From Stegostoma tigrinum (taxonomy: Eukaryota), in NCBI RefSeq assembly GCF_030684315.1, contig NC_081359.1:92536838-92600837 (forward strand): 64,000 bases of DNA, read 5' to 3'. The position numbers were made by a program, and so were the translations under genes. Numbering within the stretch: position 1 is the first letter of the stretch; each line of letters starts with the position of its first letter. Below are positions 1 through 64,000 of this stretch, one piece after another. Below the pieces are notes generated by a model. It was not told the DNA's origin. It worked only from the letters and a program-made list of their open reading frames with translations, and ran no database searches.

Positions 1-873
1 CAAAAACAGATGGGAAGGCAAGTGGTGAGGATGACATAAAGAATCTATGCAGAGGTATGGCCAAGTCGGTGAATGGGGAAAAGTTGGCACATGGAATATA
101 TTGGAAAGTTTAAGGTTATGTAATTTGATAGGAAGAATAGGGGAGGTGAATATTATTTAAATGGAGAAAACTGCAGCACATTGGAATTTGAGGTTTGTCT
201 GTGAATCACAAATATTAACATACTCATTCAGGAAAGGCAAATGGAATGTTGGCCTTTATTTCAAACAGAATGGAATATAAAAACAGGGAAGTATAGTTTC
301 AGCAAGATAAGGCACTGGTCAGTCCTCACCTAAATACTGTGAGCAGTTTTGGGCCCCTTATCTAAGGAAGGCCTTCTTGGCATTAGACGCAGTTCAAAAA
401 GTGCGAATCCAGGTGTGGAAGGAATTTCTTTTGAGGAGATGTTGAGTAGGTAGGGCTTGAACTCCTTTGCATTAAGAAGAAGTGAGAGGAGGCCTTACTG
501 AAATAGATAAAATTCCTAAGGAGGTTTAACAGGGTAGATGCGGAAAGGTCATTTCCCTTTCTGGGCGAGCGTGGAAACAGAGGATAGAATCTCAGAATAA
601 GGGGGTCGGCCATTTAACACAGAGAGGATGAGGAATTTCTTCTGCCAGAGGGTAGTGTATTTGTTGAATTCTTTATCATAGTGAGTGGTTGAGACTGGGT
701 CCTTCAGCATATTCAAAGCTGAGATAGATTTTTAATCAGTCAGGGAATCAAGGGCACATGGAAAAGACAGGAAAGTACGGTTTAGAAATATCAGATCAGC
801 TCAAATGATCCCATTGAATGCAGCATCAGACAGGAAGGGATGTATGATCTACCTCTGCTCCTATGTGTTATGG
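1..873 (+). mobile_element. Degraded CR1 LINE, 3' portion
   Basis: Remnants of CR1 ORF2 C-terminal motifs (LVRPHL.YC.QFW.PY, GH.L.I, FF.QRVV) and the CR1 tail ctgctcctatgtgttatgg. Confidence 0.85.
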
Positions 874-1432
874 TATACCTCAAACTAATGAAAACTTAAT
901 GCAGTTCTACCAGAACTGATATCAATTTTACATTTGACAATTCAGTACCAATATAATTTTAACATTAATGGTCATCATGGAATGAATACTGCATGACAAA
1001 ATAATGTGAAAGCATTTGACACTGTCTACTGACAGTGAGATGACAAGAATGTCATTATACAAGGGAAAGGACAAGTCTTTGATGACCAGGAAACAATTTT
1101 CTAGGTAAACAAAATTACCCTGAAATATCAAAGACACAATACAGGCGATTATTATTAAAGGTACTGAAAATATATCAATATTTGAAATATTGATTATTGG
1201 GAATATCCATTCCCAGCACTAATGTTTTTGAATTCTGTAGTCAAATAAAGGTCTACGTCTCAGCTGTAAAGGTCTCAACACTGGAATATGTCTGTGCTCC
1301 CTGTCTTGCATCCATGATTCTTGGTTTCTGTCTGGGATGTGATTCGTTCAATGTATCCATAATTTGTATATTTTTAATCCAAGTTAACGAAGCATTCACA
1401 TTTCTGAGTAAGTTTAAAAGCAAATCCATCAA

Positions 1433-1667
1433 CTATTGTGCTTTCATCTTCCTGTCAGTTCTTGGCTCCATTAGGATAGAAATGTACAGTTTAATCCAAG
1501 AATAGGTAACTCCTAGCGAACAGTAAACGGAGATGAGCAACAGTGGCACAAAAGGGAATCTCTGTTGCCATGCTGTTAGGGGATAAATGATCTCACAAAT
1601 AACCTGCAGAGGAACAAGAGCGCTGAGGTAGATGGACTCTGGTAGGTTTATAAGTGATCCCTCTTTC
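1433..1667 (-). CDS. ALG8: ALG8 coding exon 13 (terminal)
   Basis: KEGSLINLPESIYL...FPFVPLLLISVYCSLGVTYSWIKLYISILMEPRTDRKMKAQ-stop; ends in a KxKxx ER-retrieval motif; the 13 exons sum to 1578 nt with no frameshift. Confidence 0.95.
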
Positions 1668-2544
1668 CTAGATGGAAAACAAATTCAGTTAGATTCTAGT
1701 AGATTTCCCATTTATACTTTTTAATTCAACATAACGTTTGAAATTGACAATATTTCAACTGGATCTGAATCTTGTATGGAAACAAGTTGAAGCATTATTG
1801 TTATTGTACTTTGTTCAAAATAAAACACAATGTTGCAGTGGTACAGCTCTTTAGAGATGTATGTGTGGTAAGATAGAATGATAAAACATGTTCTTTTTCC
1901 CCAACATTGGATTGTTTTCAGCTATCCAGACCCAAAACTGTGGAATTTCTCCAAAAACCTCTCCATCCCTTTCATCTCTTTGAAGGCGCTTTTTCAAATT
2001 AACCTCTTTAACCAAAGTTTGCTTTAAGCAGCTCACTGTCAAAAAAAAACTTTCTGCTAACACTCCTGGATGTTTTTCAGTTTTCAAAATCAGTTGTGTA
2101 GTCAAGGAGTGTTGCTGAGTAACCTCTTAAAAATGTTTGGGGCAGAAATAGATAAATCTTCCAGGATGTTTGAGTATATGTTCTAATAGCTGGATCAAGA
2201 ATGGTAGTGACAAAGCTCAGGAGCAGCTCCCCTGCACACTTCACTGAAGGATGTTGTGTGGTATGAACAAAATGGTAATAAAAAAAGATAACTTTTTAAA
2301 TGAATGGTACTGATGAGATTATTTTGCACATAACATATCTCACTTCAGCCACAAAGTGACAAAACAAAACGATAAAGGGGAAATCTTCAGATGTTTAATA
2401 ATTTCTCTAATGACTTTTCTATTTGATATTGAATTCTTCCAATGCACAGAGACCCTATCGTGTACAACAGCCCAAAAGGTGAGACGTTGACACTTTACAA
2501 TCTGAGGTTTCCACCTGGATAAAAATGAATCTTTTACGAAGTCG

Positions 2545-2860
2545 CAGAATCCCTACAGTGTGGAAACAGGCTCTTCGGCCCAACAAGTCCACTCTGACCC
2601 TCAGAGCATCCCACCCAGACCCACTGCCCTATACCCCACCCAATCTACACATCCCTGAACACTACAGGCAATTTAGCATGGCCAACCCACCTAGTCTGCA
2701 CATCTTTGGATTGTGGGAGGAAACCGGAGTGCCTGGAGGTAACGCACACAGACGTGGGGAGAATATGCAAACTGCACACAGACAGTCACCCACACAAGGG
2801 TGGAATCAAAGCCTGGTCCCTGGTGCTGTCAGGCAACACTGCTAATCACTGAGCCACCAC
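2545..2860 (-). mobile_element. HE1-like tRNA-derived SINE
   Basis: Minus strand A-box TGGCTCAGTG, degenerate B-box, V-domain-like core (tgtgcagtttgcatattctcccc); same family as 4949-5301 and 8680-8945. Confidence 0.8.
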
Positions 2861-2996
2861 ATTGAGGGCATAATTTAAATAAACAGCATTCTCTCCAGAC
2901 TTTCTTTTCCATTTAAACCGTAATTACAGTATTTGAATATCGACAGCAGAGACTATTCAGTTTCCACAGCAAGAGGAGATATGCATTTCAGCTTAC

Positions 2997-3069
2997 CTGA
3001 ACAAAGCACGAAGAGCTGAGAAACTATAGACAGTGAACAGCAGCATGAGACCGATTTTAATTGGTATCT
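2997..3069 (-). CDS. ALG8: ALG8 coding exon 12
   Basis: (E)IPIKIGLMLLFTVYSFSALRALF(R); cag and gtaagc; 73 nt. Confidence 0.94.
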
Positions 3070-3299
3070 CTGTAAAGAAAATACCAGTACAAAGTGAAAA
3101 GCATTGAATTGAATCTCATACAGAAGTAAATCCATTAGGCTTACACTGCTAACAAGGAATTATACTTGAAGGTGACATTAGATAATCATACCCCAAGTTC
3201 TCTAACTTTGAGCTCATTGCTTACAGTGAGCATTGGCTCAGTGTAGAAGAAAATAATAAATCATACGAGCAGGCCCATTAGCCTGCCTAGAAGCTTTCC

Positions 3300-3530
3300 T
3301 CCTTCCCTGGCACACCACTATCCATCCCTGTTTCCTGCCCGATGTTTTCTCTCTCTGGCTCCATTTCCACCTCTCCTCTCACTCCATTACAGGTCAACTC
3401 CATCTCCACCGTTCCTAGCTACTACACGTCCTGACCAAGGGTCACAGGATCCAAAACCTTGACACTGCTTTTTGTCCACAAATACAGCCAGAACTGCAGA
3501 GTTTCTCCAGCAATTTCTGTTTTTGATTTC
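3300..3530 (+). mobile_element. Penelope-like 3' end / pseudo-LTR fragment (family B)
   Basis: Pyrimidine-rich UTR, then ctgaccaagggtcacaggatccaaaac and the gagtttctccagcaatttctgttttt terminus shared with 30256-30491 and 48592-48690. Confidence 0.6.
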
Positions 3531-4442
3531 GAATCTTAATTCGGTCCTAGTTTTTACAGTTTCAACTCACCCCGATTTCACAGCTGTTGTGAGGGACAGC
3601 TTTCTAGACTTCCATGACCATTTGAAAGATATTTTCAGACTTCATGCCTAAACGGCATCACTGAAATTTTAAGATTGTGCTCCCTATCTTGAATTCCCAT
3701 GCTAAAATAAGCTTGCTTTGCATCCATCCTGTCAAACGTCTCCATCATTTTAAAACACTTCATTAGATCACTTTCTCAACTTAAAGGAATACAAATCAGG
3801 TTACTACGGAACGTCCTCTTTAAATTTAAGCTTTTCAGCTCTCTGATCGCACTAGTAAATCTGTGATGTTTCCCCTCCTAGACCAATTTGAGATGAAGTC
3901 CCCAAAGCTGAATGCAATACTGTGGGTGACCAAGAGTTTAAAGAAGTTAAGTATTACTCCTCTATTCCAAACTCCCCAAGCTAAAGGCAACAGCACAGGA
4001 GCATTTTTGTTTACTTTTCATACTAGAATGCAAACAACCAAAGCAGATTAGCAGACAATGTATTGAGGGTCCCTATGCAGGCAAAAAATTAAAGATAACA
4101 TTATTAAACAGTGTGTTTAATGACTAATGATAAAAGGATGGACCAGTTGTGCTGCAACTCAGAATCAAAGATGTTTGCAGTTCTGATATCTAGGCTGTGC
4201 TGAGTTAGGAGTTCTCAACGAGTCCAGCAGGGTAGGTACAGTAACTGATGTCAATATTAGACAAAAGAATCTCAGCCAACATTCTCTTTCCTAAACATGA
4301 TCCAGTGATCCCAAAATACACAAGGATGCATTCTTTAGGAAAGGGGAGAAAACAGAGGGAGAAAATCAAAAGCATAAAGCAAAAATCAATAGTTGCCAAG
4401 TGATTTTGTAACGCTAAAAGAACCAGTCAATGTTTATATTTG

Positions 4443-4653
4443 AGATAATGGGAACTGCAGATGCTGGAGAATCCGAGATAACAAAGTGCGGAGCTGGATG
4501 AACACAGCAGGCCAAGCAGCATCTTAGGCGCACAAAAGCTGATGTTTCGGGCCTAGACCCTTATTCAGAGGGCCTAGGCCCGAAACGTCAGCTTTTGTGC
4601 GCCTAAGATGCTGCTTGGCCTGCTGTGTTCATCCAGCTCCACACTTTGTTGTC
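4443..4653. mobile_element. Fold-back non-autonomous PLE-derived element (family A) with 16-bp TSD
   Basis: About 85-bp inverted arms (4477-4561 and 4569-4653); TSD tcaatgtttatatttg at 4427-4442 and 4654-4669. Confidence 0.85.
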
Positions 4654-4948
4654 TCAATGTTTATATTTGTATTTGTTGTGCTTTGTTTATTTGTGATATG
4701 TTGGGATTATATCATCCTGGAGGCTAGGCTATGAACATTGCACACAATCTAATATCAGTTGTCTCTCAAAATTGATGCTTACACATTTTCTCGCAGGAAT
4801 CATCGGATAACAAAGTGAAGTGGGGTGGCTAGCAACTTCACTACTGTTCCTATTCCATAAGGCAAAGGAGACCCTCTTTTCACTCCAATTAAAATTAGCT
4901 ACCTCAGCATAGATGGGGAATTAAGCCAGTAGCATTCTGGGTTAAGAT

Positions 4949-5301
4949 TACAGAATCCCTACAGTCTGCAAACAGGCCATTCAGCCCAACAAGTCCATAC
5001 TGACCCTCTGAAGAGCATCCCACACAGACTCACCTCCACTGTAACACAACACACCCTGCTTTTCCCATTGCTAATCCACCTAATTTTACACATCCATGGA
5101 CACTATGGGCAATTTCCCATGGTCAAGCCACCAAACGTGCACATCTTTGGACTGTAGGAGGAAACCAGAGCACCTGGAGGAAGCCCACAGAGACAGGAGA
5201 GAACGTGCAGACTCCACACAGACACTGTCATCCGAGGGTGGAATTGAACCTGGGTCCCTGGCGCTGTGAGGCAGCAGTGCCAACCACTGAGCCACCGTGC
5301 T
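4949..5301 (-). mobile_element. HE1-like tRNA-derived SINE
   Basis: Minus strand GGTGGCTCAGTGGTTGG (A-box) and GGTTCAATTCC (B-box), conserved core and LINE-like tail. Confidence 0.85.
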
Positions 5302-5674
5302 GCATTAAGGTTGAATGGGTGAAGACAAATTATTGGATAATATTGTGCGTCCGTAAAGAGACGCTGATGATGGGCTGTAGAGTTAGAAGATTTTCAGTTG
5401 CAAAGTCTCACGTTGTGAATGAGTTTAAAACTAAGTAAAGTAAAATTGACTTCTAGTGTACACCTTTATCAACACGCAGTAAGTAGTCATTCTTCATTCT
5501 GATCATACATTTTATCAGTTTATTCTGCAAAGTCGCAAGGTCAGTGAAACTGAAACCAAGGATGAATTTTCATATAATACTCAAAGTGAGGGGAAAACAG
5601 TGGATAAAATGTATTTATTTATTCAATACATAACACAAAAATAACATAAATGTACATGATCATCTTATCCTTAC

Positions 5675-5772
5675 CTGGTCCTGTGAAGAGGAGTGGGAAA
5701 AGGGAAAAGTGCCCTGTTGTGGCTAAAATGAAATACGTTCCAGCATCTTTTCTATTTTCCACAGCTAACAAA
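5675..5772 (-). CDS. ALG8: ALG8 coding exon 11
   Basis: [32 protein letters not shown]; tag and gtaagg; 98 nt. Confidence 0.95.
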
Positions 5773-6119
5773 CTAAGGATTTAAAAGAAAAACACCGCAA
5801 CTTACAAATGGATTCTTTGAAAATGACTGTTTTTTAAAAATTTTCTTTATTTGATAACCAATTTACTCCAACACAAATGTATATTATGACGATGGGGGAG
5901 GAAGTCACTGTTGGAAGAATATTTTCTAGCACCAACGTTACGAGAATCACGTTAGGAATTTTTTTTTGAAAAATTTTTAAAACTGCAAGCAAGAAGAGGG
6001 TGAAAAATAAGTATTATGAACTATGACATTTCCTATGAGCCAACTGAGTACTATTAAAGGGCATCAGGAAAAGCTAGGATCCTAATGCCAACTGCTGGGG
6101 AACTCTGCCACAAACCTTT

Positions 6120-7000
6120 CTCCTGCCCGAAAAATGCTCATTAACCTTCACTCTCTGTTTTCTATCACTCGACCCAATTCTGTATCTACTGTCTCTTTCA
6201 TTCTATGACCTATCACTTCCCTCAAAAGTCTGTTTTGTGACACTGTATTGAATTCTTTTTGGAAGTCACATACAGCACATCAATAGTCTCACGCTCATTA
6301 ACCCTTTGCTCTTCCTTAGAAAACTCCTGCAAGTTAGTTAGACGTGATACTCCCTTAACAAATCCATGCAGAATTTTCCAAATTAACCCACATTTTTCTA
6401 TGCGGCTATTAATTCGATTAAACGATTGTTTCTAGAAGTGTCCCCGCCACCAAAATTAAATATAGTGGTCCTTAAATGCTGGGGCAACCTTTTTTTAAAA
6501 GGAATAATGGTGCAATTCCCCAGTCCTTCAGCATCACTCTCAAGTCCAGAGAGGACTGAAAGACTATTGCTAGTTCCTCTATAATTTCCATACTTACTTC
6601 CTTCAATACCTTCAGACTTGTCTTACGCAGCCACAGTACCTTATCAAGTACCAACAGCGTATGAAATACCTCCTCCTTATCAATTTTAAACTCACCCAGA
6701 AACCGAGTTTCCTCCTCTGTCACCATAGCCCAGGCAGCATTTGCCTTATAGACAGATACTAGTATTCATTTGACACTCTTGCCTCCAACTGTACATGTTT
6801 TTTTTGGTTCCTCATCAAACCTATTCCTCCTTATACCACTCTTTCCTTACTGACTTGCTGAAAGAAGACTTTTGGATTTCCCTTGATACTTAACTGCCAG
6901 ACATTTTCACTAATTCCTTTCTGTATTTCTCTTGATTCTCAATTATATTTATGACCTAACATCTGTCATAAACACACTTTTTCTTCCATTTAATTTCTAT
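6120..7000 (-). mobile_element. Degraded CR1 LINE fragments
   Basis: Minus-strand translation KVLKEVSMEIIEELAIVFQSSLD..LKDW.IAPLF.KKG, typical of CR1 ORF2. Confidence 0.75.
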
Positions 7001-7005
7001 CCCTT

Positions 7006-7822
7006 TTGGTCATCAATGGAACGGAGGTTGAGAGGGTGAAGGGTGTCAAGTTCCTCGGAGTGACAATAACCAACAATCTGTCCTGGGCTTCTCACGTAAA
7101 CGCGACAGCCACAAAGGCACAACAACACCTCTTCTTCCTCAGGCAGCTCAGGAAATATGGAATGTCCAAAAGGTCCCTCACCAACTTCTACAGATGCACC
7201 ATTGAAAACATACTGTTTGGGTGCATAACAAGCTGGTATGGCAGCTGCACTGCCCAGGGCCATAAGAAACTACAGAAAGCCCAGGCCATCACGGAAGCCA
7301 ACCTTCCATCTGTGGTAATGGGGACTGCAGATGCTGGAGAATCCAAGATAATAAAATGCGAGGCTGGATGAACACAGCAGGCCCAGCAGCATCTCAGGAG
7401 CACAAAAGCTGATGTTTCGGGCCTAGGCCCTAGGCCCAGAGAAAGAGGACTCTATCCGTGGACTCTATTTACACAGCTTGCTGCCGTGGAACGGTGGCCA
7501 ACATCAACAGACCCCTGGCACCTGGGCAATGATCTCTTATAAACTCTTCCTTCCAGCAGAAGATACAGAAGCCTGAACACATGCACAAGCAGGTTCAGGA
7601 ACAGCTTCTTCCCTGCCATTATTAGACTGATGAATGGACTCTCTTGCCTCAAATAACGCTGATCTTGCTAATGTTGATCTCATCTAACACACACCATGCG
7701 CGATGTAACCTGTATGCCTCTAAGTCTATTTCATCTGTACAACCTTGCCTACTATGACCTACTTGAAATATTCATAAACAAAGCTATTTACTATACTTCG
7801 GTACACATAACAATAAATCAAT
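7006..7822 (+). mobile_element. Rex1/Babar-type LINE 3' fragment, interrupted by a PLE family A piece (about 7314-7450)
   Basis: INGTEVERVKGVKFLGVTITNNLSW..KAQQHLFFLRQLRK..FYRCTIENIL.GCITSWYG, then LPSSRRYRSL and RFRNSFFPAIIRL-like motifs and an AATAAA tail. Confidence 0.8.
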
Positions 7823-8149
7823 CCACGGAGCTGTGGACTTGATGATCCTATTTTTCTTTTTTGAGGGAATATACTTTGGCTTTGCCCCAGCCATGTCCTC
7901 TTTAGCACAAGTCATTGTTTATCTACTGTATTTCCTGCAACGTTTTTGTTTCTGATGATCCAGGCCTTCTCTGTTCATGGTTCACTTAAGTCTGCCGACT
8001 GCCAAATAATTATTCTTACTCTGGTTGACCAATGTCATTTTTCACCGTCATCCCAAAGTTAAGATACAATGAGCATTTACCTCTCAATGTTCCTCCCATT
8101 GCCATTTGACTTTCTTGGCCCAACTCAATGCCAAGAAGCAAAATCTAGC

Positions 8150-8545
8150 GAAATCAAGTAATACATCTGGAATTGAAAGTTAGCCCCAATATTAAGTTAG
8201 TGACCATGAACCCATCATCAATTGTTGGAAAAGCACATCTTATTCACATTTTGAAGAAGGGTCATTCGACTCAAAGCAACAATGATTTCTCTCCAAAGAT
8301 GCTGCAAGGCCAGCTGATCTTTTCTAGCAATTTCTGTTCTTGTTTTTTTCAGCTCTGACATCTGTAGTTCTTTGTTTTATCTAATTCATTAATACTCTTT
8401 AAGGGAGGAAATCTCTCTCTCTTCCTGGCCTGGCCTACATGTGACTCCAGACTTACAGTAAAGTGGTTAACTCATAACTGCCGTCTGAAATGACTTCAGA
8501 AACTATTCTGTTCAAGGGCAGTTAAGAGATGGAATGCCATGAAAA
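8150..8545 (+). mobile_element. SINE 3' part (family of 55390-55725) with a nested PLE family B fragment (about 8250-8380)
   Basis: Shares aaggaaatctg...ggcctacatgtgactccag...tggttaactc...ctgcc with 55570-55660; imperfect TSD atct(t/a)attca around the insert. Confidence 0.65.
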
Positions 8546-8679
8546 AATAAAGAAAAATAAATCATTCCTGGTTTGGTTGCCCATGTTAAGATCTAATCAA
8601 ATGTCTTTGAGATATTTCTACACATGACACTACAAAAGCACAATTAATTAACATTACAAAAAGAACAAGAATCAATGAA

Positions 8680-8945
8680 TCCCTACCGTGGCCATTCAGC
8701 CCACTGAGTCCGCACTGACCCTCGAACACCATCCCACCCAGACCCACTCCATCTCTGTAATCGTGTATTTCTTGTGGCTCATCTACCTAAACTGCACATC
8801 TCTGGATTGTGGGAGAATAGATGCCTGGCAGAAACCCACACAGACATGGGGAGAAAGTGGAAACTCCAAAGACTGTCACCTGAGGTTGGAAATGAACCTG
8901 GGTCCCTGGCACTGTGAGGCAGCAGTGCTAACCAGTGTGCCACTA
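8680..8945 (-). mobile_element. HE1-like SINE
   Basis: Same head (cactgctgcctcacagtgccagggacccaggttc) and core as 4949-5301. Confidence 0.8.
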
Positions 8946-8997
8946 GTGTAAGACTAGTATTTAAAAAAAACACTACTAAGCTAATTAATTTAAATAC

Positions 8998-9137
8998 CTC
9001 AGAGGTAAAATGGCGATGAGAATGGCCTTTTCATGTACGTGCCAGCCAAACATGAATGATCCCAATGCACAAAGGATTAGGCATTGAAGGAACCCTCTAG
9101 GTCCTCGAGGTCTTAACCAAAGTTGGAGAACAGCAGG
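8998..9137 (-). CDS. ALG8: ALG8 coding exon 10
   Basis: [46 protein letters not shown](S), containing the HVHEK motif; aag and gtattt; 140 nt. Confidence 0.96.
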
Positions 9138-9409
9138 CTTGAAAAGGAGAAAAGGGAGAAGTACAAGACATTGGTTAATAAGTGAAACAAAAAACATTAA
9201 ACACTTGTCACTTTGCACATTCTGAAAAACTTGCGTGAGGTTTCAGCTTTAAGACTAGAAAAGTAAATACAAAACTAGGAAACCCATTGCACCAAGTTTA
9301 CTAACTGCATGAACCATCATCATAAAAAAAATTAGAAGACTGAAGAATATCAATTGTGTCTTGTTTCATTGTGTGGGGAATTATTTGGAAAGCAAGTGCT
9401 GGTACTGAC

Positions 9410-9549
9410 CATTATTGAGAGCAATGTACAGACCAAAGTTGTGAATGGTGACACGGAAGGCAGGAGAGCATGCTGGAATTCCTGTACTAAGCCACCTGTC
9501 ATTGATGCCTTTGAAAGCTTGGCAGGATCCAGCAGTTGCAACTTTACGT
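9410..9549 (-). CDS. ALG8: ALG8 coding exon 9
   Basis: (D)[46 protein letters not shown]; cag and gtcagt; 140 nt. Confidence 0.95.
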
Positions 9550-9829
9550 CTGTACCAGGAAATGAAAACTATCTTCAGTTATTCAGAACTTTGATTTCTG
9601 TTTGATACAGCAATTTTATATGTTAGTTACAGAAGCAGCACCATAACTAGCAAGATATTTAAATTTTATCTGATAAATATTAGAACTATGAAATTATAAT
9701 TTCCTGATTAATTGTTAATTTTCAATATTCAGGTAAACAATTTAATTCTAGTCATTTACTACTCTCAGTAAAAGTCTTCAGAGGTCACGTCAATGGATTA
9801 AATATTTGAGAACTTTAACAAGACCATAC

Positions 9830-9950
9830 CAATGACAGACAATACTTTGTCCACCACATTGTACAGGGCCCAGAAATTTGGGGCCCAATATGCATGGCAA
9901 AGACCTCGCTTGAAGGGGAATAGTCTTGCAAGCACCTGGGACAACTGACC
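9830..9950 (-). CDS. ALG8: ALG8 coding exon 8
   Basis: [40 protein letters not shown], the ALG6/ALG8 signature; cag and gtatgg; 121 nt. Confidence 0.97.
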
Positions 9951-10049
9951 CTGAGAAAGAAAGAAAAATCAATTAATAAAATTGGGCCATTTTGCACTTT
10001 GGTTCAAAATTTTCTTCAGAAGTATAAGCTCCAATTCAGCCTTCAAAAT

Positions 10050-12210
10050 CACACATCTTGACTTGGACACACATTGTTATTCCTTAATTTTCAGAAGTTG
10101 TTTGGAGTAGACTGTTCACAAAGGACATCTGACAAGTGGGAGGTGTTCGAGAGTGTGATGAGGAGAGTTCGGGGGCATTTTGTCCCTTTTAGAGTGAAGG
10201 GTAAGGCTGGTAAGGATCAATGGATGAATAAAGGTATTGAGGTTCTAGTCAGGAATAAAAGAAAATCTTATTTTAGATATAGACAACTTGATTCAATTGA
10301 ATCTCTTAAATCAATTTTTAAAAAGTGCGGGGCATTATTGAGAGAGAAATCAGGAAGGCAAAGAGGGGAGATGAGATAGCATTGGTAGATAAGATTAAAG
10401 GATAATCCAAAGTGGTTCTACAAATACATTAACAGCAAGAGGGTAAGTACAGAGATGGTAGGGCCTCTTAAGGATCAAGAAAGTCATCTTTGTGTTGAAC
10501 TCCAGGAGAAGGGAGAGATACTAAACTAATATTTCACATCAGTTTTTATTATGGGGAAAGAACTAGAGTCTAAGGAATGAGGAAAAATAAACTTTGATGT
10601 TTTAAAAACAGTCCACGTTACAGAGGACGACGTTCGGGAGGTCTTGGAGAATATAAAGGTGGATAAATCTCCAGGCCCTGATCTGATGTATCACAGAATG
10701 TTGTGGGAAGTAAGGGAAGAAATTGCGAGACCCCTTTCAGAAACATTTGCATCATCTATTACTACGGGTGAGGTGCCGGATGACTGCAGGATGGCTAATG
10801 TTGTACCTTTGTTTAAGAAAATTTGTAAGGAGGAACTGTGGAACTACAGACCTGCGAGTCTGACTTTGGTTGTGGATAAATTGTTGGAGGTCATTATAAA
10901 AGATAGGAATTTTGCAGATTTAGAGTGGCAAAAATTGATGAGGGATAGTCAGATAGTTTTGTATGATGAAAATTGTCTCACAAACTGGTTTGAGGTTTTT
11001 TTGAGGAAGTTACCAAAAAGATTGATAATGGCAGAGCAGTAGAATTTCTTTTTTGGATTTTAGTAAAATCTTTGACAAGGTTCCACATGGTAGATTAATT
11101 AGTAATATTAGGTCATGTGGGATTAAGGGTGAGCTTGACAATTGGATACATAATTGGCTTTAGGAAGGAGATAGAGAATAATGGTGGATGGTTGCTTTTT
11201 GGACTGGAGGCTTATGACCAGTGGTGTTCCACTGGGATCGGTTCTGGATCTTCTTTTGTTTGTTATTTATATAAAGGATTTGGATGAGAATACACAAGGC
11301 ATGGTTAGTAAGTTTGGAGACGACATCAAAATTGATTTTACTGTAGACAGAGAACAAGGTTTTCTAAGATTACAAAGGAATCTTGATCAAATGGGTTAGT
11401 GGGCTGTAAAAAAATGGCAGATGGTGTTCAATCTGGATAAATACAAAGTACTGCATTTTGGTAGAACAAACAAGGTCTTATACAATTAACGGTCGGGCCT
11501 TGGATAGTGTTGTAGAACAGAGAGCCCTATGGGGGCAGGTACATAATTCTTTGAAGTTTGCATCACATGTAGACAGGGTGGTTAAAAAGGTGTTTGGCAC
11601 ACTTGCCTTCATTTCTCAGTCCTTTGAGTAAAGGAAGTCACATTGAGGCTGTACGGGGCATTGGTGAGGGCTCTTCTGGCCTACTATGTCCAGTTCTGGT
11701 TGCCCTGTTGTAAGGAGAGGGTTCAGAAGAGATTTTCCAGATGTTGCCAGGTATGGAAGGTTTGAATTTATAAAATGAGGCTGGATAGGCTGGGACTATT
11801 TTTTAAACTAGAGCATAGGAGGTTGAGAGGTGATCAGATGGAAGTTTATAAAATAATGACAGGTTTGGATAGAGTTAATGGTAGTTGTCTTTACCCTAAG
11901 ATGGTGGATTTCAGGACTAGGGGACACAATTTTAAAGGTGAGAGGAGAGGAATTTAGCAAAGACACTACAGGCAATTTTTATTTTTTGACACAAAGGATC
12001 ATTTGCATGTGAAATGAACTTCCTGAGGAAGTGGTGAATGCAGTCCAATTACAACATTTAGAAGGCATTTGATTAAGCACATGAATAGGAAAGGTTTGGA
12101 GGGATATGGGCCAGGTGCAGGAAGGTGGGGCCAATTTTGTTTTGGAAAACGTGTTTGGCATAGACTGGTTGGACCGAGGGGTCTGTTTCTGTGCTGTATG
12201 ACTCTGATTA
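10050..12210 (+). mobile_element. CR1 LINE, long degraded ORF2 and 3' UTR
   Basis: KSPGPD, ANVVPLFKK, NYRPASLT, SGVPLGSVL, FGDD and RRLRGDQMEVYKIM motifs with stops and frameshifts. Confidence 0.92.
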
Positions 12211-12292
12211 CTATTGGATCAAAACGAATTATAAGGGAGCTGAACTTCTACTGGTAAAGATCCTAGTACTAATATCCATTACTTCCGAAGCA

Positions 12293-12625
12293 AGAGATAA
12301 CAAGGTGTAGAGCTGGATGAACAAAGCAGGCCAAGCAGCAGAAAGACTGATGTTTCGAGCCCAGATCCTTCTTCAGAAATGGGGGAGGGGAAGGGGGTTC
12401 TGAAATAATGGGAGGGGGGGAGGCGGATAGAGGAGCAGATCGGCGGAGAGGAGACAGACAGGTCAAAGAGGTGGGGATTGAGCTAGTAAAGGTGAGTGTA
12501 GGTGGGGAGGTAGGGAGGAGACAGGTCAGTCCAGGGAGGACAGACAGGTCAAGGGGGCGGGATGAGGTTAGTAGGGAGGAAATGGGGGTGTGGCTTGAGG
12601 TGGGAGGAGGGGATAGGTGGGAGGA
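12293..12625 (-). mobile_element. Penelope-like element 3' end (family A UTR and pseudo-LTR)
   Basis: Closely matches the reverse complement of 35570-35940. Confidence 0.8.
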
Positions 12626-13612
12626 AGTATTGTCATTACAATGGTTGCCAACATCATGCATTGTCTCATTCAGAAGCTATTATGAAGCAACCACTTCTGG
12701 CTCATTGTGTCATCAGTGATTGGAGGATGTCAACATGAAGGTGGTTTTCAGAAGAAACGAGTGCACCCCCGAAGTAACAGTACATAGGAGGTGTAACAAT
12801 GTATTAGGTTGGACTAGGCAAACAGTAAATTTGAAGGAACAAAAACAAAGTTGCTGGAAAAGCTCAGCAGGTCTGGCAGCATCTCTGGAGGAGTAAATTT
12901 GAATGCACTTGACAAATAACTCTTTACGGCAAATATTCTGGGTCATCCATCTTCTTCATAAAGTTATTCGGTAATAGTACCTGACTAAGTTGCTTGAAGG
13001 ATGGTGCCTTCTGCTATTTCTCTACCTAAATACTGTAAATAATGCACACAGCCTTTAACATGATTGCTGCCTCTTTCTGTTTAAAAAGCACTGCTGCTTT
13101 TGGAGACAGTGTTGTAGAGTGCCAAATTAAGCATTTCTTGTGCCTACCTCATGCAGTAGCTGGTCAACTTCATCCATGAAATTGAATCCCTTATTGTACT
13201 CTCTTTTGTTTGTCCAAATACTCAATTTAGTATCACTCGTCAACATATCTGTGGTTTCTTAGCCTATGCTTAGCCTTCAAGGCCAAACTAAATTTTGCCC
13301 CCATATACAGCATTGAAATTATGCTATCCTTGTAAATATTTTTAGCAACCCTTTATGAATTGCTCCAGATATCCCCCAAAATATCAAATATACATTCCAC
13401 ACTTGGGATGATATTTGCATGGAACATATTACAGGTATGATAATAAATTTAATACTGATGTCTTCTGGAATTAAAGCAGAACTGCATAATTCTCCACAAT
13501 ACTAATAAAATGTGCAGAACGGGTGTCAGAGAACATCAAATAGACATCTCAAATTCAGTAAAATAGGAAGTGCAGAATCAAGTGTTTTAAATTAATTTAA
13601 GCTAATCTTTAC

Positions 13613-13716
13613 CATGGATATGAAGGGCCCAAAAGAGACAGCAAAAACAGAGAAGACTATAAACCCCAAGGCAAAGAGACGGGAACAGATGAAACTCTTC
13701 CACTGGACAGAAGCAC
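13613..13716 (-). CDS. ALG8: ALG8 coding exon 7
   Basis: (G)ASVQWKSFICSRLFALGFIVFSVFAVSFGPFISM; aag and gtaaag; 104 nt. Confidence 0.94.
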
Positions 13717-14989
13717 CTTAAAAATAAACAAGAAAAAATATTGACAATTGATTAGTTTAGGATATTGTGAAAGAAAATGTTTCAATAATTACAAGCTAGG
13801 CAATGATAAATAGTATGAGGTATATTGAAATTCCAAAAGGTAATCTTCACAATCGAGACCACTTTCAAAAGCTACATGGGACCAAACATATTTGTTCTTA
13901 AAATCATGTGAAATAGGTAGAACAAAGATGTTCATTTAAACATAGATTGGAGACAATGGGGCTGTCAATTTGAATGTGTTACCATATTTGTATGGGAGAC
14001 AGCTAAATTAACAAGTGAAAAAGTTTAATGATTAATCCTTAACACAACAAACAAAAACCAAGACATCAGCAAAAGAACATCAAATGCCTATTTTTATCAA
14101 CCCTAATATTGAGTCAGAAAAAAAATTATTGGCAAGTACATTCATGAAAGGGTAACGGAGTTAAAATTAAGATGGAGGAGAAAGCTATTTTTATACACGT
14201 ACTAGAAGGGTCTCCACTTTTAATCCACTGAAGTTGAGGCATTCAAAACATTGAAGGGAGAATTAGTGTAATATTTGAGGAAACGTATATGTGCTGATTT
14301 TCTATGTTGTACTCCTTAAACTAGGTTCCAACTTATACTTTGAGAATGAGCTGGAATCAAGCAAACTCTGGCTGCCTCAGAGACACAGAGATAAAGACAG
14401 ACAGTGCAATTTTCTTGAATTGGTCAGCATGTTCAAATTCTTCTTTACAAAAAAATAGAAGCACAGGAATAAATGAATGGAAATGCTGGAAGGCAAAACG
14501 CCTTTGGATAAAGAAGTATACTGACTTAACAAAAACCTCAGGAACACAATTTCTTCAGAAACTAAACATTTGTATTTTGAATCCACATTGTTGTATCAAA
14601 AACATGACTTCTATTACTGTTCTGTTACTAAATTATAATAAATTACTCAGTTATACCAAATCACCATGATGCCCTTGCAAGACACCAAGTGGTGAAAACA
14701 ACTGGATACTGCAATACAGGAATTTAGGGATTGTTTTGGATTGTTTGCTGAATGAATTTAATTTGGCCTTTCCTCATCTGTAATTATCTTGTGATCATTT
14801 CATAAAGGGCACATCTGATTAATGTAATTTCTATTCCAGTATCTTGTTAGATTTTCTTTTCTCCCTTTTCAGCTTACCTGAGCACCAATCTCTGTAATTG
14901 TACTCTGCTTTACTTATGAATGCAAGTGCTTTAAAGAATAAAAGAAAGTTATATCACATCTCAAATTGGTTAAAAATAAAATTAAATAC

Positions 14990-15116
14990 CTAGCTTGTTC
15001 TCAGTGAAGCAGTATGAACGTAGTAGGTAAATACCATAGGCAGGAGCCACATAAAGAAAAATGTGCTTAAAGTTCAGCAGGATTGCAAAGAGTAGCGCAC
15101 TTTCCAAATGCCTTTC
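14990..15116 (-). CDS. ALG8: ALG8 coding exon 6
   Basis: [42 protein letters not shown]; cag and gtattt; 127 nt. Confidence 0.96.
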
Positions 15117-15244
15117 CTGTAATAAAATCAAGTATTTCAAGCATTGTGTTACTGACTGATTTTTGGTTATTTCTAAATCTGTTCACTTTTCAATCATTAA
15201 TCTATAGCATGAGTAAGCACTGTGGAATTATTCCGAATTTCTCA

Positions 15245-16001
<757 letters not shown>

Positions 16002-16111
16002 GATCGACAATCAATAATCCAAAGTTCCAAAGTAACAGCACTGCAAGTATAAATGCTGGTCTCTCCATTATTTCCTTTGACTCCTTTCTTCTATTGACAC
16101 ACTTACAACAC
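16002..16111 (-). CDS. ALG8: ALG8 coding exon 4
   Basis: [36 protein letters not shown](H); followed by the U12-type donor GTATCCTT; 110 nt. Confidence 0.95.
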
Positions 16112-16464
16112 CTTAAAAAGAGGGCAAATAAAAATATACTTATTGGTCATACAACTTTTTTTCTACCCTGAAAGGGAGATAATGTACTGCTTTCACACAC
16201 ACCTGTCATTTCGAGGTCATGGGTTGAATTGCATTAATTGGAGTTACTGTGTAGACAGCAAAACTGATGAAAACAAATTGCAAATGAGGGATTTTCCTTT
16301 GAAAATTATGTTGCTGCAACTACTGCAAAGGTATCATAAAAGTACATTCTAAATGTAGCATATCTAAATTAAAAATTTCTTGCAATATTAATCATCAGCC
16401 ACTGAAAGCTGCTGATGTGCTTTATACTAAATTAAAACACTTTCTGGCTGCAATCAGAAATGCT

Positions 16465-16575
16465 ACGAAACGTCAGCTTTTGTGCTCCTAAGATGCTGCT
16501 TGGCCTGTCGTGTTCATCCAGCTCCACACTTTGTCATCTTGGATTCTCCAGCATCTGCAGTCCCCATTACCTCTC
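16465..16575 (+). mobile_element. PLE family A pseudo-LTR, single arm
   Basis: cgaaacgtcagcttttgtgctcctaagatgctgcttggcc...ggattctccagcatctgcag. Confidence 0.8.
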
Positions 16576-17837
16576 TCCTAGACAGAAGGCTTTGGTTTTG
16601 GGTTTCTCGTTAAAATGACAATCACTTTTGATTCTGTACTTTTAAACACAAAGTTAATTCCACTGACAATAATGTAATGACTTTTGAAACGTTTAAACAC
16701 TACGCTGTTAAAAGAAACTTTAATTACTACTTAATATATTTTAACTGAGAATTCATAACAATTAACATATGGTATTGGTCTACTTTTTTGCTTACGTCTC
16801 GATGATCATGCACCATTCTCACATAAGAGGAGTGTTGATCAGTTCTCGATCTCCTAACAACTACATCCTTTAGCTAACTGCAGGATATGTGAAACCTATG
16901 TAATATGAAAAATACTTGGACACTCCCCCAAATTTCCTCTATAGAATAATAACTGGCTGGTAACTCAAAGCAGTGGAGGATTATTATTAATCAACCGAGA
17001 ACAATATTCACAACGCAAGCTACAAATCTATTCTAAAATCTTAGAATATTATTAAATAGCACTTAAAACGATGAGTGCTAATTAGTCTTTTTTATAATGC
17101 ATTATCTTCACCCACATTTCTATGGCAAAGAAATCAATGTGAATTGTGCATTTCCCATTAACTTTGACCATGCACCAGGAGCCACAATTTTATCCTGTTT
17201 GCTCTTTCTGTCAAGACACCCGCCAAATGCAGGCAAAGCACTCCTTACTGAGGTACAATAAATGAGTTGCAATGTATTATCTGAGTCTGACCTTAACCTT
17301 TGTGTGAAAACTAAACAGTCACCCTGCTGGTTGACATGATTTGATTACAACTAATTAAAGTGGAATTCCTCCAATAGCTTAGTGTTTAATACATTGCTCA
17401 CAAAAGCCCCACAGCTCAATCTTATACGGGTGAGTTAGATGATCTTAGCTTGGGCAGGGCAGTACCACTGGATATAGCATTACTGGGTTGATCTAGAAAG
17501 TGCACGTGGATAATCGATGAGGACATCATTGAGATTCACTATGTTTAAGAAACAGTTTTCATAGTTGAATACAGACATAGAAGATAATGTCCATTTGGGG
17601 TCTGGTATCAGAATTGTTCTAGTAAATATAAATCAAAGAGAGTTAGCACTTCAGCTCAGGATAGGAAAATACTATTTTTCAAAATCAATACTTTAACATT
17701 TAATGATCTTTCATTTCTCAGAATGGCTGCCTTTCAGCTATTTTACAATTTCTGATGTTTAATCTTTCAATTTGTTATGCTTGTCAAACAATAAAGAACA
17801 CTATGTTTAACATTAACACATAAATATTAAGACATAC

Positions 17838-18031
17838 TCCAGCACTCCATAAATAAATACTATATCCATGATGATGACTGAAAGTCGCTGAAATAGGATT
17901 GTTGCATCACTGGCATAATTAAGGTTCTGGATGACCAACATTTCCTTGTCGAAATATTGTGCAATGAGAGACAGTAGGTATTCAAACCATGCAAAAAATG
18001 GTGGATAGTCCAAACTCCACTGTGAAGTTGC
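17838..18031 (-). CDS. ALG8: ALG8 coding exon 3
   Basis: [18 protein letters not shown]...[19 protein letters not shown]; tag and gtatgt; 194 nt. Confidence 0.97.
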
Positions 18032-19122
18032 CTAGGTACAGAGTAATAGAGAGAAGGGGGAAAAACATAAGTTATATTTCACTTCATAATTTGTAATTAC
18101 AATTCAACATTTTGGATCAACTACAAGATATTAACTTGTTACTAGTACATTATTAACACAACTTTTAGTAGATTATTATTGCTAATGGCTAATACCATAA
18201 ATGATATACAAATATATAACATGATAAAGCAGTTGTGGGTCTGAAGAGTTTGGTTATTGATTTCTGCTTCACTGCTCCTTCCTCTCACTCACTTAAATTT
18301 AACCACTTTTCAACTTTACATCCACCTCATACCACAGATTCATCAGAAATCATTACTGACGTAAAAGGTTTCTGCAGGGAGTTAACAAAGCAGACAGGTT
18401 TTATTACTATTCATTTATGAAATAGCCAAAACAATGTATGGGCAAATACAAGTATGTTTTATGCTGGATCCATGGGCAATTTTTAAACATATAATCAGAC
18501 TTTTTTCTTTTGTCAAGAATAGAGTAAACCTACTGTAGAATGACACAAAAAATTGATGTATGTGCCACTACTTTTGAAATCTAGGATAATGGAAGATGTT
18601 TGTATTCACCTGACAATTTCCCACTTGCTCAAGGGGAGTCAACCAACTTTACGACGAATGAAGGATGTTTAAAGGACAAGGGATAACTGGATCAGGACAA
18701 AGAAAGGTTGTGCAGTCTCCATTTTAAGGTTTTTTTTATATTACTTGGATTTTCCATTATCCATTTAATATATTAGAAAGTCTTACTGCTCAAAGGTGCC
18801 AATGTTAAATTCCTACATCTCAAATTTAAAATGAAAATAAATTAATGCAGGTAGATCGTTATATTGTAATGACTTCGCCTGCCATTAGAGTCACAAAAGT
18901 GACATCTTTATGGTAGAGAAACCTCTATGTTCCAACTCAAGTTTGATGCTTCCTAAATTGATATAAATTTTTCTACTTAATAATTAAGAATTTTAAGGAG
19001 GAAGTTTTATAAGATCAAGGACATATGCATTGTTTTAATAAGCATATTGATTAACAGTGGCATTTTGTGCTCTCTAATCCTGCTGCAATTGAAAACCTGA
19101 TTTGAACACCAAGGATTGTATT

Positions 19123-19265
19123 AGAGATAATGGGAACTGCAGATGCTGGAGAATCCAAGATAATAAAGTGTGAAGCTGGATGAACACCGCAGCCAGGCAG
19201 CATCATTGTGCTCCTGAGATGCTGGTTGGCCTGCTGTGTTCATCCAGCTTCACACTTTATTATCT
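19123..19265. mobile_element. Fold-back PLE family A element, internally deleted
   Basis: Inverted arms aagataataaagtgtgaagctggatgaacac and gtgttcatccagcttcacactttattatctt; ttgaacaccaa occurs on both sides. Confidence 0.8.
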
Positions 19266-19319
19266 TGAACACCAAAGAACCAGCCACATTTATGCAATAG
19301 CAGAGTAGATGTAGGAATA

Positions 19320-19630
19320 ATACTGCTGATGGTGGGGAAATCCAAAACCAGGGGTCACAATCTAAGGATACAGGGAAAACCATTTATGATTGAGATGAGC
19401 AGAAATTTCTTCATCAAGAGAGTGATGAGCCTGCAGAATTTGACAGAAAGCAGTCTAGGCCAAAACATGGCACGTTTTCAAGACTGAGTTGGATGTATCG
19501 CTTGAGCTGAAAGAGATCAAACAATATTGGAGGAAAGCAGGAACAGGCTATTGTTGATCAGCTGTAATCATAACGAATGGTGGAGTAGGTTCAAAAGGCC
19601 GAATGGCCAACTCATGCTCCTATTTTTCTG
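19320..19630 (+). mobile_element. CR1 LINE 3' end
   Basis: ggggtcacaatctaaggata, gagatgagcagaaatttcttc and the ggccgaatggcc..ctcctatttt tail. Confidence 0.75.
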
Positions 19631-20196
19631 TTTTGGTTTTAAAACATTCCATGCTTTACCTAATCAACTGGTAAAATGTTAATACGCCTTGCTTTAACTA
19701 CATCATGAGTGGTGTGGTCAGATTCATCATTCAGCCAGAAATCAGACAATAAAACCTGCAGATGGTTTACTGGGATGATAAAGATAGACCGTTAACATTA
19801 CAGGGCTGAGTCACAAAGAAATCATTCAGAAATTTCAACGTGCATTTCATCCTGGCAAAGGAAGAAGCCATCAAAGAAGCGATTAAAGTTAGTAGACGGG
19901 CTGGGAATGATAAATTCAGCACACTGCATCATGTTAAATCACAGCGGTAATATAGAGGGCACAGGCATACTTAGGATTGCAGCTTTCACGTGAAAGTACT
20001 TAGTTCATGGAAAAAAATTCTGGAGAACGAAAATGTCTGTAAACACTAAATAAACAATTCAATGTTATGATAAATGGGAATGTAGATCCTCCTCATGAAT
20101 CAAATAAAATGGGCCGAATAGCCTTTCTCATCCACAACACGAATAACAGGACATGGCAGAAATAGCCAAATTACCATTTGACGCAGGGCATCTTTA

Positions 20197-20412
<216 letters not shown>

Positions 20413-20659
20413 TCAGTTGTTATAAGGTAACATTCATTACTACTGCAGAAGACAGACATCAATTAAATTGGAATCATAGCAACCAGAATAGGCCATTCAG
20501 CTTCCCGCCGTTCAATGCGATCATGGCTAGTCAAACGCTTCAAAGTCTTTTACCCACTTATCCCAATTAGCCTGAATGCCATGAACTATAAATTCTAGAG
20601 GGCACTGATTGGGAAGGAGCTATCAAATGAGCATTCAGGAGATTCTGCAGGAAATTTTA

Positions 20660-21560
20660 TGGACAGTACACACGGCTGCCATTGTACGTCAACAGTGAAG
20701 GAAGTGAATGTTGAAGGTGACAGATAGGTTGGTTGCTAATCGAGTGAACAGCTTTGACCTGGATGGTGTCAAGCTTCTCAAGTGTTGTTGCAGCTGCATT
20801 TATCCAGGCGAATAGATAGTATTCCATAAAACTCAGCACTTGTGTCTAACTGATTGTGGACAGTCAGTGAGGAGTTACTTGTTGCAGAATTCCTGGTCTC
20901 TGATCTGCTCTTGTATCCACAGTATTTATATGGCTGATCCAGTTCAGTTTCAGCTCAATGGTAAACAATCAGAATGGTGACTAGCCATAATTAATATCAA
21001 CAAATATTATGAAAATGACAGCATTAAAGAATGTGAAATCCCAGGATCAGATGGTTTTCAGTTCAGAATTTTAAAGGGATCAAGTGAGAACATTACTAAC
21101 TATTGCAACTTCTAAAATTATTGGCTCAGGAACTTTCCTCAAACATGTTATTCTGCATTTTAAGAAAGGCAAGTAAATGGATAAAACTGCAGTAAATGGA
21201 TTTTGATACTAGTAAGTACAAGGTTATTATCTTATACCGAAAAAAAAAGGATAGATCAGAGAGATTTTTAAATGATGAAAAGTTAGGAACTAGATCAGTA
21301 AAGTGTCATGTACAGGCATAAAAAAAATTAAAAACAGGATCCTTTCGGTCTAGAGGATGAGAATAGGAGTTAGATGCCATGCTACGGTTGTACAAACTAA
21401 CACCAGGACTGTACTGTTCTGAGCACCACATGAGAAAACTTATGCTAAAGGCAAGCTTGAAAGGAATGTGGAGATTTGGGCATCAAGGGTTAAACTGTGA
21501 AGCGATATTGTTGTAATCAAAGTTATTGAGACATTAAGAGGAAACTGATGAAGGAGACAG
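20660..21560. mobile_element. Old LINE fragments (minus-strand LINE at about 20660-20980, plus-strand CR1 at about 21030-21560)
   Basis: Minus strand MEY..AW.NAAATTLEKLDTIQ.KA; plus strand KSPGSDGF and F.KKG remnants. Confidence 0.55.
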
Positions 21561-21619
21561 TTAGAAAACTAATTCTGTAGAATGAGAAATGGTAAATGTA
21601 GTTGGTAGTGTGCTACTCC

Positions 21620-21870
21620 GACAGGTAACAAATGACCTGCAGTTTACCCCCAAAAAAAAGGTCTTCCTGGCTGGATATAACTAGTCTGGGTGGTCTTCTT
21701 CAGCACTGGCAATGACTACAACTGGCTATCAGCTACAGAAGAAAGAAAATAATCTTAATCAATGCTCATACATGCAGGAAACAACCGCAGATATTTTCTA
21801 CCTCTGGAATAGGTGTAACACGAACACAGGTCACCTGGCTCAGAAATATGGACACTACCACTGTACCACA
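21620..21870 (-). mobile_element. tRNA-derived SINE (family of 43905-44020)
   Basis: Minus strand ggtacagtggtagtgtcc...ctgagccagg.gacctg.gttc..cacctattccagagg. Confidence 0.55.
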
Positions 21871-22259
21871 AAACCCCCCCCCCTAGCGAAAGATCATAGT
21901 ACTGACTTATTTCTAACCCAATTTACAACATCCCAACGATTAAAAGCTGGAGTGCTGTAAAAGAACTCGAAAAATAAACCAAACAGATTGAACAACGACG
22001 TTGTTGTTGCACGAACGTCCATCCTTCTAACATTCTAATATAATTCTTAAAAGCGTGTGCCTTTGATTTCAGTGAGATTTATCAAAGCTTCGCTTGTTCG
22101 AAAAAACAAGAAAGCTGCAGAATATTCGCCTTTAAACTGCAGCAGCTGCACCTCTAGGCCCCTCCTCACACCACGAACCGTCCTTACAACGGGAAACACA
22201 TTTTTTCTTTTAAAAAAAAGAGTTTCATAATTAAGCCCCTAATCTGGAGCAGCTCTTAC

Positions 22260-22348
22260 TAAGCAGGGATAAGCAAACACTTTAACAGGGTTACACCGAA
22301 AGCAAGCGGCACCATCCAGCTCCAGCTCCTCTCACTGGGCGCCGCCAT
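22260..22348 (-). CDS. ALG8: ALG8 alpha-1,3-glucosyltransferase, coding exon 1 of 13
   Basis: ATG at 22348 reads MAAPSERSWSWMVPLAFGVTLLKCLLIPA(Y), matching the ALG8 N-terminus LGVTLLKCLLIP-Y; donor GTAAG; CpG-enriched context; 89 nt. Confidence 0.93.
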
Positions 22349-22825
22349 TGCTGCTTCACCCAACTTTATTTAAACTCAGGCAGCAACTGCTGCAGCTGAA
22401 GCTTCTCATTGAGTGCGAGGGGAAACTGAAATAGCTTTTCAATCTCCGTTTCATTGTAGTTAACAAATTGACGGCAACCTGTCTCTTTCCTTTCTCAGAA
22501 ATGACATTGACGGAATCTTCCATCAAGATTTTTAAAAGTTTCTTTTAAATGCTGTATAAATTGTCTGACAATCCCAGTGAAATAAAAGGGCGGTGGGTTA
22601 ATGCTGGCCTGATTCTGTGTCTCATAGCAGTGACAACAGTTGGTTAGTGAGCAATGTAGGGTTCTGGCTTGCGATCAGCAATTTGCTGATTTTCAGGCGG
22701 TTCTACAATCACTCCCAGATCGCTGCTTCTGACACTAGATTCATTTAGGGATGTGGAATGGAGAAAGCAGTAGACAGGCGTTTCAGGGCAAAAGAATCAC
22801 TACGCATTTAAATACAAAAGGCAAG

Positions 22826-24058
22826 TATAACACAAGAAATAAAGGCAAATGTAATAAACAGTGAAATTTACACAAACTGTACAGACGACAGTAATTAAAC
22901 ACATTATTAAATTAAACACAGGTTAAACACCATTATAAGTTAAACAGCAGTTTTAATCACAGAAAACTTTAATCAGACTTCCTACCCTTGGGGTTCCTGC
23001 ACTGTAATCCACCCACCTTCCCCTCCCTGCTGGCTAGGTTGGAAACTTTGGAGTCTCAGGAGTTCAACCTCACCACTGGGGAAAATTCACAGTTTTGAAG
23101 AAGACAGTAGGAACTGCAGATGCTGGAGAATCTGAGATAACTAGGTGTAGAGCTGGATGAACACAACAGGCCGAACAGGACGATGCTGCTTGGCCTGCTG
23201 TGTTCATCCAGCTCTCCACCTTGTTATCTCTATTTTGAAGTAGGGATGGCCATTCCTGCTTGCCATACCCAGTGACTCCATGAAATCTATGGACTATTGT
23301 AGGCCTTCAGGCTGGTTTGAGTCCATTGATGCAGTGGAATGTGTATTCAGTTTATATGATGAGTGCTTGGTTTCCCTTTTTGGTGGTTTTGCGGACTGGT
23401 TTTCATTCTCAGGATCTGTCTGAGGCCTCCTGGTGTCAGCTGGGTTGGTGGTTTTTGGAGGTTGTCAGTTCTCAGATCTGGTTGTGGTTGGTTGCTGTTG
23501 GTTCCCCTGGTGTGGAACAGGCCTGTGTCGACAGGTTTCAGAATCGCTGTTGGGATTCCTGTTTGAGAGGTAGCTCTTTCCATTGAGATTGGGGCCTGCA
23601 GTTATGCTAATTACAGGCCTGATATCTTCATGCAAAATCTGCACTTGCCATTGTGTTTGTGGTGTTCACTTTGAGGTCAGTTGGCTTCCTGACAGTTAAG
23701 AGTATGTATGGATGTACTTTGATTGAAGTTGAATGCCCGATATCTCTGTGAATGACTATTGAATGAATAACGAAAGTTGAATATCTGGTAATTGTATAGA
23801 CTCTCAGATGCCTGTGTTATATAGCCCCAAGTGTAAAAGTTAGTTCCAGTCTAGAGTGTTAGGTCTGATTGTTTGTTCTCTTAGGGCTGAGTTGTGAATT
23901 GTATTTTTTGGTTTGAACAATGGTTACAGATGGCCAGCTGTATTATTGTGTATTTTTCCTAGAGCTCAGCCCAGCTGCCACCCCTTTTTAAATGTTTTGA
24001 AAAATTCAGGGTTTTGATTCAGTATTTTAAATGATGTGGATTTTTGCTCAGTCTTACA
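22826..24058. mobile_element. Candidate solo LTR with a nested PLE fold-back element (about 23100-23230)
   Basis: Termini TATAA...TTACA (TGTAA/TTACA with one change) flanked by gcaag and gcaac (5-bp TSD, 1 mismatch); non-coding interior. Confidence 0.45.
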
Positions 24059-24254
24059 GCAACAGTTGTCGAAAAGTACGTGTCCTTACCCTTTCTCCCA
24101 CACTCCTTTGAAATACAGCCACTGCCAGATTGATTCAATAAAACTTGTGAATGATACATACTGGCCCAACTTGCTTTGTAAACCTTAAAATGAAGCTCTG
24201 GAATGACTGCTATGTTTCAAGAATTATCATTTTTATTTGTTTCTCCCTGTTACA

Positions 24255-24450
24255 TGGGATCTTTTCTGTTGCAAGGCAGGTGGGACCTCAATTTAATGTC
24301 TTACCTGAAAGATTGCACCTCAGACAATACAAGGACTCCTTCAGTTTGTGCTAGGGTGTCAGCCTTGATTTTTGTGCTCAGTTTATGAAGTAGGACTTGA
24401 AGTCAGAACATTCTGACTCAGAGCTGAGTATCAACCAAGCCAGAGCTATT
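24255..24450 (-). mobile_element. Deu-domain SINE (SacSINE1/AmnSINE1-like), 5' part
   Basis: tRNA-like head (ctgagtcagaatgttctgacttcaagtcctacttc) and Deu-like core (tttcaggtaagacattaaattgaggtccc); same family as 44170-44590. Confidence 0.6.
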
Positions 24451-24581
24451 ACAGGTTTTTTATATTTCCCGTCCCGATCTGCTGACCAACTAAGTGAACC
24501 ATCAGTGGTTTCCCAAAGATAACAAGGTGTAGGGCTGGATGAAGACAGCAGGCTAAGCAGCATCAGAGGAGCAGGAAAGCT

Positions 24582-24609
24582 GACATTTCGGGTCTAGACC
24601 CTTCTTCAG
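24582..24609 (-). ncRNA. Minimal hammerhead-ribozyme motif in a PLE pseudo-LTR (element about 24515-24612)
   Basis: Minus strand CTGAAGA-A-GGGTCTAGACCC-GAAA-TG-TC: CUGANGA box, palindromic stem II, GAAA box and UH site. Confidence 0.6.
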
Positions 24610-25249
24610 AAAATTTCCCTACTGATTTTCTGGTTGATGTCATTTAACTTGCCACAGAATCTGTGGTTTAATACCAGACTATGTAGTGCAGATACCCACT
24701 GAGCTGTGCCATTTCTTTTAGCAGAACTTTTAAAAATCATTTGGTCTAAAAATTTACGAGGAAAATCAAGACTATGACTATAACCCTATGAATATAGACT
24801 TTGCTAGGTCCATGCTGGGAAGAACTGCCAGAGGAGGTTGGGAAGGAGGAGATAACACGGTGTTGAGCTGGAGGAGCACAGCAGGCCAGGCAGCATCAGA
24901 GGAACAGGAATTAGCTGCTAGGATTTCAGAAGGGAGATCATGGCATGGGGTGGAGGGATGAGAAAGCTGCAAGAAGCCTGGAATAGAGGCTACAATGTGA
25001 GGGGCACAGACAGAAGAAAGCTGTGGGGAGGGGAGAGCAAGAGGTTGCAACCGTGCATGGTTGAAAGTAGAGTTGCAAACAGGTGTGGGGAGAGACAGTG
25101 AACAGTGAGGAGAACAAGGCTGTAAAGGTGTTTTGAACCTATAAACAAAGGACTATTCAATTAATGGATCTAAGAAAATATTAAATCAGTAAGGTGACAA
25201 ATATCTTGCAAATTAATATACAGTTACTAAGTCTGCATAAAAGGATGTT

Positions 25250-25351
25250 ATTTATTGTTGTCACATGTACCAAAATATAGTGAAAAGTGTCGGTTTGTGA
25301 GCCAAACAGGCAGATTGTACCATACAAAGTGCAGAATACAGTTTTACAGCA

Positions 25352-25386
<35 letters not shown>

Positions 25387-25740
25387 AACGTTCACATTTG
25401 AGGGGTCTATTCAAAAGTCTGACAACAACAGGGAAGAAGCCCGTTCTTGAATCTATTCATATGTGTATTCAAAGTTTTGTATCCTTTGCCAGTGGAAGAG
25501 GGTAGTAGAGAGTATAACTGGGGTCAAAGCGGTCTTTGATTACATTACTTGCTCTCCTGAGGCAGCAGCAAGAATAAACGGAGTCAGTGTATGGTGGCTG
25601 GTTTGCGTGATGGACTGGGCTGTGTTCATGGCTGTTTGCAGTTTCTTGAGGTCTTGGGAAAAGCACTTGCCATGCTATGTTGTGATGCATCCAGATAGAA
25701 TGCTTTCTGTGGCGCACCTATAAAAATTGGTAAGAGTCCT
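25250..25740 (-). mobile_element. Rex1/Babar-type LINE 3' fragment containing a (GA)n microsatellite at 25354-25384
   Basis: Same motifs as 7006-7822 on the opposite strand (FYRC..ESILSGCIT.W.G; CLRRASNVIKD; YPLP). Confidence 0.75.
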
Positions 25741-26729
25741 TGCATAAATTATACTTGGGGAAAAATGGAGTATATCCCACTGTTATGAAAGCTGTGCAAA
25801 TTGTTAACTTTAAATCCGAGATTGAGATCCAAGATGCAGTGACTAGGTTTGTAACTGCTTGGTTAAAATGTTCCAGTTTTGTGCATATGCAATGAAAACA
25901 TATTGGCTAGGTCTTCACCATTGTGTGGAAGGTGTGTTAAAAGTGATGGATTTTTATGCGTAGAAATTCGTCAGTTTTTTCAAAAATCTTTTGTTCCTAA
26001 CTTAATCCTGTTGTCTTCTAATTTAATGACAGTGGAATCTAGGAGATGAGTTTCGGCCTTGTGGTTTGTAGCTTTTAAGTTTAGTGGAATGTTGCTAATT
26101 ATTGAGGATATTGGTGGATTCTTCTAGTTCTACTTTTGTGAGCGTCCACATACCCCTATATTAACACAAACATAGAAGGTATTGTTGCTACTCAATGTCA
26201 TAACCTAATGAATGAGTTCATGAGAATGGAAAAGTGACCACCAAAAATTAAGGAAATCTCCACAGGAGCTCTCAGCAAAACAAAAATGTTTTGTCCTTGA
26301 TTGCTATAAAGTCTCTAACATAGGAAACATCCCAAAACAGTTCTGAGGAATAACTGAACAAGAAGCAGACTAATTTAGTAAAATAAATGTAGGGAATGAG
26401 TTGCCAGGATGGGCACAAGTATAAATGAGTTTCAGTGGTGACTCCCAGACAAAGTCATAAAGTAATCAATGGTTAGCGTTCAGTCACTGTCAGAAATGTA
26501 ACATTACACTATATTATTTAAAAATAAATGTACTTCAAGTAAATCTAGCTAACAACAAGTTTCATCCCAACAGCCAAATTCAACTATAATGGTAAATGAA
26601 TTCAACAAACAGGATTAATATTCATGATCCTGCACATTATATGTCAAGATTTATATAAGAAACAAGGGAAAGACTGTTAATTTCTTTAAGCTCAAAAGAT
26701 TGGGAACCCACATCAATTTGCTTTCTGTA

Positions 26730-27464
26730 TTATCGTTCCTGTGTAAAATGCAGGATAATTGGGTTACTTGAAACAGAAGGAATAGAATTAAGGAAGAATC
26801 CACCGTTGACTGCTATTTTTATAACTTGCTGGATAAACATATCCAGGCTTTGGATTTGCCGATGAGATGGTGAAGCATACAGGCTTTTCCAATTCTCCAT
26901 TATATACTGTTTTTCTAAGCTAGTTCTGCCACTTTGAACCCATTCTAGTGGAATGAATTTCAAATCTTCCAGATCACTGTCGACAGATAAATTGTCACCT
27001 TTGAAGATATAGTAGAATTTGGAATTGAGAAGATTCAACAAGGCACAAGATGTAGAAAATACTTGAACATTAACAAGTTTTACAGTATAGGAGCCAACAT
27101 TATGTGACTGTGAGTCATGAAAGATGTTAAGCACTGCATTGTTTTTTATTTGTATAACTGGGGACTTGATGGTCTGCAAAGCCTGCAGCAGAGGTTGGAT
27201 CTGGAAAAAATCAGCTTCTCTGCTCAGAAGATCCAGCTCTCGGAAATCAGCTGGAAGGTCCAAATGCGATGTTCGAAGGAAATTAAGGATGTGTCGAAAC
27301 ATTTTTCCATCTCTGTCTATGAAGTAATTTCCTTGCTGATCCTTACTGGTCGGAAGATCCCCAATAAACAGTGAACCAAGCATCGATTCTGGATAGCGAG
27401 TTAAAGTCATGAGGGAAGTGGTGTATAACATTCCTCCTACATTCAGTGTTATTGGTTCCGACAT
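26730..27464 (-). CDS. KCTD21: BTB/POZ (T1-type) domain protein KCTD21, single coding exon, 244 aa
   Basis: MSEPITLNVGG...FIDRDGKMFRHILNFLRTSHLDLP...READFFQIQPL is a KCTD BTB domain; C-terminal FSTSC and KIAVNGGF segments resemble KCTD21; adjacent to ALG8 as in mammals; acceptor ttacag at 27487-27492 and accATG context. Confidence 0.93.
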   Translation of the reverse strand: MSEPITLNVGGMLYTTSLMTLTRYPESMLGSLFIGDLPTSKDQQGNYFIDRDGKMFRHILNFLRTSHLDLPADFRELDLLSREADFFQIQPLLQALQTIKSPVIQIKNNAVLNIFHDSQSHNVGSYTVKLVNVQVFSTSCALLNLLNSKFYYIFKGDNLSVDSDLEDLKFIPLEWVQSGRTSLEKQYIMENWKSLYASPSHRQIQSLDMFIQQVIKIAVNGGFFLNSIPSVSSNPIILHFTQER

Positions 27465-28059
27465 GGTGAAATCCTGAACTTAAACCCTGTAAGTAAAATA
27501 AAGAGTATAATATGGAATCTTGTAAAGAAACAGCATCGTTCAAAAATCATCTATTCCATCCTGGCAACAATAATCCGGAATCATGTAAAGCAACAAAAAA
27601 AAAAATCAGGAGAAGGCCATTAAGGCTCTTAAGCCTTTTATGTATTTTTTAAAAAAGAGTAATGATAGTTATTAGCTGTGAAACCAAAGACTCCTTGTTA
27701 TGTTACGGATTAATTACCTAAAGCGTGGTGAGCTTCAGCACTAAACACTCATTATGAAGGCAGCATGACTTTCTGTTTCCCTTTTTGGTATTTAAGGGAT
27801 ACTACTACCATTTAGTACCTAATTCAGAACAATTTTGTGCTGCAAGTCCTTCTTGCTGTCAAGTGGTGAGAGAATTACTGAGGTTTCATTGAGCTTTCAC
27901 TCATCATCTACCAGAGCTGGACTCATCAGTTAGTACGAAGCAGGGCAAACCCTTGGGCCTTCCTGATCTTGATTTCTCACTGATACATACAGATAAAAAT
28001 CAGTGAACTACTGATAGAATGTAAACCTTTTTTTAAAAAAAAACTTGATCCTACAGAGT

Positions 28060-28243
28060 CAACGAGGTGTACAGTTGGATGAACCCAGCAGGCCAAGCAG
28101 CATCAGCGGAGCCGGAAAGCTGACGTTTCAGGTTGAGACCCTTCGAGGCCTGAAACATCAGCTTTCCTGCTCGGCCTGCTGCGTTCATCCAGCCCTACAC
28201 CTTGTTATCTCAGATTCTCCTGCATCAGCTGTTCCTACTATTT
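28060..28243. mobile_element. Fold-back PLE family A element in the KCTD21 5' intron
   Basis: Inverted arms; 16-bp TSD cttgatc(c/t)tacagagt at 28044-28059 and 28244-28259. Confidence 0.8.
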
Positions 28244-28748
28244 CTTGATCTTACAGAGTAACCATTTTGCTAGACAGCTGTGCTTCTCATGATAAATCGA
28301 AAGTAGGATACTCCAATGCTAACAGGGATAGCCAAACACATTTTGTTAAGATATGAGAAGGTGAAATACTGTTGCATCACTAAACAAAGTAAACTTTTTA
28401 AAATTATGGATCCCAATTTACTTTGCTTGTCAAAACAAATTGAAATAGGCAATGCGCGTTAATCTTACTAATACCTTTGAAAATGATTTAGTTCAAAGAA
28501 TTAACTAAATCTTCAAAACCATGTACTTAGATCAACAAAAGATACAGTTGAATAGTCCATGAAAATTCTGGAATAACCTGCATTTAATGTCTGTTCTTGC
28601 CTTTATGACATTAGCAAAAGCAAACAAACATAGTCACACCCTAGACCACAAAAGCATTAAGACATTTTAGATTTCGAAAATATTTAAACTGGTTTCTCAT
28701 GTTTCTAAAGTTTATTGCTATCCCAGCCACCTCATTGCAACAACTCAC

Positions 28749-28878
28749 CCAGTTAATTAAAATTAATTCCAAGTTAGACGCAAATGGAGTAGAAACTGGA
28801 CACAAGAAATGCGTGGTGCAGGTGTTCCTTATCTCCAATCTCAAGGTTTGCTCAAATAGAATGCTGGGAAATGTAGTC
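28749..28878 (-). promoter_or_regulatory. Probable KCTD21 promoter and non-coding first exon (ZNF143/THAP11 motif plus splice donor)
   Basis: Minus strand GACTACATTTCCCAGCATT (28860-28878) fits ACTACAnnTCCCAGnAT; consensus donor TGG|GTGAGT at 28749/28748 about 110 nt downstream. Confidence 0.6.
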
Positions 28879-29909
28879 TTGATACTCCTTGTCCCAGAAT
28901 GCACTTCAGATAATTTCATGTGAAAATAAACCTGCTGCACAGGAATTGGTGTCATGTCTTTCTTCCCCTCGGGCTGTAGGCATCGCTGAAAGGCCAACAT
29001 ATGTTGCTGTTGAAAAAGTGGCGAAGCCCCTTCTTGAACCACTGCAAGTCTTGTGGTGGTTATTCTCAGAATGCTTTTAAAGGAGGGAGATCCAGGATTT
29101 CAACCCAGTGTCAATGCTGGAACAGAAATATATTTTCAAGTCAAGATGGTGTGTCATTGGTGAGAGAGCTTGAAACTAATGATGTGTCCATGCACCATCT
29201 GCCCATTCTGTTTAATGGTGGCGCAGATCATGAGTTTGGAAGGTTTTGTCAAAAAGCCTTGGCAAGTTGTTGTAGTGTATGTTGTAGATAGCACACACAC
29301 TGTGCACTAGTGATTTATTTACCCTGTTTAGACCTTTTTAGAACTTGGAAACAAAAACAAAGTTGCTGGAAAAGCTCAGCAGCTTTGGCAGCATCTGTGA
29401 AGGAGAAAACAGAGTTTACATTTTTGGGCCCAATGACAGTTGTTGGGGGGGGGCGGGCGGTGTTCAGTTACTCATATCAAAATATCTGAGTTCTGTTATG
29501 TGCTATCATTGTTGTTATTGTGTTATTCATCTTTGAACCACGTTTTCCTCCAAACAATGACATTGGTTCCCTTAGCCACATCGGTTTTCCTCATCAGCGT
29601 CCTACCAACACCCACTGCCTTTTCACCTGCAAAATTCTTTTGTATACAAGAGAAATCTAAGTCCAAGCAATAGTGCTACTGGTTTCAGATCCAATTTGAC
29701 TGCGTTTACTCAGTACCAGGGCCCAAAATAATGCAAAGCTAATATTAAAAAAAATTAACAATGATAAAATCTTTTACTAGAGAATCAAAATGTCAGAAAT
29801 ATGTAGCAAGTGGATTAGCATAACTCCAATGCTTTCTTAGTTAAATTTAAAACTGACTACTCTATTCAGGCATAATACTCAGTTATCCCCTATCATTATA
29901 ATTTTTAAA

Positions 29910-31310
29910 AATCATTCATGGCATCTTGATGTCACCAGATGGGCTAGCATTTATTGCCCATCCCTTATTGCACTGGAACTAAATGACTTCTAGGCCTATG
30001 AGGGATGGTTAAGAATAAACCACATTGTTATGGGTCTGGAATCACACATAGGCCAAACTAAGCAAGGATGGCAGATTTCCTTCCCTACAACATATTAGTG
30101 AATGAGATGGGTATCAGACTGTTTCCTGGGATGCCAAACTGATTTATGATGAGAGACTAGATTGGTTAGGATTGCATTCACTGGGTTTTAGAAGAACGGG
30201 GGAGGGGGATGGGGTAGTGGGGGAAGGTCATAGAAACCTATAAAGTTCTAAAAAGAAAAACCGAAAGAACTGCGGATGCTGTAAATCAGGAACAAAAACA
30301 AGTTGCTGGAAAAGCTCAGCAGGTCTGGCAGCATCTGTGAAGAAGAAAACAGAGTTAACATTTTGGGTCCAGTAACCCTTCCTTAGAACAGTTTGGAGGA
30401 AGGGTCACTGGACCAGAAATGTTAACTCTGTTTTCTCCTTCACAGATGCTGCCAAACCTGCTGAGCTTTTCCCGCAACTTGTTTTTGTTCCCAAGTTCTA
30501 AAAAGGTCTAAACAGAGTAAACACAGTGTGGAGCTGGAGGAACACTCCACCCAGTCAGGCAGCATCAGAGGAACAAGAAAGTCGATGTTTTGGGTTGGGA
30601 CCCTTCATCATGAGTCTTCAACCATATATTGAAAAAAAAAGTTACTACAGCTACATCTCCTTTCTCAGTATGAGCCTACGCAGCTGGCTCATACCCTGTG
30701 GACTCCAGGCAACATTCAGACCAGCCCAGAGTTCTGATGAAGGGTTCTGACCTGAAATATCGATTTTCCTTTTCCTCTGATGCTGCCTGACCTGTTGTGT
30801 TCCTCCAGTTCCACACTGTATTGACTCTGACTGCAGCACCTGCACGTCTTGTTTACAGGGTAGACAGGAAGGATGTTCCTGATGATCAGGGAGTCCGGAA
30901 CCAGGAATCAAAGTCTATGGATATGGGACCATTTTGGGCTGAGATGAAATTTCTTCAACTAGAGAGTGGCGAGCCTGTTGAACACTAAGGTACGGAAAGT
31001 GGTTGAGGCCAAAAATAAAACAAAAATCAAAAAAGGAGTTGGGTAAAGAGATCACAGGGTATGTGCAGGAAGTGGGAACAAAGTACTGAGTTAGATGATT
31101 AGCCCTGAAGGGCCAAATGGCCTACTATTTTCTATTAACAACAATCAACATATGCTTGTCATTACTCTAGCTTTTAATTTCAGATTTTTATTGAACTCAA
31201 ATTTCACTATTTTTCATGGTGGGATTTGTAGCCATTTCCTCAGAGCATAAGTCTGGGCTTCTGCATTAATAATCCAGTTACATTACTAGTACATCTCCCC
31301 ATTAAATCTG
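29910..31310. mobile_element. Nested cluster: minus-strand SINE split by a plus-strand CR1 3' fragment (about 30115-31135), itself hit by two PLE fold-back elements (30256-30491 family B; about 30523-30850 family A)
   Basis: SINE halves at 29910-30115 and 31135-31310 match the reverse complement of 55390-55725; TSD aagttctaaaaag at 30243-30255 and 30493-30505. Confidence 0.75.
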
Positions 31311-31563
31311 TTCATGGTATATAGGTGTACCTGGCGTTTATTAGCCATCCCTTAGCGTTCTTGAGAAAGTTGTCGTGAGCTCTACTCTTGAACCACAACA
31401 ATCCACCTTCCAACTATTAAAGGTTTCAAATACAACAAAAATAAGTTATACTTTGTACACTGTATTGTTAATATTTCATACACCAATGTCTTAATTTATA
31501 TTGATGAATTCAAATATTTCTAACAGTAGATTTTTGACTTGTCCATCATCCACACAGGCCACT

Positions 31564-31569
31564 TTTATT
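31564..31569 (-). promoter_or_regulatory. Candidate LIPT1 polyadenylation signal
   Basis: AATAAA on the minus strand about 240 nt after the stop codon. Confidence 0.35.
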
Positions 31570-31808
31570 TCAATGTTTACTAAATAAAATAACTTCATAT
31601 TGCCTGAGACATTTTTTGCCGTCTTTACTATCCTAGCACCATAGATTACAATAAAAAGAAACACATTTTTGTAAAAGTCATTTTTCATTGAAGTTGCACA
31701 AAACAAAAACCACATATTTTCGCTTTACAAAGTTACCACCTGGAAGGTTTAGAATGCTAAATTCAAGTTTGTATGTGGAGAATTGATATGAAAAACAAAG
31801 AGCAAGAA

Positions 31809-32957
31809 TTACATAATTGCCATAACTTGCTCACATAGTGCATTCCATTTGGTACACAGTTCATTGTCTTGGGAACAAATCCTTAAATGGGCACTTGCCA
31901 AAATCAGTGTTTCAGTTGGGCAAAACTTGTTGCCAATGAGGTCTGAAGCTAACTGATCACACATTGAGGATGGTAGCCAATCAGAAAATATTTTTATATT
32001 GCAGCTTTCAATTCTGCCATGATTGATGGTCATGTTCAATTCAACTTCTGCCCCAGGTAAATTCGGGTCCATAGAGAAATAGTGGCTGATACTGAACTTG
32101 GGCGTTCTTCCATAGATCCAATCCCAGCTTTTAAGGTCCTCGGTAAATTTGCTAATCCCTGGTAGCAACAAATTGTCTTTCGGATCCACTAGCAGAATTT
32201 TGCTTTGACAGCCACGGCGCCTTGCGTACTCCACTGCAATAGCATCCATTAATAGATCACAAGTTAGAGTGGGATCCACATCACAGAGATTTTTCACAGT
32301 GGCAGGTATACTGGGGGTAGCGTTGGTTTTTAGACCTTGGTAGGGTGAGTGAAGGACAGAGGACAAAAGAAGCCTGTTAGAGTTGCACAGCAAGGTGCAA
32401 TGGTGATAAGCAGATGTCCTTCCAATCTTGGATGCAGTGCCTGAGATTTTAAAGGCTCCGTTGAGTAGCAGGTCACACCTGTCCGTGGCTAACACGTTCA
32501 GCTGAGGTCGGATCCTCTTCAGAGCAGAGATAACCAACTCCAAGTTGCCACGCCTGTCATACCTCTTCTTGGAGGTGAAGAAGGTCAGGTTGATGTTTCC
32601 CAGGTCGTGATACACCGTTCCTCCCCCACTCCTCCTCCGGCTCAGCTGAATGCCTCGGTCCCTCATGAGTTTCAGATTGCATTCCTGCCAGGGGTTCTGG
32701 TGACGACCGATGACCACGGTGGGGCAATTCCTCCAGAGCAGGAGTACATGCCGATCTCGGGACTGCACGTACTCGTGTAACCAGTCCTCCAGCGCCAGGT
32801 TCTCGTAAATATCAGTAGACATGGATTTGAGGAGCAAAGCGCCGCCGCCCCGGGACTCATCCAAAGCGGCCAGAGTGGTGTACCAGGCACGGGAGAGAGT
32901 TCTCCACACTGCACGGGTTCCAACATTCAGCAAGGGCATCCCGCCGCTGCAAAACAT
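31809..32957 (-). CDS. LIPT1: Mitochondrial lipoyltransferase 1, single coding exon, 382 aa
   Basis: NLALEDW...LWRNCPTVVIGRHQNPWQECN...RRRSGGGTVYHDLGNINLTFF, KISGTA, HHCTLL and WDWIYGRTPKF motifs; Arg-containing N-terminus resembling a presequence. Confidence 0.96.
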   Translation of the reverse strand: MFCSGGMPLLNVGTRAVWRTLSRAWYTTLAALDESRGGGALLLKSMSTDIYENLALEDWLHEYVQSRDRHVLLLWRNCPTVVIGRHQNPWQECNLKLMRDRGIQLSRRRSGGGTVYHDLGNINLTFFTSKKRYDRRGNLELVISALKRIRPQLNVLATDRCDLLLNGAFKISGTASKIGRTSAYHHCTLLCNSNRLLLSSVLHSPYQGLKTNATPSIPATVKNLCDVDPTLTCDLLMDAIAVEYARRRGCQSKILLVDPKDNLLLPGISKFTEDLKSWDWIYGRTPKFSISHYFSMDPNLPGAEVELNMTINHGRIESCNIKIFSDWLPSSMCDQLASDLIGNKFCPTETLILASAHLRICSQDNELCTKWNALCEQVMAIM

Positions 32958-32960
32958 AAC

Positions 32961-33260
32961 CTAACAATAAAACTAACCACAACACACAAGGGCAACCAAC
33001 AGCTGCGCCTAGAAAACCGAATGTCAAAAACTGACTCACCTAATTCCCCCTTTTGAACTTTAGTCTGTGCCTGAGCTAAGCCGCCCTCCTTCGGCCCAAA
33101 ATCCTCGGGCTCTATCGGTCACTGCACTGCGAGAGGAAACTGCTGATAAACACCACTCTTTCTATCACACATAGCGCCATCTACAACAAGGAGGTGCCTC
33201 AGAGCAGCCTCTCTGTAGGTTTGATACAGCGCTTGCACCCTCCTATGGATTCTGGGAGGG
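32961..33260 (-). promoter_or_regulatory. LIPT1 5' region: 79-nt 5'UTR intron (32961-33039), non-coding exon 1 and CpG-rich promoter
   Basis: Donor TAG|GTGAGT at 33040/33039; acceptor ttttattgttag 3 nt before the ATG; GC box GGGCGG at 33081-33086; partial ZNF143 site TCCCAGAATCCA at 33246-33257; CpG enrichment extends into the CDS. Confidence 0.65.
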
Positions 33261-33329
33261 CCTATCTTCTGTGACTGGGACGGAAACTTGATCACATTCC
33301 ATAATTCCAAAGTTATATTATAGCTTTGC

Positions 33330-33920
33330 TTGTAATGACAAAGTCCGAATGAGGTTAAAGAGATCAAACTATGCTTCCATCTTAAGTGGTAACTTGAGAA
33401 ATGGCTAAACAAAATCCATCACCAGAGGTCAAATTTAATAATCAAATATAGCTTTCTTTAAGGATGGGGATAATTCAGAAAAAGTGATTAGGACGATAGT
33501 GGCTCAAAATAAATCCAGCATGTAAGTAGGTTAACATAGTGAGCTCACACTGAAGCTGGGGCTGAAAGAATTATTATGTTAGAAACGAAGTTTGGGGAAG
33601 AATATGGAGACCAGCCTCACAGATCTGCTGAAGAGGCTGTTCACCAGATAATGGTACTGTCTAAATATCATAAGGAAATATTGTGAGTAGGAAATGAAAT
33701 TCCTATGGCAGGTAATGTTGGAGTACTGAAAGGTCAAACATTGATAAAGAGGCATTTTATCTGGTGAATACTTCATAAGGATGTAGTGTGGTTCTGTGAA
33801 ACATGTCACACTGGATGGGTAGTGGGAAAACCTCAACATGCAATCAAACTAGCACATTTAAAACTGAGACCAGATTTTGAAGAATCATTCAATACAGTAT
33901 TATTGATTGTGTGGAAACAT
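33330..33920 (+). mobile_element. Gmr1-type Gypsy relic: post-protease linker and integrase zinc finger
   Basis: Degenerate PS*VVT*EMAKQ, WRP, VHQIMV, EIPMAGNVGV.K, RHFIW..HKDVV.FCETCH...VGKPQ, FEESF...IDCV. Confidence 0.75.
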
Positions 33921-34095
33921 GTCTGAAAATAGAATTAATAGAAAATAGAACACTTATCCTCAAAGTTGGATACAGAGGCTGTAATTTTCTAAAAATCTTT
34001 GGATTCTAGAGTAGTACTGTAGGATTGGTAGATTGCCAATGTGACACCCTAATTCAAAAAGGAAGAGAGGCAAAAAGTAGCTTGTGAAACCAGAG

Positions 34096-35404
34096 CCTCC
34101 TGCAGTGCCCGACATGTCCATCCTGGGCCTCCTGCGGTGCCGACATGTCCACTCCGGGCCTCCTGCGGTGCCCGACATGTCCATCGTTGGCCTCCTGCAG
34201 TGCCCGATATGTCCATCGTTGGCCTCCTGCAGTGCCTGACATGTCCATCGTTGGCCTCCTGCAGTGCCTGACATGTCCATCCTGGGCCTCTTGCAGTGCC
34301 CGACATGTCCACCCCGGGCCTCCTGCGGTGCCCGACATGTCCATCGTTGGCCTCCTGCAGTGCCCGATATGTCCATCGTTGGCCTCCTGCAGTGCCTGAC
34401 ATGTCCATCGTTGGCCTCCTGCAGTGCCTGACATGTCCATCCTGGGCCTCTTGCAGTGCCCGACATGTCCACCCCGGGCCTCCTGCGGTGCCCGACATGT
34501 CCACCCCGGGCCTCCTGCGGTGCCCGACATGTCCATCGTTGGCCTCCTGCAGTGCCCGACATGTCCATCCTGGGCCTCTTGCAGTGCCCGACATGTCCAC
34601 CCCGGGCCTCCTGCAGTGCCCGACATGTCCACCCCGGGCCTCCTGCGGTGCCCGACATGTCCATCGTTGGCCTCCTGCAGTGCCCGACATGTCCATCCTG
34701 GGCCTCTTGCAGTGCCCGACATGTCCACCCCGGGCCTCCTGCGGTGCCGACATGTCCATCGTTGGCCTCCTGCGGTGCCCGACATGTCCATCGTTGGCCT
34801 CCTGCAGTGCCCGACATGTCCACCCCGGGCCTCCTGCAGTGCCCGACATGTCCACCCCGGGCCTCCAGCAGTGCCTGACATGTCCATCGTTGGCCTCCAG
34901 CAGTGCCCGACATGTCCATCCCGGGCCTCTTGCAGTGCCCGACATGTCCATCCTGGGCCTCTTGCAGTGCCCGACATGTCCACCCCGGGCCTCCTGCAGT
35001 GCCCGACATGTCCACCCCGGGCCTCCTGCGGTGCCCGACATGTCCATCGTTGGCCTCCTGCAGTGCCCGACATGTCCATCCTGGGCCTCTTGCAGTGCCC
35101 GACATGTCCACCCCGGGCCTCCTGCGGTGCCGACATGTCCATCGTTGGCCTCCTGCGGTGCCCGACATGTCCATCGTTGGCCTCCTGCAGTGCCCGACAT
35201 GTCCACCCCGGGCCTCCTGCAGTGCCCGACATGTCCACCCCGGGCCTCCAGCAGTGCCTGACATGTCCATCGTTGGCCTCCAGCAGTGCCCGACATGTCC
35301 ATCCCGGGCCTCTTGCAGTGCCCGACATGTCCGTCCCGGGCCTCTTGCAGTGCCCGACATGTCCGTCCCGGGCCTCCTGCAGTGCCCTACATGGCCATCC
35401 TGGG
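34096..35404. repeat. 32-bp minisatellite, 41 units, with higher-order repeats
   Basis: Unit cctcctgcagtgcccgacatgtcc plus an 8-nt variable end (atcctggg, accccggg, atcgttgg, atcccggg, gtcccggg, actccggg); three units are 31 bp. Confidence 0.97.
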
Positions 35405-35975
35405 CCTCCTGCAGTGCCACAACGATGCCATCTGAAGGTTGCAGGAACAGCAACTTGTATTCTGCTTGGGAACCCTGCAGCCCAATGGTATCGATGTGGA
35501 TTTCACAAACTTCTAAATCTCCCCTCCCCCTACCGCATCCCAAAACACGCCCACCTCCTCCCCGCCTCCCTAACCTGTTCTTCCTCTCACCTATCCCCTC
35601 TTCCTACCTCAAGCCGCACCCCCATTTCCTACCCACTAACCTCATGCCGCCCCCTTGACCTGCCCGTCCTCCCTGGACTGACCTATCTCCTCCCTACCTT
35701 CCCACCGACACTCACCTTTACTGGCTCCATCCCCACCTCTTTAACTTGTCTGTCTCCTCTCCACCTATCTCCTCCTCTATCCATCTTCGATCTGCCTAGC
35801 CCTCTCTCCCTATTTATTTCAGAACCCTCTTCCCCTCCCCCATTTCTAACGAAGGGTCTAGGCTCAAAATGTCAGCTTTCCTGGTCCTAAGATGCTGCTT
35901 GGCCTGCTGTGTTCATCCAGCTTCACACCTTGTTATCTTGGATTCTCCAGCATCTGCAGTTCCTATTATCTCTGA
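35405..35975 (+). mobile_element. 5'-truncated Penelope-like element (family A): GIY-YIG C-terminus, 3' UTR and pseudo-LTR
   Basis: LLQCHNDAI*RLQEQQLVFCLGTLQPNGIDVDFTNF, homologous to 52270-52400 and 53985-54095; ends in the family A terminus. Confidence 0.88.
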
Positions 35976-35977
35976 TA

Positions 35978-36085
35978 CAAAGTTTTAGTGTTGTTACCAA
36001 TGCAGCGGTGACCTCTAAAAATGAGATTCAGTAATCCATACATGGTAGATAGTAGGCTTAATAAAGTGATGTATCCGGTAAACAC
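35978..36085 (+). mobile_element. Gmr1-type integrase GPY/F module remnant
   Basis: KVLVLLPMQ..PLKMRFSNPYMVDSRLNKVMYPVNT; continues as NTPD at 36317-36331 and as LCHVNILKCYY at about 37545. Confidence 0.65.
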
Positions 36086-36089
36086 GTTT

Positions 36090-36315
36090 CAGAGATAGTA
36101 GGAACTGCAGATGCTGGACAATCTGAGATAACAAGGTGTGGAGCTGGATGAACACAGCAGGCCAAGCAGCATCAGAGGAGCAGGAAAGCTGATGTTTCGG
36201 GCCTAGACCCTTCTGCAGAATTCTGAAGAAGGGTCTAGGCCTGAAGTGTCTGTCTTCCTGCTCCTCTGATGCTGCTTGGCCTGCTGTGTTCATCCAGCTC
36301 TACAACTTGTTATCA
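36090..36315. mobile_element. Fold-back PLE family A element
   Basis: About 90-bp inverted arms centred on gaattc near 36220; ggtaaacac occurs on both sides. Confidence 0.85.
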
Positions 36316-36332
36316 GGTAAACACTCCTGATT

Positions 36333-37531
36333 TAGAACATAGAACATAGAACATAGAACAGTACAGCACAGAACAGGCCCTTCAGCCCACAATGTTGTGC
36401 CGACCATTGATCCTCATGGATGCACCCTCAAATTTCTGTGACCATATGCATGTCCAGCAGTCTCTTAAATGACCCCAATGACCTTGCTTCCACAACTGCT
36501 GCTGGCAACGCATTCCATGCTCTCACAACTCTCTGCGTAAAGAACCTGCCTCTGACATCCCCTCTATACTTTCCACCAACCAGCTTAAAACTATGACCCC
36601 TCGTGCTAGCCATTTCTGCCCTGGGAAATAGTCTCTGGCTATCGACTCTATCTATGCCTCTCATTATCTTGTATACCTCAATTAGGTCCCCTCTCCTCCT
36701 CCTTTTCTCCAATGAAAAGAGACCGAGCTCAGTCAACCTCTCTTCATAAGATAAGCCCTCCAGTCCAGGCAGCATCCTGGTAAACCTCCTCTGAACCCTC
36801 TCCAAAGCATCCACATCTTTCCTATAATAGGGCGCCCAGAACTGGACGCAGTATTCCAAGTGCGGTCTAACCAAAGTTTTATAGAGCTGCAACAAGATCT
36901 CACGACTCTTAAACTCAATCCCCCTGTTAATGAAAGCCAAAACACCATATGCTTTCTTAACAACCCTGTCCACTTGGGTGGCCATTTTAAGGGATCTATG
37001 TATCTGCACACCAAGATCCCTCTGTTCCTCCACGCTGCCAAGAATCCTATCCTTAATCCTGTACTCAGCTTTCAAATTCGACCTTCCAAAATGCATCACC
37101 TCGCATTTATCCAGGTTGAACTCCATCTGCCACCTCTCAGCCCATCTCTGCATCCTGTCAATGTCCCGCTGCAGCCTACAACAGCCCTCTACACTGTCAA
37201 CGACACCTCCGACCTTTGTGTCGTCTGCAAACTTGCTGACCCATCCTTCAATTCCCTCGTCCAAGTCATTAATAAAAATTACAAACAGTAGAGGCCCAAG
37301 GACAGAGCCCTGTGGAACCCCACTCACCACTGACTTCCAGGCAGAATATTTTCCTTCTACTACCACTCGCTGTCTTCTGTTGGCCAGCCAATTCTGTATC
37401 CAAGCAGCTAAATTCCCCTGTATCCCATTCCTCCTGACCTTCTGAATGAGCCTTCCATGGGGAACCTTATCAAATGCCTTACTGAAGTCCATATACACCA
37501 CATCCACAGCTTGACCCTCATCAACCTTTCT
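36333..37531 (-). mobile_element. Young 5'-truncated CR1 LINE with an uninterrupted 359-codon RT/C-terminal frame
   Basis: YMDFSKAFDKVPH, SGVPQGSVLGPLLF, FADD and LVRPHLEYCVQFW with no stops; 3' tail of 7-mer (TAGAACA)x4 at 36333-36360. Confidence 0.95.
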
Positions 37532-37935
37532 GGAAGAAGAATTGGTTATGTCATGTAAATATACTGAAGTGTTATTATTTCAGAGAGAAAGATAAGAAAG
37601 AGCAAAAATCTCAAATTGTAAGTGTAGTAGAGAAGATCAGAGACAAGAAGAGTGAAGTAGAAGGGAGGTAGATGGTTCAGAAAGTGAACCTCCTACAATT
37701 CAACTAGCCCAAGGTAACATGCTGGGGCATTTAGACACTGTATTTTTGTCCTTAGTTTCAGAACAATGGGAAGATCTATTAAGGTTTCTTAGGAAATCTG
37801 GAGAGATTCACTATGCTTTTTAGGCATGAAGTTGGAATCAGTACTCACAAAGCAATATCATTATCAGTTAAGCCCAGATAAACAAACTCAGGTGGAAATA
37901 GAAGTGCATTACATGCTACAAAATCACCTGAACAG
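37532..37935 (+). mobile_element. Gmr1-type Gypsy relic: integrase end and start of RT
   Basis: LCHVNILKCYY.RE, then KQYHYQLSPDKQTQVEIEVHYML (RT N-terminus); integrase precedes RT. Confidence 0.7.
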
Positions 37936-40059
37936 CCCAACAAGCCAAAGCATTTGAAGTTCCCAAACCAACAATCTACAGGAGTGGATTGAACATTCTT
38001 GGCTGCTGTTTGCTGTTCTCCTCTCTGACAGTGACCCATCAACTCCAGCAGCCCTAGGCCTAGAAGGATGCACTGCTCCTATTCAGGAGACCTTTAGCAG
38101 GCTAGTGTGCTGTAAGCCTTGGACCATCAGAGGATATCTGCTTCTTAGATGATTTATGGGGGACAACTTATCTAAATATATTTCAATTACTCCGCAGTTC
38201 CCAAGCATACTGTCTGCATACTGATCTGTCTCTCTTCAAGTTAATTTATTGGTTTCTATTGGGCATCAGAATTGACCTAGAGCTCAATCAGCACTACAAA
38301 TCTGCATTCTTCTAGTGAAGATTCTCAAATTACAAAAGATGAAATAACAATAACGGTGGTTATCAGTTATGCAAACATAAAAATGGTGGAAAAAGTTCTT
38401 AAGTAGGAATATCCAATTGACAACAATTTACCACCAGTGAGTTTTCTCCCAACCAAATTCCTTAACTCCCTTCTATCTGTCCTCATTATCCTGCTAACTC
38501 TCAACTATGTGTGTTTGGAAAACTTCAATTCTTCTAAAAATAGCCTTCAAATTCAGGGACAAGGTGTGTGTGTGGTAACCTAATTATATTGCAAACCTGT
38601 TCCTGCATTCCAAACCTGATTCTCTGGTCAGCACCATTATACGTGATAAAGTTTTGGGAATGAAACCTCACTTCCAATCAGGTAGTTAAGTGGGTTCAAA
38701 ACAGAATGTGTTGTTTGCCAAATTATAGAAATGGTTAAGCCATGCTAAAATTTTTAGACTTTCTTTTAAAGAAACTGCCCAGTTCAGCTCAGATGTCTTA
38801 TTGCAGCCAGACGGCTGCCTCTATATCAGCTGGGACAGTCAGGGCTACACTGAGGCATAGTGGTAGGAAAATAAAGATTAATACATTCTAAAGACACAAG
38901 GTTATGTGTTTAATAATTGTGTAGTAGAAAACAATTTCAATAAATCTTTGAGTCTGCTTTAGGCATGTGTATTGTACTTTTGTTTGTTAATTGCTTTGAT
39001 GGTAATATGCATTCAAGCATGGTGAATTTTGTTCATTCTTTGTGAACAAGCTGTCACATGGTGACAGAAATCCACGATATAAGCCTTCTCCAGCATTACC
39101 TCTCAGACATTAGCAGATAGCTGCACTGCCTTTGATAGATTCAGTTGTGTGCAATTGCTTGCTGTCACACTCACCCCTGGTTGGCAACAAATGCTACTTT
39201 ACTGAGGTTGCTGCTGCCTCTTGTTGTTCTGGCCATTGTTGTGCCTGACCATTGGTCACCCTCTGCAAATTCTTCCTCAGCTGCACCATAGGTGAGTGCA
39301 GGGCTTATTTGACTCACCATAATGTTTGCTTGAGGTAACCTTTGAACAAATTGCTGGAACCAATCTGGACAGCATATTTCTTTGAAGTTCTTGATCTGGC
39401 CCACAACATCTTTGCCAATGTGAAGGCTTGCACTTAGCGTCAGTCAGACCCTGGCCTCTACCCACCCTGTCATGATGAAGCCCATTGTGGAGGACCACAG
39501 ACAAATTCCCCTCCAAATCATACAGCCATGTGCCTGGAGACTGAAACATTGACCTGGGAAATGGAAGTTATATCCATACACTCTGCCTGACTCACTATTA
39601 AGCTTTTTCCCATCAAGACACCCTTCCTCAGTCTTAAAAGGTGCTCTGCTCATCTCCTTATTCACCTAAATTACTTTGGTTTGGATCCATGCTCAAGTGA
39701 AAACTATAAAAAGTGAAACATTGTTGCCAAATTCCTGATTTGACAGTTATTCAGTAAATTTGGTTATTTTCATTTATGGTTCCCCGGTGGTGTTCATCAA
39801 AATGATTCACTTACATGAACTTAAGAAAAAAATTAGAGCAGACATTAACATTGGGCTCCAAACATTTAAGAACAGAGAACAAGATGTTCAAGGTGACTCA
39901 TCCAGCTGACCCACTTAAACAACCCTTTCTCTGCTGAATAGTAAATAGTCCCAAACAACCACAGCATCATCTTAAACACTGTTTGCAACTATGGAAAGTC
40001 TAAAGGACATTAAACACCATAATGCATCACTACTATTTCCCAACAGGGAATCATGTGGA

Positions 40060-40280
40060 AAGAACACTTGAATTTTCTCCTCCAGCTAAGTCATTACCCA
40101 GGAGTAAGAAAATTCTATCCATGGATAATTTCTTAACAGCTCCTACTACCATAGTTCTGGATGTCAAGCCACACTGTTATTATACTTTGTTCAACGGAAC
40201 TAGGATACGTTCTCCACTTTTCCTGTTCATTGACATTTTTTGACTTTCATTGCACTCTCGGGAGGAAAATCTGTGGTCAG
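40060..40280 (-). mobile_element. Gmr1-type Gypsy relic: protease C-terminus
   Basis: Minus strand FPPES...VPLNKV...VVGAVKKLSMDRIFLLLGNDLAGG (GNDLAGG motif within 40078-40110). Confidence 0.7.
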
Positions 40281-41759
40281 AATCTTCCAAAGTCCTGAAC
40301 AACATTGGTTATCATGAGAAACGTGGGAGAATTGGGTAATATGATGACTGAGGCCTTTCTTAACCAATGAACATCAATGGATAGGGGAGTGATATTAGGG
40401 GATACTGCTGTGTTTGGGAACCGGGAAAAATCAATGCTAGGGATTGGAAACGTGAACCCTATTTGCCGAAGGGACAAAGGGTGGTGAAAGTGGGAAATTC
40501 AACATACCAGGAATGGGGGTCGGTAGTGAAGGGGAGGACATGTGCTATTGTGGGAGGGGGTTGTTTTACAGGTAGTCATCACTCCCGTGGCCTTGGTGCG
40601 GAAATGTGCGTCATGATGGTGGGCAGAACCAAACTGTATGGATGGGTTCAGGAGGTGACAATTAGAGTTGTAGATGTAACTCTAGGTGGTGGGTAGGAAC
40701 ATCTGGGGGATCAGTAGTGGTGGGCTCAGGGAGTATCAGGTAGAAAGGCTCTGGGAGGGGTGGAGGGTGGGTGATTAGCTGATGACCAAGCTGACCCTAA
40801 GACATATTGCGCCTAGCACGATCTGCATTACCTTGTATGATCTCTCAATTCCCATATATGACCATACCCAGAATTAGTGCTATTTTTATAGGCCAGAACA
40901 GAGGCTTCATTTGAGAGTGACAGGAACCCCCTCAGAGGGTTTCCTGTCACTCACGTATATGAATCATGCAATTGCAGAGTACAAGTTGAAGTCATTTGCA
41001 ATCATATCATCATGCACGTGAAATGAATGCAGTGTACCACTGTTTGGAGTGCAAATGCTGGTCACAAGCAATCTTGACCATGTCACTGATCCTTACAGAT
41101 TAAAAATTGACAATTCTGTAAATTAGAAATAATCCTAGATGACTTTAAGAGAGGCATCTGCGGGCATGAACTGATTCACTCTCAAACTTGGATTTGTGAG
41201 TATAATGTAAGATATTCTTACAAGCAATGATTCTTTTTGTGGGTGAAGGGCTGAAAGGAGAAAGGTTCAGTACTCACACAGAACTTGCAATGTCCTAATG
41301 CACCTTTGCAATATGATTGGTGGTGCTGTCTGCTGAATAAGAAACAATGTCAAAGTTCCACATTGAGTCATTCCATGATCCTACTTTCTGGAATGCTCTA
41401 CATCCCACTGTATGGAGCAGTAGGCAAAGCCACCAGTTGTGAGTGATGCGAATACTGACATTACCAAGCACCTGTTCTATTTCTTATGTTCCCCACACAG
41501 ATTCATTGCAATCGTGCCTGATGGATCCAGACACAGCAGATGTTATCGTTACAGAGAAACGGATGAGGAACAGACGTAGTAGCAAGCAGCCTGCAGCATA
41601 TGGCAAGCACCTAGACATGAAGAGGTCACAGCTGGAGGTTCCCTCAGAGTGCGCAGGAGATGCAGGAGGGCCAGTGCAGGGACAAAGAGCTGAGTGGCCT
41701 ACTACTTTCCTTGTTCACGTGTCTGTATACGTTTACAGTGTCATAATCCATAGAAACCG

Positions 41760-42200
41760 CTTCTGATTGCAATGACTGAATTTCATGTGCAGTATTTGCT
41801 AACTGGTTCTGTATGGGTAATGTCCAGTTTTCCTTCAGTCACTTCATTTATTTTGCTACTTTTTCAAATGAGAAAGAAAGCTTCCACATTACTTTTCACA
41901 AATTTTGGTAGGGTCTGTTCAAATTTCAACATTTCCTTACTGGACTTTAGATTACATCAAAAATCTTCCTTATGACAGCCTTCTTTGAAATCTTTTTTAA
42001 CTGCTTCTGTTTAAGTTGGTATCTGACATCTTTATTCCTTTATTTTCTCCTTATCTCTCAGCTAAATCACTACTTCCTTCCTCTTAAATTCTCTTTCTTG
42101 TGCCTTTTGCCCTCTGTGAAATGCTTGTTCCATTTCTTCCTCTTTTTATTCAGTTTATCCAGTCTATCCAGTTCCAGTCCATTTTCAAAGTGCTTCACAG
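41760..42200 (-). mobile_element. Gmr1-type Gypsy relic: gag
   Basis: Minus strand K/E-rich stretch, then LPKFVKSNVEAFF.SFEKVAK*MK*LKENWTLPIQ. Confidence 0.7.
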
Positions 42201-43904
42201 AGAGACACAGAATAAGCCTATGACCTTTCACCAGGCTTTGAAGCTTTAATTCTGATCTTCTAATTATTTCCAGTATTTTCTTATTTTATTTCAGTTTCTG
42301 AAACACAAGGAGAGAGGCGCAGAAGGTGATACTGATTACGTAATGAAGACAAGTGGACTGCGTAGACTAAATGGCTTACTATGCAGTCCATGTTACTATA
42401 CGTAACCATCTCCTGCTTATTTCTGGCCAAATGCACCAAAGTTAATTTTATGCACATGCAATGCTCACTGTCTTTCGCTTTACATGTGGTGTCATGTGCC
42501 AGAAATATCAGAGGTTAGGTGAAAGCCACAGAACAAATTATTCTTTTCATTGGCTGAGTATGCTATGTGCATCAGACTTTTACAGAATGCTTCAGTTAAT
42601 GATAAACCATTAAATGGTCAGAAAGAGAGAGCAGCCAGGATATGGCAAAAGTAATTTTCCCCTTAGCAAGGTTAATCACAAAAGGTTATTTCTGTATCCA
42701 TGGAATCCAAACAAACCTTATTAAGGAACACAGACTGCTACCAGTACAGACATTATCATTTTGCAGACGTAAGAGCTCATCCAGTAAAAGAAACATTACT
42801 CCCTCTGAATTAGAATTAAAATTAATAACATAAGTCTGATGTCAAAATTGTTTAAGAAAGAGGAATGACATTTCAATGTCTTCCAAAGAAAAAAAAGCAT
42901 GGCCCCAAGGTGAGTGAGCATGTTCCATGTAATTTATGAGGATTAAATTGAAGACTGGAATGGCGACAAGTCTCCAGCAATGTCTGAGATTAACACAAGC
43001 TGCTGAGTGCTATAACTGAGAAAGCTGAAAATCTTGTTATTACCTTGTGCAGATATAGTTCATCGTATGGCTTTTATCTAACAGTCAAGGTTAGAAAGTA
43101 GACTGATTAAATAGCAACATTGATAAAATAAGTTATATGGACACAGGCAGTTCTTTCACAATCAAATTTATTTCTCATATTTAGTTAGCCTGAGAAGATG
43201 ACTCACAATCTTCTATGTCTTTTTTTTAAACAATTGAGTGGTTTCCTAGGTTACTTCAGCAAACATTAAGATTCAAGAAAAGTATAGGATTAGTGTTACA
43301 GAAACTGGATCAGGTAGAAATAGTAGATCTTTTCCCCCCTCAGTGAATATTAGAAAAAAAATGTGTGTCTTAAGACCATATGAATTTTATGGTAATTTTA
43401 CTGATGTTAGCAAATGGTTTTTCCATCTGTTTTGTGCAACTTGTAACAGTCCAAATTACTCTCTTAATACAAATACACCAAGCAATGTTTTTGAAATGAC
43501 ATCTGTGGAATTTTAGTTTAATTTTGATGGGACTGCAAGATTCTCCAGTAAATGGATTATCCTTATTAATAAAAAATTAAAAATGCAAGTCACAGCTAGG
43601 AATTTACCACATATCTCCTGATAATAGGGTTGAAGAAATATAGATATATAAACACATTAGAGAAATATGTTGTAAAACAAATTGAAGGATTTTAATATTC
43701 ATAGGTACAGGCAAAGGATGGTTCAAGATGTTATGAAAATTAAGTTTTAGAAGCACATTAGGTATGTTAGTATTTAATTTCTTAAGTGAGCTATGTTTAA
43801 TACATTGTTAATTTTTTTTGCATTGTTTTGTTGTGATTTATTTAAAATAAATTATTTATCAGTGCTTTACATTAGACAATAATTTAACAAGCACAAAAAA
43901 AGAA

Positions 43905-44020
43905 GGGGCTCTTGTGGTGCAGTGATAGTGTGGACCCCTGGACTGAGAAACCTGGGTTCAAGTCCCACCTGTTCCAGACGTATGGAAAAAAAATCTCTGA
44001 ACAGGTTGATTAGAAAAATA
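43905..44020 (+). mobile_element. tRNA-derived SINE head
   Basis: ggggctcttgtggtgcagtgatag (A-box-like) and gggttcaagtccc (B-box). Confidence 0.6.
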
Positions 44021-44169
44021 GGTTAAAATAAAAGAAAGTGCAAAAATCAGCATTTTAAATGTGGTGCACAGATAAAAATAAATACAACTGAGTGGATTTA
44101 TGAAATACTTAATTAGAACTGCTAAAATTTTCCACTACAGTAGATGTAGAAAGGAGGAGGAAAATACTT

Positions 44170-44590
44170 CTATTTATATTGCAACTTATATGATGTCTTA
44201 AAGCGCTTTAAAGCTAATAAAGAACTTCAGAATTATAGTCACTATTGTTATGTAGCAAACAGCTGTCAATTTATGCACAGCAACTCTCACAAGCAGCAAT
44301 TTGATAATCACTAAACAGTCATTTTTTTATAACATCCAATGAAAGATAAATATTGACCAAGAAATCAGGAATACCATTACTGCTGTTTTGTAAAATAGTC
44401 CAAAGGAATCTTCCACATTTAAATAAGAAAGCAGGTAGTGCTTTAGTTTACCATCTCACCTGAAAGGTGGCATCTATTTATGGTGCTGCATTAGAATATT
44501 AACCTAGAATTTTGTCTTCGGGACTCAAGTGTGGGACTAGAAGTCAGAGCACTCTTGACTCAGAGACAAGATTACCACCAACTGCTGCAA
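44170..44590 (-). mobile_element. Deu-domain SINE (SacSINE1/AmnSINE1-like), near full length
   Basis: Minus strand head ctgagtcaagagtgctctgacttctagtcccac, Deu-like tgccacctttcaggtgagatggtaaac, and an L2-like tail taaagcgctttaagacatc. Confidence 0.65.
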
Positions 44591-46008
44591 TATCACCAAA
44601 ATGAGGATTGGAATAGTTGGGTAGTTGTTTTTGACTGGTGCAGACTCAAATGGGCTGAAGGGCCTTTTTCTGTGCTGTAGACTTCTATGATTCTATGACG
44701 CTGTTTCCTAAGGCTACACTAGTACTGTTTAAATGAGGAGTTGAATACTTACATAACAGCCTGTTTTGAAACTATTCTTTTACAACTTGCTGACTGAAGC
44801 TTAACAATGATATTGTTTGCTTGATATTCAGAACTACACAAAAACTGTGGATATGCCTATGTTACGCATAAGCAATTATTTTATGACATATGCCAGGTTT
44901 TGATCATTGCTATCTGCAGTAAGCACTTTTGAATGACTAAGCTATAAACATGCAGTAATTAGACCAGAATTACCAATCCTTCATTTAGACTGCAAGGAAC
45001 ATAGTAACTGCTAGTGGATTCTATGAAAACCAAAATCAATGATGTAAAACCATCTGATCATTCTGGTGGCATTTATGGAGGCAGAATAAAGTACATGTAA
45101 ATGTGAATTATTGTAACATTAACATCTTATTTTTAGGTTCAGGTAATGGATAGGAATTGATTGCATTTCCTTTAGGTTTTATGGAATTATGCAAGATCCT
45201 CTTTCAGAAGTGTACTCAATGAGCTAATTTAATTCCATGCTGGATGCTTGCCACAATGAAGAATATCAGAGAGGGGACTTTGGCACCACCAGAATAGGTA
45301 TAGATCAAATGGCTGCAAAGTAAAGCTGCCTTTAGTCTGCCTCAACAATATGGTTTATGACAGCCTTTCTAAAACAAATCACACAACAATAATCCTTATG
45401 GACAGCGATAACCAGATTGTCAATTAATAGAAGTTATAGTGTAACAAAGAAGCAAGGATATATCCTTTCATTTTATATTATACATTAAATTTTGTGAGAT
45501 TTGATTACAAAGTTAAGATGCTAGTGCAAAACTCAGAATCTTTAGGCTGTCTAAGTAATTGGTAAATCTTTAATAAAAACAAAGAACTGTGGATGCTGAA
45601 GATCTGAAACAATAACAGAAATTGCTGGTGAAATTCAACAGATCTGGCAGCATCTGTGAGGAGAAAGCAAAGTTAACATTTTGAGTCGGGTAACTTTTCA
45701 GAATGGTAATTCTTGTCGTTTTCTCAACGTATGACTGGATTTACACACACTTAGCATTAAGACCACATTGACCTAAAATGTGAGACCAATTTAAAATATT
45801 GGTATTAGGCACTAAACAGATTATGCTTAAAATTAATTTTAAAATCCTTGCTATGAATTAGGAAAATCATTACTGGTATTTAATGTTTTACACTCGAACA
45901 GGCAGCAAATCAGCAGATTGTTTTTATATTTCAAAGGTCTAACCCATTTATTACGAATTTGCATAATTTATTTAATCCTTTTGGAAGCTAACAGGTTTGA
46001 ATATCGTA

Positions 46009-46106
46009 GAGGAGATAATGGATTCTCCAGCATCTGCAGTTCCCCAGATAAGACAGTGTGAAGCTGGATGAACTCAGCAGGCCAAGCAGCATCTCAGGAG
46101 CACAAA
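46009..46106. mobile_element. Rearranged PLE family A fragment with 16-bp TSD
   Basis: TSD aggttt(g/a)aatatcgta at 45993-46008 and 46107-46122; internal segment inverted. Confidence 0.75.
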
Positions 46107-47242
46107 AGGTTTAAATATCGTAATTTGTTATGGCTAACAGTTAACAAGTAAAGAACAGATAGCATGAAGAATATCATATATACGATTACTCCGCTGCTCC
46201 GGAGGTATTTCTCATTGTTACTGCAATTGAAGAAACTATGATTGAGGTATATGCGAACCACAGGCACGAAACAAGAAGATTCCAGATTTTCATTGCATTG
46301 TTTGCTGTAATATTAATCTGGTAAGATTCTTTCTGCTAAAAGGTACCCTCATAAAAGATTCGCTCCATATAACAGAGTTCAAATGGATAAAACAAATCCC
46401 AAGACTGAATGCAGTTTTTAGCGGTGTTCATTGTTTGGATAGGTGTTCAGCGTATATATTTCATGTAAATTGATGCTTTTGTCTCATCAACAGAAATCGT
46501 GTCATTATGAAGAGTCTAATAGAAGAAGCTGAGAGAGTCATAGATTCGTCTCAACACATATTTTAGCTGTAAGTATTTAAAAATACAACTAATATCACAT
46601 AATATTTTACATTTTGTTTCTGTCTTTCACTTAATTGTAAGTAACCTGGTGAGTAATTTACTAGATATAATGGGTTTAGCTGTGACACCTTAGTACGCTA
46701 GGTGGCAGTCAATTACACGCATTGATAATTGTGAAGCCGTTATACGTTCAATTGGAAGGAATTTTTTTTGTGAGGTTATAGTCAAACCCCAAGTTAAATT
46801 TCCCCATTCTCAGATTGCCACAATACATCTATGTTGCTGACTTCCATTATTATTTTAACATTACATCACATATTTACCCGTGATTATGAAAAGGGATTAT
46901 ATCAATGAACACTTCGAGAAGTATGTAAATCGAGAGCACATTTTCAAGAAGGTTGAGCTCAACTAATTCAATGACATTTTTCAAGAAGTTACCAATACAT
47001 ATACAAAGAATAGACAAAATTTGTGGTCTTGAAGAAATTGTGCAACAGACAATCTCAAATAAGAAATTTGTCACCAAGTTAAGGCATATAGGTATTGCTG
47101 GAAAAGACATTTGTCAACTTTTCAACTTGCATTCATCAGAATAATTCACAAAAGTACCAATGTAAACAATAATTTAATGCTATATGAGAAGATTGTGCTA
47201 AATAGAAGGACATTGTGTGGAAAGAACATTTACGCCAACTGT

Positions 47243-47456
47243 GATAACAGTGTGGAGCTGGATGAACACAGCAGGCCAAGCAGCATCTTAGGAGCACAAA
47301 AGCTGACATTTCGGGCCTAGACCCTTCATCTGATGGAGGGTCTAGGCCCAAAACGTCAGCTTTTGTGCTCCTAAGATGCTGCTTGGCCTGCTGTGTTCAT
47401 CCAGCTCCACACTTTGTTATCTTGGATTCTCCAGCATCTGCAGTTCCCATTATCTC
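47243..47456. mobile_element. Fold-back PLE family A element
   Basis: About 85-bp near-perfect inverted arms centred near 47330. Confidence 0.88.
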
Positions 47457-47949
47457 ATGTACACTAACTGTGCCTATTTCATTAAGCAATGTAGATAACA
47501 GCCATTCTCTGCTTCATTCCCCAAGGCAGTGTCTGTTGTCAGCTTGCCTTGTTTAAATTGAGAGAAAGTTCGGTGGTTAACCAACATAACATCTAACTGG
47601 CAAAGTTTCCAATGGCAGTGCCTCCACCAATATGTTTTCTTGTTAACCATTTAGTATCCTCTTCCTACACAAGAAGTGATACTCAAATTCTGTACTACCA
47701 AATATTTTCTTTAATTCATTCATGGGCATCAATGGCCGTTCCTAGTTGCTGATCAGAATGTGGTGGTGGGCTGCTGCCTTGAGCTTTGTGGTCTATGTCG
47801 TACAGGTACAACTACAATGCTACAACAAATGCAATTAGGGAGGAAATTTCAATATTTTGACCCAGTGAAACTGAAGAAACAGCAATATATTTCCAACTCA
47901 GGATGGTGAGAGACTTGGTGGGCAGCTTGTTATTTACATGAAGGAATAT

Positions 47950-49460
47950 AACAAATACAAGGAGGAGTAGGCCTGTTGAGCCTGATCCACCATTCAGACA
48001 GATCTTGACTGATATTTAGAGATAACACAGTGTGGAGCTGGAGGAACACAGCAGGCCAGACAGCATCAGAGGAGCAGGAAAGTTGATGTTTCAGGTCAGG
48101 TCCCTTCTTCAGTTCTTTCTTTGACTAATAAATACTTCTGCACCATTTTATCCCATGCTCGTATATGCCTTAATGTCATTAGTATCCAGAAATCTACTAA
48201 TTTCTGCCTTAAACATGCTCAATGACAGAGCTTCTAGCCTTCTTGGGTAGAGAATTCATAAGATTCATTAGTTTCAGAGGAGAAATTCCTCTTCATCCCA
48301 GTCTTAAATGGTTTACCCCTTATTCTGAGATTATGGCCCTAGTTCTAGACTCACCAAGGGAACATCCTATCCACCACTATTCTATCACGCCTTGTCGGAG
48401 TTTTATAAGTTTCAATGATATCACCTCTCATTCTTCAAAATTATGGAGGATGCAGATACAGTTTCTTTAATTTCTCTTCATTATAAAATCCCACCATTCT
48501 TGTGATTAGTTTGGTGACCACTTGTTACACTGCCTCTATGGCAAATACATCACTCCTCAGTTCAGGTTTCCAAAACTGTAGACAATAAGCCAGAAACAAA
48601 ATCAGAAATTACTGAAAAAAAGCTCAGCAGGTCTGGCAGCATTTGGGGAGAGAAAGCAGCGTTAACATTTCGGGTCCATTGACCCTTAGAGCTGGAAAAA
48701 GGTTGGTATATATGCTGAAAATGTGCTGGGAGAGTGGGGGAGATTGGGATGGGGGGTAGAATGATAGGTGGAGATGGAGCCCAGAGAGATAAACAGTTGA
48801 GCAGGAAAAATAATGGGTAAAGGTCAGCCCAGGAGAATGAAAAGTTTTGAATGCATTATTGAGTCCTGAAGGCTGCAGGTACCAAGCAGAAAATGAAGTG
48901 TTGTTCTTCCGGCTTGTACTGAGATTTGTTGGAGCACTGTAGCAAGCCCGAAACAGAGATGATGGCCGGGGAACATGGTGGTGTGTTGAAATGGCAGGCA
49001 ACAGGAAGCTCAGGATCATTTTTGTGGACAGAACATAAGTGTGCTGCAGAGCAATTGCCCAGTCTGCCAGGTGTGTTCTCACCAGGCAACTTGGAGCAAG
49101 ATATCTTTATTTCTATATGCAAATCTTATTGCAATGTAGGCCAACATACTATTCCTAATTTCTTCCTAATTGCTTACTGGACCTGCATGCTAGCTTATAC
49201 ACACTTATGAACAAGAATACTCAGGTTCCTCTGCTCATCAACATTTCAAACCTGCATCCACTCATATTCCCACTAGTTTTGTGTCATCTCCATTTTTGGA
49301 AACATCACATGTGGTCTGCACATCCAAATCATTTATATACATTGTGAACAGCTGTGGTCCAGGAACTGAGCCTTGTTTACCCCACTAGTAATAGCTTACC
49401 ATACTGAGAATAACCCATAACTCTTTTTTCTGTCTGTTCACTAACTCTTAATGCACAGTA
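47950..49460 (-). mobile_element. Degraded CR1 LINE with nested PLE pieces (48018-48112 family A; 48592-49085 family B 3' end)
   Basis: CR1 tail and ORF2 remnants; the insert translates ELPVACHFNTPP..SVSGLLQC..EEQHFIFCL (PLE endonuclease C-terminus). Confidence 0.75.
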
Positions 49461-49669
49461 TAACATTGCCTAAGCTCAGACTCTAAAAGTGAATAGCATT
49501 GGTAGAAGGTTGCTTGAATGGTAGGGTCCAGAAAGTAGGGCAAAACGCATGTTTCTTGGATTGAGAAGATATACTGAATTAAAATCTATCTTGGTCTTCA
49601 TACAAATAAATATTTTGCATGTGAATTTAAAACAGTGACAGAAATCTATCACAACCAATAGAAACACAA

Positions 49670-52600
49670 AAATAGGAACAGGGATAGGCCATTCTGCCCT
49701 TCAAGCCTGCTCTAATTAATTTAATTAGTTTAATTTGGTGTCATGTTTGGCACAACATCCAACTTAGTAGCCTGTTCCTGGTTTCTACCCATATCCTTTG
49801 TTTCCTTTAGCCTTGAGTGATACATCCAACTCTTTGAAATCACACAATATTTTGGCCTTGACTGCTTTCTGTGGTAGTAAGTTCCACAGGTTCACCACTC
49901 TTTGGGAAAGAACTTTCTCCCTGTGTCAGTCCTAAATGATTTATCTTGGTTCCTAGACTGTGACCTCTTGGTATGGACTCCCTTATACTACTCATCCAGC
50001 ATTGTTGTATTCTACTCACAGCTCAACTCCTCACCAGCTTTGAGTCATCTGCAAATTTGGAGATTTTACATCAAGAACTTACTTCCTGCATCTGCCATGT
50101 CCAATCTGTTAGAATTTTATAGGTTTTAATAAGATCCCTCCTCATTCATCTGAACTGCAGGGAATATAATCCTAACCAATTCAATCTCTCCTCATACCTA
50201 AGTCCTGCCATCTCAGGAATCAGACTGGTAAATTTTTGCTGCATTCCCACCAGAGCAAAAACATCCTTTCTCAGATAAGTAGACCGCAACTACACACAAT
50301 ATTTCAGGTGTATAATTACAGCAAGACATCCCTGCTCCTGTACTCAAAACCTATTGCTATGAAGGATGACATACCATTTGCTTATTTTACCATCTGCTGC
50401 ACCTATATGATTCAGTCACTGATGAACAAGAACACCCAAGTCTCATGCACGTTCTCCTCTTTCAATTTATCACAATTTCAGTAGTAATCTGCCCTCTTGT
50501 TTTTGCTACTAAAGTAGATTACCTCAGATTTATACACCTTATGCTACATCTGCAATTTATTTGTCCACTCACTCAGCTTGTCCAATTCATACTGAAGCAT
50601 CTTCACACCCTCCTTGCAGGTCACCCACCTGCCTGCTTTGTGTCATCTGTGAATTTGGAGATATTACATTTAGTTTCCTTATCTAAATCATTTGTATATA
50701 TTATGAAATGCTGGGGTCCTAATACTGATCCTTGCAATACCCCACAAGTTGCTTTCTGCCATTTGGAAAAAAAACACTCATTTGTTCTAACTTCTTCAAG
50801 GTTTTATCATTCATAACCACATCACCTCAGGTGACGTCTCACCCACAGCCTCCAACCTCATCGCTTCCCAACTCTGCACTGCCCATTTCTATCTCCTTCC
50901 CAAAATCCACAAACCTGACTCCCCCAGCCGACCCATTGTCTCTGCCTGCTCCTGCTCCACTAAACTCATCTCCGCTTACCTTGACTCGGTTTTTCCCCCG
51001 GTCCAGGAATTCCCCACTTGTGTCTGGGACACCACCCCATGCCCTCCACCTCCTCCAAGACTTCTATTTCCCTGCCCCTAATACTTCATCTTCACTATGG
51101 ACATCCAATCCCTGCACACTTGTCTCCCCCACATGGATGGCCTAAAAGCCCTCCACTTCTTCGTCTCCTGCAGGCCCAACCAATCCCCCTCTATCAACAC
51201 CCTCATCTGCTTAACAGAACTTGTCCTTACCCTTAACAATTGCTCCTTTAACTCCTCCTACTTTCTACAGTCTAAGGGAGTGACCACCCACACCTGCATG
51301 GGCTCAAGCTATGCCTGCCTCTTCATAGAATACTTGGAACAGTCCCTTTCCTGCTATTATACTGGCACTATCCCTCATCTCTTCCTCCGCTACATTGATG
51401 ACTGTATCGGTGCTGCCTCATGCTCCCACGAGGAGCTTGAACAGTTCATCAAATTTACTAACACCTTTCACCCCAACCTCAAATTCACTTGGACCATCTC
51501 CAATACCTCCCTCTCCTTCCTGGACCTCTCCATCTCCAGTGACCACTTCGAAACTGACATCTATTTCAAACCCACTGACTCCCACAGCTACCTGGACTAC
51601 ACCTCCTCTCACCCACCCTCCTGCAAGAATGTGATCCTCTATTCCCAATTCCTCTGCCTCTGGTGTGTCTGCTCCCAAGATGGGATGTTCCACTCCCGCA
51701 CATCCCAGATGTCCTCCTATTTCAAGGACTGTAAGAACCCCCTTTGGTGATCGAAAATGCACTCAACTGTATCTCCTTCATTTCCTACACTTCTGCCCTC
51801 TCATTCCCTCCACCCAACAAAAATAAAGCCAGAATCCCCCTTGTCCTCACATATCACCCCACCAACCTCTACATCCAATGTAGCATCCTCTGCCACTCCC
51901 GCCATCTACAATCTGACTTCACAACCAAAGAGATAGTTTCTTCCCACCCCGACCTGCCTTTCGTAAGGACCACTCTCTCCACAACTGCCTCGTCTGCTCC
52001 ATGTTCCCCACTAGCCCCACCACACCCAGCATCTTTCCCTGCAGCCGCAGGACGTGCTACACCTGCCCTCTCACCTCCATTCAAGCACAAAACAAACCTT
52101 CCATATCAAACATGGGTTCACCTGCACATCCTTCAACTTGGTCTACTGTATCCACTGCTCCCGATGTGGCCTCCTCTACATCAGTGAGACCAAGCGTAGA
52201 TTCGTAGGCCGTTTCATAGAGCATCTGCGCTCTGTATGAGAAAACAACAACACCTTCCAGTCACCCCTGGGTGATGTCCATCCTGGGCCTCCTCCAGTGT
52301 CACAGTGACATCACCTGCAAACTGGAGGAGCAACACCTCATTCTGCCTCAGGAGCCTACGGCCAGATGGCCTAAACATGGAATTCACCAATTTTAACATC
52401 TCCCCACCCTTGACCTCATCCCGTGTCCAAGTCTCCCTCTCCTCCCCGCCTCCTTGACTTGACACAAACTGTCCATCTTCTCTCCCACCTACCTGCCCCT
52501 CCCTTCCCACTGATCAATCCCACCACTCCCTACCTGCACTCACCTATCACCATCCCAACTACGTTCCCCAGGCCCACCCCTCTTCTCTCTGTTTACTTCC

Positions 52601-53755
52601 AAGCTTCCTTCTCCCTCCCTATTTCTGAAGAAGGGTCCTGAATCAAAACATCAACTTTCCTGCTCCCCTGATGCTGCCTGGCCTGCTGTATTCCTCCTCA
52701 TTTATTCTAACTTTTTTTTCCTTGTCTGCCAATCACTTTTCTATCCATCTTATTACACGATACCCAATCCTGTACACTTTAACCGTACACCCTGATCTCT
52801 TATTTGGGACTTTGTTGAAAGCCTTCTGAAAGTGCACATAAACCAAATGCATTGGCTCTACCTCATCAACTCTACCAGTTATATCTCAAAGAATTCCAGT
52901 AAATTTATCAAACAGGATTTCCTTTTTCTAAATCCATGCTGACTGTGTCTGATCCTACCACTGTTTTCCAGTACTTTGCTATTAAATCTTTCATAATGGA
53001 CTCTAGCATTTTCTCTACTGCCAATATCAGGCTGATTGCTCTGTAACTCCCAGGTTCCTCTTTTTCAACCTCGGTAAATAGAGGGGTTATATCAGCTACC
53101 CTACAATCTGTAGGAACTATTCTAGAGTCTATGGAATCTTGAAAGATGGCCAAAAATGCATCCATTACTTCTAGGGCTACTTCCTTAGATACTTTGGGAT
53201 ATAGATTATCAGGCCCTGGGGATTTATCAGCCTTCAATTTCCCCATTAATATTAATTTCCTTTGGTTCCTTCGTGTTCTCCCAACATTTCTGGTGAGTTA
53301 TTGTGTCCTCCTTTGTGAACATAGAACCAAAATAGGCATTTAGTTGGTTAGCCTTTTCTTTATTCTCCATTTTAATTTTCTGTTTCAGATTGTAAGGCAT
53401 CTACATTTGTCTTCACCCATCTTTTTTCCTTCCCATGACTATAGAAATATTTACAATCAGTTTTTATGTGCTCTCAAGTTACTCTCATACTCTATTTTCC
53501 CTTTGTAGATCAATTGCTTTGTTTTCCTTTGTGGAATTCTGAATTTCTCCCACTGTTCAGCTAGGTTGTTTCTTCTATGCCAATTTGGATGCCAGTTCCT
53601 TGGATCTAATACTATCTGTAATTTCCCTTGTAAGCCATGGTTTGGCCATCTTTCCCATTTTACTTCTGCGCCAGGCAGGAATAAACAATGATCACAGTTC
53701 ACCTATGCGATCTTTGAATGTTTGCCACTGCCTTTCCACCATTACCACTTCAAGT
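49670..53755 (-). mobile_element. Degraded CR1 LINE, host of the PLE at 50794-52696
   Basis: Minus strand KSPGPDNLYPKVSKEVA..IFQDSID..ADITPLF..YRAISL motifs; CR1 tail near 49670. Confidence 0.85.
50794..52696 (+). mobile_element. Penelope-like element (Neptune-like), 5'-truncated: RT, Cys linker, GIY-YIG and pseudo-LTR
   Basis: MDIQSLHT, LFLRYIDD, FHPNLKFT, YFKPTDSHSYL; FPCSRRTCYTCP; NLVYCIHCSRCGLLYISETKRRFVGRFIEH; 17-bp TSD ctcattt(g/a)ttctaactt at 50777-50793 and 52697-52713. Confidence 0.92.
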
Positions 53756-53805
53756 GCACAACTTTTTTCTGATTTCTCTCCACAGATGCTGCCAGGCATG
53801 CTGAG

Positions 53806-54260
53806 CAGGGAATCGTTTTGGAGGAGGTGGAGGGGGTGGGTGACGTAGGTGGGGAGTTCCTGGACCAGTGGGGAGAAAATGGAGTCATGATAAGTAGAAA
53901 TAAGTTTGGTGGGGCAGGGGCAGGCAGAGACAATGGGTCAATCAGGGCGTCGGGTTTGTGGATTTTTGGGAAGGAGATAGAACTTCTCCACTGCCACAAT
54001 GATGCCACCCGAAGGTTGCATGAACAGCATCTCATATTTTGCTTGGGAACCCTGCAGCCCAATGGTCTCAATGTGGACTTCACAAGCTTCAAAATCTCCC
54101 CACCCCTGACCTCATTCCAGCACCAGCCCAGCTTATTCCCTGCCTCCTTGACCTGTCTGTCTTTTCTCCCACCTATCCGCTCCTCTCACCTCACTGACCA
54201 ACCCCCACCCCTACCTCCTACCTACCAGCCTCATCCCTGCCTCCTTGACCTGTCCATGAC
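53806..54260. mobile_element. PLE fragment with 5' inversion (minus-strand RT piece joined to plus-strand endonuclease/UTR piece)
   Basis: 53806-53975 is the reverse-complement homologue of 50890-51060; 53985-54260 reads LLHCHNDATRRLHEQHLIFCLGTLQPNGLNVDFTSF. Confidence 0.75.
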
Positions 54261-54691
54261 CTACACTTTGTTGTCTCAGACAGTCAACCCAGGTGCTTTT
54301 TTATTTTACAAAAAAAGCAACGATAATTTTATAGTCAAATTTAATAAAACTAGGTTTACATTCCATATTTATTAATTGAATTTAAGTTCATGGTCAAATT
54401 TGAACCCATTTTCTGAGAGCAATAACCTGGACCTCTGGATTACTAATTACATGACATTGCTTTCATGCTGTCACTGTCTCCTCATAATGAAATTAAAGTC
54501 TACACAACACTTTCAGTGCAGTGATTGCTCTTATATAGTCATCATTTGGCCACTTAAGGGCCTCAATATGAGGCCAAATTGGCCTCACCTATCCTACCAT
54601 AGCAATGTGGAAAAGTTGGGGACAAAAACAGAAATTGCTTGAAAAACTCAGCATGTCTGGCAGCATCTGTGGAGAGAAATTAGAGAAAAGT

Positions 54692-55034
54692 TGATCTCTT
54701 ATTTGGGACTTTGTTGAAAGCCTTCTGAAAGAGCAAATAAACCAAATGCATTGGCTCTACCTCATCAACTCTACCAGTTACTGGAATTCTTTGAGATATA
54801 AATTTGTCAAACAGGATTTCCTTTCTCTAAATCCATGCTGACTGTGTCAGATCCTACCACTGTTTTCCAGTACTTTGTTATTAAATCTTTCATAATGGAC
54901 TCTAGCATTTTCTCCACTGCCAATATCAGGCTGATTGCTCTGTAACTCCCAGGTTCCTCTTTTTCAACCTTGTTAAAAAGAGGCGTTACATCAGCTACCC
55001 TACAATCTGTAGGAACTATTCTAGAGTCAATGGA
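54692..55034. repeat. Local direct duplicate of 52793-53135 (CR1 segment)
   Basis: About 343 bp, about 13 substitutions by hand count, plus an 18-bp inversion. Confidence 0.9.
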
Positions 55035-55389
55035 GAGGAAGGTGGTGAGGCCAACCAAGGAATTTTACAGCTTGCTTACCTGCTTGCAGACCCAATGTTG
55101 GGGATCATAAAATTCTGCCTGTGCTGTTTTTTGACAGAATAGAGGGCTGGGAACAAATAGAATCACTGTCAAGGGAGCACCAACATGCCTTGAGTGGGAG
55201 CTCCAAGCACAAATCAAAATAGTGGAGCGATTTAAAGGCATAGAGATGGACACTAAGCAAACACGGAAGAGTTAATGACGGCAACCACTAGATTTTTTGA
55301 GCATATTTAATACAGAAAGATAAACAGCAAACAAATGTAGTTTTCAAAAGGAATTTCATGACAGTCTTTTAGATTTCTTCTAATTAGAT

Positions 55390-55725
55390 GGAAGCAATGG
55401 CCTAGTGGTAATATCACTAGACTATTAATCCAGAAGCTAGCTAATGTTCTGGGGACACAGGTTCAAAACCCATGACAGATTGCGGAATTTGAATTCAATA
55501 AAGACAAATCAAGAATCTTCTGATTTCCCAAAAACCTCTGCATGTTTTTGGGAAAAGTCCATCTGGTTCACTATTGTAAGGAAATCTGCCCTACCTGATC
55601 TCGTGTACATGTGACTCCACAGCCACAGAAATGTGGTTGACTCTCAACTGCCCTCTGGGCAATTAGGAATGGACAATGAATGCTGGTCCAGCCAGTGATA
55701 TCCATATCCTGTGAATCATTTAAAA
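55390..55725 (+). mobile_element. tRNA-derived SINE, near full length
   Basis: A-box TGGCCTAGTGG, B-box-like GGTTCAAAACCC, A-rich tail. Confidence 0.75.
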
Positions 55726-57469
55726 AAAAAGTTAACATGTTCAGAGATGTTATATCATACCTAGAGGTGGGAGATGAACCCGGGATTCCTATCTCTGCAC
55801 CACAAGAGCACTCAGTCTTCTGCTGGAATTGGAGCGAATACAAAGCCTGCAAGAAGAACACAGATAAGGGAAAGTGATTAGAGTCTCTCACTCCTGTAAT
55901 GATTGTTTAGTTTCCAATGAATTTGCAAACAAGTTCTTCAATCAGTGACATCATGAATGGAGGTGCTGATATCATCAGAGAGAAGATTCTACACAAAATG
56001 TCTGCTCCTAGGCTGCAGCTTACCAACTGTTTGAAAACACGCAGATAACAGAGGGCTAACATGGATCAGTAAGTATAGACAGCTGTTTTACACACACCTA
56101 GAAGCATAGAGGCAAAAAGCAGGAGTGTGAAAACAGATGGAGTTAGGTGAAGGACTGAGAAAAAGCACAATGGGCAAAATGGCCTCCTTCACGTACTACA
56201 CTTGAATGATCTATCACATATGATTTAGGATTCTGTGAAAATAAAGTAAACTGCCTTTAACTTTAATGATTAATGAACAGATATTTATATTCTTAATAAG
56301 CATAAAGAGAAACTAAATAACAAATTATGATCCAGAAGTCTTGCATTGGAAAAGATTATGTATAGTCTGGAGATAATGATCTTTCTACTTATTTGAGTTT
56401 AAAACATAAATGCGTATCACAAATTAAATATGGAGTAAAGGGTTAATAACATGAGTCAAAGGTATCATGATGTAATGATGATGTAAGAGCACATGACTAG
56501 GGAGAATTTGGTTCATGGAGGAGACATTTTAAGCTTGTGGACAACTGGTACACCAGTAAATAGAAAAGCTCAATGGAAAGGTTCTTGTTGAAATGATTGT
56601 GGATTGCAGTTGAATCGTTTGAAAGGCAAACAGGCATCTATCATACATTAAGAAGAAACATGGTAGCAGCACATAGGAGTTAGGAGCAGTGGCAAAGAAT
56701 CCAACAGCAACAAGTTTTGAATTAAAAACTACAGAGGTAGCAAATCTCAGATGTACTGGGATGGATCAATGTGGAAGAATGAAAAGTATTTAAACTCACC
56801 AGGGAGCAGCCAATGAGAACTGTGTAACAGAATCTGAATCCCAAAATGGAAAACAGCAGCAGAGCTTCAAGCAGGCATGATTCGAGGACTCCACAGGAAA
56901 ATGGAATCATCACCATCACTTCCAGAGCCATTCCCAAATGCTGGCAGTCCACTCAAGGCCCAGAAGTAGGATCAATGGAGGAAGTGTTTTGTTAATTATT
57001 GAACATTCTCAGGATTAAACAAAAAGGACCAGAAAGATCAGGTTAGTACCCCACTCTATGCAATTAGAGCCATCAATGATGATGCACTAAGCAGACAAGG
57101 GGTCGGTGAGACATCTCTTCTGACAAGAGAAAGAAGGAACAGTAGTGTAGGAACAGGCCCTTTGGCTCAATCAAGCCTGTGCTGTCATGTGCTGCTTTTC
57201 CAAACTAAAAAGCTTTTGCCTCTATACAGGCTATATCCCTCTATTCCATGCCTTTTCATGTATCTGTCAAGATGTCTCTTAAATGTTGCTTTTGTATTTG
57301 TTTCTACCATCTCTGCTGGAATTCCAGGAAATCTTTGGCATATTTTAATATAACTGAATAGCCTAAATTTAGCAAAACAGGAGAGATCAAGGGAGTTCAT
57401 TGATGTCTTATTCAATAATATTCACACGTTAGCTAGAAGTTGGGCACATGGTGAACTAAAGGATGAATT

Positions 57470-58935
57470 AAAAATGTAAATCCTGGGAATTTCAACAAGT
57501 GTTTCCCAGAACTTTGTGGGAAACTAGGGAAGTGATTGCTGGGTCCCTTGCTGAGATACTTGGATCATCAACAGTCATGGATTAGGGCTGGAAAACCTGA
57601 GGTTGGCTAATGTGTGCCATTATTTAAGAAGGGCTGTTAGGAAAAGCCAGGGAACTATTGACTGGTGAACCTTACGTCAGTGGTGGGTAAGTTGTTGGAA
57701 CGCAGTGTGAAGGACAGGATTTACATGCATTTGGAAAGACAAGGACTGATTAGAGATAGTAAACATGGCTGTGTGCATGACAAATTGTGTTTTACTAACT
57801 TGAATGATGTTTTGAAGAAGTGACAAAGAAAATTGCTGAAGGAAGAGCAATAGATGTTGTTTATATGGGCTTCAGCAAAGCATTCAATAAAGTTCCGCAT
57901 GGGAGACTGGTTAGTCAGGTTAGATTACATGGACTGCAAGGGAGCTAGTCAATTTGATATAAAATTGGCTTGAAGGTAGGAGACAGAAGGTGGTAGTGGA
58001 GGGTTGCTTTTCAGACTAGAGACCTATGACGAAGGGTGTGTCACAAGAATCAGTGCTGGATCTTCTGTATTTCATTGTTTATATAAATGATTTGACTGAA
58101 TATAGGAGGCACGGTTAGTAAATTTGCAGATGACACCAAAATAGGTGGTGTAGTAGACAGTGAAAAAGAGTATCTCAGAGTACAATGGGACCATGATCAG
58201 ATGGGCCAATGGACCGAGGAGTAGCAGATAGAATTTAATTTTGATAAATGTTAGGTGTTGGATTTTGGTAAGGCAACCAGTGCAGGGCTTATACAGTTAA
58301 TGGTAGGGCCCTGGGACTGTTGCTGAACAAAGGGACTTAGAGGTGTAGGTGTATAGTTACTTGAAAGTGCAGTCGCAGGATAGTGAAGAATGCATTTGGC
58401 ACACTTGCCTTCATTGGTCAGAATATTGAGTATAGGAGTTGGGATGTCATTTTGAGGCTGTACAGGACATTGGTGAGGCCACTTTTAGAATACGATGTGT
58501 AGGTTTTGATCACGTTTCTGTAGGAAAGATGTTGTGCAATGTGAAAGAGTGCAGAGAAGATTTACTAGGATGTTGCTGGGACTGGAGGGATTGAGCTATA
58601 GGGAGAAACTGAATAGCCTGGGCCTTTTTTCCCTGGAGCACTGGAGGCTGAGGGGTTACTTTATGGAGGTTTATAAAATCATGAGGGGCATGGGGTAGGG
58701 TGACTAGTCAAGGACTTCTTGCTTGGATGGGGAAGTACAAAACTAGAGGGCATAGGTTTAAGGTGAGAGGGAAAAGATTTAAAAGCATCCTAAGGGGCAA
58801 CTTTTTCCACACAGAGGGTGGTGTGTATATGGAATGAGTTGCCAGAGGAAGTGGTGGAAGCTGGTACGATTACAACATTTAAAAAGGCACCTGGATGGAT
58901 TTACAAATAGGAAGGGTTTAGGGGGATATGTGCTG
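57470..58935 (+). mobile_element. Degraded CR1 LINE ORF2 and 3' end
   Basis: FSKAFNKVPH, FADDTKIGG, LVRPLLEY, VQRRFTRML.GLEGLSY and EVYKIMRG motifs with stops. Confidence 0.92.
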
Positions 58936-59959
58936 TATACCCTGATGTTGAGGGGCATTCTGCTGAATGTAAACTAGGCACACCGTACTGGAGAATGTAT
59001 TAATATATTCTCTTAAAAGGGTCAAAACAGATGAGATTGTAAGTTTTTTTTAAATCAAACTGCAAGGCACAAGAGGAACACATTTAAAAGTAGAAGCTCA
59101 AATGTGGCAAGATTCAAATATATAAAGACAAAGGCACAATTTTCATATTTTACAAAATCAAGAATCATCACATTTGTCAGCAGGAAAACGTACTCAAGAT
59201 TGAAACCCTTCAGTTCGAAGTTGTTGAAGAAGAAAACAGTGCAGAATTTAGGGAAGAATTCCTGAATTATTTTCAGGAATGCGTACATTAAATAAAGTAT
59301 ACCGAGTATATATTACAGGCAAATGCAAAATCAATTTGTCTTTTTTTTACTGCAAGAAGGCCACTGCACCCAGTAATGGATAAAGTGGAGGTAAATGTTG
59401 AAAAAAATGCAACTGCGGCAATGTTACTGCTAATTTCCTTTCTGGCTGCAGTGGCCTTCACAATCTGTGTGCAGCAGTGGTGTCTGAACAATAAAGTCAA
59501 GGCAATGATTGGCATCCTGATCACCAGACACAAAATCTTGTGGGCAGCTATGCTGCTTAGACGGGATGTTGAACATGGGGTGATTTCACGGATCACGGTA
59601 CCCATTAACCCAAATGATGATACCAAAATCTCCGTGAAATTGATCTAATTGAACAAAGCAGTACAATGTAAAATCCATCCAATGTCTTGAGTTGATGATA
59701 GCTTAGCTAAATTGGCAAAAAGTATACTGTTAACAATATTAGATTCTTAGTGAATTTTGGTGCATACCTATGGTCAGGAATCAAAGTTGCCAATTATTTT
59801 GTAATGCCCATTGGACAGGATTGCTTCAACGGATTTCCTTTTGGAAGTCTCGGTTTCTAAAACACTATGGAATGTACAACTTAATCAATAATAAAGATTA
59901 GTTTTTTTAATTCATTCATGGGATGTGGGCTTCTGTGGCTGGGCTACAGTTTTTAAGGT

Positions 59960-60943
59960 CTTAGCGAAAATTGAGCTCAGGCTGTGGATGCAGTTGTTCG
60001 TTAGCTCACCAAGCCAGTTGTTCTGTGGTCTCAGACATTTTGTTACCCTTCTAAGTTACCATCAGTGCAAATTCTGGTCCTGAGCATACAGGAAGGTCAC
60101 ACGCACTGACCAAATCCTTAACTTTAATAGCTACCACCCCATCATACACAAACAGAGCTGCATCAAGACACTATATAAACGAGCTGCATCACACTGCAAC
60201 ACCGCAGACATCCAGAGAATGGAAGAGGAACGTCTACACAAAGTTTTCACCAACAATCGATACCTAGGATGTTTTATCCACAGATGCCTCCAAAACAAAC
60301 AACAGTCAGAGGACACGGTATAACAGAAGACACGAGCAACACTACCCTACATCAAAAATATATCAGAAATGGACTACCAGGCTCCTAAAATCACACAAGA
60401 TCATAATTGCACACAAACATACAGCTACACTGCACCAAACTTTATCATAGACTAAAGACTCCTTACCGACAGTAAACAAGACCAATGTGATATACAAAAT
60501 ACCAAGCAACGTGTGCAATAAACATTACTTAGGCAAACAGGGAGGAAACTGATGACCAGGATACATGAACACCGACTGATAACAAAAAGATACGACCAAT
60601 ATTCACTTGTCTCAATACACACAAACAATGAGGGCCATCAGTTCAACTGGAACAAAGTGACCATACTAGGACAAGCAAACACCAGACATGCAAGGGTATT
60701 TCTGGAACCTTGTTTCTCAACACAGGACTCCGTTAACAAACACAGAAACAAATCCCGTATACAAACCACTGTTAAAAAAAGAGAAGCAGAAGTGACAACA
60801 CCACCACACCGAGGATCATATAAATCTGGAAGGAACCAGAGCACCAACGCTTCAATTAGAGGTTGCATTGATGTTGTTGCCCGGAAGGGTAACAAAACAT
60901 CTGCACACCAGAGCACAACCAGCTTGGTGAGCTAACAAACAAC
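59960..60943 (+). mobile_element. Penelope/Poseidon-like element (family C), truncated, with an inverted pseudo-LTR at the 5' end
   Basis: TLPYIK, TNVIYKIP...KHYLG..GRKLMTRIHEH (GIY-YIG), HQFNW; 59992-60068 is the reverse complement of 60865-60943. Confidence 0.85.
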
Positions 60944-61489
60944 CAGGACATCGTTTTATTGGCTGCCCCTAATTGGCCCTTGAGAAGGCAAGGATGAGCC
61001 GCCTTCTTGAACCACTGCAGTGTTGAAAACATTGTAGAATACTGTCTCAAACTAAATAAGAACTGTGAATTTGCAAAGCCTTTGATTTAATTACTAGGTT
61101 ACATAGCATAAGCCACAGGAATAAATGTTGATCCTCAGAAGATGAACTGAGATTTTCTACAACCCAAGAACATAAAACAGCTGCGAGGATCCCTCAGGAT
61201 GGCTAACCACGTAGGGGAATTCATACACAATCTATCAGCAATTGATGAACTGTTTGGAGAGCTGTTAAGATGATACCAACAGTATTGCTGGAAGGTCAGA
61301 GAAATTATTTCACAAATGTTAAGAAATTGTTTTATTTTCTGAACTATTTGGACACTGCGATTCAAAGCTATCAACAATAATAGTTGCAGACTTGTAATCC
61401 AAAAGTCTTGCTACAGTGTCGCTACAAGTTCAAGAAGAATGAAAATGTAGGACAATAAATTATGCTTTAAGGTCTCTAACCAAAACTTA

Positions 61490-62490
61490 GAAAATAGGAG
61501 CAGGCGTATGATTCGACCCTCTGAGCTGCTCTGCTGGTCAGTATGGGAAGGACCATAGCTGATCATCCAACTCTGTTCCTACTTACTCCCCAGACCTTTT
61601 GATCCCTTTAACCAAAAGAACTGTATCAATTTCTTTCTTGAAAACATTCAATGATTTGGCCTCAAGCACTGTTTGTGGCAGAGAATTACATAGACTTGCC
61701 ACAATCAGGGTGAAGAACTTTCTCTCCTTCTCATTCCTGACTGGCCCATCACCATAAATAGAACACAGGGTAGACAGAGAGTAAACTTGACCAGGGAATG
61801 CTTTATTGTAGGTGTCTCAGCTTTATCATCAGTTTTAGACTGCCTCCCCTAACTCCTGCTTCCAGGTCACCTGACCCACTCTCTTTAAAATGCAACAGAC
61901 CCAACTATACAGACAATGCTATCCCAGTATCCTTAAACATAGAACATAGAACAATACAGCGCAGAACAGGCCCTTCGGCCCTCTGTGACACCTTGTTTTG
62001 GACTCCCAGGATATCAGGGATACCCTTCCTGCATTTACTCAGTTTAGTCCTGTTAGAATTTTAAAGGCTTCTGTGCAATCCCCCTCTCGTTATTCTTGAA
62101 CTCCATTGAATATAGGCCTAACAATCCGACTTCTCTTCATATATCAGCACTGCCATCCCAGGAATCAAACTGGTAAACCTTTGCTGCACTGTCTCCATAG
62201 TCAAAAATATCCTTCCTCAGATAATGAGATCAAAACTGCACACTCTCCAGGTGTGATCTCACCAATGCCCTGAACAATCGCACCAAGACATCTCTGCTGC
62301 TGTACTCAAATGAAGGCCATGTAGGCCAACATACTATTTGCCACCTTTAGTGCCTGCTGCATCTGCCTGCTTACTTTCAGTGATAGATGTACAAGGACTC
62401 CCAGGTCTCATTATACCTGCTTATTTCCCAATCTTGCAATTCAGATCATAATCTGCCCTTCTGTTTTTGCTGTCAAAATGGATAACAGAG
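61490..62490 (-). mobile_element. Degraded CR1 LINE fragments
   Basis: CR1 tail (gaaaataggagcagg) and ORF2 C-terminal remnants similar to 49670-50520; a second tail (aacatagaacatagaaca) near 61940. Confidence 0.7.
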
Positions 62491-62589
62491 AAATGATATA
62501 CCAAAATTAGAAAGAACCTTAGTGACTATGTGTGCATGTGAGAAGCTCAGGCTATGTTTTGGGGCTAAGTTTTAAGGTTGAAGTAGATC

Positions 62590-63560
62590 ACAAGTACTGA
62601 TTTTTCTTTTCAATGTGGAGGAACTTATTAAGATGCCAACTCACATTCAACACTTCAGACTGTGTTTGATGAGTTATAGCTCCACCAGTGAGTACATACA
62701 AGAGAAATTCCAAACAATGGCATGCAATTTACCATCTGAAGAGATTCAAAGACAAGGTTTGGTGCTTGTAGGAGAAGTAGAAGCATGCATGTTATTGGTA
62801 ACAAAATGCTTGCCAGCACCAGAGAAAAATAATTGGCATAGATTAGGGAAGCTCAAAACCAAGACGAAGAATAGCTCCTTACTGATTTTAAGACAATACT
62901 TTGAAGTAACAAAAACATTTCACCGTTATAAATGATTTGTTAATCTTTAATTAAAGATTGGTAATACTGAAAACATACAGAACTACTTCTCCAGAGACTA
63001 CATAAGGTCATCTTGGAATATTGAAATGTTGAGCAGGAGCCTAACAAGTCAGTTTATTGGCCAGGGATTACCTATTCAATTGAGGAAACTGTATCCAACT
63101 GGCAAATCTTCACTATCAACAGTCAGGAATAGAAAGAATCTGCGTCACCGATATTTCCATCAAAACGTTGGGAAAGGTTGACTTGTTTGAGTTTAAAAGG
63201 AAAATATTTATAATGATCATCAATCATTATTGAAGATGATTTGAGATAAATCATTTACACTGTATCACAATTGGTACCACAATAAAATCATTAAAACAGG
63301 GTGGTATCTGGTAATGGACCACAACTTCACAAATGAACAGTTTAGTAAATTAGCCAAAGAATATGTCTCCATTCATAATCATTTACCCTATTACCCTCAA
63401 GCAAATGGTGAAGCAGGAAGTGGAGTTCAATGTATAAAAAGAATTTCAAAAGAGAATTTTTGACATTGATTTGACTCTATTGAGTTATGGATCATCACCA
63501 CAGAATGGAATTATTATATCCAGCAGAACTGTTAATGGAGAAAATACTATGAATGCAGCT
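62590..63560 (+). mobile_element. Gypsy LTR-retrotransposon relic, RNase H end then integrase (canonical order)
   Basis: KMPTHIQHFRLCLMSY; LH*GHLGILKC..YWPGI; DLFEFK; VVSGNGPQ; YPQANGEAGSGVQ. Confidence 0.8.
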
Positions 63561-63599
63561 TCTATTTTGTCAGGAAGAGAAAGATCTCAATATTGCCAA

Positions 63600-64000
63600 G
63601 ATCATAGAGTGAGATTGGCTAGGTTGAGCCCAAGTATAAGGGATTTTTCTTACGTGAAGCATAATAGGTTAGACTTGTACTCATTGGAGTTTAGAAGGTT
63701 GAGAGTATACATTACTGAATCATAAGATTTTTAAGGGGCATGGTGAGGCAGATGAGGAGAGGTTGTTTCTATTTTTGTGGGAGACTCTGGGACCAGCCAT
63801 CATAATCACAGAGTAAGAGGTTAACAATTTAAGACACAGATGAAGAGAAATTTAATACCTCTGAGAGTGGTGAATCTCTGAAATTCTTTACTCCAGAGGG
63901 CTGCCGGAGCTGGATTGTTAAATATATTCAAGGCTGAGATAGATGGATTTCTAATCATAAACAGAATCAAAAGGTTATACAGATAAGGCAAGAAAGTGGA
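63600..64000 (+). mobile_element. CR1 LINE 3' fragment
   Basis: LDLYSLEFRRLR..ITESYKI and RVVNL*NSL motifs. Confidence 0.8.

Follow-up and report, generated by a model that had tools for sequence, protein, structure and literature searches.

The 32-bp minisatellite at 34095..35418 (+) of the window, the whole stretch of 64,000 nucleotides that was analysed, consists of coding sequence of the Penelope-like element (PLE) into which it runs. Judged from sequence comparison across the family, the seed of the array was very probably written during the insertion of the element. We propose, with a probability of about 0.58, that this seed arose by first-strand re-copying of a short terminal piece of the RNA, reached through homology-free jumping. 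Transposon-derived minisatellites and complex PLE junctions are already known. No prior description of short terminal PLE stutters was found in the freely accessible literature searched. No function is implied for the array, which is probably functionless.

The TRF program assigns the array a period of 32, 41.5 copies as assembled and 89% matches. This agrees with the 41 tandem units counted in an earlier note on this DNA, and the body of the element continues from 35388. The unit corresponds to a segment of the PLE coding for its GIY-YIG endonuclease, which surrounds the DMS codons and covers family positions -1 to +30. It had been read before as the element's own DMSILGLLQC-coding segment, present once at 52274, and the open frames of sister copies bear this out, with DMSI(L/M)GLLQC at this place. 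The single copy (52274..52305, +) lies in a more distant PLE copy at about 50800-52700, the RT (reverse transcriptase) region of which is a 222-aa open frame. The segment is single-copy in each of the 29 closest PLE copies, all of which reach further 5'.

The units are of 16 types, in the order ABCDEFGCDEFGGCFHGCFIJCHKLMFHGCFIJCHKLMNOP. Units 3-7 recur exactly as units 8-12 (34174..34493, +; 160-bp block, 190-nt exact run at lag 160), as had been noticed. The longer recurrence, first placed at about units 16-26, is refined here to units 15-26 = 27-38 (34558..35323, +; 12-unit block of 383 bp, 402-nt exact run at lag 383), with its marker units, one 31-bp unit and two CCAGCAG units, inside the block as described. 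The GATATG variant starts at 34206 and 34366 instead of 34201 and 34361. A third repeat comprises 4 units (lag 128, 127-nt exact run). The longest repeated block of 12 units compares with a maximum of 5 in 5000 shuffles of the unit labels. In a satellite with higher-order repeats a multi-unit block is iterated many times and nested, but here the 160-bp and 383-bp blocks are each present twice only, in adjacent copies. The two tiers of higher-order repeats that had been suggested are instead two neighbouring two-copy blocks without hierarchy. They are recent block duplications, which are explained by the later unequal exchange that the earlier note had invoked.

The copies of both blocks are 100% identical, as they would be if the long array or its exact blocks were an assembly artefact. 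This explanation can practically be dismissed: the units form 16 ordered types, the junction of flank and array is spanned by a short-read contig (perhaps of the source sample), and the family-wide pattern described below is independent of the focal locus, so that at most the copy number would be affected. At this junction the first unit is incomplete: the array opens 17 nt inside it, with its 3' half only (34095..34110, +), which meets the flank with zero shared bases and without a target-site duplication. The 3.2-Gb genome was searched for the tandem joint with a degenerate pattern, since no focal unit equals the consensus and the exact consensus gives 0 matches. All matches (20/20) were found at the focal locus, which rules out a dispersed 32-bp satellite family. 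In its unit of 10-100 bp cut from a transposable element, its single locus and its ordered variants, the array corresponds to a transposon-derived minisatellite. Near a PLE copy, at L025:1-339, about 10 units of 34 bp form a minisatellite unrelated to this one.

The focal element is a 5'-truncated PLE remnant of about 590 bp (35388..~35974, +) with the end of the endonuclease region, the 3' UTR, a decayed hammerhead-like motif and a tail. Its divergence from the majority of the 29 closest copies is 7.8%. Sister frames ending in the unit peptide resemble RVT_1 (E 2.4e-5, L101) and GIY-YIG (E 1.9e-4, L087), both just under the Pfam cut-offs, and the PLE frames of the window at 51082 and 60522 gave no Pfam match. 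The RT of sister copies is followed by a C-terminal GIY-YIG in one frame, the layout of endonuclease-bearing (EN+) PLEs, of which the focal copy retains the endonuclease end only. A 582-aa open frame from RT through endonuclease is found at L101:1-1746 (+), among the youngest long copies seen. A core pattern like that of a hammerhead occurs in 42/59 sister copies and is broken in the focal copy (35845..35880, +); the fold is not hammerhead-like. Rfam returned no hammerhead match, only microRNA hairpin models below cut-off on PLE palindromes. Near-perfect palindromes from short repeated element ends, several of the PLE family, are located at 36127-36314, 4475-4655, 47249-47413 and 30289-30491.

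The optional PLE tail of 33-36 nt (35939..35974, + in the focal copy) is present in 25 and absent in 32 of 60 copies, with 3 unscored; the 25/57 scored copies that carry it, the focal copy among them, correspond to the 30-40-bp optional tail of EN+ PLEs. An inverted 5' arm, as in 5'-truncated copies of EN+ PLEs, is found on 16/57 unselected copies and on 44/63 duplication loci, with none at the focal locus. The family gives 25,830 exact matches to a 36-mer and 75,429 to a 14-mer. A CCHH-type motif can be recognized by eye in the translations (CxxC before the GIY-YIG-like stretch, EH/NH after it) when these are compared with the relevant part of PMC8557442. On such sequence features the family fits the descriptions of endonuclease-bearing PLEs in the portions of PMC8557442, PMC3846280 and PMC11167929 considered here.

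The site of the focal insertion can be compared with contigs of a related species from two studies. These match from 35977 onward but have 607+ bases of other sequence upstream, where the window has the PLE end; a 20-mer taken from these bases does not occur in the 64-kb window. Because the related species has other sequence upstream of 35977, the focal insertion is lineage-specific. The upstream flank of the related species breaks at 34061-34062, inside an old repeat, and the empty site is not bridged. No target-site duplication beyond 3 nt was found at the focal insertion. The missing 600+ bp reflect either a target deletion at insertion, or a later trimming deletion, or the relative's own insertion, and the focal 5' edge may be secondary, through later deletion. 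With 607+ differing bases in the history of the site, the mid-unit phase at the focal locus is weaker evidence than the family statistics. The array is located about 1.1 kb upstream of an intact single-exon frame for a lipoyl protein ligase (31809-32960, -), perhaps in an intron or promoter region. We take the ligase to be LIPT1-like. An intact single-exon frame for a BTB/KCTD11-21 protein is found at 26730-27479 (-).

The family statistics come from a genome search for close recurrences of a 14-nt PLE motif, with spacings of 18-64 bp, carried out with motifs from three positions of the element. A duplication was called terminal where no PLE sequence of the same arm lies 5' of the repeat. Left out were L125 (a copy of L124), L130 (the mirror of L129), L186 (the L185 array), L194-L203 (the L193 event) and two motif-3 matches. 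After this merging of duplicates, 16/20, 47/50 and 17/19 duplications at motifs 1-3 are terminal, 80/89 in total, counts which include the focal locus and the atypical L083, where the repeat takes in flank. The earlier note had advised looking for tandem arrays at PLE 5' truncation ends, and they are clearly enriched there. Among unselected copies the 5' end is 35 nt or less from the motif in 1/30, 1/25 and 4/16 at motifs 1-3, the motif-3 null being weak, while for duplications the corresponding values are 15/19 at motif 1 (Fisher p 3.5e-8) and 48/50 at motif 2 (Fisher p 3e-16). The neighbour of the array in the 63 terminal cases at motifs 1-2 is an inverted partner arm in 44, flank in 15 and direct PLE sequence in 4. 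Direct terminal duplication occurs in 0/57 unselected copies, a sample with about 40 true ends (17 scans stopped at internal indels and 2 exhausted the locus); in one unselected copy, L034, the inverted arm carries a 30-bp repeat of 2.9 units. As a rough estimate, 1-3% of ends carry a terminal duplication.

The remaining duplications, 9/89, are internal. Three of their joints share 4-5 nt (L124, L179 and the L193 family), as slippage predicts, and six share 0-1. The L193-L203 loci, on small contigs (C104-C624), represent a single PLE insertion in which 41 bp are duplicated internally; its recurrence indicates that it sits in a large amplified repeat. L076 and L077 (C17) are different copies with an identical internal 27-bp duplication, perhaps from one source element.

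A LINE family taken from the window, with an RVT_1 match, served as the single control family; it is presumably CR1-like. Its source is the fragment at 36333-37530 (-), which adjoins a PLE palindrome, contains an open frame of 383 aa and has (TAGAACA)4 as its end repeat. The two LINE motifs gave 0 duplications among 23,082 and 14,291 copies, where 20-23 would be expected at the PLE motif-2 rate. The density of 5' ends within 300 nt of the motif is similar in the two families, 14/40 for the LINE and 10/25 for the PLE.

The periods of the terminal repeats cluster. At motifs 1-2, 40/63 periods are 29-40 bp compared with 12.4 expected (detection-weighted), and only 1/63 is 18-28 bp compared with 5.3; at motif 3 the 29-40-bp range holds 11/17, giving 51/80 for all motifs. 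This period equals the tail length of the family (33-36 nt), an agreement which may be a coincidence. A tail of 30-40 nt is linked in the account of PMC11167929, as far as it is used here, to the distance between two start sites of the RT. The windows copied as units differ between loci and lie at three places about 770 nt apart. At motif 2, 30/47 unit starts are located in the 5-nt window -94 to -90, after a G-run, a cluster partly shaped by the search design; it suggests that the RNA breaks, or the enzyme stalls, preferentially there.

Microhomology at the joints is 0-1 nt in 48/63 cases at motifs 1-2, with a mean of 1.0 compared with 0.70-0.74 by chance, and in 13/17 at motif 3. This absence of microhomology argues against slippage and against realignment of the telomerase type, and it fits homology-free template jumping. 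Telomerase copies one short RNA window repeatedly and realigns by base-pairing. If the PLE enzyme added repeats in this manner, with its cDNA end realigned on the RNA by base-pairing, the repeats should derive from a terminal template window, as they do, and PLE RTs and telomerase RTs share their most recent ancestor according to the part of PMC8557442 considered. It is nevertheless a most improbable explanation, since joint microhomology is at chance level and the window differs at every locus, so that neither base-paired realignment nor a fixed, defined template element is apparent. The reiterative re-copying of a short template window that the earlier note proposed is thus partly supported, in that the seed is terminal and very probably of insertion age, while its telomerase-like character, taken mechanistically, is not supported.

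The phase of the arrays is also informative. The 5'-most piece is located 0-8 nt from the unit start in 36/63 cases; most others begin with the 3' part of a unit, like the focal locus, and in 3-4 loci (L084, L172, L079, L168) the first piece lies upstream of the unit start. A simply truncated copy does not hold the bases needed for this, and the observed phase is therefore beyond later slippage. Joint length varies within 5/21 arrays and in L184, L185 and L188 at motif 3, some of these in short base runs. The focal array has the traits of the terminal class: period 32, zero microhomology and a unit start at -1, the last also seen in L052 and L079.

The age of the units was assessed from the divergence of the copies that carry them. 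Arrays of at least 3 units are found in 7/29 copies under 2%, 5/15 at 2-5% and 3/5 above 5%, and arrays of 3-5 units occur in copies only 0-1.5% diverged. Copy number and divergence have a rho of 0.015 (p 0.92), with means of 2.49, 2.69 and 3.16 across rising divergence classes, a slight increase. Arrays of 3-6 units contain 36 private and 4 shared mutations, a count that omits five L143 events (an offset artefact), where 10.4 shared ones would be expected had a two-unit seed grown gradually (P 0.018). These sequence comparisons support a date around insertion for the multi-unit arrays, and the young arrays and private mutations lend indirect support to the addition of several copies in a single encounter with the enzyme. 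Shared mutations are present in L053 and L165, and some later growth occurs in arrays of this kind. The focal units differ by 7.3% from the family majority and by 10.8% from one another, compared with 7.8% for the body, and no derived base is found in more than 18/41 units. Several lineages of focal units go back to about the time of insertion, and the exact blocks are recent. The 41-unit length is likely a later expansion.

It might be argued that one slip at insertion produced a two-copy seed, and that slippage or unequal exchange without reiteration added all other units later. Only two motif copies are present in 41/63 terminal cases, later growth at the focal locus is proven by its exact blocks, and the slight rise of copy number with age would follow. 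However, this reading is improbable in view of the 3-5 units of the youngest copies, the dominance of private mutations, the joints that differ inside arrays and the lack of a derived base common to all focal units. An origin entirely after insertion is still less probable. A longer PLE at the focal locus would have carried a 32-bp duplication in its interior, which expanded, and a later deletion would have taken the upstream element and flank, in keeping with the 600+ bp missing relative to the related species, the lack of a target-site duplication and the existence of internal duplications. The internal cases are, however, a tenth of events, the focal traits are those of the terminal class, and the unit lineages and the body are of about equal age. 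Post-insertion slippage, put forward earlier as the simpler alternative, is inadequate in position, phase, joints and age.

First-strand re-copying would proceed as follows. On arriving at the 5' break of its PLE RNA, the RT would jump, without base-pairing, onto a 30-40-nt scrap, the terminal piece of the same RNA, at the 3' end of this piece. Copying this scrap over and over would give the first few units, and at the focal locus the last round may have stopped mid-unit. Such a course would require a short terminal RNA fragment, left for example by host RNase H behind the enzyme, and a jump presumably made by the PLE enzyme rather than by a host polymerase. A seed of at least about three unit lineages probably grew afterwards, through slippage or unequal exchange, into the present 41.5 units, with the 160-bp and 383-bp blocks as the latest expansion steps. 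Growth of arrays by unequal exchange is established minisatellite behaviour in the portion of PMC3389668 considered.

Alternatively, synthesis of the second strand could start on the free cDNA 3' end, run 30-40 nt, fall off and restart, by the PLE or a host repair polymerase and mostly while two facing cDNAs are joined. The terminal position, the inverted arm beside 44/63 arrays and the nearly complete first units of 36/63 would be expected from such restarts. L120, with a fixed start and ends at -79, -59, -58 and -58, and L185, also with a fixed start and variable end, resemble repeated second-strand starts and speak against first-strand jumping. We nevertheless consider this route doubtful. 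In 16/21 multi-unit arrays the period is constant, with one end point kept. Many arrays (the focal one, L085, L119, L142, L149, L161, L175, L183 and L188) open with a 3' unit part ending at the same joint, which corresponds to copying in the cDNA direction with a random stop. Polymerase theta requires microhomology and is disfavoured by its absence, and the LINE, under the same host repair, shows no duplications. First-strand re-copying is favoured because both ends of the unit are constant in most arrays, which break off at a random phase when read in the cDNA direction. The rarity of direct cases (0/57), the six non-terminal joints with 0-1 nt and the first pieces located upstream of the unit start were counted against it.

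It is important to note that the family-wide signature (terminal, 29-40 bp, homology-free, of insertion age and absent in a LINE) can be counted, and that it constrains the questions of PLE integration and of minisatellite origin. According to the relevant part of PMC11167929, the later stages of PLE integration still await validation. The signature is open to direct test in the existing in vitro Poseidon assay. A wider proposal is made only tentatively: the Penelope RT, sister to that of telomerase, might have an intrinsic capacity for repeat addition. Where a broken template ends, it would use the last 30-40 nt of its RNA several times over, with no realignment by base-pairing, and the enzyme geometry that spaces its two start sites and makes the 30-40-nt tail would also determine the repeat length. 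Minisatellites would then be seeded in a few per cent of insertions, and the activity could be a plausible ancestral form of the reiterative copying of telomerase.

Several known systems can be compared with the PLE arrays. Like the process proposed here, telomerase, a related enzyme, copies a single short stretch of RNA many times, but the PLE repeats have no fixed template element, realignment homology or chromosome-end location. Template jumping by the R2 reverse transcriptase needs no homology. Such jumping is documented for R2 proteins in the text considered of PMC11371274, where the cDNA continues from the template end to another 3' end and produces head-to-tail copies, as in the PLE arrays; R2, however, jumps to other RNAs or target DNA, whereas the PLE would re-use one short terminal window with a floor near 29 nt. 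PMC2912911 cites Bibillo and Eickbush (2002/2004) on R2 template jumping. The duplications at R1/R2 5' junctions described in part of PMC2718515 are target DNA, unlike the terminal repeats of the PLE.

The EN+ PLEs, in the portions of PMC8557442, PMC3846280 and PMC11167929 considered, share with the present family the RT and C-terminal GIY-YIG, frequent 5' truncation, the inverted 5' arm, the optional tail and a candidate hammerhead-like core in the 3' region. What these portions describe are pseudo-LTR tandems, palindromes and tails; they contain no account of a truncated end at which the final 30-40 coding bases form short repeats, head to tail. Non-LTR retrozymes also form tandem arrays of PLE sequence, for which rolling-circle copying is proposed (bioRxiv 10.64898/2026.07.22.740005, in part). 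Their units are longer and their dispersed arrays carry a hammerhead in each unit, whereas the focal unit is coding, ribozyme-free and confined to one locus.

Transposon-derived minisatellites share with the focal array a unit from a mobile element, later local expansion and ordered variants (Ahmed and Liang 2012, PMC3389668; PMC9659126; both in part). In the portion of PMC3389668 considered, known initiation models cover about 6% of such minisatellites, the start of most is unexplained, and triggering during retrotransposition is only suggested. The PLE arrays differ from them in that the position, size and age of the seed point to a specific route at the time of insertion.
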